NCBI GenBank assembly: GCA_951406725.2
Contig: OX597814.1
Span: 21,700,001-21,764,000, forward strand
DNA length: 64,000 nt
DNA from: Octopus vulgaris
Lineage: Eukaryota
Direction: 5' to 3'
The stretch's first letter is position 1. Every line of letters starts with the position of its first letter. A program made the position numbers and the translations under genes. Below, piece by piece: positions 1 through 64,000 of the stretch. The notes below the pieces were generated by a model, which was given only the letters and a program-made list of their open reading frames with translations, was not told where the DNA came from and did not search any database.

Positions 1-249
1 TGCCTTTTCTAATACCTTAACTAGAGCCCTTTCTACTCTATTTCTAGCTCTAGCTAATTCCTTGCTGAACCTAATTAATTCAAATTTTATGGATCTTTTC
101 AGGGCATACCACCATTTAGTATTTATAATGGAGCCGGTTATGCCCTCATAACTAGTTGTCTAATCCATTTCGTGTTGGCTTCACAGTCCAAGAGCCACTT
201 GTTTAGCTTCCAGTACCTGTCTACACATGCTATCTAAATCAAGCGTACA

Positions 250-890
250 GGTCGCAAATTTGTGATCACTGTAGTTGACAATGTGGTGTTATGGACAACT
301 AACTATTTTCTTATCCTTACTTCTTACAATAATCCTGTCTATATAAGATTTGGACAACCCATCGTTTTTTGCCCATGTCCACAATGGAACGTCTGGGTGA
401 TCCTGTTTGAATGGGTCTGCCAGCTGAAAGCGACTTAGCAGACCGCTGAGACAAGAGTTTGCCCTCCTATCCGGGTTTGAGCCCATACAATCTACGCGTG
501 CATCGCAGATTGCGTTAAAGTTACCTAGCAATACTAACATGTGTGACGTTCCTAGAAAATTATCCAGGCTTCTGAAGTAGTCTGACGGTCCAGTTTTACA
601 GGGAGCATAAACAACCACCAGCCTGAACACTTTACCATTGCTGTGTGTCACGTCCAAGACAACCAACCTACCTTCCGGATCTACAATGACTTCTTATCTC
701 TAAATCCAGATTTTTCCTGAGTAGAACTATAACTCCTCCGCAAATAACTTTTTATTTCGTTGTAATCCATATTGTCTATTGTGTAAAATTCGACATGGGG
801 AGGGACCAATACATGTTATATATTTTTGCGGATATAATCTGTTGTATTCTTGTCTTTAATAAGGCGCGTGTGTGTTTATTGCAGTTATGT
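250..890 (-). pseudogene. Apurinic-like endonuclease (APE) domain of LINE ORF2, disrupted
   Basis: Motifs VVYAP, LGNFN(GDFN), WTW...SYIDRI, then SDH just past a stop; ITAINT-like start near 890. Confidence 0.8.
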
Positions 891-924
891 TCTTGCATCT
901 TTTCTTTGGTGATTGGTAGGGAGT

Positions 925-1115
925 GTGTGTGTTTGTAGGTGTGTGGTTGCGTGTGTGTTTGTGGGTGCGTATGTGTTTGTAGGCACATGTGTGTTTGTGG
1001 TTGCGTGTATGTTTGTAGATGCGTGTGCGTTTGTGGGTGTGTGTGTGTTTGCAGGTGTGTGTGTACTTGTGGTTGCGTGTGTGTTTGTAGGTGCGTTTGT
1101 GTTTGTATGTGTGGG
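925..1115 (-). repeat. 18-bp minisatellite in LINE ORF1 C-terminal region
   Basis: Unit about GTGTGTGTTTGTAGGTGC; reverse strand reads (A/T)PTNTH-like repeats. Confidence 0.6.
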
Positions 1116-2206
1116 TGTATGCTTGCGAATGTCTCTGTGGGTGCGTTTGTATTTCTGAGTTCGTGTGAGCTTGTGGTTGGTGTATCTGATGAGGGAAGGG
1201 GTCTTTTCTCTTCTTTCTTCTTTTATGAGGGCCTACAGTGACCTACTTTTGGTTTTCTGTCTCCTCCCGCTGTGCTGGCTGTTCCTCGACTGGTGGGGAC
1301 GCCACGTTTCTCTCTCTGGTGGTGTATTTGTTCTTTCTTCTGTCTTTCTGTTTACATTTTGCGTGAATGTAGCCCTTTTCGCCACATTTGTAACATCGGA
1401 CATGAATTTTCAAACATAGTAACAATAACAACACTTTTCAACAATGGTCTTACCGAAGCAAAAAAATACACGTCTGAAACAGCAAAAGCCGGTTTCAAAC
1501 TCTGGTAATATAGACAAAACTGAGCTGGTCTACACTGCTTAGGGTAAACAATTAAACAATTCTTTCCTTTGTTTTGCTTTTCTTCTTTTTCTTGTTTTTA
1601 TTCATATTTATATTTTGTTTTGTTTTGTTTTCTTGCCTTTGTTCTTCTTTTACTTGTGAGAACCGGTTGTTATTTTTTCACGACAGGTATTTTTGTCATA
1701 AACATTTTCGCTATAGGAAACTTATTTGCTGTATTTATTTTTGTCCTAAACATTTTTGCTATAGGAATTCCCATCACGTATCTTTACAGTAATATTTTTA
1801 AAAGCAACAAAGCTACTTTGTTTTATCTTACTGTTTAATTCGTAGTTTATTTGTTTCAGACAAAGTACCTTGCTTGTCAAAGTATAAAAGAAAACAATAA
1901 CAGCGTAAGTTACCCGATAACTTGTTTTAATTCTTCAGTAAGTTCACAATCTTTTCGTGGGAGGGGATTTATACTAATGAGTTTATTTTTTCTCCTTCTA
2001 CTTAGACAAACAAAATAATTAGTTTCTAGGAAAAAAATACGAATCAAACTAATTTCGTACAAGATAGTTTTTCTAAAATCTGAATGAAATTGACAGGAGT
2101 CAGATTCATTCAGATATTATGAAATGTATATGAGAGTTTATATGCAACGGTGTATGCATGAATATTTGTCTATTTATGTGTATGCAATCGTGTATGGATA
2201 TTGTTA

Positions 2207-2642
2207 GGATCTTTTCGGTTTGAACGGCAGTTTTTTCTAGCAGTGTCATATGAAATTGTAACCCATAATTATGACCCTAGTATCGATCTATTGCATTTCA
2301 ATCTGTTTTAGGGTTAGTTAGGGTTAGGGTTAGGGTTTGGGGTGGGGGGAAGGGTATCTTTTCTTCTTCAGAAATGTAAAAAAAAAAACAATCTGTTTCT
2401 TAAACGAGGGACATATTCATACGGCACAGAATGTTTTCACCTCAATAGACGTCATTGATTGGTTGAAATTGCAGAAATTGAAGAAAAATAAACAACAAAT
2501 ATCTTACAAACTATAGAATTTTCTCAATAAATCCAAGAGAAAAAGATGTTTTATAAACACATTCTACCAGTATACGAAGTTTAAAAGTGTTTAGTTACGT
2601 GGAAATTATTTTTAAAAACTGCCGTTCAAACCGAAAAGATCC
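2207..2642. mobile_element. MITE with ~28-bp TIRs and TA target duplication, internal TTAGGG tract
   Basis: TA|GGATCTTTTCGGTTTGAACGGCAGTTTT ... AAAACTGCCGTTCAAACCGAAAAGATCC|TA. Confidence 0.9.
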
Positions 2643-2765
2643 TATGGTTGTGGTTTTGCACATATGTTCGTACCCCAGCTTCTGCCACTTAGCATCCGAC
2701 CCATAATATTTTAATCTACATCTATTTTCATAATGTGCTACAAGTCTTTGGTGTAGCAATTGCAT

Positions 2766-2857
2766 GCGGCTAAAGAGGGCTTTAAACTATCTGTTATGTC
2801 CATTATACATTGATGTAAGAATAAGTTGTTTTATAAAGCTCGAAACATGTGTACCAC
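2766..2857 (+). ncRNA. Degenerate type I hammerhead ribozyme (Penelope-type)
   Basis: gcgg-CTAAAGA-gggcttta..taaagctc-GAAAC-atgt-GTA-ccac; core CUGA mutated to CUAA. Confidence 0.55.
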
Positions 2858-4016
2858 GACATCCTTTGTGTTCTGTTTTTTTTATTTCATTTGATACATA
2901 TATCTATTTTTGTAACTTTATATGTGAATCTTCGATGTATTTCTCCAAATCACCTTCCTGGCTACATCCATCCTAGATGTATATCTATATGTATACTGCT
3001 TTAGGGTATTTTTACTTCCTTCATGTCCACTTCCATCGGCTACTTCAATCTGTCATCATAGCCGTATCTCTATATGAAGTTATTTGATGTATTGTAGGTG
3101 TCTACCTTCCTCGCTTTTTTCATTCATCTCACTTCCTTAGCTTCTCATTTTCTTGATTAGTTATGCCTTACAGTACCGAATCAATCTTTTTCTCAGTTTT
3201 TTGCCTCGCTTCTTTCATTTTCCCATGAAGAGTAGGGGCAAAGAAAAAATTATAATTTACATTCAATGATTTGATTTTACCGACGCAGTTTTCAAATAAT
3301 CAAAAAAAAAAACATTTGCAGACTGTCATAATAAGAAACAATTTATGGTAAAATGTCAAACTTTTTTAAACGAAACTAATTAAACGAATGGAAGCACTGA
3401 TTTTTCTGTTTCATTATTACGAAAGTTAATTTAGTTAAAATTTCAGCGATATTGGAGATTAACGTACCAAACTGAATACGAAATGTGTTCATAATAGAAT
3501 ACTTTCGTTCTTTAAATACGTTAATTAATATTCAATACATAACTTCCTTAAATATAAATATATATAGTTATCATCATACGAATTTGACGATTATATTATG
3601 AACCAATGTAGAAAATTTGTAAATCCTGGTAACTTTCATACGCTACAAGGTATTGAGTTCTTTTGTATTATACCAATAAAAAACTTGAATCGGATGAATG
3701 CTACATCAAAAGAGTTATTTGATAGTTACTTGAAAGAATTTAAGTGTGGTGGTACAGTAACACATAAGCATGATGGTAGCAGAGTATTTGAAAGCGTCCA
3801 TATTATCATACATAAACAATATATCCTATAATTATTTACTTTTATCATTGATTTCCTGATCTTAAAATAAAGCATAATACATACCTCATTTTACAATATA
3901 AAGCTAATTTGTCCTTTATATCCATCGATTTTCTGTTTTACGCATAGACAATTTTAAAACTTAATTTCAAATATATTCATCGCAATAAGACAACGGACAC
4001 AGTAAATATGCTTATG

Positions 4017-4228
4017 CAGGGTGTTCATAAATTCATCACAGCTTCCACAATTTATTATACTGTGTCATCTAGATGTGTTGCGTGCAACCAATAGAGCCCA
4101 CATGCAAGTGTTCTGATGTTTCTAATAAAATTTTATTTCCCAATAAACTCTGCTGAATTATTCGTATTTTTTACTTTTTTTTTGTTTTCTGAATTTTTCG
4201 AATTTAAAGGTAATTTATGGACACCTTG
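4017..4228. mobile_element. Tc1/mariner-type MITE (~212 bp)
   Basis: CAGGGTGTTCATAAATT ... AATTTATGGACACCTTG|TA inverted termini. Confidence 0.75.
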
Positions 4229-6130
4229 TATTTAATGAACATATACCAAAAATATTCAGACTCCAAACGTATTAGATAATGAAAGCGGTTCGCCATTAAT
4301 TCAGTACGCTTACATACATTATCGATATTTTTAAGGGCTTGCCGATATTTTACCATCGAATTCATATTCTTTGATACAGAGCCGATGGCTTACATTTTGA
4401 CAACTCAACGAACCACATCGTAAAATAGTGACTGCTACTATTGAGTGAGAATGATTTATAGATCCATGTGATTATTAGTTGTGAAGCTATGGACCCACAT
4501 GTAGGATTAATATATACAAATATCTCTGGTGTGTAATCTTCATCAAAAAGTGAAGCCTCTTCTTCAAAAGCTGAAGGGGTGTTATGAATATTAGATTCAT
4601 GTATTAACATGTTTCTTAGATTTTTAAGGTCTTAGATATGAACATGTATATTACAGTATTCCAGGGAAGAATATGCATATTTATAGCTAAAGTAAGAGAC
4701 TATAATGTCTTAACAATGTCACTTCGCTCATCCCTAATGAAACTCTGTGATCCCCGAGCAGGCATCCTAGCTACAACCTTATCCTATATGTAGTTACCAA
4801 AACTCATTTCCATCACTGACGAGAATATTTCAGATTAAAACTATGCATGCTATAACAATTTAATTTGTTATTCAAACCCAGTATATCTATATCAATCAAT
4901 GGGTCTTTTTTAAAGTCGGTAAAGTGCGGCTTAAGGGAGACTTAGCTCATTGAAAAACCAGATAGAAACTTCGTTTCTGTGATAGCTGTCTTCATTATGT
5001 ATTGATGGCATCCATTGCAACAATTTCATCATGGTTTTGTTCTTATAATTACCCTTTTATGATGCATTCTTAATACTTCTGAGTGTTTATCATAAAATAT
5101 ATATCCACTTGCATATATTAACCAGGTCTCACATCCATAATTAGAGAGTGTTACTAGTGTAAGTAAATCTTCATTTTCAAGTTGATGAGCAATACTGGAC
5201 TTCTCAATCAGTTAATCTGTGTAATGTTTATAACAATAAAACTTTAATAGACAAAACGATATTGCCTATGTAAACACGCTCGAGGAGATATCCATGTAAA
5301 ACTACAGCAGCACCTACATACAACACGAGCAGCAACAGTTAAGCGAAAAAGCACAAAAATGCAGAAACATAATTAAAAAAAAGGATTTTTTTATCTTGGG
5401 TTGTTTATAAAATATGAGGAAAAACATTTTGCTTTTGGAAGATATTCAATTAATATAAAAATACCTACGGTGTTTGTGTTCAATTTCTTCAGAGAATTTT
5501 TTTTATATATTTTTCTTTAATGTTATCAAATAAATCATCTATCATAGTACTTGCTATTATTACGAGAGAAATTTAGAGCCAGAAAATGTGCTATTTGAAG
5601 ATCAATCGTGACTTGGTTCTGTCAGCATTTGTAATATCGACTTCAAGTTTCTTGAGCTAAAATCAACAGTACTTTTGTATTTAGATAAACACTCGCTTGC
5701 ATAGGTTTGGTGTAAACTCAGAAAAAGAGAAATTTATGGATGTTGCTAAGCTGAGCAATTTATAAATTAACTCGAAATGATGAATGTTTGTTGTAAATGG
5801 CAAGGGTCTCTATTTCATATAATAAAATTTAAGAAGCTTATTGAGAGAGTAGATCACTAATTTAATTGTATTGATTTGTTTAGCTTTTGTCCCTCTCGTT
5901 CAAATTAAAAATCTTCCTTAGGATTTCGTTTTATTCTTCATCCTTCCACAATCGATAAAGGTTATGTCTAAAACGATTCACTCGACTCATTCACACAGAA
6001 ATTGGCATTGAGCTTTAGAAAATAACTCAATTTTAAAAAAAGAATCTGATACGTGCTGAATTGTATGAGAGAATAGTAAGTGAGCTTAGATTGTTGCAAG
6101 CCGTTTTGGATTACCGTTCGAAGAAATATT

Positions 6131-6899
6131 GTTTTCTACTATAGGCACAAGGCCTGAAATTTGAGGGAGGGAGATAGTCGATTTCATCGACCTCAGTGCG
6201 TAACTGGTACTTATGTTATCGACCCCGAAAGGATGAAAGGCAAAGTCGACCGCGGCGGAATTTGAACTCAGAACATAGCGACGGCGAAATGCCTATTTCT
6301 ATTTCTTTACTACCCACAAGGGACTAAACACAGAGAGGACAAATAAGGACAGACAAACGGATTAAGTCGATTATATCGACTCCAGTGCGTAAATGGTACT
6401 TATTTAATCGACCCTGAAAGGATGAAAGGCAAAGTCGACCTCGGCGGAATTTGAACTCACAACGTACCGGTAGACGAAATACCTATTTCTTTACTGCCTA
6501 CAAGGGGCTAAATATAGAGTAGACAAACAAGGACAGACAAACGGATTAAGTCGACTACATCGACCCCAGTGTGTAACTGGTACTTAATTTATCGACCCCG
6601 AAAGGATGAAAGGCAAAGTCAACCTCGGCGGAATTTGAACTTAGAACGTAACGGCAGACGAAATACCTATTTCGTTACTACCCACAAGGGGCTAACACAA
6701 AGAGGACAAACAAAGACAGACAAACGGATTAACTCGATTATATCGACCCCAGTGCGTAACTGGTACTTATTTAATCGACTCCGAAAGGAAGAAAGGCAAA
6801 GTCGACCTCGGCGGAATTTGAACTCAGAACGTAGCGGCAGCCGAAATACTGCTAAGCATTTCGCCCGGCGTGCTAACGATTCTGCCAGTTCGCCGCCTT
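6131..6899 (-). mobile_element. tRNA-derived SINE family A (Meta-domain-like), four-unit concatemer
   Basis: One head (GGCGGCGAACTGGCAGAATCGTTAGC), four ~185-bp units with B-box GAGTTCAAATTCC and GTCGACTTTGCCTTTCATCCTTTCGGGGTCGAT core; flanking direct repeat AAGAAATATT at 6121 and 6900. Confidence 0.9.
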
Positions 6900-7893
6900 A
6901 AGAAATATTCCTTCACCTACCCACACCACAAATGGAGGCCTCTTTACAGTGGTTCTACCTCCTTGAAATAGCAGCTAAATCTCCTTCAAATGATATCCTG
7001 CTATCTTTAAAATAGACATTGAAGACTGCAATCCTGTATGCAATATATCTACTAAAAAGACAGAGTATTTATGGTAGAAGGTCTTTTATCATACTTTTTC
7101 TCGGTCAGGGTTGGTCTGGGAATTAAACAACAACAACCACTAATGCTCTTTAGAAAAACATGACCACCATAACCTCACTTTTCACTTTCTCTCTCACTTT
7201 AGGCTTTATACTTAGTCAAAAGAAATCAATACTTCAGAATAGAACCAACTAATTTGAATTGAATTTCGTCTTAATATAGGTTGTAGCTAATGTTTGGTGT
7301 GGAAGAGACATATCGGCGGGAATGTCATTTCAATTTTATTTCGGCTAGCTTTGTACAGAGACAATAATCAGATTGGCGAATATTAAAGAGAACATGATAT
7401 GGATGTGTAGTTGTGTGCGTACAAGTGCGATTTATATAAACGTATTTGTGTGTTTGAGTATGTGTGTGTGTACGTGTGTGCGTGTTTATGTGCTTGAAAT
7501 AATTTCCACATGATCATTTGTTGAGTTGAACGACAAAGATGGGTCATGTACTATTATGAAGAATAATTGCAAGCAAGTAATTTATGAGCATGCCATATGA
7601 TTAGTTTGTATGATTTAAAAGCTAAAATGGGAGTATCAGCTGAAGAATCGATTATTCACGCTGATATAATTTTGAGTGCAAAACGCAAAATAATAGGGTC
7701 TTCCTATCTACATAGATAGATATACGATTGATTTCTTTCCGACAGCGAATTTTCGTATCTTTCACAACAATTTTAAGTTGGGTTGAACTTAAACTACTTT
7801 GGGAGGATATGAACATCACAACTAGTTTAAGAGAGTTGAGACCACTTACCATATGTTCTACGATGCCCATCATATGGTAAGAGATTGACAGAG

Positions 7894-8302
7894 GAAGGCG
7901 GCCACGCCGGACGAAATGCTTACCGGTATTTCGTCTGCCGCTACGTTCTGAGTTCAAATTCCGCGGAGGTCGACTTTGCTCTCATCCTTTCGGGGTCGAT
8001 TAAATAAGTACTAGTTACGCACTGATGTCGATATAATCGAATTAATCCGTTTGTCTGTCCTTGTTTGTCCTCTCTGTGTTTAGCCCCTGTGGGTAGTAAA
8101 GAAATAGGTATTTTGTCTGCTGTTAAGTTCTGAGTTCAAATTCCGCCGGAGTCGACTTTGCCATTCATCCTTTCGGGGTCGATAAATTAAGTACCAGTTA
8201 CGCACTGGGGTCGATGTAATCGATTTAATCCCTTTTTCTGTCCTTGTTTGTCTCCTCTATGTTTAGCTTCTTGTTGGCAATAAAGAAATAAGAAATAAGA
8301 AA
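7894..8302 (+). mobile_element. SINE family A dimer
   Basis: Two units, (AGAAATA)n tail, 16-bp TSD TAAGAGATTGACAGAG at 7878-7893 and 8303-8318. Confidence 0.9.
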
Positions 8303-8579
8303 TAAGAGATTGACAGAGTTCAGCAATATATAGTAAGAGGTAGGCATGCAGCAAACGAATTAGGTAGAAGTTACTCTCGGTCATTTAACATGTTCAGTGA
8401 AGTATGAGACATTTTAGCACAGCAGTTTTGGCACCGCTGATTTGGTGTCGCTGATTCGACACTGATTTCTTTTACATCAAACATTTTAATCCTTTAAGAC
8501 TAGAGTAGCCCTGTGGTCAGTCAGTCCAAAAGTTCCTTCGTGTTTGTGTTTCGGGCAAGTCCACCATCCTTCACCGGCT

Positions 8580-8735
8580 TGCCATGCCTGTCATTTTTGC
8601 TACCTGAGTGGACTACAGCAATGTGAAATGAAGTGTCTTACGCAAGACCACAACAAATTGCCAGGTCCAGGAATCGAAACCACTATCTTACGATCATAAG
8701 TCCATCACCTCTAGTTACTAAACGATGCGCCTTCA
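8580..8735 (-). mobile_element. SINE family E fragment
   Basis: Reverse similarity to the copy at 46186-46435 (tRNA-like head, ...CACTTCATTTCAC...). Confidence 0.6.
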
Positions 8736-9313
8736 CGGACGTTTTAATGTTCCGTTTTAATGTTTCTCCGGTTCAAATTTTCTTTTGTTCTCCTCATGTC
8801 TCCTTCCTTTTCTCCCTCCCTCTCTCTCCTTCTCCCTCTCTTCCTCTCTTTCTCAATTTGTGTGTGTGATCATCTAGGTATATTTACATTTATATGTAAT
8901 GTCTCTTTCTTACCTCTGTCTGTCTCTTTTACCCTCTCTGTATGTGTATTTCTGCGTGGTGTGAGTGTGCTGTGTGATGTGTGCGTGTATTTTTTTGTCT
9001 CCATTGCCAAAAACTTCTGTTGCCAAAACAGTTGAATGTCCAGTCAGCCATGACAATTCGTCAGCGTCTGAACAGCAGCGCCCAGCTTTCTCATTCCACT
9101 GTGGGAGGCGATGAAACTTTCCCATAATGTCGGTTGATGTTGAAGAAATAATTCCTCTGATGGGCTTTGTTCTCCGTGTTCCTGAAAAATATATAATAAA
9201 ATAATTAATTATCTCATAACTAGTATTCAATATATGTACTTTTCTGTAATTATTTATATATTGATTTCAAATTTTGGCAAAAGGACAGCAATTTCGGGTA
9301 AGGTGGTAAAACC

Positions 9314-10235
9314 GTGGCTACTCCTCAAGAAAAGGAACAATGTGTATCGTGGTTTACTGAAACAAAATTGGGCGCGCAAACCCAGCGAAACTACAGGATT
9401 AAATATGGAAGACATCCACGTCCGTCAATTTGTGCAGTGCACAAGAAATGTATAGGAACAAGAACAGTGTTGGATAAATGGAGGAGTGGACAACCAAAAT
9501 TATCTGCAGAACACATTGATCGTGTAAGACAAGCCTTTACTAGTTCTCCTACAAAGTCCACACGTTTACTGCCAAACAATAACAGCTACCACGTTCTACA
9601 GTGCACAGAGTCCTACACAAGGACTTGCGATTGTACGCTTAGAAGATGAATTTTTTACAGGCACTCGAACCAAATGATAAACCAAAATGAAATGAGTTTG
9701 CAGTTAGCATGTTGGAACGAATTTCTGAGGGTGCACCCTTCCTCAACCGAGTTTGTCTTAGTGATGAGGCAACCTTTCATGTTTCAGGGAAACTGAACAA
9801 ACGTGTGAAGATTTGGGGATCAGAACACCCCCATGTGACTATGGAACTTTACCGAGATAGAGCTAAGGTGAATGTCTGACGTGGGGTTGAATCACTGGTG
9901 CAATCGAATGATTGGTCCATTTTTCTTCACAGAGAGATCAATTGCTACAAATATTTACATTGACATTTTGATTTGATATGTGGCACCACAACTGGATGAC
10001 CTTTAACCTACCATCATTTTCCATCAAGACGGTGCACCACCACATTGGGGACTGCATGTTCGTTGGTTCTTAAATTAAACATTTCCAGACCAGTGGATTC
10101 GGAGAAATGGTCCAATTCCCTGGCAAAAAACTTCAATGACTCCTCCTCATTTTGTAATAATTTCCACAGGCTTATCTATTTATTTGCTTTTGTAATAATT
10201 TTTTGAAATTGCAAAGAGACTTTATGGACTCACTA
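9314..10235 (+). pseudogene. Tc1/mariner-superfamily transposase pseudogene (rosa/DD41D-like) with right TIR
   Basis: MATPQEKEQCVSWF...; CLSDEATFHVSG, IGPFFF, FHQDGAPPHW motifs with stops; terminal ACTTTATGGACTCACTATA. Confidence 0.8.
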
Positions 10236-10744
10236 TATTGCTTACACACAAGTGCTAATAACCACAGTCACTTGCTTAACTTTTCGGTGAACTGAGGTCA
10301 GCGCTTGGTATCTGTCCACGGTTCATCAACAGTATTGACTCTTTTGGAGGTAGGTAATACCTGCCTGTTGGAGCATAACAGCAGGTATTTAAAGGGAAAA
10401 AATTTGACAAGTCAGTCAGTCGCCTGCTGACACTCGTTGACGCTATATCGAAGAGGCCAGGGAACAGAAGAAAGAAGAAAGAAGACATGCACCCTAGACC
10501 AGAGCTGAAGACACCTCCCAAAGGGTGGGGGTGGGGGCCTGCGACGTCAAAACGGTGGAGAAGTAGGGGCCGAAACCGGACGTGGTTCCTCCTGATGATG
10601 TCTTGAGCAAACTGGATCCTATAAAGGAGCTGTTATGGTAGCAGACCACGAAACACGGTTGAAATTCCTCGCTTACAATCGTATCCGTTGGTATTTATTT
10701 CATAGAAGGAAGGATAAAATGCAAAGCCGACTCAGTGATTTGAA

Positions 10745-10781
<37 letters not shown>

Positions 10782-11077
10782 TCTCTCTTTCTCTGGGATA
10801 TAGGTAGTTTTTATTTATTTATTTATTTATTTATTTATCATTCCTTCATTTGCAGAACGATGATTTTGTTAACACTAGATCGTTTAATTGACACCCCACC
10901 AAGTTATATAACCTCAGGTGGGCAGTGCTTTCTGCGGGATATTTGTTCTTCCCAAAAGTGTCGTCTTCAGCAATGTCCTAATGCTGGGAGAGATTCCAAT
11001 TGCGTCGAAGTGTTTCTGACGGCTTTCGTCACCGACCCAAGTAATCCAACGAAAAGTAGTACCACACGCTTTTTAAC

Positions 11078-11121
<44 letters not shown>

Positions 11122-11144
11122 TGATAATGATAATAATAATAATG

Positions 11145-11224
<80 letters not shown>

Positions 11225-11305
11225 AATGACAATAATAATCCTCCTCCTCCTCATCATCATCATTATTATTATTGTTGTTGTTGTTATTATTATTATCATT
11301 ATTAT
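11078..11305. repeat. (TAA)n/(TAT)n microsatellite
   Basis: Direct inspection. Confidence 0.95.
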
Positions 11306-11515
11306 AAGGCAGCAAAATGGCAGAATCGTTAGCACATCGGGCGAAATGCTTAGCAGCATTTTGTCTGCCACTGCGTTCTGAGTTCAAATTCCGGCGAGGT
11401 CAACTTTGCCTTTCATCCTTTCGGGGTCGATAAATTAAGTACCAATGAAACACTGGGGTCGATGTAATCGACTTAAGCCCCTCCCTCAAGCTGCCCTTGT
11501 GGCAAAAATTTGAAA
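11306..11515 (+). mobile_element. SINE family A monomer (alternative tail)
   Basis: Head TGGCAGAATCGTTAGC, B-box, Meta-like core; a second, older copy follows at about 11616-11822. Confidence 0.85.
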
Positions 11516-11540
11516 TCATTATGATTATTATTATTATTAT

Positions 11541-11615
<75 letters not shown>

Positions 11616-11846
11616 AGCGGTGCGCTGGCAGAATCGTTAGCGCGCAGGTAAAATAGTTAGCGGCATTTCGTCCATCTTTACATTCTGATTTCAAATGCCG
11701 TCGATGTCGACTTTACATTTCCTTCGTTTGGGGTCGACAAAATAAGTACCAGTTAAGCACTGGGATGCATGTAATCGACTTTGCCCCCTGCTCCGAAGAT
11801 GCAAGCCTTGTGTTAAAATTTGAAATCATCATCATCATCATCTTCA

Positions 11847-11905
<59 letters not shown>

Positions 11906-11908
<3 letters not shown>

Positions 11909-12198
11909 TAGTTTTATTTTTATAGCGTGCTTTCACTTCACTACCGAGCACAGCTCTGTGTGCCTTGGGTATGTGCTGTGATTTGTTGTGATGCTCTGAT
12001 GGTTATTGTATGGAAAGTGTTCTGCGTAGGATGTGTGCAGTGCTTAGTAGTGCAATTTTCTGTATGTTATATGTGTTTGTAAGTCCTGGTGTTTTTGTTA
12101 TGTATTTGTCTGAATATTTTTTTATCATGCCTAATGCACCTACTATGATAGGAATTGTTTCTGTTTTCAGATTCCACATTCTAGTTACCTCTATTTCC
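11906..12198 (-). mobile_element. 3' fragment of R4/Dong-like RLE LINE within (TAA)n
   Basis: Reverse translation EIEVTRMWNLKTETIPIIVGALGMIKK...IQKIALLSTAHILRRTLS, homologous to the end of the 17101-18402 ORF; flanked by TAT repeats on both sides. Confidence 0.85.
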
Positions 12199-12479
12199 TA
12201 TTATTATTATTATTATTATTATTATCAATATTATAAATGTTTTGTCTTCGCTTTAATTTATACAAGCTGTACCAAGGTCTCATCCAAAAACGTCAAGAGA
12301 TAACAGCGTATTGTGTCTAAAGATTCTAACAGGTAGGAAGCCGTGCAAAAAAGAACATGATATCGGTGTAGAAAACATAAAAAGAATAAAGAAAAACGCT
12401 GAATGAATAAGTCTACATTTACATGGAATGGAATCTATGTAAAATATATGAGATACTCATACGTATCACCTTTTGCAAT

Positions 12480-12640
12480 TCACTTACTACGGGGCTGCTA
12501 AAAGTTTGGTTTACATATTTGTTTGCTCCTCTTGTTAACATTCCAAGTGCCCCCATAACAATAGGTCATGTTTTTGACTTGAGATGCCACATTCTTCTCA
12601 TCTCAATCTTTGTATTTTGCTTAATTTCCCGAACGTTTTC
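12480..12640 (-). mobile_element. Older R4/Dong-like fragment
   Basis: Reverse translation KIEMRRMWHLKSKT*PIVMGALG. Confidence 0.55.
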
Positions 12641-12945
12641 AGAGATCTGTTATGTGGAAAATTACTTCAATGCTACTATACTTTTGAAGTGAGTATGCTT
12701 AAGTGTTTGATTGCACTTGTCCCTGGCCCTGAGAAATATTGCTTAATCAGATGAGAGATTGTTTATAGGTTTATTTATTACTACAGGTATTTCTTTTATA
12801 ACACTATGTGAATGGTTGAAATCTGAATACATGTAGGTGCTGGTTGTTAGGTACATAGAAGTCTGAGATTGGTTTATTGTTGTATCCAAGAAGTTAATAG
12901 ATACCATATTGGTTTTCACAGTTATTTACACACACACACACACAC

Positions 12946-12978
<33 letters not shown>

Positions 12979-12988
12979 TACACATATA

Positions 12989-13878
12989 CATGGTCTCACC
13001 AATAAGTATCCGGACTGTTGCCATAGTAACGAGGTTAAAGCACGGAGAGTGAAACTGCTCGGCACAGATTGACCTTCACCTCTGCTGTGAATGCGCACTA
13101 AGTTTTAACGCCCTAGCCCACCGCCGCTGTTTACAACAGTGCTTGGAAGGAACGTGTGTAGCGTGCGAACAGTGGCACTGACCATGACAGAGAATGTTGA
13201 ACAGAGAATCTGCATCAAATTTTGCCAAAAGCTTGGTGATATCTGCTCAGAGGTCTACGCAAAGTTTTCAAAAAGTTTTCATCGTTCTTGACACAATCAA
13301 GATCTGGAGCCACTGAAATCCGAGTGTCTTTTTGGTAAGCTGAAAGCAGTTTTGGCACAAACTTGGCAGACACGTATTTCATACCCAAGTCTTCAGTGAT
13401 AATGGACTGAACCGGACCGTAACTAATCTGCACATCCTCTGATAACTCACGGGTGGTAATTCGACGATCTTCCCTCAGAGCTGCACGCACATCTGCAATG
13501 TTTTTCTCAGTTCTGCGGGTTGCGGGTCTCCCAGAACAGTCACCAATATCACACTTTTTCGGCATTCTTGGAAACGTCTGAAACACTCGTACACTTGTGT
13601 GCGGCACATACAGTCCTCTCCATACACTTTCTGCAATTTTGTGTAGGCTTCTGAGCAGGTATCACCATGACAACTTTCCTTGTGGTCAATGCCACGATCA
13701 CACGCTACATACCTTCCTACCAAGCACTGCTGTAAAAAGCAGAAGTGAGCTAGAATGTTAAAACTTAGTGCGCATGATTAGCAGAGTTCTAGGTCAATTT
13801 TTTGCCAAGCAGCTTTACTCTGCGTACTTTAGCTTCGTTTCTATGGCAACAGGCCGTATACTTATTTATCAGACCTCG
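12989..13878. mobile_element. Non-autonomous mariner derivative with two inverted 5' ends
   Basis: TA-flanked TIRs; ~270-bp inverted arms each containing the 5' region and transposase start; minus-strand HTH region ...GRP...EDRRITTRELSE...VSAKFVPKLL. Confidence 0.85.
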
Positions 13879-14892
13879 TATAATGCATTATGTGTTGAAA
13901 TTGATTCAATCGAAATAAACTGAGTTCATAAGTAGAACTCAATACAAAATACAAGTGTATAGTTTTATATTTTTGTCTTTAAAGCTTAGAACAATTATCA
14001 ATTACCGTTTCAAACTTAGGTCGTCAGTGAGTGGCAGGTGTTGTGGCAGAACGACAATACCTTTTGCTGTGTTCTACATACTAGATAAATTTATCAACAT
14101 TTCTCTGTCTTTTTTCAAAGAATTCCAAGGGACTTCCAAAATCTCTCCGTCATATTTCATATAAAAAGAAATATCCATATTTTAAACTCACGGCTTACAA
14201 TTAAATGTAAATAAAATGAAAAATAAAAGCTGAGGCTAAACATTTCAAAATTGAGTAGATGAATACAATAATCAGCAATCAGTGAAGGGAAGATGAGGTT
14301 AGTTATTTCTATCTTATCACTGGACTGCGCTGTGTTTCTGTTCAACAATATAAGCACCACTAGTTTGAAGCTGTTGTAACTCTTTAGCTTTCGATCAACC
14401 TCGAAAGGACAGACTCGTGAACATAGATATTTCAGTCGTGCCAACCCGTCTTTTCGTCGACATTCTTTGCCCAAGACTGCATCATTAAATGCGTCCTTCT
14501 GTAAAACTATGGAGAGTGATTTAAAGCAGATTGATCAATCACACAGAGGTTCTCTCGTTAGCTTAGGCTCTTCTTCCCCAAGTTGTTGACGTTTTTAGCC
14601 CTTTGACCTGACCTAATAGGGCTGACCTATGGCTAACGACATTCCAGTCGTGTGACTTATTCGTTCTGTTTTCAGACAATGTACATACGCTTATATATTA
14701 TCCAATGCGCTCTTCTTTTCAATCGGTAAGGAGATTCTCTATCTCCCGTTGTGCTTTCAAGTCAGTTTGTATTATTTTCTAAGTAGGGATCATGGGTGAT
14801 ATTCTTCAGTGTTGTGGGCAATGGCTACGCTACAGTATTGACGGAGAGAAAGGAAAAAGTTTTTTTTGCCTCCTATTCACAAGAATTGGCTG

Positions 14893-15232
14893 ACCAAAGG
14901 TTACTTAACAAATACCCATAGCAATGAGTTCACGTATATGCATAAAGTCTTCTTTCAGAAGAAGAAATATTTCCAAGAGCCGAGGACATGTATAACCAGG
15001 TACACGCTCAAATCTAATGCAATAGATGCATTGTATACTTAATGAATATTACATTAGCTTCAAATGCTAGGCTAGAACTTTATTATGGGCATAGAGTAGT
15101 CAAGAGCATAATTAATGTAATGTAGGAAGGAAATGCCAGAAGAGAAGAAAAGAGGAAGGAAAGAAGAAAGGAAAGAGGAAAGATGGAAAGAAGAGAAAGA
15201 AGGAGGGGAAGAAATAAATTAATGATAAACAA
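14893..15232 (+). repeat. 340-bp direct repeat, copy 1
   Basis: Near-identical to 16045-16384; four substitutions seen by eye. Confidence 0.95.
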
Positions 15233-16044
15233 ACTGGTGATAATCCTTATGGATTCATTGCGATTTAGATTTTAAGAATCTTCATATCTAAATATCATAT
15301 TATAGTCTGAAGAACATTGCTGAGTAGAGATAAACTCTTAGCGACACGGTTTCCATCCTCAGTTAGAGACACTTTACTTCACTCACGTTTGTAATGCCCT
15401 TCGACACAACATAAACGTCAAAGAATCTCGTTAACCGCTCCCTCTATAAACTTGAAATTCTTATACTTGAAGCTACTATTAGTAGATATATTGATTTATT
15501 GTCATACGATCGAAGAATCTATCACCCTTCGAGACACCATAAGCATCATACAATCTTATTACACTTTCCCCTTTATAAATCTGAAATTCCTGCACCTACA
15601 AATCAATACTGATAGATTCAACCAACGATTGATTAATCAATAATTCGAAGAATTAATGCTGACTAAATCAATTGAGTGCCAGACTGCTAGTTGGTATTCT
15701 ATCATCAACTATGATATGACGACTCATGGGTATCTAGCCTAACTTGAATCACTATTTCCGCAAAAGTAATGAATTCTAAGCTTCGGAGTTTGGCAGTCTC
15801 TGCATAGTCTTTCACTAAAGATAGAGAAAATATAAATGTAAATATAATATATATAAATATATAAATTTGCTTAGTATACTGATCATTTCCCTGGCATATT
15901 TTCACTGAGCCGTATTGGTGTGATATTGAATGCCAGTTATTTAATGGAATATTTTAAAGGATGAAATATTAGAGTAGCGCCAGGTTTTTTGGACCTATTG
16001 TAATCTTGTTTCCAAGCCATATTCTAATCAAGTCCCAATCATTC

Positions 16045-16384
16045 ACCAAAGGTTACTTAACAAATACTCATAGCAATGAGTTCACGTATATGCATAAAGT
16101 CTTCTTTCAGAAGAAGAAATATTTCCAAGAGCCGAGGACATGTATAACCAGGTACACGCTCAAATCTAATGCAATAGGTGCATTGTTTACTTAATGAATA
16201 TTACATTAGCTTCAAATGCTAGGCTAGAACTTTATTATGGGCATAGAGTAGTCAAGAGCATAATTAATGTAATGTAGGAAGGAAATGCCAGAAGAGAAGA
16301 AAAGAGGAAGGAAAGAAGAAAGGAAAGAGGAAAGATGGAAAGAAGAGAAAGAAGGAGGGGAAGAAATAAATTAATAATAAACAA
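16045..16384 (+). repeat. 340-bp direct repeat, copy 2
   Basis: Near-identical to 14893-15232. Confidence 0.95.
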
Positions 16385-16424
16385 TATAATATATAATAAT
16401 ATAATATAATAATACATACATAAT

Positions 16425-16524
<100 letters not shown>

Positions 16525-16529
16525 CTTTC

Positions 16530-16730
16530 CCAGCATGGTTCTGGGTTCAGTCTCTCTGAGTGGCTCTCAAGGAAGATGTCTACTACTATAACCTCGCGCC
16601 GACCAAAACCTTGTGAGTGGATTTGCTAGACAGAAACTCAAAGGAACCAGTCATGTATATGTGTGGTGGGGCGTTTGTCCACCACCGCTTGACAACTGGT
16701 GTTGGTGTGTTTACATCACTGTAACTTAAC
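16530..16730 (+). mobile_element. SINE family B, degenerate partial copy
   Basis: Similar to 53325-53735 (GGGTTCAGTC...GCCGACCAAA.CCTTGTGAGTGGATTT...GCTTGACAAC). Confidence 0.65.
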
Positions 16731-16745
16731 CGTTATTATTATTAT

Positions 16746-16827
16746 AGTTCAGGTCGCTGCTTGGAATCGAACTCGGAATCTTCGGATTAGTAGCCCGCAG
16801 TCTTAACCACTACGCCATATGCCCGTG

Positions 16828-16830
<3 letters not shown>
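16746..16830 (-). mobile_element. tRNA-derived SINE head (pseudo-tRNA) between TAA repeats
   Basis: Reverse strand GGCATATGGCGTAGTGGTTAAG (A-box)...GAGTTCGATTCC (B-box) followed by (TAA)n; no convincing acceptor stem. Confidence 0.7.
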
Positions 16831-16914
<84 letters not shown>

Positions 16915-16915
<1 letters not shown>

Positions 16916-18614
16916 GTCAGTGATGACATCAGAATGCAATTTGGCCTCGATAAATGCGCAAAAGCTACCTTTATCAAAGGAAAAATGACAGAAACATCTA
17001 ACGTTAACCTTGACCAGCAGAATGTCATAAAAGAATTAGACCCAGCAGAGAACTACAAGTATCTAGGGGTAATTGAAAGAGAAGGAATAAGCATTCAGAG
17101 ATGAAGGAAAGGATCAGGAGAGAATGCTATCGCAGAGTAAGAGCAATACTCAAGACAGAGCTGAATGCGAGAAACAGGATCGAAGCGATCAATGCATTAG
17201 CCATACCAGTCGTGACTTACAGTTTCAATATCGTTAACTGGTCAATTACTGAAATATGTAATCTTGACAGAAAAATACGAAAACTGTTGACAATGCATAG
17301 AATGCACCACCCTAAGGCAGATACAGAACGACTTTATCTGCCAAGAAAAGAGGGCGGCCGTGGACTTTTACAACTGGCAATAACAATGAAGATTGCTACA
17401 ATTGGCCTAGACACCTACCTGAAAAACTCTGAGGACTGGATGTTAAAACTTGTCTCAAAACATGAAAACAAGAAAGCATCATACTCAGTAACAAAACAGG
17501 CAAAGGAATATCTAAGTGAATTCCGAATACAACAAATTTCGGAATTAGAGATAGACATACAAGAAACAGGCACAGAAAAAGCTAAGCGCATGAAAACCCG
17601 TGCTAAATCTGCGGCCTTAGATATTCTGAATGATAAATGGCAAGAAAAACCTCTCTATGGCAAATACCCAAAGAGAGCAAATAATGCAGATGTTGACAAA
17701 GCCCTGACCCATCAATGGCTAATGGCCTCTGGCTTAAAATCTGAAACAGAGGGGTTTATCATAGCAGCTCAAGATCAATGCCTACCAACAAGAAACTACC
17801 AGGCCAACATATTAAAGATCAGAAGCAGTCCAACGTGTCGTGTATGCAAGCAACAAAATGAAACCATTGACCATGTGGTCTCCAAGTGCAGTCTTCTAGC
17901 GCCTACAGAGTATCTCAACAGGCACGATAGAGCTGCACAATATATTCACTGGGTAATCTGTAAAAACCTGGATTTGCCCCATGAAAAAAACTGGTGGGAA
18001 CACAAACCACCCCCAGTGCTTGAAAATGACCACATCTCACTCCTCTGGAACTTCACCATTCAAACTGACAGAAAGATAGATGCAAATAGGCCAGACATCA
18101 TATTGAAAGACTTCAAACAAAGAACATGCCTCCTCATTGATATGACTGTCCCAATCGATATAAACTTATCTGTCAAGACCTACCAAAAACTGAGCAAATA
18201 TAAAGATCTTGAAATAGAAATCAGCAAAATGTGGAAGCTGAAGACTAAAACAATACCTGTTGTCATAGGTGCCCTGGGAATGATAGCAAAAGGGGCTGAT
18301 AGCTACCTAACTCAGATACCAGGAAACCCAAAAATGGCAGAAATTCAAAAGATAGTGCTCATGGGAACTGCTCATATCCTACGCAAAATACTTTCTATGT
18401 AATCTCAAGGTTTAAAACAAACATAATTTTCGGTTTAAAAAAAAAACCCAAAAAAACTTTTTTTTAGACATTCATTAGTACAACACCCCCACCCCCCAAA
18501 TATATGGCACACTAGGCATAACAACAGCATGAACTTCCAACCCTGTTGTCTCTTGAGGTCTCTGGGTGAGACTTGGAGCCAACTTGTACAAATATAAAGC
18601 AAAAGTCAAACATA

Positions 18615-18615
<1 letters not shown>
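16915..18615 (+). mobile_element. 5'-truncated R4/Dong-clade non-LTR retrotransposon inserted in (TAA)n
   Basis: Starts within RT (SDDIRMQFGLDKC...YKYLG), frameshift near 17090; bounded by (TAA)n at 16833-16914 and 18616-18689. Confidence 0.9.
17101..18402 (+). CDS. C-terminal part of R4/Dong-type ORF: RT thumb region, CCHC zinc knuckle and restriction-like endonuclease (truncated copy, probably non-functional)
   Basis: RLYLPRKEGGRGL, CRVC..ETIDHVVSKC, RHD, NRPDII..LLIDMTVP..KLSKYKDL motifs. Confidence 0.85.
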   Translation: MKERIRRECYRRVRAILKTELNARNRIEAINALAIPVVTYSFNIVNWSITEICNLDRKIRKLLTMHRMHHPKADTERLYLPRKEGGRGLLQLAITMKIATIGLDTYLKNSEDWMLKLVSKHENKKASYSVTKQAKEYLSEFRIQQISELEIDIQETGTEKAKRMKTRAKSAALDILNDKWQEKPLYGKYPKRANNADVDKALTHQWLMASGLKSETEGFIIAAQDQCLPTRNYQANILKIRSSPTCRVCKQQNETIDHVVSKCSLLAPTEYLNRHDRAAQYIHWVICKNLDLPHEKNWWEHKPPPVLENDHISLLWNFTIQTDRKIDANRPDIILKDFKQRTCLLIDMTVPIDINLSVKTYQKLSKYKDLEIEISKMWKLKTKTIPVVIGALGMIAKGADSYLTQIPGNPKMAEIQKIVLMGTAHILRKILSM

Positions 18616-18689
<74 letters not shown>

Positions 18690-18691
<2 letters not shown>

Positions 18692-18850
18692 TCGAAGAAT
18701 ACCTTAGGAATGAGAACCCAAGTTCGAAATTTCCCTAAGACACCTGAAGAAGGCTGGAGGGCATATCAGCCGAAACGTTGTATTAACAACAAACAAGATG
18801 AGGACAAATATCCGTCGAATGTAAATAATGTAAATAGTGTAAATAATGTA
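18690..18850 (+). mobile_element. Penelope-type terminal segment containing a minimal type I hammerhead (18739-18785)
   Basis: gacac-CTGAAGA-aggctg..cagcc-GAAAC-GTT-gtatt with palindromic AACGTT; short tandem tail GTAAATAAT. Confidence 0.65.
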
Positions 18851-18872
18851 GCAAATAGTCAGTTCAGATGTT

Positions 18873-19256
18873 TGTCACAAACTCAGTGAACCACATACTT
18901 CGGACTTTTCTATAAGAGTTCTCCATCGCCTTTGTTAGTTGCTATCATCGTGGGTTAGTCCACCGTGAGTTAGTTCCGTGGGTTAATTGCATCGCCTGGG
19001 TTAGTTGCTTTCGGCCTACCCTGGTAGGGTAAATGCGTCCTGGGTACCAAACCGAAAACAACTGAGTACTCGCACATACATATTTTTCATTTAATTTAAT
19101 TGCCAGTGATTCTTCCTTTGACAGGTTTTGGTTTTCATCTTGCAGGGTCTCCACAAAGCCGCCACCCGGCAAGCAGGCTTAGTAGCGTTGCCAGTTTAGT
19201 TGCAGCAGGTTGTACTGGGTTTCGTACCACCGGTAGCACTCAGGAGCAACCTGACA
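18873..19256 (+). mobile_element. Possible solo LTR
   Basis: Termini TGTCA...TGACA, TATAAG near 18911, GC-richer than flanks, internal GGGTTAG repeats; no clear TSD. Confidence 0.4.
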
Positions 19257-19854
19257 TTATATATCTGTGTGCGTGAATATGTGCGTGCGCGTATCTGTAT
19301 TTATGAATATATACTCACACATAAGCACGCACGCACACACACACACACACACACACACAAAAGTAGAAATAGAAAATAAAGAAGAAAAAAGCAATAAACA
19401 AAGACAAACCAATAAGTATATTTTCATACGCCCCAGGATAAATTGAATAACGAAAGGCAAAGCAAAATTCAACAATATCTTCTTTAATCTGATAAATATT
19501 ATGGAATTGCTGCTCAGTATTAACGTATTATCTCTAAAGTACATAAAACTCGTTAAACGACTGACCTCTTAAGCTTCAGATACTACAGTTTATGTTGCAT
19601 GAATGCATTTTTAGAAGTTGTGTTCCTTTCATGAACAAATTACTTGACTTATTTTAAATGACGTTTTGTTGTAATCATGTATAATTAAACATAAATGAAT
19701 AAATACACACATACACACACATGGCATATATATATGCTTGTGTATATATATCGTCACACACATGTATGCATACACACACAGACACACACATACATACATA
19801 CATACATACATACATACATACATACATGCATGCATGCATGCATGCATGCATACA

Positions 19855-19885
<31 letters not shown>

Positions 19886-19931
19886 TTGTATATATATGTT
19901 TGTGGTGTGGGTGTGGGTGGGTATGGATGTG

Positions 19932-20395
<464 letters not shown>

Positions 20396-20689
20396 TTATG
20401 CATGTGTGTGTGTGTATGGAAATAGAAGCATCATTATTTCTAAATCTCTCCAAGAGAGATATTAAGTAATAATTCTTTAATGTAAAGACTATTTGCCAAA
20501 ATAATGTGGCTGTCCTGGATGGGACAGTTATTACTGCTGTTTAGCCCCAGGAAACAACGTTTCCAGCTGGCTATACAACACAATATCCGTGTCCTTATAT
20601 TTTCAAAGAGGGAGCCCAGCACCCAGATCCAGTACAAAGTAACATTTGTGGACCGGTTTCTAAGTTATTGCTTTTTATCAGCACAGAGT

Positions 20690-20852
20690 AGGCGCAGGAG
20701 TGGCTGTGTGGTAAGATCTTGTCTCCCAACCACATAGTTCCGGGTTCAATCCCATTGCATGTTACCATGGGTAAGTGTCTTCTGCTATAACCTCGGGCGG
20801 ACCAAAGCTTTGTCAGTGGATTTGGTAGACGGAAACTGAAAAAAGCCCATCG

Positions 20853-20902
<50 letters not shown>

Positions 20903-21300
20903 CCCACCATCGCTTGGCAACCGATGTTGGTGTGTCCATGTCACCATAACTTAGCGGTTCGGCAAAAGAATCCAATACAATAAGTACTAGGCTTACTAAG
21001 AATAAGTTCTGGGGTCAATTTGTTCGACTAGTGGTGGTTCACCTATCGCGCACTAGGTACATCGCGGATTTTTCTGGCTAATATATGTAAATTTAGGTCG
21101 CAGCCTCCTCAGTAAATCGCGGGTGTCTGCGGCCCATAGGCAATTATATTTTTTTAAATTTCAATTATTTACGTGCAGGGGGGGGGACGTAACACCCGCG
21201 ATAGTCGAGGGATTATTGTATGTATGTATGTATGTATATATATATATATATATAATGGCGGTGCCCCAGCATGGCCACACCTCGTGAGCTGAACCTAGAT
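20690..21300 (+). mobile_element. SINE family B (internal (TA)n(TG)n), interrupted by a Tigger/pogo-like MITE remnant at about 21030-21220
   Basis: Head GGCGCAGGAGTGGCTGTGTGGTAAG; body resumes at GGCGGTGCCCCAGCATGGCC after an insert with inverted CTATCGCG/CGCGATAG. Confidence 0.8.
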
Positions 21301-21321
21301 AAAATAAAATAAAAAATTAAA

Positions 21322-21384
<63 letters not shown>

Positions 21385-21386
21385 GA

Positions 21387-21950
21387 GGATACGATGGGTA
21401 AATTGTCGCCATTTTATATTTTTGATTTGGCACATGTGCATTGTTTGTTTTTGATTTTGTCGACTACACTGTTATAGTAGGGTCTGTTGGGCACCGTTTG
21501 TGAGGAAAACAGCACAATGACGCAATTCATTCTGCCAGAAATTTGGAAACAACATGCTGTACTGCTAGATATTCGCTTCAGAAGCTCCAACATGAACAGA
21601 TGGTAAACACAGAACAAGCGTTGGCTTGCCGTGTGCCCAAAATATGTGCCGAGAGTGATAAAAATCAAACATGCAGTCAACATCATGGTGTTTGGAGTGA
21701 GCATTAGTGATGGCAACGTTATGCTTCAATTCATCTTTCCACACGGCCTCAGACTCAAGACGGAGGCCTATATCAAGTGTCTGGAGAAGGTAGTACTGCC
21801 CTGGGTCAAGAGGGTGGCTGCTGGAACACCCTACGTCTAGTTCAGAACCCAGTCGTGGCTATCAGACAATTTCTGCGACCACATCACCACTAACATCTGG
21901 TTACCTAACTCCTCAGACTGTAACCTCCTTCATTATTATGTGTGGGGTGC
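21387..21950 (+). pseudogene. Internally deleted Tc1/mariner (maT/DD37D-like) transposase remnant
   Basis: KHAVNIMVFGV..DG..FIFPHGLRL...YIKCLEKVVLPW, WLPNSSDCNLLHYYVWG. Confidence 0.7.
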
Positions 21951-22281
21951 ATCTATTTCTGAAATATTCATCACATTACCTCATGTGTGTTCTTTTCTTT
22001 AAATGTTCCCGCGACATTTAAAACAAAACTATTGTGAGCCAGTATAAATTTAAATAAAGAAGTATTATTACCGTTATTAATGATAATAATAAGGTGGCTA
22101 GCAAGTTTACACCCTTACAGGCAAAATATAAGCTAAATTTAGATTCAGTAGGGTACTTAAATACCACTTGCTATAATCGAAGACATCGCTCGAAAATCAC
22201 CAGTAACTCACTATTAGGGCCGCAAGATGGTGGCACACTCGGAGGTCGACAGTAAATGGCAAAGGGTGATAATCTCCTATT

Positions 22282-22514
22282 ATTTCTTTACTACCTACAA
22301 GGGGCTAAACACATAGCGGGACAAACAAGGACAGACAAACGGATTAAGTCGATTACATCGACCTCAGTGCGTAACTGGTACTTAATTTATAGACCCCGAA
22401 AGGATGAAAGGCAAAGTCGACCTCGGCGTAATTTGAACTCAGAACGTAACGGCAGACGAAATACGGCTACGCATTTCGCCCGGCGTGCGAACGTTTCTGC
22501 CAGCTCGCCGCTTT
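22282..22514 (-). mobile_element. SINE family A monomer (tail type 1)
   Basis: Full head and core; 13-bp TSD ATAATCTCCTATT at 22269 and 22515. Confidence 0.9.
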
Positions 22515-23154
22515 ATAATCTCCTATTGTTTACCTTTGGAGCGAGGCTTTTCCCCCTCCATATTTTGAAGAGGTCTTAGACCAACAGGTTTTGGAGTCTG
22601 ACGATACGCCATAAAGCTGAACCCTATATGGACGGGAAACCCAAGGTAATCCCATAAACCGGCCTTACCCACTTTTAGTATATATATACTAGTATTGGCC
22701 ATCCCTCTCGTTTTTTCTTCCATTTATCACCTCTTCCCCATCAGGCATTCTCTCATTACTAACCCTACAACCTACACTGTTTGTAGATAAAGCTAGATGT
22801 ATGTTTGCAGTACGTTGAGAGTTCAGTAGATTGTCTGACTTTAATTGATTTATCACCATTAACTAGAATACAGTTGTCAACTCTCGATGGAGTTAATTTT
22901 AAATTGTTGAAGACTACATTCTACATAAAGTCATCTGAATATAAGTAACTAGGTCACTACTCATTTTATCCTGACTTCCACTATTTCCTCTGCTACTCTC
23001 TAAATTATAGTAGGCTTGACGTGGTATGCATTATTTTCTAAATTCATTCTGCTACGGATATGACAAAAGAAACAATGTAAATATTTTGAGTTCTATTATT
23101 GATGTAAATATGATTCAAACATTGGTAATATCGTTATGTTTGAAGTCTACGCGG

Positions 23155-23238
23155 TCATCTGACGAAAACGGCTTCTTTCAAATATATGTAATGTTTTCAT
23201 TAATCACTTAAAGGAACCGCTTGAAACGGCCGTAATGA
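23155..23238 (+). ncRNA. Type I hammerhead ribozyme motif with intact catalytic core
   Basis: tcat-CTGACGA-aaacggcttcttt..aaaggaaccgctt-GAAAC-ggcc-GTA-atga; palindromic stem III ACGGCCGT. Confidence 0.7.
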
Positions 23239-23319
23239 ATTGACACCTTTACATCTTTGTTACTTATTTATATTCTGTTCACCTAATTCATGATGCTAAA
23301 TTTATCTGTTCTGAACATG

Positions 23320-23490
23320 TTAATTTGTCAACATTGAAACATTCTAATTTGCCAACATTGAAACATTTTAATTTGCCAACATTGAAACTTTTAAAGATGT
23401 TTTTTTCTAATTCATGATTTTAAATATTTACCATTGATAAACAAAGATGTTTTTCTAATTTATAACTTTAAGCTTTTACCATTGATGAGC
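23320..23490. repeat. Short tandem duplications (3 x 24 bp and 2 x ~50 bp)
   Basis: TAATTTGYCAACATTGAAAC x3; AAAGATGTTTTT..CTAATT..TTTACCATTGAT x2. Confidence 0.8.
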
Positions 23491-23592
23491 AAAAAATATT
23501 GTTTAACCTAGTTTGGTATATATGTAAATAAATGCATTTTAAACATTTACGAGTTTTTGAAATATAGGTGCATTTTCAACAACATATTTTCC

Positions 23593-23652
<60 letters not shown>

Positions 23653-24326
23653 GAAATAAAACATATGCATATATATAAACATATGTGTACGTACCTACCT
23701 CTACATGTACATATACACGCATATATGAGTACAGGACACCAAAGGGACGTCGAACACAAAGAGAAACGAAAACATAGACACAAACCAAAGGAACTGGACA
23801 TTTTTTTAAAAACAAAAAAAAATATATATATATATAAATACAACTAGCTATATAGACGCACAACTAGCTGTATATACATACATATGTATGTGTGTATATA
23901 TATATATATATGTATAATCATGTGTTGATGCACACACATATAAGCACGCGCATGCGTGCACGAACGCACGCGCACGAACATACACATTCGTTACCAGAAA
24001 TGTACAGTAAACTTACGGATGTGTGATTGAAATAAACACGGATTAAATTTCGGTGTCCGAATTTTGCGTGTATACAATAAATAACTATAAGCTACTATTC
24101 ACTCTGTTGACATGAATGAGTACTGATCTCTGATGAGGCGTAAATAAATGGTGACACTGGTTATATCGATCTTTTCTTACAACTACAATAAAAAAAAACT
24201 CTTGTTTAAGCATACAGTCTATTTTTTTTTCAGAGAGAGGCTTAATGTGTATTAGCTAAAGTCACGAGAGTAAATTTACTGTACATTTCTTTTTTCCTAG
24301 ATTTTGTATAACGCCTTTATTAATGA

Positions 24327-24695
24327 CTAGCAGTATCGCCAGCGTTGCTCGGGTTTGTAAGGGAAATAACTATAAAGCATTTTTAGAGAGTTATAGCCAA
24401 AAAATGGAAAAAAAATGATGGTAAATTTTTTTTAGTTAAAAAGGTCGAGTTGTGTCCCCTAGACAGTGTGTGGTTTGTGTTTCTGATTCTCGACCCCATG
24501 TCGAATTTATCGATTTTTTTCAGAACTGGGGGAACTTTTCAAAATTTTCGCTGCGTTAGTTTTGAATTATGACATTGGACTATGTGTGTGTCAAGTTTCA
24601 TCAGAATCGGTTGAAAGCCGTGGTAAGGGTGAGGGTACAACCAAACAGACACACAGAAACACACACAGACAAACTGCCGTTTATATAGAGAGAGA
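24327..24695 (-). mobile_element. Non-autonomous Helitron
   Basis: Reverse strand starts A|TCTCTCTCTATATAAA and ends ...CCCGAGCAACGCTGGCGATACTGCTAG|T (3' hairpin plus CTAG). Confidence 0.8.
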
Positions 24696-25120
24696 TGTTT
24701 ATCTGTCTAGCTATTTATCTATCACTCTATCTATCTGTCTTTTCAACTATCTATATATCTCTATCCCTCCCTCTCTTTGCATATATAAATATGTGTGTGT
24801 ATGGATGGATGCATGCATGACTGTTTGAATGTATGCATGTATGTATGCCATTATTCAGTTTATTTCAAGATTTCTTGCCAATAGAGAAAGAACCGATTTC
24901 TAACCTAGATCCAAAGTTCCTTCATTGGCATTTCAACATCAGCAACGGGTATTTTTGTTTGTATGAACGTATGTATGTATGTATGTATGTATGTATGTAT
25001 GTATGTATGTATGTATGTATGTATGTATGTATGTATGTATGCATTTATGTATGTATGTATGTATGTATGTATGTATGTATGTATGTATGTATGCATGTAT
25101 GTCTGTAGTTTGTGTATACT

Positions 25121-25457
25121 GAGACCCCTTTCGGTCATGACTGACCATGGGATTACACCTAGAAAGTTACCCTCCCAGGCACAAGGTTATTTACGGGCAA
25201 GGTTATTTACGGAAGACCAGCAGTCACCCATGCATACCGGCCTCCCCTCTCCACGCCACCAGTGTTATCAAAGAGAAAGGCAAAGGCCGATACAGCTTGG
25301 CACCTGTGACGTCGCAGCTCAGTTCTACAGCTGAGGGAACTGGAGCGACGTGAAATAAAGTGTCTTGCTCAAGAACACAACACGCAACCTGATCCGGGAT
25401 TCGAACTCACAACCTCACGACCGTAAGCTCGACGCTCTAACCACTGAGCCATGCGCA
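25121..25457 (-). mobile_element. tRNA-derived SINE family D
   Basis: Head GCGCATGGCTCAGTGGTTAGAGCG...GAGTTCGAATCC; homologous to 44630-44965. Confidence 0.85.
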
Positions 25458-25531
25458 TACATGTGTATGTATGCATACAAACACACTCACATATATATGT
25501 TCATACGTAACATATATATGTTCATACGTAG

Positions 25532-25603
<72 letters not shown>

Positions 25604-25624
25604 CATTATTATTATTATTATTGA

Positions 25625-26169
25625 GTGAGAGAGCAGTGCATGCCATCAAAGTGACACTGGAGTAAAATTTACGAAGCCCAGTATACACATCATGACTACC
25701 TGTCTGATAAGGGTACACCAGGCACATGCATCACAACCATATGTGTGCGACATGGTGAAGATAAACAGCACATGACCTTGCAGGTGGGGCCCAGTTAGAA
25801 TTTTCTTCAGGTCGAGTAACCCATCCTGCTCAAAAGGTCCCTGAATAAGGGTTGTTTAAGGATGTTGAACGAAAAACCCATGTTTTCAGAGGTGATTTAT
25901 TAAAACCCCAAAGAATCCCTCTCACCACATGGCTACGATGCTCCCCCACTACTTCTGCTCATGATCAGAGATGCACATATCGTCAGCCACTAAGGGACAT
26001 GCTCAACTGGTTAAGGTCAAACAACTGACAAGCAAATCTGTGGTATTGAGCAGAATATTTACTGTAGCCCATCTTTTATACCAAGACAAAACAATGTACA
26101 AGATAACACTTCCAATCAGTTGACATCAGAAGCCATGAGAGCCACTGCCTGGTACTGCATCAGGGCATT
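25625..26169 (-). mobile_element. Non-coding retroelement embedded in (TAA)n; second copy at 42413-42812
   Basis: Flanked by (ATT)n on both sides; extended identity with the reverse of 42413-42812. Confidence 0.8.
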
Positions 26170-26174
26170 TATGA

Positions 26175-26234
<60 letters not shown>

Positions 26235-26235
<1 letters not shown>

Positions 26236-26372
26236 GGCTGCCCCCTCGTTATTGAGTATGGCCATTGCACGAAGCTTAACTGTTATTGGTGCTATGATCG
26301 AATGTGACATTTTAGCCCAGTTAAAGACCTACAATGTCTTGTACAGAATTGGCAACGAAAACCTTTACCGGT
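26235..26372 (-). mobile_element. RTE-clade LINE 3' end
   Basis: C2H2-like FRCQFCTRHCRSLTGLKCHIRS, short 3' UTR, TAA tail. Confidence 0.6.
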
Positions 26373-26933
26373 AACATATATAAGTTTATACGTAACATAC
26401 ATGCATACATACATACATACATACATATATATATATATATACCCACTCATATATGCACACACACACACCCGCACACACATGCATTCACACACACACACAC
26501 ACTTATGCATGCATGTGTGTATTTATACATATAATGCTTTTACTTTAGAAATGTGTGAGTTCGAGCTCTCTGTATAGCACCGTAATAAAATGCCAAGTGC
26601 TTTTAGAAATCAAAAGCCTTTCAGTTGTGACTCTTTGGTTTTTTTAGGGAAACTTGTGATCGAACACAACCTTGTGAGTTAAATTTCACACTCTATAGAT
26701 GGGAACTACGGTGGAACCATTCCTATTCTTTGATGGTAAACTAAATAATTCGGCTACGGTTTCACCTTCGGTGCCCTGGGAACTGTCTTCTCTTTGAAAC
26801 TAATTCAGTCAAGCCGTCAATCTTCTCTGTACTTTCATCTGTGATGAATGCCTTGAAAGAAAATTTACCGTTCTTCCTCTGACTAAGCTTTTAAAATAAA
26901 TAAACTATAACGCTTAAATGTTTACAAGTGGAT

Positions 26934-26987
<54 letters not shown>

Positions 26988-27071
26988 CCGCGCGCGCGTG
27001 CGTTTTCAACGTAGGTGACTATATGGCAACTCCGAAGAAGCTGTCAAACGTCCTTGTAAAAATTATATATA

Positions 27072-28550
27072 CAGGTGTTGGACAAAATAATTAAAACACC
27101 TAGCATCATAGCATCATAATTTTGAAATATCTATAAAACCGTCACAAGCTTTACTCTTTTACTCTTTTACTTGTTTCAGTCATTTGACTGCGGCCATGCT
27201 GGAGCACCACCTTTAGTCGAGCAAATCGACCCCGGAACTTATTCTTTTGTAAGCCCAGTACTTATTCTATCGGTCTCTTTTGCCGAACCGCTAAGTAACG
27301 GGGACGTAAACATACCAGCATCGGTTGTCAAGCAATGCTAGGGGGACAACCACAGACACACAAACACACACATACATATATACATATATATACATATATA
27401 CGACAGGCTTCTTTTCAGTTTCCGTCTACCAAATCCACTCACAAGGCATTGGTCGGCCCGGGGCTATAGCAGAAGACACTTGCCCAAGATGCCACGCAGT
27501 GGGACTGAACCCGGAACCATGTGGTTGGTTAGCAAGTTACTTACCACACTTATTTATATATATATATTTTTTTAATTATTATTATTAGTGTTGCTTAATA
27601 TGTTTTGCTAAAATTGCTGTTTCTTTTCAGATATCATCAGAAAAAGGTAATTAAAATTCATGAAAATGACAGATCTGTAGAACTTTCAAAGAGATAAAAT
27701 TGTTGGTGCTTGTATGGCAAGCGCTAGCGTAACTAAAACAGCCGAAATGTTTGGTGTATCAAGAAGTGCTGATTCGAAAGTAATGACAGCCTTTGACAAA
27801 GACGGAAAAACCTCCTCGTCGAAACAAAGTCCAGAAGAAAACCAAAACTTTCAGATAGGGACTGTTGGACTCTTTCGCGAATCTTAGAAAGGATCACAAA
27901 AGTACAGCTCACAGAATTACTGCCGAGCTTAATGACCACCTCGTGGACCCAGTTTCCACAAAACCTGTTCGCCGGGAGCTGCGCAAAGCCGGACTTCACG
28001 GGAGGGCTGGAATCAGAAAACCACTGCTTTCAAAATCAAACGTTGCAAAGCGTTTAGAGTGGAGTAAAAAACCTACAATATTGGTCCCTAGAGCAGTAGA
28101 AAAATGTTATTTTCTCGGACGAGTCATCCTTTACCTTATTTTCGACCAACCGCAGAGTATATGTGTGGAGACAGCCAAAAGAAGCATTTGATCCAGACTG
28201 CCTTCTTTCAACTATTAAACACGGAGGACGATCTGTGATGATCTGGTGGGGCTATATCTTGGAAATCCGCCGGCCTAATGGTTTCCCTTCATGGCAGAAT
28301 TAAAAGTCGACACTATTTACGCATTTTATCTCATCAAATTCATCCCATGGTAGCGGAACTGTTTCTGGAGGGAAACGCAATCTTTCAGGATGATAATGCA
28401 CCAATTCACACAGCTAAAGTTGTTATTGAATGGCACGAGGAACATTCTAGTGAAGTTGAATATCCTATCTGGCTACCACAGTCCCCAGATCTCAATATTA
28501 TTGAACATTTATAGTGCCTTTTAGAAAAACAATTTAAGGAGTCGATATCC
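27072..28550 (+). mobile_element. Degenerate Tc1 (DD34E) transposon with nested SINE
   Basis: TA|CAGGTGTTGGACAAAATAAT TIR; RKPLLS, IFSDES, KHGG, FQDDNAPIH, WLPQSPDLNIIEHL motifs with frameshifts; right end missing. Confidence 0.9.
27150..27549 (-). mobile_element. SINE family B nested in Tc1
   Basis: Reverse complement of 53325-53735; (AAAAGAGT)n tail. Confidence 0.9.
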
Positions 28551-28714
28551 TCTACACACACATTTACACACAACAGTCCTTCAGTAAAAAGAACTCGGAA
28601 CGTCGGGCCTCCAATCAGGCCTTTCGCGAGGAACTTTTCAACAACCCTTCGCATATATATGCATGTCTCGAAAGAAAGGACAAAGGAATAAACGAGTAAC
28701 TTGTGATCGTCATT

Positions 28715-28784
28715 AGCTTACAGCTGCTTCCACTTTAAGATGTAATTGAGTGCCTTAGTAACACCTTACAGCTCTATCAGAGCT
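28715..28784 (-). ncRNA. Degenerate type I hammerhead motif
   Basis: Reverse strand agct-CTGATAGA-gctgtaag..cttaaagt-GGAAGC-agct-GTA-agct. Confidence 0.4.
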
Positions 28785-29190
28785 TAGTGTATATGTGTTG
28801 TTAAACGCTTTTTGGGCGGCGGTATTTCAGTCCGGGAAGATCCCTTTAACGACGAAGAGTGTTAAAGAAAACACATTATACTTCAAGACTAGGAGAAACG
28901 AATCGCTTCGAAAGTGAACGAGAACGACAGATATCGATATTTCGCTTGTCGTTTCTGCTCATCGGTACCGTATGTTCAAATCTCCCATGAAACGAACTCG
29001 AATCTCTGGCCTGAAGTATATACTGAAAGAGTAAAATCTATCTGTTGATGTGCAAAAGCACCGCATATGTAAAGCAGAATTCAAATTTTGTGTTAGAAGT
29101 AGTTCTATGATGTGAACATTATCAACGCCACACACTTAATATATGTGTGATCTGGTTTCGAAGTATTCTATTTTAACATTCTACGTCTTA

Positions 29191-29271
<81 letters not shown>

Positions 29272-30344
29272 TTATATTTATAACTACGCATGAAAGCAAA
29301 CGTGTGTAAGTCCAAATACATACCTTCCTACACATAGTTTTTCTTTACATATACATTCACATCCATATATGCAAGCAAATATTACAATGCATCCAAATAT
29401 TTTCATTACTTCTGAAAGAGTCAAAAAATATCAAAACCAAAAATCATTTAACCAAAAACAAGAGATGCAATGGAACAATTTTATGGGAGCCTACGTTGGA
29501 TGCCTCTATGCAGTCACTCTACATGCTAGAAATAGCAACCAAAATACTTCAACTTACGCAGTACCCTTTAGAAAAAATGGAAGGATACTTTGGACAACGT
29601 AGTCCAGTATCCGAGGAAAATACAAACGAGATGATCATGGCTGAATTGTCTATGATCATGAGTCTGTTTGATCAGGTCTGACATGGGACTAAAGAACAAT
29701 ATCTGAGGGTGGGAGAGAGAGTTTATAATTCACTTCTATTTTGTGAAGCATAAATAACGCATTCTCCATTATCCAGAGGAGAATCTGGATGAAGCTGGAA
29801 ACTTTGATGTTACTAAACATGATTTTAAAATAAAATAAATAAGTAAAAACTTCAAAGACACGAGAATGCCAGAAACATTTGAATGTTGGCTTGATACTTT
29901 AGAATACTTACTTAATTTTTTGTTTTGCTTTGTTCTTGTTTTTTCTTTTAGCTGCTATATATAAAATATATATATAAAATATATATATAAAATAATCTCG
30001 TTTAAAAAATAGCTAAATAATAAAACAGTCGTGTTTGATCCTGTATACATAGACGCCTCATTGAAATACATATAGTTATGAACCATGGGAAGGAGTCACT
30101 GAGAGGTTACTCGACTTGCTAGAAATAGCAACCAAATCTCTCATTCAACCCAGAGATTATCTCCTACATCCTTAGGAAAAGAAAAGACACATTGGACATA
30201 AAGTATTGGATAGACTAGATGGCTAGTTCATCGCAGGAGCATCTTTCTTCAGAGATTCACTCGATCAGGGTTCTTCTAGAATAAAGCAACTAAATATCAA
30301 CGCATCCAGCCTTCCGTCAAAACATCCATCCATTCATCCATCAA

Positions 30345-30620
<276 letters not shown>

Positions 30621-30967
30621 TCGATGATCAAGATGCTTGCTCTTAAAATAGGATTTCCTCCACAGGGCTGAATGAGTCAATACATAAAATATAGTTATTC
30701 GTACGTTGTATGAAGGCTTCGATAATTTTCATCGATCATTTATTGCTGAGTTCTTAAGATTTCCATTATTCGCACAAAATCCTATAAATTCTCTACACCA
30801 ATTGCATAGAGTACCCATAATAGGCTTTAGCATATAGCGTACTCAACAAAATTTGAAACCACCATCTTCTGATTCTTTTCTTTATATTTTCTACACACAA
30901 GCGCGTGAGCGCAAGCATGCAAGCATCTGTGCGTTAGTGGGTGTATGTATGCTCATAAGTGTATATA

Positions 30968-31492
30968 TTGGGTTGTCCGGAAAGTTTGTGCTGATTTATA
31001 GTAGCTTACCTTTCGACTTATTTTAGTACATGGTTGAGTCCATAAAATATGATTTGACTACACCTCCATTTAGAGCACAGTTTAAGTTATCTTTTCGTGG
31101 AAGAAGGTTTATGTTCCTATAACCTGTGTTAATTCTGTAACCCTTTAAAAAGGAAAATAAGAAAGTTCATTTTCGGCACTTGATGCTTTGGGAACCAGAC
31201 GAAAATTGCTGCAGCTCGGCTGGGATGTGTTACCCACCCTCCATATTCACCAGATATTGCTCCTTCGGTTTTCCACTTATTCAGGTCTCTGCAGAATAGT
31301 CTTAATGGTAAAAATTTCAATTCCTTGGATGACGTAAAAAGATACCTTGATGAATTATTTGCCATAAAACCACCTCAATTCTGGGAAGAGGGTATTTTCA
31401 AGTTAAAGGAAAGATGGAGACGCATTGTGCAACAAAATGGTTCGTATTTGGTTGATTAAAAACATAATGGCAAGCATTTATTGACAACCCAA
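30968..31492 (+). mobile_element. Internally deleted mariner, same family as 49177-50446
   Basis: TA|TTGGGTTGTCCGGAAAG...ACAACCCAA|TA; retains HPPYSPDIAPS C-terminus. Confidence 0.9.
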
Positions 31493-31617
31493 TATATGCC
31501 AGCATATGTTTGCATATCTATGTTTACATGTGTATATACATATATGCATATACATATGTGTTTGTGCGGGTGTGTGCATTTAAGCACTAAATGTATGTGC
31601 AATTCACACACACACAA

Positions 31618-31720
<103 letters not shown>

Positions 31721-33671
31721 AAGAGAGAGAGATTTATGATGAACGGCAAATATTTATGCCACGCAATAACGTAATAAAGTCAATTGCCTGATCTTCATCT
31801 TGCAGCCCATCCATCAATGCTATTAATAGGCGATCAGCCTGAATAACTTCAGGATGTAGAAACTGATGTTGTGACGTTCATGTTTTTCTCATTAATTTCG
31901 ATTGTACATATGTCATTGTTGCTTAGTTACAAGTCAGCTTTGATGAAGAAAGTCTATGATGAAAAGAGTTCCAACCATAGCTATTCTGTTCTCTTTAATT
32001 TTATATATTTAAGATTATATTGTTTAATGTATACTTTTGCTTCTTGTTAGCTGACCTGATCGTACAGACCAGTAATAGAAGGCTCTCTATCCTCGATCAT
32101 TCCGTTTTTTAATTTGACATAATATAATTATGGCGTGAATAATTTTACTCGTCTTTAAAATCAATTGATTTGAGGAAATTTCAGCTGCTATTGCTAGCTG
32201 ATTGAGCATTTTCGAAGATGTCTATTCGTGGGCCCCGTATTCCTTTTGAAAGACGGTAAGGTTTGATTTGATCAAAGGAAGAAATGGATATTATTTGCGG
32301 TCGCTTGATCGAGGATGATACTCTCGTGTTGAAATAGCATTCTTCTTGCTCAGTGGAAGAAAACAATCGCTAAGACATCCAAGCAAGGGATTTTGTTAGA
32401 ACTTGCTTTTTCCTAGAAGAGCTGCAATAAAGAGGCCAACAAGATGAAGAGAAGGAAATATACTAAGCTGGTAGCGATATGCCGAAACAGCAGGTGTTGC
32501 GCATGATGCTATCACATCGAGGTGGGATGCAGTGGGTTCGCAAGCAGCCTCTCTGCAGACTCAAAAAATGCTGAATATCATAAAGGCCTTTAAACAGAAG
32601 ACCACCGAGTTAACCCCCGAAACAATAGTAGTTGCTTCATGATTAATGCGAATCAGAAGACCGAACCGCAGATGGAGTAGTGCTACTTGGATACAATCCG
32701 AGACTTGATCAAATTCAGATGCGTCTTCCGAGCGAGGGTGTGTGCTGTAAGACCCAATATACCACCAATACCCTAGGTAACATCACTGAGAATGTGTTGA
32801 GGCATATCACAAGCTGAAAACGAAGATTGCATCTTTCTTCTTCTCAAACAAGCATTGGAAACCATATTAGATGAAATTCTGCTTTTCCGCGGTCCTAGCA
32901 ATCCAAAGGTCGGCACTGCTTTCAGCTTCACAGGATTTAGTAAATAAATTCTGATCAAATACTGGAGAGGTTTTAATTTAATCAGCTATACCTTCTCATA
33001 AAATAATCTCTGGCTTGGGTCACCGAAGTATGTAGAATTTATCATTTGTACCACAGCCTGAAGATGACATATGTTAATACGCTTCAGGCTTTCTTGTTTT
33101 AATCTAAATAGATTTCAGAGAGTTTATTTATTTTTCTTCACTTATTTATTAGTTCCTGTTCCAGTATAAAGAAAACAGACATTGCATGTGGGAACCGACA
33201 GCCATTTAGCCAAACTATAGAGTCAGAAGCATTTAGAATTTGGAGGAATACAAGACGGTGAACTTCGTCGTTTTCTTCTCAGAATCAGACAGTTTCAAGA
33301 TGCAAAATATGATAAATGGTTGACCTGAAGAGGTGCCTCCTCGATCAACAGATTTGGGTCCATCGGATTTCTTTTTAAAGATTGCTATTTATTAGTCCAA
33401 TAAATGTCACGAGGGCTACGATAACTAATTCGATTCAACAGTATAATTGAAAATCTACTCCAAAGCATATTTCGAGAACTTTAAAAAAAGGGGTCACGAT
33501 TGCTCGATGGTCAGGCTGAGAATTGTCAATCTCAAAATTAAAGTTTATCTAGAAATGAAATAAGTTCTTTCACTTATCTTTTTTCAAAGATTACTTCTAC
33601 TATTATAAAGAAGTAAACTTAAAGAACTTTACAATTGTTCTAGGACTCTAATGATCTTGTGCATATCTGTG

Positions 33672-34082
<411 letters not shown>

Positions 34083-34585
34083 ATCAATGAATGTAATGTA
34101 CATATTTCATATTTCGTCCCAGAAATTCATCCATTAGTGAACACGAACTAACGTGAGAGGCAATACCCCGTTTGCCTGACATACTAGAAATAGTAACCAA
34201 ATTATCTCGATTCAAACCCTACCAACTTTTAGAAGAAGGAAGGCCACATTCGCTCATCGGTCTATTCAACCTGAGGTTGACCCGGGGCTAAACAACCACA
34301 ACAGTTAATAGCATGCATTAAATAGGAAAACATGATTTTTCACTGCTGCTATGCCAAGCAGGTGGTCAACTTGCCCATTTATTAGTGCCAAGATCTCTCC
34401 CATCTCTTTACCGATATCATTAGTTCGCCACGACAAAATTAGCATTTATGCAGCTGTACGTAGCTGAAGACAGAATTTTGATATATTCATATGTGGGTGG
34501 TAATGTAAATAACTGAGGCGATGCTATAGGAATCATTTTTGATGATAAATTAAGAACACAGCCCTAAGAATATTGAATATCGCGT

Positions 34586-34664
<79 letters not shown>

Positions 34665-34677
34665 TGATTGATTGATT

Positions 34678-34710
<33 letters not shown>

Positions 34711-34734
34711 GATAGATGGATGGATAGATGGATG

Positions 34735-34801
<67 letters not shown>

Positions 34802-34864
34802 GGATGGATGGGTGACTGGATGAATGGATGGATGGATGAGATACTTATATATATGTTTACACAA

Positions 34865-34953
<89 letters not shown>

Positions 34954-35092
34954 TCAATGAAATTCCAACTAAATTTGATTTTCACGTTTTATTATTTGTC
35001 ATTTTTTACAATTTTAGAATATTGAAATAAATTAGTACTTTCATGCGTTGCGCAGTAATCAGATTTATGTAGTGACAGTCGTATTCCACAGT

Positions 35093-35149
<57 letters not shown>

Positions 35150-35152
<3 letters not shown>

Positions 35153-35970
35153 GGTCGGCTCCAGCTCGTGTCCGAGCATAGGGTTCGTCAGTTTCCACCC
35201 AGTCTCCTGCAGTTTGTGCAGAAAGTGACTTTGGAGTCCAAATCGGTGGTGAAAGACTCGTGGGCAGAACTTGCACGAGATGGTCGGTGCGTTTTGCCTC
35301 CTCATTCTTTTGTCAGTTCTTCTCGAAGGAGCTGGCTCCATTGTTGATAGCAGTACTCTATGCTGTCCTATCCATAGCAAAAGTTTCCATGAGGAATGCT
35401 GGATGTTAGCTTGAGCCAATGTCCGTTAGAGCTGGTCTTCAAAACAGAATTTCGGACCTCCTCTTGGTCTTGTTCCGATTGCAAGTTCTCCGTAGAGCAT
35501 GATCCTTGGGAGACGAGAGGGCTCCATACGCTGGACGTAATACGACCAGCGGAGACGATGGCGTATAATGGTGGCCTCGACACTTGTTAGCGTGATCTTC
35601 CTATTGTATGTTGAGGATCTATCATAGCTTCGATTACTCGAAGCACTCAATGTGCTTGAAGTCACGGCGGTAAAACGTCCAAGTCTCACAAGTGTCGAGT
35701 TGACGGAAGACCCATGGTCTTTGTCCGGATGGTCAGCGCGTGATTGAAGAATACACGCTGGCTGAGTCTGCCGAAGGCGGAGTGGGCCGCCCCAATCCGG
35801 TTCTCCACATCTCTTTCACACGTGGGGTGGGGTCTTCGAAAGGATACTTCCAAGGTATGTAAAGTATTCAACTTCTTCTAGGGGTTGGTTGTTGATGCTA
35901 ATGTTTGTGGCTGGACTCAGCCTGGTTCAGTTTGGATTGAAGAATTCGCCATCCAAGCAACAAGTCAAGA
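35150..35970 (-). mobile_element. RTE (BovB-like) LINE 3' portion, degenerate
   Basis: DVENRIGAAHSAFGRL, RLRWSYYVQRMEPSRLPRIMLYGEL..G.RPRGG, terminal CKFCPRVFHHRFGLQSH. Confidence 0.85.
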
Positions 35971-35999
35971 ATCTAAGGAAGCTTTTTGATTCGACTCTA

Positions 36000-37250
36000 A
36001 GATACTACTTCTATTCAAAAATTCAAGAAAAACTTTGAGGTTTGGCTCACCAGGTTCGACAAGTCAGGCCTGCCTAGTAGATTCAAGGCCTGACATAAAT
36101 CTTTCTATTCATCTCTGAAATTTTATGGCCTCTGCTGTTTTACAAGGTTATATTAACAATAGCTGAATTCATCAGGTAGAAGAAAGGTAAATCGATGATT
36201 TTCTCAACTTGCGAATACGGTTTCCCCGGCACTGTACAATTCCGGTGATATCTTTCAGTTCCCATTCACTTACCTCACTGGAGAATTTAAGGTATTGCGA
36301 CGGAAAGAAATCTTACAATGCAGGGACTCCAAGGACCAGGAGGTATCATCAGCTGGCATCAGGATGAGAACGGGAAAGAAAAGAGTAGGAAAACAGTGCA
36401 AATGGCGTTTAATGCAAACACGTTTAATGCAAAATGAGCTCATGGGCATCGTTTTTACAGGCAGAACAAGCTTGAGCTAGAGCTACAAGAATCAGGTAGG
36501 CAAGGCTCAAGATAAGGAGACTCGTCACTTTATACAAGAAAAGGTATGGGAAGACACAGAGGAAGAACAAGTGAGCAGACCTGTGGGACTCAAACAGCAG
36601 GTAGAGCAGACAATGTAGGAGAGTGCGTAGCAAAGTAAGATTAATTGGTCAATTCAAGCATTCTTCCAACGTCTTCCAATCCTTTGTGCAAGTTGTCTAC
36701 GATGTCCTGCTAAGCCAAATAATCGCTAAAGCAAGAAGACACTATGACTGGAAGATGTGTGTTAGTCTAGGAGATTTCTGAAGTTTTCACATTACATAGT
36801 AGTAATAACATCCTGACCAGATATAATCACCTCTCAAGCGATAAGGCAGCAGATTCTGCTGGAACATACAGTAAGGATGGGTGTTTTGAAGAAATCATTG
36901 ACAGGAAACGTGCGAAATACAAAGAATTGGTGAAGTGCCAGAACAGAGGCTCGAAAGCACATTATGAAACTATAAAGGTGTCTGTAGAGAGTTTGCAAGA
37001 CAACCATTATGAAAAGTCTTCAGCCTATCATGCTTTATTATTGAAGTGGCAACGAAAAAGGGTCATTCAGATTACAAACGAAGCTGCAATGAAAGATATA
37101 ATGGGGCTTTAGATTAAGAGAGTTGGATCTATGGGTTGATGTCTTTTGTTCCCCGGACTCATTCGGGGTATGGTGTTGAAAGACCCAAAACACCTCATAA
37201 TCCGAAGCTATGTTGCAGAGGATTGTTCTCAGTTTATCCAGGAAACCAGA
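36000..37250 (+). mobile_element. Degenerate HERO-like RLE non-LTR retrotransposon 3' part
   Basis: Pseudo-translation PDII...ILLEHTV...RKRAKYKELV.C...; 3' UTR-like GTTGAAAGACCCAAAACACC; boundaries approximate. Confidence 0.6.
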
Positions 37251-37269
37251 GGTATCTTGCTCGCACATA

Positions 37270-37273
37270 ATAC

Positions 37274-37327
<54 letters not shown>

Positions 37328-37491
37328 TTATGTATATGTGTGTACATGTGTACATGCGTATGTGTGTGCGCGTTTGCGTGCTTGCGTGCGTGCGTGTGTG
37401 TGCGTGTGTGTGCGCGCGTGTGTGTGTGCGCGCGTGTGTGTGCGCATGTTTGTGCGTGTGTATGTGTGTGTGTGTGTCTGTCTGGGTGTGT

Positions 37492-37575
<84 letters not shown>
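37270..37575. repeat. (CA)n/(TG)n compound microsatellite
   Basis: Direct inspection. Confidence 0.95.
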
Positions 37576-37991
37576 CTGCTTGAATGAAAAAGCACAAGCA
37601 AAAATCTTAGAGTAGTAATGAGTGAATCATCAGCTTCGATCAAATAAATTAACTCTACTGCATGCAGTGAATAATTTTTCTCTTCTTTATAAACCCAAAT
37701 GCGCCTGCGTAAGTATTTGAACAGAGAGAGAGAGAGAAAGAGAGAGAGGTGTATGTAATGAAATTAATTTATCATTGTTTATGGTGATAAAATTCTTGGC
37801 AGATTGATAGCAGTTTTAGTAGACATTATTTGAATACTAAATTAAATTAATTAAGGTGTAGCAACACAGGTTCTAAACAAAAAAGTAAAAAAATTTGTAA
37901 TTCAAATAAATTCTTGTCAAGAAGCTTGTTTCATATTTCTTTATATATTTTTTTTATATGTACTCTATGGTAGTACATTAACTTTTTCAAA

Positions 37992-38383
37992 TCTCTATAT
38001 ATATAAAGCTGAAGGTGTCTTTGTATGGCAGGTTTGGTAGCCTTCAACTAACACTATCTCCTCCGAGACCCTGCGGCGTAAGTTGACCAAAATTAAAAGT
38101 ATGATAGAAGAAGGCTTGCTCTTCCTTCCGTAGAAGAAAATATTCAAATCGGACCATGTTAACATCAAAAATTATTTACATCAAAAAGGTGCTTTTTTTC
38201 TATGAAAGTCCCTATTTTTTACGATTTTTGACTTGCTGTGTCGCCATGTTTCGGTGTATTTCATCAAGAAGAATGTTCACTTAAAGAGAATAACAAGCTA
38301 CATAATGCGAATTTTTTACTTTTCAAAAATTCCAATTCTAAAGGGCCGAAACAAACCCGACCAACGCCAGGCGATACTGCTAG
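37992..38383 (+). mobile_element. Non-autonomous Helitron
   Basis: A|TCTCTATATATATAAAG ... CCCGACCAACGCCAGGCGATACTGCTAG|T; near-identical copy at 51441-51834. Confidence 0.85.
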
Positions 38384-38762
38384 TGTAAAATAAAATTCTA
38401 CATCTGTTTCTACTGTAGGTATAGGTCACAAATTAGGTTGGGAATGAGAACATCTGACTAAATGGAACCAGGTAAATATTTTACATCGGAGATGCTTTGC
38501 CACACGCATCAACTGCAGGAGCAAGTCAGTGATATTGTAAGTTATTCCTTCTGAATCCATTGCAGTGTTGGAAATCTTTCTGTATCATTAGTAGGTATCT
38601 CAGGGTTACAAGCGTTTCGCCCCTGTACGCTTCGTCTGAGTGCGGCAGCGAGAGCTGAGTTAGTCTTTGGCTGCGTAAGGGTTCCACTTGCGGTCTCTTG
38701 TTAATCACAGCTGCAAAAGAAGTTGACTGCAGTAGAATTTGAACTCAACATGTAAAGCAATG

Positions 38763-41520
38763 TTAGTTAGTTAGTTAGTTAGTTAATTTGGCTCAAAAGC
38801 AAATAGCAAGGCTATGTAGGGGGACATGGAGTTAAGTACAGGGTGGTGTTCATGTAAAGAGTTCAGGCCACTTGAGGTCCAGGGAGGCTTTGAACAAAGC
38901 GGTCGTCGGCATCTTCACCATCTCGTCTGGCAGCTTGTTCCACGGATCCACAACCCGGACGGAGAAAGCTCCTCTCCTTCGATTGAGATGAAATCGTCGC
39001 AGGTAGAGCTTTTCGGAATGACCCCGCAGCCGACGCTCTGGAGCAGGAGTGAAGAACAGCTCTTTCGAGAGGTTACACTGTGGGCGAGAATGAGATCACC
39101 ACGGTGGCGGCGTTTTTCAAGAGAATAAAGGTCGAGCGTCCTCAGCCTTTCTTCGTAGGACAAATTTTTGAGACCATGAACCATGCGGGTAGCCAGCTTC
39201 TGGACTCTTTCGAGATGCTGTATGTCTTTGAGGAGATAAGGAGAAGAGGCTTGAATCCCATACTCCAATATGGGTCTCACCAGCGTGACATAGAGTGGTA
39301 GGAATATGGCTGCTGTGAGCATTCCGAATGACCGTCGAATCAAGAACAGAATTCCGCGTGCTTTGTTGGCAGCATGGACGCACTGGGCCGAAGGCGAAAA
39401 GGAGGAATCCACCAAGATACCCAGGTCCTTTACCTGATCGGTCCTCTCCAGCAGCAGACGACCCGGCTCGAAATCAAGTTGAGTTGCAGGAGTAGAGCCG
39501 ACAGGCAGATGACAGCACTTTGACACGTTCAGACACAGGTCCCAATCGTTAGACCACTTCCAAATTTGGTGGAGGCATCGACGAAGATCCTCTATATTAC
39601 CGCGAGGAGCGACCAGTTTGATATCGTCGGCAAATAGAAGGGTGTGTTGCGTGAGGTCGTCGGGCAAGTCATTTATGAAGACTAAGAACAACAAGGGCCC
39701 AAGCACTGAACCTTGAGGCACGCCACTGCTCGCACTGGAGACGTCGGCCGCGAACCATTAACTTGGACTTGGAAGGAGCGATCTGAGAGGAAGGCACCAA
39801 CCCATCGTACAATATCCGGATGGAAACTATATGCTTGAAGCTTGACAAGTAATAGGCGGTGGTTTACCGAGTCAAAAGCTTTGGCAAAGTCCAATAAAAC
39901 GATGTCAACAGCATCACTATCATCGAGGATGTGCGTCACCAATTCTTCCATTACTAGTAAGTTGGTCAAGCATGATCTCTTCGGCACGAAGCCGTGTTGG
40001 GAATCAGAGATAGAGGCTGTGTTTAGGAGGTGGAGCATCATACTTTTCTTAAGGATGGTTTCGAACATCTTGCTGATTATTGATGTAAGGGAAACCGGTC
40101 GGTAGTTAAGCGGGTCTTCGCGGCTCCCTTTCTTGAAAATTGGGCAGATTATCGCTGTTCTCCAGTCTGCAGGTATAACACCCGTCGCCAATGACATATT
40201 GAATAGTCGTGTTAAGGGCTCGCAGATGACTGGAGCCAACGCTTTGATAACCCGTGGGTGTATGCCGTCAGGGCCGTGACCCTTGTTGACATCGAAGCCT
40301 TGAATAACACGTTTGACTTCGTCCCGCGTGATGACCAATCGAAGCATTGGAGGTACCGATCTATCAAATGGAGGGGGTTCACGACCATCATCTTGTTTGA
40401 AAATAGTTGAAAAAGCCTCGGCAAATAATTGACTCTGTTGATAAGGGTCCTCAATCGATACGCCTGTTGAGTCTACCAACGTTGCAATCTGGTTGTTTAA
40501 GCGGGAATTCCGCTGGACATGGGCAAAGAAGCTTTTTGGATTGCTACTGGCATTTGCCGCGATTTTGTATTCATAACTGAAGCGTTCTTTCTTTTCAATT
40601 TTCACGGCTCGGTCTCGTTGAGTTTTGTACACCTCAAAAGCTGCAGTCGAATCCAGATTTTTGAATTCAGCCCAAGCAATATCTCTGAGTCGACGTTCTC
40701 GTTTAACCTTCTTCGTCACCCAGGGCTTGTGTTTCTTCCTCTTGGGAAGCCCAACGGGAACTGCCTGGTCAGTCAAACAGATTACATATGCTTTGAGGGA
40801 TGACCATAGTTCGTCAACTGAGGACAACGTCATCAGGGATCGCCAGTCCAGAAGCGCGGAAGCCTCGGTTAGAATTTCAAGATTAATTGCAGAGAAGACT
40901 CTACGTGGCAACGAAGTAGTCGTGGGCGTAGGAAAAGTTGTGTGCATGACGAACTTCAGGACCGCATGATCACTCTTGGCAAGAGGGGCGCACACAGATA
41001 CGTCTGACACTGATCTTGGATAGCGGGAGAATACCAGATCTGCTGCCCAGACCGATGCCTTGTCGGATATTCAACATGTTGCGATAGAAAACAATCTTCA
41101 GCCACGTCAAGAAGGGCCTGGCCGAACCGGGAAGATGTTGTACAAATTGATGCGGGCCAATCGATCGTGGGAGCGTTGAAGTCTCCTAGTACCAAACAGT
41201 CATGCGAAGCTGAAACGAATCTTATCGCTTCGAGTAAATGAGCATCGTCCTGGGGGTCGGCAAGAGGCGGCCTGTAGACAGCCAACACGGGCAGGCAAAA
41301 CTCGGATAGGCTCAGCTTGCAATAGACGGCATCGAATTTTGTTGTAGGTTGAGCATTATTGGGTAGAATACCGCTGGACGGTTTGTGCTCAGACTTAACA
41401 TACACAGCAACACCTCCACCTCGCCTTTTTCCTCTGTCACATCTGAAAAGGACGTAGCCCTGCAGGTGGATAGATGTGAATAGATGTCAACAATTTGGCC
41501 GACTCTCTGCCACTTCTGCT
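38763..41520 (-). mobile_element. CR1-group LINE, 5'-truncated, APE plus RT with frameshifts, (TAAC)n tail
   Basis: GGGVAVYV, VYRPP, GDFN, SDH; GPDGIHP, NYRPVSLTS, QHGF, LDFAKAFD, PQGSVLGPLLF, FADDIKL, KDLGI motifs. Confidence 0.92.
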
Positions 41521-41829
41521 GATCGTTAATGTTAATTTTAAACATTGTCATACATTTTAAACATTGTCCATACATTTCGAGAGATGGTGTAGTCAATTAA
41601 ATAGTTACAATATTTGCCTGAAACTTTATTTTATTGATATTGAAAGGTAAGGTTGATCTCGTATGAATTTGAACTCAGAATGTAAAAGACTACAACAAAA
41701 TACAGTGCGAAGTACTTTGTCCGACTAACGATTTATCAATTCATCACCTTGCTATTCCATACTATTGCATTACGAGCAATTTATTGGGTCACATTAATAC
41801 CACTAAAGGCTTAAAATGTACTATCATCA

Positions 41830-42260
41830 TCAAGTTGTTGGGTTAACAGTCTATACGCTTTTGCAGTCAGATGTCGCCACTAGTCTCTCTTCTCTGTCAT
41901 GTTCATCAGGATCGAGATGTTTTGAGTTGACCAGTCCTTAATGTTTATTATTCAAGGACTTTCTTTGACTGCCCATCTTTCGCCCTCCCTCTACTCTGTT
42001 CTGAATGGTTTGGGACAGGGAGTTTTAGTGGGATACGAGACGTTACCAGAAAAGCTTCCGTCTTTTTATCTGTCTGAAAGCGTTGACTTCCTGCCAGACA
42101 AATCTGTTCCTTTTATATTCAATGTACGAGATGTGTAACAGCCATCTGAAGCATTTATGCTCAAAATCCCTAGATTCTTTCTCATGTTAGCTGTAAAAGA
42201 TCAATTTTCATACCCATACAGAAGGATTGAAATCACCAAATATTAAATAGCGTTTCTCTA
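41830..42260 (-). mobile_element. Degenerate RTE-like LINE 3' fragment
   Basis: Reverse strand resembles RTE C-terminus (..LYGYEN..FEHKCFRWL..RRGGRRWAVKESP*INNIKDW). Confidence 0.5.
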
Positions 42261-42412
42261 AGTGGGCAGTACCGTCCCAGAGACAGATTGGGTGCTAGGG
42301 ACGAAAGATGAACCTGTACAGTTCTTTTTTTAAAATCTTTGCCTTTTGTTTTTAATATTAACTTTTTTAAAAATTTAAATGCATTAGTATGATAAGCCAC
42401 TGCTCGGTACTG

Positions 42413-42812
42413 CCCTGATGCAGTACCAGGCAGTGGCTCTCATGGCTTCTGATCTTAAGTGACTGGAAGTGTTATCATGTACATTGTTTTGCCTTGGTAT
42501 AAAAGATGAGCTACAGCAAATATTCTGCTCAATACCACAGATTTGCTTGTCATTTGTTTGACCTTAGTGGCTGATGATTTGTGCATCTCTTATCACGAGC
42601 AGAAGTAGTGAGGGAACATCATAGCCATGTACTGAGAGGAATTCTTTGGTGGTTGGATAATTCAACTTTGGAAACATGGGTGTTTCGTTCTTCATCCTTA
42701 AACAAACCTTATTCAGGGACCTTTTGAACAGGATGGGCTACACGACCTGAAGAAAATTTTAACTGGGTTCCACCTGCAAGGTCATGCGCTGTTTATCTTG
42801 ATATGAGATCAC
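42413..42812 (+). mobile_element. Second copy of the element at 25625-26169, 3'-truncated by a SINE B fragment
   Basis: Starts GCCCTGATGCAGTACCAGGCAGTGGCTCTC as in the other copy. Confidence 0.8.
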
Positions 42813-44029
42813 TGTGTACTAGGCTTACAAAGAATAATTCCTGCGGTCACTTTTTTCGACTAAAACCCTTGCAGTCAAATGACTGAAACAAGTAATAGAA
42901 TAAAAGAATTCAATTGAACAAAGCCGAATATATAACACCGCCTGTACTTATAGCATTCGCTATAAGGTGGGAGGTGGGAGTGGAGGAGGTGAGGAGGAGG
43001 CGGAGGAGGGGAAGTGGAGGTGGAGGAGGTGAGGTGGAGGAGGTGAGGAGGAGGAGAGTAGTTTGGTTGTTGTCGTGGTGTGGAACACGGCTCAGGACTA
43101 ACCCGAGATGGCAAGGTGATAAAACTAAATCGATTTTAGATCATGGAGAAGCAACAGGCACAAGAGTTAGATTGAAGTCTTTTTATACCAGGTTCAAGTC
43201 ACCAACTTTTTGTCTCTTAACAGGTATTTCAGTTGTCAATTTGCTCGCGTAATTACGGTTTCGTTAAAGGCATTTAGCGAATCAGAACTGAATCACAGAT
43301 CGATATTGATTTTTTTTTTTTTAACATTGGATTAAGATCTATTTTTTGTAAATGAAAGTTGTTGCCGAAAGATGTATTACTGTTATTTTATATACCCCCT
43401 AGTGAAACAATGCAAAATGACTTTTTAATCGACTCGGCCGATGACTCAAATTAGTGCAATTATTCTAATTATTCTGAAATTTTGTTGCCTCTGACCACCC
43501 CACCACTCTGTAACGGATTAATATTGATTTCCAATTTTGGCACAATACCACGCATTTTGAGGTGGGGAAACGGAGAATATGGTCGATTAAATCGAAAACA
43601 ATACTTGATTGATATTTTATCGACTGCAAAAGGATAAAATGCAGTAAGAGCTGAACTCAGGAAAAGAATTGGCAAGAGAGTAGTCTTGAATTTTTAAGAA
43701 AGGTACATAGGATATTAAAACGTTCATACTTTTTTTCTACCCAATGCAAAAGCGAACTCAGTAAAATGAAACGGGTGTGATTGCAGTTTATCCTTGACTT
43801 ACTGTGAGTTTAATTCTGGCTTTATGAATTTCTCATATCGCAACAAATTTATATGCAGCTGGAATAGTAAGACGTCAGATGTTGGGGAATCTCTCAAGAT
43901 GTATAGTTACATACTTTTCTATTCTGAGCTTAAATCTCAAAGAGTTCGACTTCTTGCGGAGTCGATAAAATAAATATCTGCCAAAAACGATGATCTATGT
44001 AACTGACTGGGTACTTCCTAAAAATATTG

Positions 44030-44428
44030 GTTTTCAATCTTGGCACAAGGCCAGCAATTTCGGGGAAGTGAGTAAGTCGGTTACATCGACTCCCAGTGCT
44101 AGATTAGTACTTATTTTATCGACGTCGAAAGGATGAAAAGCAAAGTTGACCCCAGCAGTATTTGAACCCAGAACGTAAAGACGGACGAAATACCTATTTC
44201 TTTGCTACCCACAAGGGGCTAAACACAGAGAGGACAAACAAGGACAGACAAACGGATTCAGTCGATTATATCGACCCCAGTGCGTAACTGGTACTTATTT
44301 AATCGACTCCGAAAGGATGAAAGACAAAGTCGACCTCGGCGAAATTTAAACTCAGAACGCAGCGGCAGACGAAATACCGCTAAGCATTTTGCACGGTGTA
44401 CTAACGATTCTGTGGCAGCTTACCGCTT
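44030..44428 (-). mobile_element. SINE family A dimer (tail-1 unit plus tail-2 unit)
   Basis: Same unit junction as at 6131-6899. Confidence 0.85.
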
Positions 44429-44629
44429 TACTCCCTAAAAATGTTGATCTTCTTTGTTTTCTTAATCATAACACTTTATTTCACGTCACTCCAGTCTACT
44501 CAGCTATCAAAAGTGAGTAATCCTGCAATGGACTGGCGTCCTGTCCAGGTGGGGATATCACATGCTATGGAAACCGGGAAACCAGCCCTTATGAGTCGGA
44601 ATGACTCGAAAAGGAAACGCTAAACATGT

Positions 44630-44965
44630 GAAGGTACATAGCTCGGTTGTTAGAGCGTCGGGCTCACAATCATGAGGTAGTGAGTTCGATTCTTCCCAGA
44701 CCGGGCTGTGTGTTGTGTTCTTGAGCAAAACACTTTATTTCAAGTTGCTCCAGTTCTCTCAACTGTAGACATGAGTTGCGACGTCACTGGTGCCAAGTGG
44801 TATTGGCATTTGCCTCTCTCTTGGATAATATCAGTGACGTGGAGAGGGGAAACTGGTATGCATGGGAGACTGTTGGTCTTCCATAAACAATCTTGCCCGG
44901 ACTTGTACCTCGGAGGGGAAATTTCTAAGTGCAATCCCATGGTCATTCATGACCGAAAGCGGTCT
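44630..44965 (+). mobile_element. SINE family D
   Basis: Homologous to 25121-25457. Confidence 0.8.
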
Positions 44966-45859
44966 TTATATAAAAGCTCTAATACTGAGACAAAATCATA
45001 AATTTGGGTAGGAAATATTCGATTGAAATCAACCCTCAATATTGACAGGTATTATATTTTATTAACTCCGGAAAGATGAAAACTAATGCTGAAGTGTGTA
45101 TGAAGCTAGTGTTGTAAATTGTTGTTAGTATTGAATATAACATCATATAATAGTTAAATACGCACGACCATATTTCAATTACATAACTATTTCTCCTCGA
45201 GTAAATACATTTGAGAAAGACGTGTACGTCGTCACAAAATCTTGTTTCCTCTCACTTCTTCTAAATTTGAGTCGGTATGCTTCGGAATAAGATCAATATG
45301 GAGGAAATTATGAAACCGTTTCTGGAACGTTTTAGCTAGACAAGCTTTACGTTTTTTTGTGTGTGTGTGTGTATGTTTGTTTTGTTTTTTTAAGATTGTT
45401 CTGATCTCGCAAAATTTAGCTCAATCTAGTTAAAAGATTTATAGAACTTGGTTAATGCTTAAATGAGTTTCCTTAACTGTCACGCATCTCAGAAACAATC
45501 AATTTCGATTCTACTTAACTTCAATGATTTATCGGCAGACCAGTATTTCCAGGATCAATTCACCATATAAACTATAATACAACACAATATAATTGTCGGT
45601 TCATCTTCGGTTATAGTTCGCTATTTCTATAACCATGTTTTATTTATTTAGTTATTTATTTATTACATGTATTATTTGTGCTTTAAAAAGTTTTTCACTT
45701 CCTCTTTATATATTCTATGTTTTTCACATACATACATGCATGCATGCACGCTTACATACATACATACACACACACACGTTTATTGTTAACTGTCAAAAAA
45801 AAAAAAGAGTGCTGAATACTGTAATAGAGATGGATGACATTTTATTTTGGTCGAGTCTG

Positions 45860-46065
45860 AGTGGCAAGCTTGCAGAATCGTTAGTACGCGGGACAAATAA
45901 CTTAACGACGTTTCGTCCAACTTTATATTCTGTGTTCGAATTCCTCCGAGGCTGTCTTTGCCTTTTATCCTTTTGTAAATGTTGATGAAATAAGCACTAG
46001 GTGAGCACTGAGGTCGATGTAACTGATTAGCCCGTTCCCCCAAATTTCAGGCCTTGTGCCTATAG
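45860..46065 (+). mobile_element. SINE family A, old monomer
   Basis: GCAGAATCGTTAG head, degenerate core, tail AATTTCAGGCCTTGTGCC. Confidence 0.7.
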
Positions 46066-46185
46066 TAAAAATAATTTTGTGTCTGAGAAATTCGATTTCC
46101 CCATCCCACCCCAACCTTTCCTTAATTTGTAGCCTTATGCGTTTGTGGTAAATTATTATTATTGTTATTATTATTATTATTATTG

Positions 46186-46435
46186 TGAAGGCACGTGGCT
46201 TAGTGGTTAGGATGTCAACACCATGATCGTAAGATTGTGGTTTCGATTCCTGGACCGGGCGACGCGTTGTGTTCTTGAACAAAACACTTCATTTCACGTT
46301 GCTCCAGTCCACTCAGCTGGCAAAAATGAGTAACGCTGCGATGGACTGGCGCCCCATCCAGCTGGGGAACACATACGCCATAGAAACCGGGAAGCCGGGC
46401 CCATGAACTTGGCTAGGCTTTAAAAGGGCGCATTT
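46186..46435 (+). mobile_element. tRNA-derived SINE family E
   Basis: GAAGGCACGTGGCTTAGTGGTTAGG...GGTTTCGATTCC...GATGGACTGGCG.CCC.TCCAG; partial copy at about 44485-44625. Confidence 0.8.
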
Positions 46436-47299
46436 ATTTATTATTTTATTATTATTTTTAAATACGTTTTCGATTGTCAGGAAAACAGATCGTACGATTT
46501 CATTCACACATTTAGGTTCCTATGCCAGATACCATGTATTATTTGGTATTCAAACCAGAAATATATTTCTCTATTTGAAAAAACAAATTCCAAGCAAAGA
46601 GTGATGTGCTCCCTATCTACTGAACTGAGTTTACAAGCTGACTCTAATTCTCAATTAAAGTTAATTCACTTTATTATACGCCGCTAGTTCTCGTGGAAAA
46701 GTCATGACTACATTTTTCTGTTCATCGCTCCATTGATTTATACATTCTCTTTCCCGAGTAAAAGAAGCACTTATGAAAAAGTACATGCTTCGTAAAGAAT
46801 GACATAAGTCGAATTTTCGAATTGGCTTTTATTCTCGGTTGATTCTCATTTCCTCACGCCAGGATTCTTATTATAAATATCAATAATGTACCCAGTTAGG
46901 GTATTTCGGCAGCATATCGATTAAACATCACACTTTTAAAACAAATGTACTCTAGCGCCTCACCAAAATGTTTTTTTTACGATACAGACCTGACCTTTAT
47001 ACGAAATTGTTTGCTTACAAGTACAAATCTCACTGTAGTCAATACAAATTAGGGTAAATTTCTATTTAAGAATGATCGTGTTTTGAGTATTGAATTTGTC
47101 ATTAAAAAAATAATATCAAGATATTTTATTACAAGAATTTATACTGAATGCAAAGTATATTGCTATCGGTTTGTATTGATTAAAATCAGGAAAAAATAGG
47201 CTGATTTGAAAATTATTTCTTTTCTTAAGATATATTAGTCTGAGGAAAAGAGAGTTACATGACCCGCAACAGATCAAACTGTACTTATCCTAAAGTGCA

Positions 47300-48130
47300 G
47301 TGTTTCTTTTTGGGGGTCCTGGATGCTGGGTGCCTGAGAACTGAAAAGGAGGCAAGAAAATTGTCATGTTTAAATACAATTAAGATGGTTTGCAATATTT
47401 AATTTATCAAATACAAAGGCAAAGAAAGAAGTATTACATGATGGCAAAATCTGTTTTGTTTTCTCATTAAAAAGAGGCGATAATTTCACTAATATTTTGG
47501 TGAGGACCTTGTCAGTTTTAGAACTTCTATAATAGATAAAAGCTCCCGTCGATCAGGGCCGACCATATTTTTGCATTTACAGGACTGAGCAATTGTTTTT
47601 GTGGGAGACGAGCAGTTGCCCCTACATGCAAGTTTCTCCTGTCCACACTGCCAATGTTTTCGAAGAGAAAGACCACTGAAATACCCTTGATGTTTAGTTC
47701 GAAATTTAACGGGTTAGTATTGGAGGAAAACGGGGTTAGGGAATTTAAACTAGGGATGGTATTGAATAAAAGTTTTAATATGGAATTTTGTGTCTCACTT
47801 ACTAAACAGGTGTGTCGAAAGAGCATTGTGGGTGACAGTTTGTTTCCAGAGAAAAAGTAGAAGAGATACTGGAAAAATTCCTCAGTGGTCAGTCCTGATT
47901 GTGTATGTGAGTGGTGTCTATATTACGCCAGATTTGTAAACAATAATCCAACATAGATAGTACTTTTGTTATCTAAACGGTGAACAACTGCGGTGACAAC
48001 TAATCTGAATGATGTCGTCTTGGATATAATAGTGGGGGGACGCTATTGTATTGATGATGAGGTCTAATAATACCGAAATATGACTAGAGTTGTCACTGCA
48101 CTGCCATATATGAAATTCACTTTCCACTGC
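47300..48130 (-). mobile_element. Possible highly degenerate LINE RT fragment
   Basis: Reverse strand NAKNMVGPD-like segment resembling the LINE GPDG motif; very eroded. Confidence 0.3.
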
Positions 48131-49176
48131 ACCTTGTTTGCAATAAAATTTAATCAGTTTAAATTACTGTCGACAGTATCACTATGACCTGCTGTGCCGA
48201 TCGCTGGCTCATGGACTGCCGAAGATACTTATAAAGAGAGAAATGCATGGCAGGACTCGTCATGTTGGCGCTACGATAGACCTAAATCAAAAATTTCCTC
48301 CACCCTTACTGCTTTTCTTTTTGTATTTCTTTACACGAGATACTCCAATTTAATCTTGTTCCATATTAGTGTCGCAGTATGTTTAAGACCTGCTGCCTGT
48401 GATAAATCATAAAAAATTTAGAGAGTACATAGAGCATCGTATGGAATCCCTTGCATTATGTGTTCAGGTTGCTTGCTTCCGTGTGTGTGTGTGTGTGTGT
48501 GTGATATAACTAACTGTAAAATTTGAACCCAGAACGGATAGCTTAAGGTATACCGCCTGACACTCAATTGACACTGCAAACTTGGTTCCTTCGTCCTATT
48601 TTTAACATCTCTGCAAAATCGCAGATGATCTTGCATGTTTGTCCATGGTAGCTTTTTATTTTATTGCTGGGCGTCTGGCAACTAGATTGAAATATTTCTA
48701 CAATAAACGTCTTAATGTCTTAGCGGAGAATTTTACTGTTGCTAGTTACTGTGCTTGCACAGTACTGCTAAATGTAAACGATGATGTAACGCTAAGACGA
48801 TGAATCATACATTCAGTTTGAAGGTTTGTGATACGATGTTCGCCTGATCTGTTAGATGATTTGTATTCACCTGTGTGATGGAAACTGTCCAGGTAGCACT
48901 AATAGATATTTTTATCTGAGGTGATACATAACTGACTAACGGCCAGGAAAATTATAAATTCAACGGGAAGAATCAATTTAAGCTCACTTTTTCAAATGAT
49001 AGGTTGATAAATTTATGAAATGTTGATGTCCCTTGCAGTCTCATAAATATCAAATAGAAGATGAAATAGTATTTCATAATTCATATATTATAATAGATTA
49101 ACTTTATAACTAACAAATATTTAATAGGTAATCAGTTTTAATTTTTATATTTAAAAAAATATTGAGAAAAATACAA

Positions 49177-50446
49177 TTGGATTGTCCGGAAAGTTCGTGT
49201 CGATTTTTAAAGGAAAGAAAAGGTCAATAAATACTTGCCATTACATTTTTAATCAACTAAATATGAACCATTTTGTTGCACAATGTGTCTCCCTCTTTCC
49301 TTTAACTTGAAAATACTCTCTTTCCAGAATTGAGGTGATTTCATGGCAAAGAATTCATCAAGGTATCTTTTTACGTCATCCAAGGAATTGAAATTTTTAC
49401 CATTAAGACTATTCTGCAGAGACCTGAATAAGTGGAAATCCGAAGGAGCAATATCTGGTGAATGTGGAGGGTGGGGTAACACATCCCAGTAGATCTGCAG
49501 CAATTTTTGTCAGTTTCCCAAAGAAACGTGTAGTCTTGCATTATCATGTTGGAAAACAACACCCTTCCTGTTGGTCAATTCTAGACGTTTCTCTTGAATT
49601 GCTGCTTTTAACTTGTGAGCAGTATTTTTTAGTTGTGTGCAGTATTTCTCAGAATTAATTGTCTGGTTACTTAGAAGAAGCTCACAGTACAGAATTCCTT
49701 TCCAACCCACCAGACACAAAGCAAGACTTTTTTGGGTGAAGATCCGCTTTTGGGGTAGCTAAGCGTGACTCATGTCGCTTACACCAGGATCGCTTTCTCT
49801 GAACATTTCGGTAGATAATCCATTTCTCATCACCTGTCACAATTTGCTTTAAAAAAGGCGCGTTTTCATTCCGTCTATAAAGCGAATCACGCGATTCAAA
49901 AGGTTCTTCTCACTCAACTTATGTGGTACCCAAACATCGTAGCGATTTGTGTACCCAAGCTTTACCAGATGTTCATGAACGACGGATTTTGATAGGTTGA
50001 GGCTTTCTGCCAATTCTTGGGTTGTGCAATATGGGTTATTCTCAATTAATGACTTGATTTGGTCATCATCAGCAGTGGATGGTCTGCCTGATCGCTCTTT
50101 ATCGATAAGGCTACAATCTCCAGCTCGGAACCTTGCAAACCACTTCCGTACAGTTCTTTCGGATAAAGAAACATCACCGTAAACTGCACATATTTCTTTG
50201 GTGCTTGTGAGGAATTTCCCTTTACGCAAAAGGAAAAGCATCAAGTGAGAAAATGAACTTTGTTATCTTCCATTTTAAAGGGTTACAGAATTAACACAGG
50301 TTATAGGAACATAATCGAAAAGATAGCTTAAACCGTGCTTTAAATGGAGGTGTAGTCAAATTCTATTTTATGGATTCAACCATGTTCTAAAATAAAGTCG
50401 ATAGGTAAGCTACTATAAATCGGCACGAACTTTCCGGACAGCCCAA
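49177..50446 (-). mobile_element. Near full-length mariner (DD34D) element, ~1270 bp, transposase disrupted
   Basis: TIRs TTGG(A/G)TTGTCCGGAAAGTTCGTG; RSGRP, WVPHKL, FQHDNAR, HPPHSPDIAPSDFHLFRSLQN; frameshifts. Confidence 0.95.
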
Positions 50447-50945
50447 TAAATTTCCTCTTTGTGTTCAAACATATGACCAAACATATTACATACATACAAA
50501 AGCATACAAACATATATACATACATGCACATATATACGCATACACACGTGCACATACACACACGCACGCGCACACATATACAGGTACACACATATACACG
50601 TGCGCGCAGGTGTGTGTCATAGTCAGAGACCAGGTCGCAGATGTGCGACGAAATGTTTTGATGCTTCATAATAGACTGTAAAATTACGAAACGAACAAAG
50701 AAATGAATATAATAGTTTTCATGTCGTTAAATAATGTCTAAATGATTTCCACGATATAACTTTCACAAGCAAACTCGCGCGCGCACACACATACACATGC
50801 ATATCTATGCGTTTGTATGTGTATATTTGTGTGCGCGTGCGTGTGTAAACATGCATTCAGCTCTGTCAGTAAATTTGCAGATTACAATGCGTAACTACTC
50901 TTTATAACAAAATTTACGTATATATGTATGTATGTATTTGAATTG

Positions 50946-51254
50946 TGGAGGCGCAATGGCCCAGTGGTTAGGGCAGCAGACTCGCAGTTGTAGGATCGCG
51001 GTTTCGTTTCCCAGAACGGGCGTTGTGAGTGTTTATTGAGCGAAAACACCTAAGGCTCCACGAGCCTCCGGCAGAAGGTGGTGGCGATCCCTTATGTACT
51101 CTTTCACTACAACTTTCTCTCACTCTTTCTTCTGTTGGCCTGCTCCCTTAGCCAGCGGGGTGGCGTCATTTGAAGGCTAAAACAATGCGAAGCGCATTGT
51201 GACCAGCGATGTGTAGCAACATCTAATAGCCTGGTCGGTCACGGTGATCACGGT
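50946..51254 (+). mobile_element. SINE family C
   Basis: Homologous to 19932-20227. Confidence 0.9.
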
Positions 51255-51440
51255 ATTTGAGTTACGCGAGGGCGCGCGTGTGTGTTTTGTTTGTGTGTAT
51301 GTATGTAAGTATATATGTATTCCAGGGACGGATCGACACAATTAATTGCTATCAATATGGAATTTACTTACGCACCTGTGGTTCTCAGTCAGGGTCTATA
51401 TGTCCCTTGGGGTTCTGTATAAGAATTTTTTGTTGAAATT

Positions 51441-51834
51441 TCTCTCTCTATATATAAAGCTGAAGTTGTCTTTGTATGGCAGACTTGGTAGCCTTCAACT
51501 AATGCTATCTCCTCCGAGACCCTGCGACGCAAGTTGACCAAAATTGAGAGTATGATAGAAAAAGGCTTGCTCTTCATTCCGTAGAAGATAAAATTCAAAT
51601 CCGACCATGTTAACACCAAAAATTATTTACATCAAAAAGGTGCTTTTTTTCTATGAAAATCCCTATTTTTTACGATCTTTTGACTGCTGTGTCGCCATTT
51701 TTCGGTGTATTTTAACTAGAAAAATGTTCACTTAAAGAGAATAACAAGCTACATTATGCAAATTTTTTACTTTTCAAAAATTCCAATTCTAAAGGGTCAA
51801 AACAAACCCGAGCAACGCCGGGTGATACTGCTAG
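51441..51834 (+). mobile_element. Non-autonomous Helitron
   Basis: TC start, CCCGAGCAACGCCGGG hairpin, CTAG|T end; matches 37992-38383. Confidence 0.85.
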
Positions 51835-51904
51835 TATTAAATAAGTTGGTTGTACTTCTACGATATACAAAATATTTTAACCATATTTTCATACAATTCC
51901 TAAT

Positions 51905-52123
51905 AATGATTTCAAATTTTGGCACAAGGCCAGCAATTTGGGGGCGGGAGTAAGTCGATTGCATCGATCCCCAGAACACAACTGGTACTTATTTTATCGA
52001 CCCCGAAAAGATGAAAGGTAAAAATCGACCGCGATAGGATTTGAACCCAGAACGTGGATGATGGACGAAATGCCGCTAAGCATTCTGCCCGGCGTGCTAA
52101 TGATTCTGCCAGCTCGCCGCCTT
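51905..52123 (-). mobile_element. SINE family A monomer (tail type 2)
   Basis: Head, core and imperfect TSD TACAA.TC.TAATAAT. Confidence 0.85.
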
Positions 52124-52149
52124 GTACAACTCATAATAATAGTCACTTA

Positions 52150-52680
52150 TAAAAATATAAGATTTTTTAAACATCGAATTGCCAAGAGTAAAATAGGAAT
52201 CAAAGGAGTCCATAGGTAAAATGGTTGAAAAACACTAGTGCAGACTAAAGGAAGCAGAGGTGGAGACTTCTGGACAGAGCTAATGACTTATTGCTGCTGG
52301 ATATGAAGAATACAGCCGTGATCCGAATTCAAATTGCATTAAAAGGCAACGCTAACAGCTCTATAGAATGGTTTGATCTAACGATACGTAAAAGTCCGAA
52401 TTGTAGAGCTAACAGTGCATATGGAAGGCATGAAGGTGTGGATACATGAAAGGAAATTATCAAGATATTAGGAAGTCAATAAGGCGTGTGAGGCACGAGA
52501 ATAGCAAGTGCTTCTAGAGGAGAAGGCATGTCGTGGATTTGTAATTAAATCAATGGTGTCCGTCCGACCTTGTCAATGAACTTAGGAGAAACGGTAGAGT
52601 AACGGTTTGCGAACTGCAAAAGGAAGCAGAGAAAATTTCACCGTCGATATAGTAAGAGTTTGTGCGAGAAAGACAAAAGC
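52150..52680 (+). mobile_element. Degenerate HERO-like RLE LINE fragment
   Basis: Pseudo-translation IVELTV...IHERKLSRY*EV...ACRGFV. Confidence 0.5.
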
Positions 52681-52815
52681 TGAAAGTATAAAATAAATCC
52701 TCAACAATAAATAATTATTGGGTGGCTTCTGTTGCTCCTATTTTCGCAAAGTGACTGCATAGATGACTGCAGGAAAAATGCATTCTGTGATATGGGTCAA
52801 AAAGTATCTTTACAA

Positions 52816-53465
52816 GCGCAGGAGTGGCTGTGTGGTCGGAGTCTATCATTGAGATTGTGCCACCTCCTTTCCTCAGCAGGGAAAAGAAGGCTTGTTTTTC
52901 CTGCGTAGTAGCCATACTGAAAGAAACAGTATGGAAGACGCGTACGAAAGGTATAATGACAGGTACCTTTGTATTCGGCCAGGGGTTGGTCAACTTCTTC
53001 AGTTACCACCTCGGTAGTAAGATCAGGCTGGAAAAGAGGTGTCTGTCACGAGATATGTTTGCGAAAAGATGGAAGTCTGTAGCGTGCAAGCTGGGTATAT
53101 CTGGCACCAGGTAAGTGTGGCCGGATCAAGAAGTAAAGGTTCTACCCGGATGGCAGGGATCCGTGCCCTACTGTATAATACCAAATTTTAAAAACTTTAT
53201 ATTGTAAATATTATATATATTTTATTGTAATCACCAACGTTTTAAGCTACTACACCATATATGTTTGTCTGTATTTGTATGTCCCCTCTATGTAACGCCT
53301 TAATGGCGAATCTTTCATGAAATAAAGTAGCTTGCTAACCAACCACATGGTTCCGGGTTCAGTCCCACTGCGTGGCATCTTGGGTAAGTGTCTTCTGCTA
53401 TAGCCCCGGGCCGACCAATGCCTTGTTAGTGGATTTGGTTGACGGAAACTGAAAGAAGCCTGTCG

Positions 53466-53529
<64 letters not shown>

Positions 53530-53735
53530 TGTGTCTGTGTTTGTCCCCCTAGCATTGCTTGACAACCGATGTTGGTGTGTTTACGTCCCCGTCACTTAGC
53601 GGTTCAGCAAAAGAGACCGATAGAATAAGTACTGGGCTTACAAAGAATAAGTCCCGGGGTTGATTTGCTCGACTAAAGGTGGTGCTCCAGCATGGCCGCA
53701 GTCAAATGACTGAAACAAGTAAAAGAGTAAAGAGA
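52816..53735 (+). mobile_element. SINE family B split by a LINE insertion
   Basis: Head GCGCAGGAGTGGCTGTGTGGT at 52816-52836, body resumes AAGTAGCTTGCTAACC at 53325. Confidence 0.9.
52837..53324 (+). mobile_element. 3' end of a Tx1/L1-like LINE (ORF2 C-terminus plus 3' UTR)
   Basis: ..VAILKETVWKTR...LVNFFSYHL..KIRLEKRCLS..MFAKRW; ends near AATAAA. Confidence 0.65.
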
Positions 53736-54849
53736 GTCCCTGATAGCATCAATATTATTCAGTACACCTGGAACGGGTGGTTCTGTTAGGTGATTAAATC
53801 GTTGAGATCCTCTGTCAACTGCTGATGAAGTGTAAACTCTATGTAAATTAATTTTTTTGAGTTTTTTTTTTAATGAATTACTCAGAGAGAATATCACTAA
53901 CTTTTTTTTCGGGTTCACTGACACTTATATGGGGAATGAAAGAGGAGAAAAAAAAGGCATGGTCCGAATGCTTTCAACTAAGTGGATTCCACTGAAAACA
54001 CCTAATGGTGTTAAAGAGGGTGAAGAAATAAATCTAACTCCTAAAGATAGATATAGTCCATCGGAGGGACTTCCACACATAGTCCGTCCATGTTATTTCA
54101 TTCACAACACCGGGTCAGCCCGTTGCCGACAGTAGGAGATAACTTTGCCTAAAGTGTCGCGCAGTGGGATCAAACGTCGCCTCATGGGATTACCAAACAA
54201 ACTTATTAAATATACAGCCACGCCGGCGCTCTAAAGGACGAACGTTCAAATGAATAGAAAGCGAGAGCTCAGTTGTAAGTTTGAACTCGGGTCTCGTTAA
54301 TTGACGTCTTCGAGTAATTACCGCCCTACCACAATACGTAAAGCAACTGTCAGCTTTGTTATTAAACGTTTACATGAGGAATTCTGTTAAATATGACAAA
54401 TATATTTTCTCTCGCTTCTCTTCAAAGAATCGGATATAATCTTCTCGAATGCTACCTGTATTATAGGCTTGACCAGTAATATTTAAAATATAAATCGCTT
54501 TGTGGGTATACCGCAACCACCATAGATAAATAATAAACAACCACCCACCAATTATATACATACATATATATATATATATATATGATCGTTTTGTGAGAAT
54601 TAGTATTAACTGAATTATGAACATGCACACACACACATAAGCATACTTTATACCACCAAGTCGTGTGAAAAAAAAATCCCTTTCAGTAAAAATTCTCCTG
54701 TACCCTATTTATGAGCCACAGAAACTACCATTTTAAGGCTGCAAGTGTCGCAAGATTAACTAACAGTAACAGTAGTATTCTTAACGTAATAATGAACATG
54801 ACGAGAGCACTACTTGCACTGCTACTGGTTTGACTGTAGTGCTCCTAGA

Positions 54850-55318
54850 CATAAGCAGCAGCAACAACAGCAGCAGCAGCTATTGGTAAATTACAGTTAG
54901 GCGAGCTTCAGCTGAACTAGTCGTCAGCTCTGTCAGTCGCTGGATTTGGCTGTGATGTGTAGTGTTTGTTATAAGCTGAACTCTCCACTTCCTAATGCTA
55001 GCGCCGGCGTGTTGTGTGTACAGGATACACACACAAGCTTTATTCTAATCAACGAAAACATTTATTTTCATTTACAAACAAGGAATTGACTGTATGTGTA
55101 GATCATTTTTTTAAATCGAATTTAGAGTGCAGTAGTAAAATTCCAAAAACAAAGTAAAAAAATAAAAAAAAAGAACTTTATTTTAAGTTGTAATTTATTA
55201 TATCTATTTTAATGTTATTCGAAACACTACGCAAACGTTTTCTGTTAGAATACACAGTGTTGGTCTTATCCAGTGAAGATCTTTGACTTCAGTTTCCTTT
55301 ACATCTGCTCATTCCATC
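54850..55318 (+). promoter_or_regulatory. Putative promoter and 5' UTR of the downstream gene
   Basis: TE-free stretch; ATTGG (reverse CCAAT) near 54882, TCAGT initiator-like near 54933, local CpG cluster. Confidence 0.35.
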
Positions 55319-55535
55319 ATGTCGTCCCCTCCACAGAGATTCACTGTCGTAGAAGCTGATGAAGAAGTCCCACTTGGCGAGGTTGGTGAATCAAGTCCAA
55401 CTAAAGGTAATGACAGCAAGGGGAACCAACAGCGCGATTATGGATCTGTACCTTCATCTTCTCCAACATCCCCATCCGGAGAAATACCAACTATTAGAAT
55501 CATTGATGACAACAACGGGAAATCTGCTAACTACG
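55319..55535 (+). CDS. First coding exon of a host gene, probably an SLC12A cation-chloride (K-Cl) cotransporter
   Basis: ATC-ATG start, MSSPPQRFTVVEADEE...RDYGSV..., non-repetitive coding-like composition, phase-1 donor G|GTAGGT; N-terminal RF(T/Q)V motif as in KCC proteins. Confidence 0.6.
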
Positions 55536-56556
55536 GTAGGTGTATCTACCTTCTTAGTTTCTAGCATTCTTCATTCATTCATTCATTTCTTGTTTATTTG
55601 TTTCAATTGTGTATAAATGAGATGTTGGCCAGTGCCAAATAGATTATACTGCAACCATATTACATCACAAGAATACTAGATCTTTCCTTATGGTCATTTC
55701 AAGGTAGAAATTCTTCAGCATTAATCTAACCTTGAATGGAAAATTTGCGGATATTTGTAATTTCCCAAATCGTTTTCAAATCTTCCTAAGTTCTGATTTC
55801 TCGCTTTCTTTGTTATCAGTGTATTATGGATATTATTGATTTCTGTCTGAGGCACAAGGCCAAACATTTGTAGAAAGGAATGGGATTGTGTGACGTTCAT
55901 CCATTTCTCGGTGGTTACAAATAACAGCATTCTTAATATTCAAGGTTAGAAATTATAATTGTTACTACGAAAGGATTCGTTTCCCCCCTCCCCCCTATCG
56001 TTATTTCTTCAAATTGCGTGTTTAAAAGAACACAAAAGAAAACTTGTGGAAAATATAATAGATATCTGAAAGATGTTGCGACTTGGTTAACTGGTGTTGT
56101 AATATATGCAGGGGGGTTCAGAATTTGGAAAGAAAACCCCCAAAAAAGAAAGAAAAATAGGTGGTACTGTCATTTTTATCAAAATATGTATGAAGTAAGA
56201 ATGACTAGTTGTTAGTGGGTAGTTGAACAAAAAATGGTTGCGATTCTTATATATTTTTAATTTTTAATTATTCTATTAAATTCGGCGTAGGATCATAGAG
56301 AAACATTTAAACAATTATTCATTTATGTTATTATGACGTGGAAGTCTATGAATAAAGTCAGTGCTTGTGTTGTAGTGTTTGGTGTGCGCGCTTGAGTTTT
56401 AGAGTGTATGTGTGTTCGTAAAGGGTGAAGACAGAGTAATTAAGGAGTAGATTAGTCACATCTTCCTCCATTTCCGCCCCCATCCATGCTAATATTTTAT
56501 TCGTTTATTTATCAATATTATTATTATTGTTATTATTATTATCATCATCATCATTA

Positions 56557-56594
<38 letters not shown>

Positions 56595-58429
56595 GACTTA
56601 CTAGGATCTTGCGTCGACACTTAAATCTTTCAAGTTGTATTCCTTGTTCTGCTACTTAAACCTATACTCACTTAATTAGTACTGTCATATTCCAAATTTA
56701 GATAGATAGATAGATCTGCGTGTTTGCGTGCGTATGTAAGAGCGCGCGCGTGTGCGTAATCAATGCTTCTCAAGAACATTTGCTTTGCGGGGAAATAGTC
56801 ATTTGTGAGGGATCGGAAAAAAAAAACAACATATGAATAAACAATGAAAATAATTTAATGTAAAACCTCTCAAAATAATCTGTTTGATGGTCTTTTTCAT
56901 TCTCTCTTTCATTTTTCTTTTCTTTTCTTTTATATATATATATTATTTGATTTGTCAAGGATCAGTTAGCAATGTTTTCATCGCTTCCTGCAACAGAAAA
57001 TGCGGCGAGGGAGGGGGAGAACACATGACCAGCAATTCTGTAATGACAGGTGTCAGTCGACAAAGATGTCTAACTGGTGTTTAAATTTTTGTAAAACGAT
57101 TCCTTCTTTATATTTAAGTTTCATTTTACTTTTATTTTGTAGTGATTACTGGTCACTGGAATAATTATTAGACAGAGCAAACAAACAAACAAAAAATGAC
57201 AATTAGAAGCAAAGAAATTTTCTAGCTTTATGTTTTTCTTTCAATAAATATTAAAAAAAAAGTTCCAACAATAATTTAGATAAACCCGAAATTCTATATT
57301 TCTCTGTATCCTCGTATTTAATTATTTATTTCTTGCCTTCTTTTCGGTTTTCATTGCATTTTATTTCACAAAATATTTATTATTTCTTTGTTTCGCAATC
57401 GAAACACGATGTTTCTTTACTTCTTTCTACGCTTTATTTTATTTATGTTTTTTTTCTTCTTTTTATCACTTTTGAGAGGAGAGATTAAGTTAAACGTCAT
57501 CCAATCTTAACCAGCAGAATAAACAGAGATAGGCGCAATCTGCTTAAAATACCAACAAATCCATTCCTCACATCATTTGCTACCGTCTTTTACAAGGACA
57601 CTTTTTCAATGAAGTCTAAGATGCAGTGTCTTAAGACACGATGGTCAAAGCTGGAGCAGCTAAGATCATCATCGGCGCTCGATGAAGGGATCACTACAAC
57701 AGCGACATAGCACTCGTCTATATACACTGGTGTATATATGTGCAGTCGTTCACGAGCATTTATATTAATATGCAAAAGTTTATATATGCATTTACGGATG
57801 CTGTGCAGAATATCGTATGTACGTACGTAGCTACGGGTGTACATCCACGCAGGTATGCATATGAGGGCATATACATATATTGATGTAAATGAATATAAGC
57901 ATATTGGTGTAGACATACATCTACACCAATGTATGTGCATATGAACGATGTACATTGGTGGATGTATATATAACATATAAACACATATGCATAATAGTGT
58001 ATGTGTGTGTATTACACACGCAAGTTCATATAGGTATGTGTGAGTGTTTGTGCACATAAAGCTATAGACGTTTGTGTATGTGTGTATTAGAATATCACGA
58101 TGTGTATATTTATGTAGATAGATAGATAGATAGGAGAGAGAGAGAAAAAGAGATAGATAGATATAGATATACATATATATGCTACATTAAAAATTCAATA
58201 TTAACTTATTATCTTCAAGTTATACATTGTTATTGGAAAGATTTTTCATATTTCTTTATTACTACCGAAGATTAAACTTGACCATACTTATGTTTATAAT
58301 ATAAAACGTTTGAGAAAAAAAACCTGTTCGTATTTAGATAAACACGGACATAATCATATTGGTATGCTTATCTGTGTGTGTGTGTGTGTGTGTGCAAACA
58401 TCTTTGTATCATCCATCTCTCTCTCTCTC

Positions 58430-58432
58430 TCT

Positions 58433-58481
<49 letters not shown>

Positions 58482-58493
58482 TAGACGCATATA

Positions 58494-58545
<52 letters not shown>

Positions 58546-59220
58546 ATATTTATAAACTATATAGATATATATGCATGCATATAATATATATATGCATATA
58601 TATATATATATAATATATAATGTATATTTATAAACTTATATAGATATATATGCATGCATATAATATATATATGCATATATATATATATAGATATAGATAT
58701 ATACATGCATATAATAGATATATATATATATATATATATATAGATATAGATATATACATGCATATAATATATATATATATGCATTTGCATATATATTATA
58801 TATATATCCATATATATAATATATAATATGTATATGCTTGCATATAATTATATATATGTATATACATGCATATGATATAAATATATATACATGCATATAA
58901 TATATTATATATACATGCACATAATATATATATATATTATATATAGATGCATATGATATATAATATATATATATAGATGCATATAATACATATGTACACA
59001 TATATATAGATGCATATAATATATATATATACACATATATATACATGCATATAATATATGCATATGCATATAATATATACATATATAGACATGCACATAT
59101 ATATAATGTATGTCTACATAAAATGCATGTGTGATTGTATATATGTATATAATTATGCATTTACATGTGTGTGTGTGTGTATGTGTACATACACATATAT
59201 ATGCATTACGCATATGTACG

Positions 59221-59254
<34 letters not shown>

Positions 59255-59290
59255 TACACTCACATATATACACATACACTCATATAAATA
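58430..59290. repeat. Long degenerate (TA)n/TATGCA low-complexity tract
   Basis: Direct inspection; similar tract at 62740-63070. Confidence 0.95.
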
Positions 59291-59689
59291 TGAAAACATA
59301 TTTAAATTTAGATTTATATACATTTATAAATCATTAATTTTGATAAATGTATATATATTCCCAACCCCGTCTTCATTTACTGCCTGCTTTCCATATTTGC
59401 ATGTGTTGAATGCATCTTCATAGCGAGAATCAGCATGGATTCAAGAGTGCTGCTCACCTAGATAGGTTGACAAGATCTCTTCTTGCATCCATTTCATTTT
59501 ATCTTTAGTTGCTACAGCATCATAACATAGCAAACACCATCCACTTCACTAAGTTAAATGAATGTATTTGTTTTGTTGTTTTTGTTGTTTTTGTTTTGTT
59601 GGGTTTTTTTTTTTTTTTTTGTGATACCAGTAATGAAGTGTCGCGACCTTGACAAAACTATGAAACTCACAAATTCTCATACTTTAGAG

Positions 59690-59961
59690 CAGGAGTCAGG
59701 GGAACATTTTTAACCAGTTACTCCAAAATATATTTATTTACACTAACGTTGCCCACTTGATTTGAAATGAAGAAAATCATAGATTCTTTAAATTCAAAAG
59801 GTCTGTTGAATCTATTTATATGAATCTATTTAACATCCATTACACTGGATAGATGCAATGCTGCCTGAAGAAAAAATTCTGTCGTAACATTTTATGTAAT
59901 TATGCCAAATGAGTCCTCATTACCCCATTTGGAGTAATTTACCCTAGTTCGCCAACCCCTG
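59690..59961. mobile_element. hAT (Charlie-like) MITE
   Basis: CAGGAGTC.. and ..GTTCGCCAACCCCTG termini; imperfect 8-bp TSD CTTTAGAG/CTCTAGCG. Confidence 0.55.
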
Positions 59962-61479
59962 CTCTAGCGAGTGGGGTACATTTATATGGGGTGTATTTTT
60001 GCATGCACCAGCACTAGAAAGGTGTCTATAGCATCAACATCACTGAAGACACTTCAGAACACTATGGTACTGCTCACTTACTAGCTTCTTTATAGAAGCA
60101 TGAGTGACAGAACATGAAGCATGAGTGACAGAAGTATAAATGGTAGCAATGAGAGGAATCTACGATAGGAGGTGAAGTGGTAGGAGTAGTCGATACTCTG
60201 CAATAAGTACTTACAGTCAAGGCAACAGGCAAAGTGACTAAGATTTCAGAGAGACGACATATGTCCATGTGATCAAAGATGTGAGGGAGAAGGAGGATGG
60301 ATTCGCTGGCAAAGTGACATGAGATGATGATTGGATGGGTGTACAGCAGTGGAGGGTGAGGAATGAGTGAACTGGGCATAAGTGGTCTAAGGTAACCACC
60401 TGTACACAGGTAATGCAATGCACTGGAAGGGAGAAGTGATGAGTGTTGTGGCAGGGAGGTGGAAAGCAAGGGTGTCCTGTACGCACACACATAAGTGTAT
60501 GTACATGCTTGTGTGTCTTATGTAATATGTATGGGTGTGTGTATAAATGTGTGAGTATATATATGTGTATGAGTGTGTGTGTGTGTATACAGGCATGGTT
60601 ATGTGGTTGAGAATCTTGCATCATAATCTTGTACTATATCCTCAGACCAACCAAAACCTTATTTGTGGATTTGGTGTACAGAAACTGGAAAAAGATAAAA
60701 CAATCGTGTGCGCATGTCTGTGTGTGTGAGGGTGGTGTGTATGGGCACATGCATGAGTGAGCACATATATGTGTGGGGGCTTATGTATGTGTGTATGTAT
60801 GTGTGGTTGCACTCGTGTGTGTGTCTGTGTTGTAGCCTTGATTTGTCATCACGTCACGGTTGTAAAGATTCATCACCATCATGCATACAATGCTGTTTAT
60901 TTCCAAACATCTGTGAAAATAAATGTCAGGCCACGGGAAATTATTACCGTGCTTAGAAATGGATGAGTGTTGGCTACAGAAGAACATCTGGCCCCAGAAA
61001 ATTTGCTTCAACAATTCCCACTTGACCCATGCACACATGGAAACATGGGTATTAAGTGATGAGGATGATGATGATATATATATAAATGATATATACACCA
61101 AAATATATGTATATGTGTGTAGATATATATAACTATATATGCATGTGTCTTTCTATGTATATGTAGCTCTACCAATGCCAGCATGGAAGATGGATGTTAA
61201 GCGATGATGTCAGTCCATATATGTATTCATATGTAAAATTTAGCTATATCTGAGGATAACACAGGTATATATTGATATATGTATATATATGAATTTGTGT
61301 ATGTAATATAGGTAAAGTATTTTCATGTATGTATTCTATGTACGGATTTATTAATATACCTATTATATGATTATATATGAATAAACATATGCATACATTT
61401 CTGGGTAGATATGTATAGATTTATACATATACATATATATATATGTGTGAATATATATATATATATGTGTATGTGTGTG

Positions 61480-61675
61480 TGTGTGTTTGTCCCCCTAGCA
61501 TTGCTTGACAACCGATGCTGGTGTGTTTACGTCCCCGTCATCTAGCGGTTCGGCAAAAGAGACCGATAGAATAAGTACTGGGCTTACAAAGAATAAGTCC
61601 CGGGGTCGATTTGCTCGACTAAAGGCGTTGCTCCAGCATGGCCGCAGTCAAATGACTGAAACAAGTAAAAGAGAA
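61480..61675 (+). mobile_element. SINE family B 3' half
   Basis: Matches 53540-53730. Confidence 0.85.
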
Positions 61676-61896
61676 AAAAAAGATATATATATATATATAT
61701 ATATGCATATATATGTGTGTGCGTGTGTGTATACCTTCCTAAATGTATATATATATATATATACATACATGTATATATATATATATACATACTTATACAT
61801 ATATAGATATACATACAAATGTATATGTATATATCTATATATATACATATATACATATCTATAGATACATACATATATACATGTACTTATATACAT

Positions 61897-62703
61897 CATC
61901 ATCATCATCATTTAGCGTCCGTTCTCCATGCTAGCATGGGTTGGACAGTTCAACTGGGGTCTGTGAAGCTGGAAGGCTTCATCAGGCCCAGTCAGATCTG
62001 GCAGTGTTTCTACGGCTGAATGCCCTTCCTAACGCCAACCACTCCGTGAGTGTAGTGGGTGCTTTTTACGTGCCACCCGCACAGGTGCCAGACAGAGCTG
62101 GCAAACGGCCACGAACGGATGGTGCTTTTACGTGTCACCGGTACGGGGCCAGTCGAGGCTGGCAACGGACACGACGGATGGTGCTTTTACGTGCCACCAA
62201 CACGGGGGCCAGACAGAGCTGGCAAACGGCCACGAACGGATGTTGCTTTTACGTGTCACCGGTACGGGGCCAGGCGAGGCTGGCAACGGACACGAGCGGA
62301 TGGTGCTTTTACGTGCCACCAACACGGGGGCCAGACAGAGCTGGCAAACGGCCACGAAACGGATGGTGCTTTTACGTGTCCCCGGCACGGGGGCCAGGCG
62401 AGGCTGGCAACGGACACGAACGGATGGTGCTTTTACATGTCACCGACATGGGGGCCAGACAGGGCTGGCAAACGGCCACAAACGGATGGTGCTTTTACGT
62501 GTCACCGGCACGGGGGCCAGACAGAGCTGGCAAACGGCCACAAATGGATGGTGCTTTTACGTGTCACCGGCACGGGGGCCAGGCCAGGCTGGCAACGAAC
62601 ACGAACGGATGGTGCTTTTACGTGCCACCGACACGGGGGCCAGACAGGGCTGGCAAACGGCTACGAACAGATGGTGCTTTTACGTGTCATCTGCATGGGG
62701 GCC
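61897..62703 (-). mobile_element. SINE-like retroelement with (GAT)n tail carrying a ~61-bp VNTR (62059-62703, ~10.5 units)
   Basis: Reverse-strand end GGACGCTAAATGATGATG; unit GTGCTTTTACGTGYCACCGGCACGGGGGCCAG...CTGGCAA..GG.CACGAACGGATG. Confidence 0.75.
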
Positions 62704-63513
62704 CTGATGTTGATCGACCTCAATTTGGTTTGATCATACATATATAATTATACATATATGTATATATCTATATATATATACATATATGTATATATCTATA
62801 TATATATATATCTATAGATATATAGATATATATATACATACATATAGATATATACATACATATAGATATATACATATATACATACATATATATATACATA
62901 TATACATACATATATATATACATATATACATACATATATATATACATATATACATACATATATATATATACATATATACATACATATATATATATACATA
63001 TATACATATATAGATATATATATATATACATATATAGATATATATATATACATATATATATATATTATATAGAGTGCATTATTACACATAAATGCCACAC
63101 GCTAGGAGGGACTTTTAAAGTCATAACTACCAAAAATAAACAAATCATACTGAATGCAATTCTTGAAGCGAGTCATTTAAAAACAGAATTTAGTTCCAAT
63201 CACCTGTGATTTTGCAATTAACGTATTATCTACGTCTCTTGCTCTTCAGTGAAATGAATTCAAAATATATCATGAATGAATAAAACCAACATACCAGGTG
63301 GAACCAGACAGACAACCGTCGCCTCCATCGTAGCACATGAAAATGTTCACCCCTCATATATTTATGTAAATGGCGGGCTTTTTCGAATTGCATTTTGGTA
63401 AGAAACGTGCATATACATATATATATATATATATACATCTATACATATATATATATACATATATATATATATTATATATATATATACATATATACATACA
63501 TATATATATATAT

Positions 63514-63812
63514 CACCGTGACCGACCAGGCTATCAGATGTTGCTACACGTCGCTGGTCACAATGCGCTTTGCATTGTTGTAGCCTCCAAATGACGCCAC
63601 CCCGCTGGCTAAGTGAGCAGGCCAACAGAAGAAAGAGTGAGAGTAAGTTGTGGTGAAAGAGTACAGCAGGGATCGCCACCACCCCCTGCCGTATCCTCGT
63701 GGAGCTTTAAGTGTTTTCACTCAATAAACACTCACAACGCCCGATCTGGGAATTGAAACCGCGATCCTACAACCGCAAGTCTGCTGCCTTAACCACTGGG
63801 CCATTGCGCCTC

Positions 63813-63814
<2 letters not shown>
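63514..63814 (-). mobile_element. SINE family C with CpG decay
   Basis: Reverse complement of 50946-51254 with many CG to TG/CA changes. Confidence 0.9.
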
Positions 63815-63888
<74 letters not shown>

Positions 63889-64000
63889 TATACATATGCA
63901 TTTTTTTTTTTTTGAGTTTTAGGTCAGAGCTGTGGCCATGCTGGAGCACCGTCATTTTGCTTCACTATTATTACTCAGAGCCTCCTCTAACATGTGGCAC

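Follow-up and report, generated by a model that had tools for sequence, protein, structure and literature searches.

A SINE family of Octopus vulgaris inserts into its own copies at fixed positions that are likely chosen by the end of its RNA

A family of short interspersed elements (SINEs) with a tRNA-like head forms tandem arrays in the genome of Octopus vulgaris, and copies with one type of tail, tail-1, have inserted into DNA copies of their own family at 64 loci, a minority of all loci. The junction lies at one of two fixed bases of the head, depending on the tail variant of the incoming element, and pairing of the RNA end with the target likely chooses the site. In the explanation that we favor, and to which we give slightly better than even credence, young tail-1 copies insert at one exact base of older copies of their own family through RNA-end pairing, the 5' end is joined by homology, and some of the arrays grow later in place.

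Three arrays were found in the window, the whole stretch of 64,000 nucleotides that was analyzed. As the initial annotation had proposed, a single head is followed by repeated bodies in each: in arrays A, B, and C alike, the head is joined by units of 184 bp that comprise body and tail, and one duplication encloses the whole (Table 1). The single target site duplication described around arrays A and B was recovered, and array C is likewise enclosed. The head is predicted to fold into a 13-bp hairpin, and we number bases from the one that opens its 3' arm, position 0. At all five junctions in the window the end of tail-1 adjoins this base of the predicted fold; the fold of the head hairpin region had a z of -1.9, with 6 of 200 shuffles equally good. 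The junctions are at 6667/6668, 6483/6484, and 6293/6300 in array A (negative strand), the third with one additional GAAATA, at 8106/8107 in array B (7894-8302, positive strand), and at 44194/44195 in array C (44030-44428, negative strand). About 20 bases are gone from the head of array B, the A-box-like part among them, a deletion on which the initial annotation was silent. The final tails of arrays A and C differ from the inner tails, as had been noted, but they are not the same tail: that of array A is tail-2a, and that of array C is the older variant tail-2b.

Table 1. Arrays and single copies of the SINE family in the window
Feature	Position	Strand	Remark
Array A target site duplication, tail-end copy, 10 bp	6121..6130		identical to 6900-6909 (10/10)
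Array A last unit, body + tail-2a, presumed older target copy	6131..6293	-	C at +2 = old-copy allele
Additional GAAATA tail repeat, array A third junction	6294..6299	-	
Array A unit 3, body + tail-1	6300..6483	-	
Array A unit 2, body + tail-1, body subtype differs from units 1 and 3	6484..6667	-	
Array A unit 1, body (B-box-like motif) + tail-1	6668..6850	-	
Array A single head: A-box-like motif, hairpin 5' arm + loop	6851..6899	-	
Array A target site duplication, head-end copy	6900..6909		
Array B target site duplication, head end, 16 bp (16/16)	7878..7893		
Array B head, internal deletion of ~20 bases	7894..7924	+	
Array B unit 1, body + tail-1 (TAGT variant)	7925..8106	+	
Array B unit 2, body + tail-1 (CAAT variant), AAGAAAT repeats at end	8107..8302	+	
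Tail-2 monomer inside ATT microsatellite	11308..11522	+	
Old tail-2b monomer	11617..11832	+	
Tail-1 monomer, same SINE family, own duplication	22281..22511	-	
Array B target site duplication, tail end	8303..8318		
Array C target site duplication, tail end, 16/18 bp match	44012..44029		
Array C last unit, diverged body + old tail-2b	44030..44194	-	
Array C unit 1, young body + tail-1	44195..44378	-	
Array C head, old-type alleles T at -29, A at -12	44379..44428	-	
Array C target site duplication, head end	44429..44446		
Old tail-2a monomer	45863..46071	+	
Old tail-2b monomer	51903..52121	-	

The motifs of head and body were spotted by eye, and the names A-box and B-box are our assumption. ARAGORN predicted no tRNA gene, and Rfam returned no tRNA match; the initial annotation's reading of the hairpin as a tRNA anticodon arm was not confirmed. 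For ribozymes, an Rfam scan of window positions 6000-8400 gave only three chance-level matches (E of 0.69-5). In four DNA sequencing runs assembled over 5800-8700, contigs from the flanks entered arrays A and B at both ends in 4/4; no contig of these runs spanned either array, paralogues having swamped the contigs. The junction itself (window 6655-6680 and all others) folds as a small hairpin in which GAAAT of the tail pairs with ATTTC, like the head hairpin. Its energy is weak (z = -0.8), and such a mini-hairpin might have given rise to the first junction.

Besides the five monomers of Table 1, the window contains an orphan tail-2b end (9258-9302) and a strongly decayed copy of the family (43520-43643). 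Two tail-2 monomers stand between ATT, TAC, and ATT microsatellites at 11262-11905, and tail-2 copies are frequently found within ATT runs. Tails 1 and 2 both carry a hairpin with a CTTGT loop. The start of a tRNA-like repeat head from a different family is present at 44620-44700. Purine-rich arrays at 15138-15214 are repeated 1,152 bases away at 16290-16366, which suggests a local duplication, and a GC-rich minisatellite with 10.5 copies of a 62-bp unit occupies 62058-62703.

The exact 22-mer of the junction had 30,336 matches in the 2.8-Gb genome, and its reversed pattern had none; tail-1 ends had 82,469 exact matches. The initial annotation had placed all junctions at one fixed nucleotide. 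This held for the window and for these genome-wide matches, but a second fixed junction exists 33 bases upstream, at -33, with 1,718 exact matches. Tail-2 followed within 25 bases by a body was found in 14 cases in the genome, at mixed positions. Unselected DNA, 450 kb in all, contained 65 elements, 11 of which were tail-1 composites; of its 12 tail-1 joins, 9 lay at 0 or +1 and the other 3 at -33. A larger sample enriched for the junction, 119 composites, had 187 joins: 177 at 0 or +1, 8 at -33, and one each at +3 and -31. For these and the following counts, loci L031-L044, which had been fetched for tail-2 joins, were excluded wherever alleles, ages, or sharing were scored. Most other loci had been chosen by a junction or tail motif, and frequencies were therefore taken from L100-L144, or from L001-L030 together with these and the window.

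The site of joining depended on the tail variant. At loci not picked by junction, TAGT tails gave 24 joins at position 0, 16 flanks starting with GG, and 6 others, whereas CAAT tails gave none at position 0, 4 at -33, and 10 others. CAAT tails terminate in AAGAAAT repeats, and the head at -33 reads AGAAAC. The sample included 29 GG-type insertions in unique DNA, and in 11 of them a duplication could be read; its upstream copy matched GGTAT at 4-5 of 5 bases in 8 of the 11. In 4 of the 11, GGTAT was matched more closely by the 3' copy than by the upstream one, as is expected if the priming site received letters copied from the RNA. Because one tail variant joins at -33 and the sites in unique DNA resemble GGTAT, the hairpin is not the cause of the junction. 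Thus, the initial annotation located the junction correctly, by the fold, at the edge of the hairpin loop, but the site is set by the incoming 3' end and not by the loop.

Position 0 accounts for 3%, 10%, 20%, and 51% of genomic GGTAT-type 5-, 6-, 7-, and 8-mers, respectively (450 kb), and insertions outside SINEs mostly had 4-5 matching bases. In comparison, 28 of 53 G-type tail-1 ends were at the junction, a share partly inflated by later duplication. We rejected short passive microhomology as the full cause; the k-mer shares are too low, and longer pairing or re-copying is therefore needed. Read-through RNA with longer pairing would close this gap. The head-body-tail-body consensus contains no run of four Ts, and L052 provides an example of a read-through copy, which ends at +29 of the second unit inside a duplication matching at 21/22 bp; it was the only one of 11 3'-truncated last units with a clear duplication. 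Old tail-2b units behind a junction carried T at +2 in 95/100 cases and monomers in 18/100 (by eye, among the matches listed). A tail-1-type start was present in 26/100 such units among the matches listed, as opposed to 38/1,297 monomers in a by-eye count. These two biases may reflect target choice or overwriting, which are indistinguishable here.

Insertion into genomic copies left direct traces at the two-headed loci, 64 of which carried, exactly, an old head, a duplication starting from the junction, and a new head; the control yielded none. The old head extends 12-20 bases past position 0, and the target duplications span 13-18 bp. In 16 of the 20 fetched loci the sequence leads on into tail-1 and then a junction at 0; the other four do not fit, one having a -33 junction, one a plain tail, and two tail-2. 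Alleles at +11 to +13 were concordant between the duplicated copies in 37/48 cases versus 29.7 after shuffling (P = 0.005). A head remnant was found upstream of 6/119 arrays and of 0/162 monomers (P = 0.005), and 43 head duplications were found near -33. At four loci (L178, L190, L191, and L174), insertions into heads have target duplications of ~50-150 bases, which suggests second-strand joining steered by homology. Tandem repeats consisting of head pieces only, with units of 23-69 bp (C13:69036075-69036259, C15:52495167-52495522, and C30:10202970-10203087), are apparently derived from two-headed loci.

The last units of arrays were older than the others. Their bodies diverged by 7.7% when followed by tail-2a (n = 43) and by 14.5% when followed by tail-2b (n = 14), as opposed to 3.8-4.3% for first and inner units, and the first unit was less diverged than the last in 65/94 arrays. 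The last units fall into three tail classes, and none of 2,211 pairs of last tail-2 units shared at least three rare alleles. In dimers, the first and last unit shared a rare allele in 3/76 cases versus 2.6 after shuffling, and seamless dimers, searched where the first unit meets the last, hid no duplication above chance. Since the older last units are mutually unrelated and the units of a dimer are not copies of each other, a single ancestral dimeric master and a rolling circle from RNA cut in the loop, both of which had been considered earlier, are excluded as the origin of the arrays. The claim that tail-1 copies insert into heads of their own family was, in contrast, borne out by the 64 duplication loci and by these unrelated, older last units.

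About 95% of the arrays have a single head and no inner duplication. If the target had supplied this head, it should be as old as the last unit. Instead, its young age matched that of the first unit, even where the last unit is old. Head divergence in seamless arrays with an old last unit was 7.7-10.9%, compared with 15.3-19.1% in tail-2b monomers, and divergence of head and last unit correlated with a rho of 0.07 (n = 94), as opposed to 0.56 within monomers. T at -29 was found in 20/57 array heads versus 38/47 tail-2 monomers; the comparison with tail-1 monomers (7/36) gave P = 0.16. Old head alleles were kept in L174 and array C. Young heads count against simple annealing, because annealing should retain the old head, and a seamless, R2-like 5' junction is therefore something that we infer. 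The best 12-mer of the enclosing duplication scored 9.93 in arrays with an old last unit (n = 29) and 9.05 in old monomers (n = 40; P = 0.038), two groups that are not age-matched (11.3% versus 14.7%); young monomers, at 10.03, were similar to the arrays. Re-copying and template jumping account for young heads and young-looking duplications at least as well as homologous joining does.

The arrays did not always gain one insertion per unit, as had been assumed. Units diverged by 7.1% within arrays and by 10.0% between arrays, and neighbors shared at least two rare alleles in 16/43 arrays of at least three units, as opposed to 0.2% of between-array pairs. Near-identical neighbors, within 2% of each other, made up 16/151 pairs. 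In the mosaic ladders of L081, L069, L060, and L082, an inner unit combines the 5' part of its downstream neighbor with the 3' part of its upstream neighbor, an arrangement characteristic of unequal exchange or slippage. Judging by the sharing in these 16/43, long arrays were enlarged in part by later duplication in place. In array A no such sharing between neighbors is seen and the units are of different subtypes; it therefore looks like an array of serial or mixed origin. Sampled tail-1 arrays had at most six units. Tail-2a arrays of seven (L041 and L040, C28) and four (L038, C24) near-identical units, each with a private junction, are cases of growth in place without tail-1, and at L136 (~3280-3440, negative strand) the last 55 bases of tail-1 are tandemly repeated alone.

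The initial annotation called for a LINE with the 3' end of tail-1, and a related end was found. Orphan tail-1-like ends proved to belong to 5'-truncated LINEs within TATC repeats, with RVT_1 (E of 7e-12) and zf-RVT (E of 4e-8) domains in the upstream frames and zf-RVT proteins as neighbors in the protein atlas. Tail-1 matched five LINE ends at 40-43 of 51-53 bases (~80%), above 200 shuffles each, whereas tail-2 scored within its shuffles. The exact tail-1 stem, however, was carried by no LINE in the genome search (0 matches), and the LINE copies lie in TATC repeats and not in SINE heads, so that the targets of LINE and SINE differ. The order of its domains suggests a putative L1/Tx1 affinity of the LINE. 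Members of this LINE family in (TATC)n are at L113:4503-5465, L197, L198, and L058:3370-3560, with 1,798 candidates at first look, and the copies are frequently head-to-tail with the repeat in between.

Under the favored explanation, tail-1 RNA would extend past its tail into GGUAU(UUCG...), pair with nicked DNA, and prime reverse transcription by an enzyme that probably comes from an L1/Tx1-type LINE. The joins counted above show the junction following the tail variant, with the second variant directed to -33, and the loci with a 13-18-bp duplication from the junction, a minority, show that DNA copies were hit. The RNA would bear the junction letters either by ending there or by reading through an earlier array, and the RNA of each array would then match every member of the family and close a feedback loop. 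In the ~95% of arrays that lack an inner duplication, the weakest step of the scheme, the cDNA would anneal to the target head and its own sequence would prevail, leaving no second head. Unequal exchange or slippage later added the mosaic units, as the sequence pattern of the ladders shows. A bolder version is a homing SINE, in which read-through RNA would have a match to either flank of the target site, the head upstream and the body downstream. A 184-base unit would then be written in seamlessly, as by a retrohoming intron, each new array would be a new guide, and the site of the LINE enzyme would be programmed by the RNA 3' end and not by its endonuclease alone; we offer this version tentatively, as a conjecture that we would sooner doubt than assert.

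Several other origins were weighed against homologous joining. Rare self-insertion may instead produce two-headed loci. A read-through RNA of head, tail-1 unit, and old unit would start at the young inner head of such a locus and be copied whole elsewhere, so that the seamless arrays are a second generation. Such re-copying accounts for the young heads and the young look of the enclosing duplications; two-headed loci exist, the consensus is without a four-T terminator, and L052 is a known read-through copy. But the absence of a common source signature in all 2,211 pairs of last units means that re-copying would require many hundreds of source loci contributing about equally, while two-headed loci make up only ~5% of arrays. 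It would also need extinct-looking tail-2b ends to be used again, and it is at odds with the old heads of L174 and array C. We regard it as unlikely, if far from negligible. Homologous joining is ranked first because the last units resemble a random draw of genomic copies, targeting of DNA was observed, some old heads were kept, and ~60 bases of cDNA homology lie beside the nick. Both explanations involve self-targeting at a position dictated by the RNA end, and that they are jointly right on this point we hold with considerable confidence.

The single enclosing duplication, young head, and unrelated units would also follow if the enzyme began copying a SINE RNA at a new genomic site and then jumped to the matching 3' end of a tail-1 RNA, one such event producing a one-headed array in which 3'-end pairing likewise fixes the position. 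Old tail-2b copies, 14.5% diverged, would then have to be templates in the form of RNA, and roughly every second event (28/53 tails) would have to include a jump. This scheme leaves the two-headed loci unexplained and is hard to reconcile with tail-2 being unlike the LINE end that tail-1 shares; we consider it distinctly improbable. Descent of all arrays from one dimer master by unequal crossing over is very improbable given the mutually unrelated last units of three tail classes, the second junction at -33, and the two-headed loci. It survives only as a growth step, in the mosaic ladders and the in-place duplication of 16/43 long arrays, although the junction letters may well go back to one founder. 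Scarcely any credence, and less than for a master, is left for RNA that is cut in the hairpin loop, circularized, and reverse transcribed as a rolling circle. The junction is at the loop edge and some arrays have near-identical neighbors (16/151 pairs within 2%), but these neighbors are mosaics of the flanking units, dimer units did not come from one template (3/76 versus 2.6), the last tails differ, the -33 junction is off the loop, and no ribozyme family was matched in the Rfam scan beyond the three chance-level matches.

By the features that SINEBase uses for tRNA SINEs, the element is short and interspersed in well over the 100 copies asked for (a ~230-bp monomer; 82,469 tail-1 ends), has target site duplications, and shares its 3' end with a partner LINE for tail-1 but not for tail-2. 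As in SINEU-type elements, more than 20% of copies sit at one repeat site (28/53, partly inflated by later duplication), but LINE and SINE do not have the same target. Neither the self-cleaving ribozyme (Rfam, window 6000-8400) nor the single-template units of circular-RNA retroelements were found, nor the shared diagnostic changes in second monomers that mark a dimeric master (0/2,211). Tandem units shorter than the SINE that grow in place, typical of SINE-derived satellites, are present (184 versus ~230 bp; 16/43). The SINE family itself may well be catalogued already. Ohshima and Okada reportedly described the octopus tRNA SINEs OK, OR1, and OR2 in 1994, and the body resembles what we take to be a Deu/Nin domain. 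We found no description of this junction, or of a SINE targeting its own head via its tail, in the literature searched, with subscription journals, Repbase, and Dfam outside its scope.

The closest parallels are partial. In crocodilians, SINEU is moved by Tx1-Mar to a fixed Mariner site chosen by the endonuclease, its tandem copies sandwich a duplication, and other Tx1 families target microsatellites (PMC4494074). The octopus SINE is similar in its fixed site within an abundant repeat, its tandem copies from sequential insertion, and its putative Tx1-type partner, and its LINE lies in microsatellites as those other families do. Unlike SINEU as described there, it targets its own family at a site that varies with the tail, and ~95% of its arrays lack an inner duplication or second head. 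For R2, RNA matching the 28S target past the 3' end raises the accuracy and efficiency of priming, and the form of the 5' junction is connected with target sequence that the RNA carries upstream (PMC6795142). Target-matching read-through RNA, as proposed here, would aid priming in a like manner. R2, however, moves autonomously and has a ribozyme and an endonuclease of strict site specificity (PMC6795142), whereas the octopus SINE is non-autonomous, also lands in unique DNA, and targets itself.

The TSD-(SINE)n-TSD arrays of the blood clam likewise have one complete head, units cut at the same head position, and one enclosing duplication (PMC11481361). Their first and inner tails are truncated and the last is complete, a pattern of internal duplication, with 64 elements in long arrays and unequal recombination given as the process (PMC11481361); in octopus, the inner units keep full tails, another subfamily often supplies the last unit, and there are >30,000 junctions. 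Squamate SINE-derived satellites resemble the octopus arrays in that their units fall short of full SINE length, in their leading and trailing monomers, and in growth by unequal recombination, and insertion at the same locus is mentioned there as possible (PMC10702118). The part of that account consulted contained no fixed tail-to-head junction or TSD analysis (PMC10702118), and the octopus arrays are, unlike those satellites, short (2-6 units sampled) and dispersed. A recent octopus repeat annotation reports active L1-Tx1 families and many unclassified SINEs, and the portion of its text consulted has no mention of this array structure (PMC13282606).

The arrays offer tens of thousands of natural events that bear on two open questions of non-LTR retrotransposition. 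One is the role of RNA-DNA pairing relative to the endonuclease in the choice of site, for which two tail variants with two exact sites are available, and the other is how the 5' end is joined where the cDNA is homologous to the upstream target. A SINE that exploits its own dead copies follows a safe-harbor strategy, and its arrays tie retrotransposition to the birth of minisatellites and explain why this family would resist annotation. A LINE enzyme aimed by RNA would, if true, be of interest for gene insertion tools. If priming from the RNA end is true, the family would be an RNA-aimed, self-feeding retroposon.
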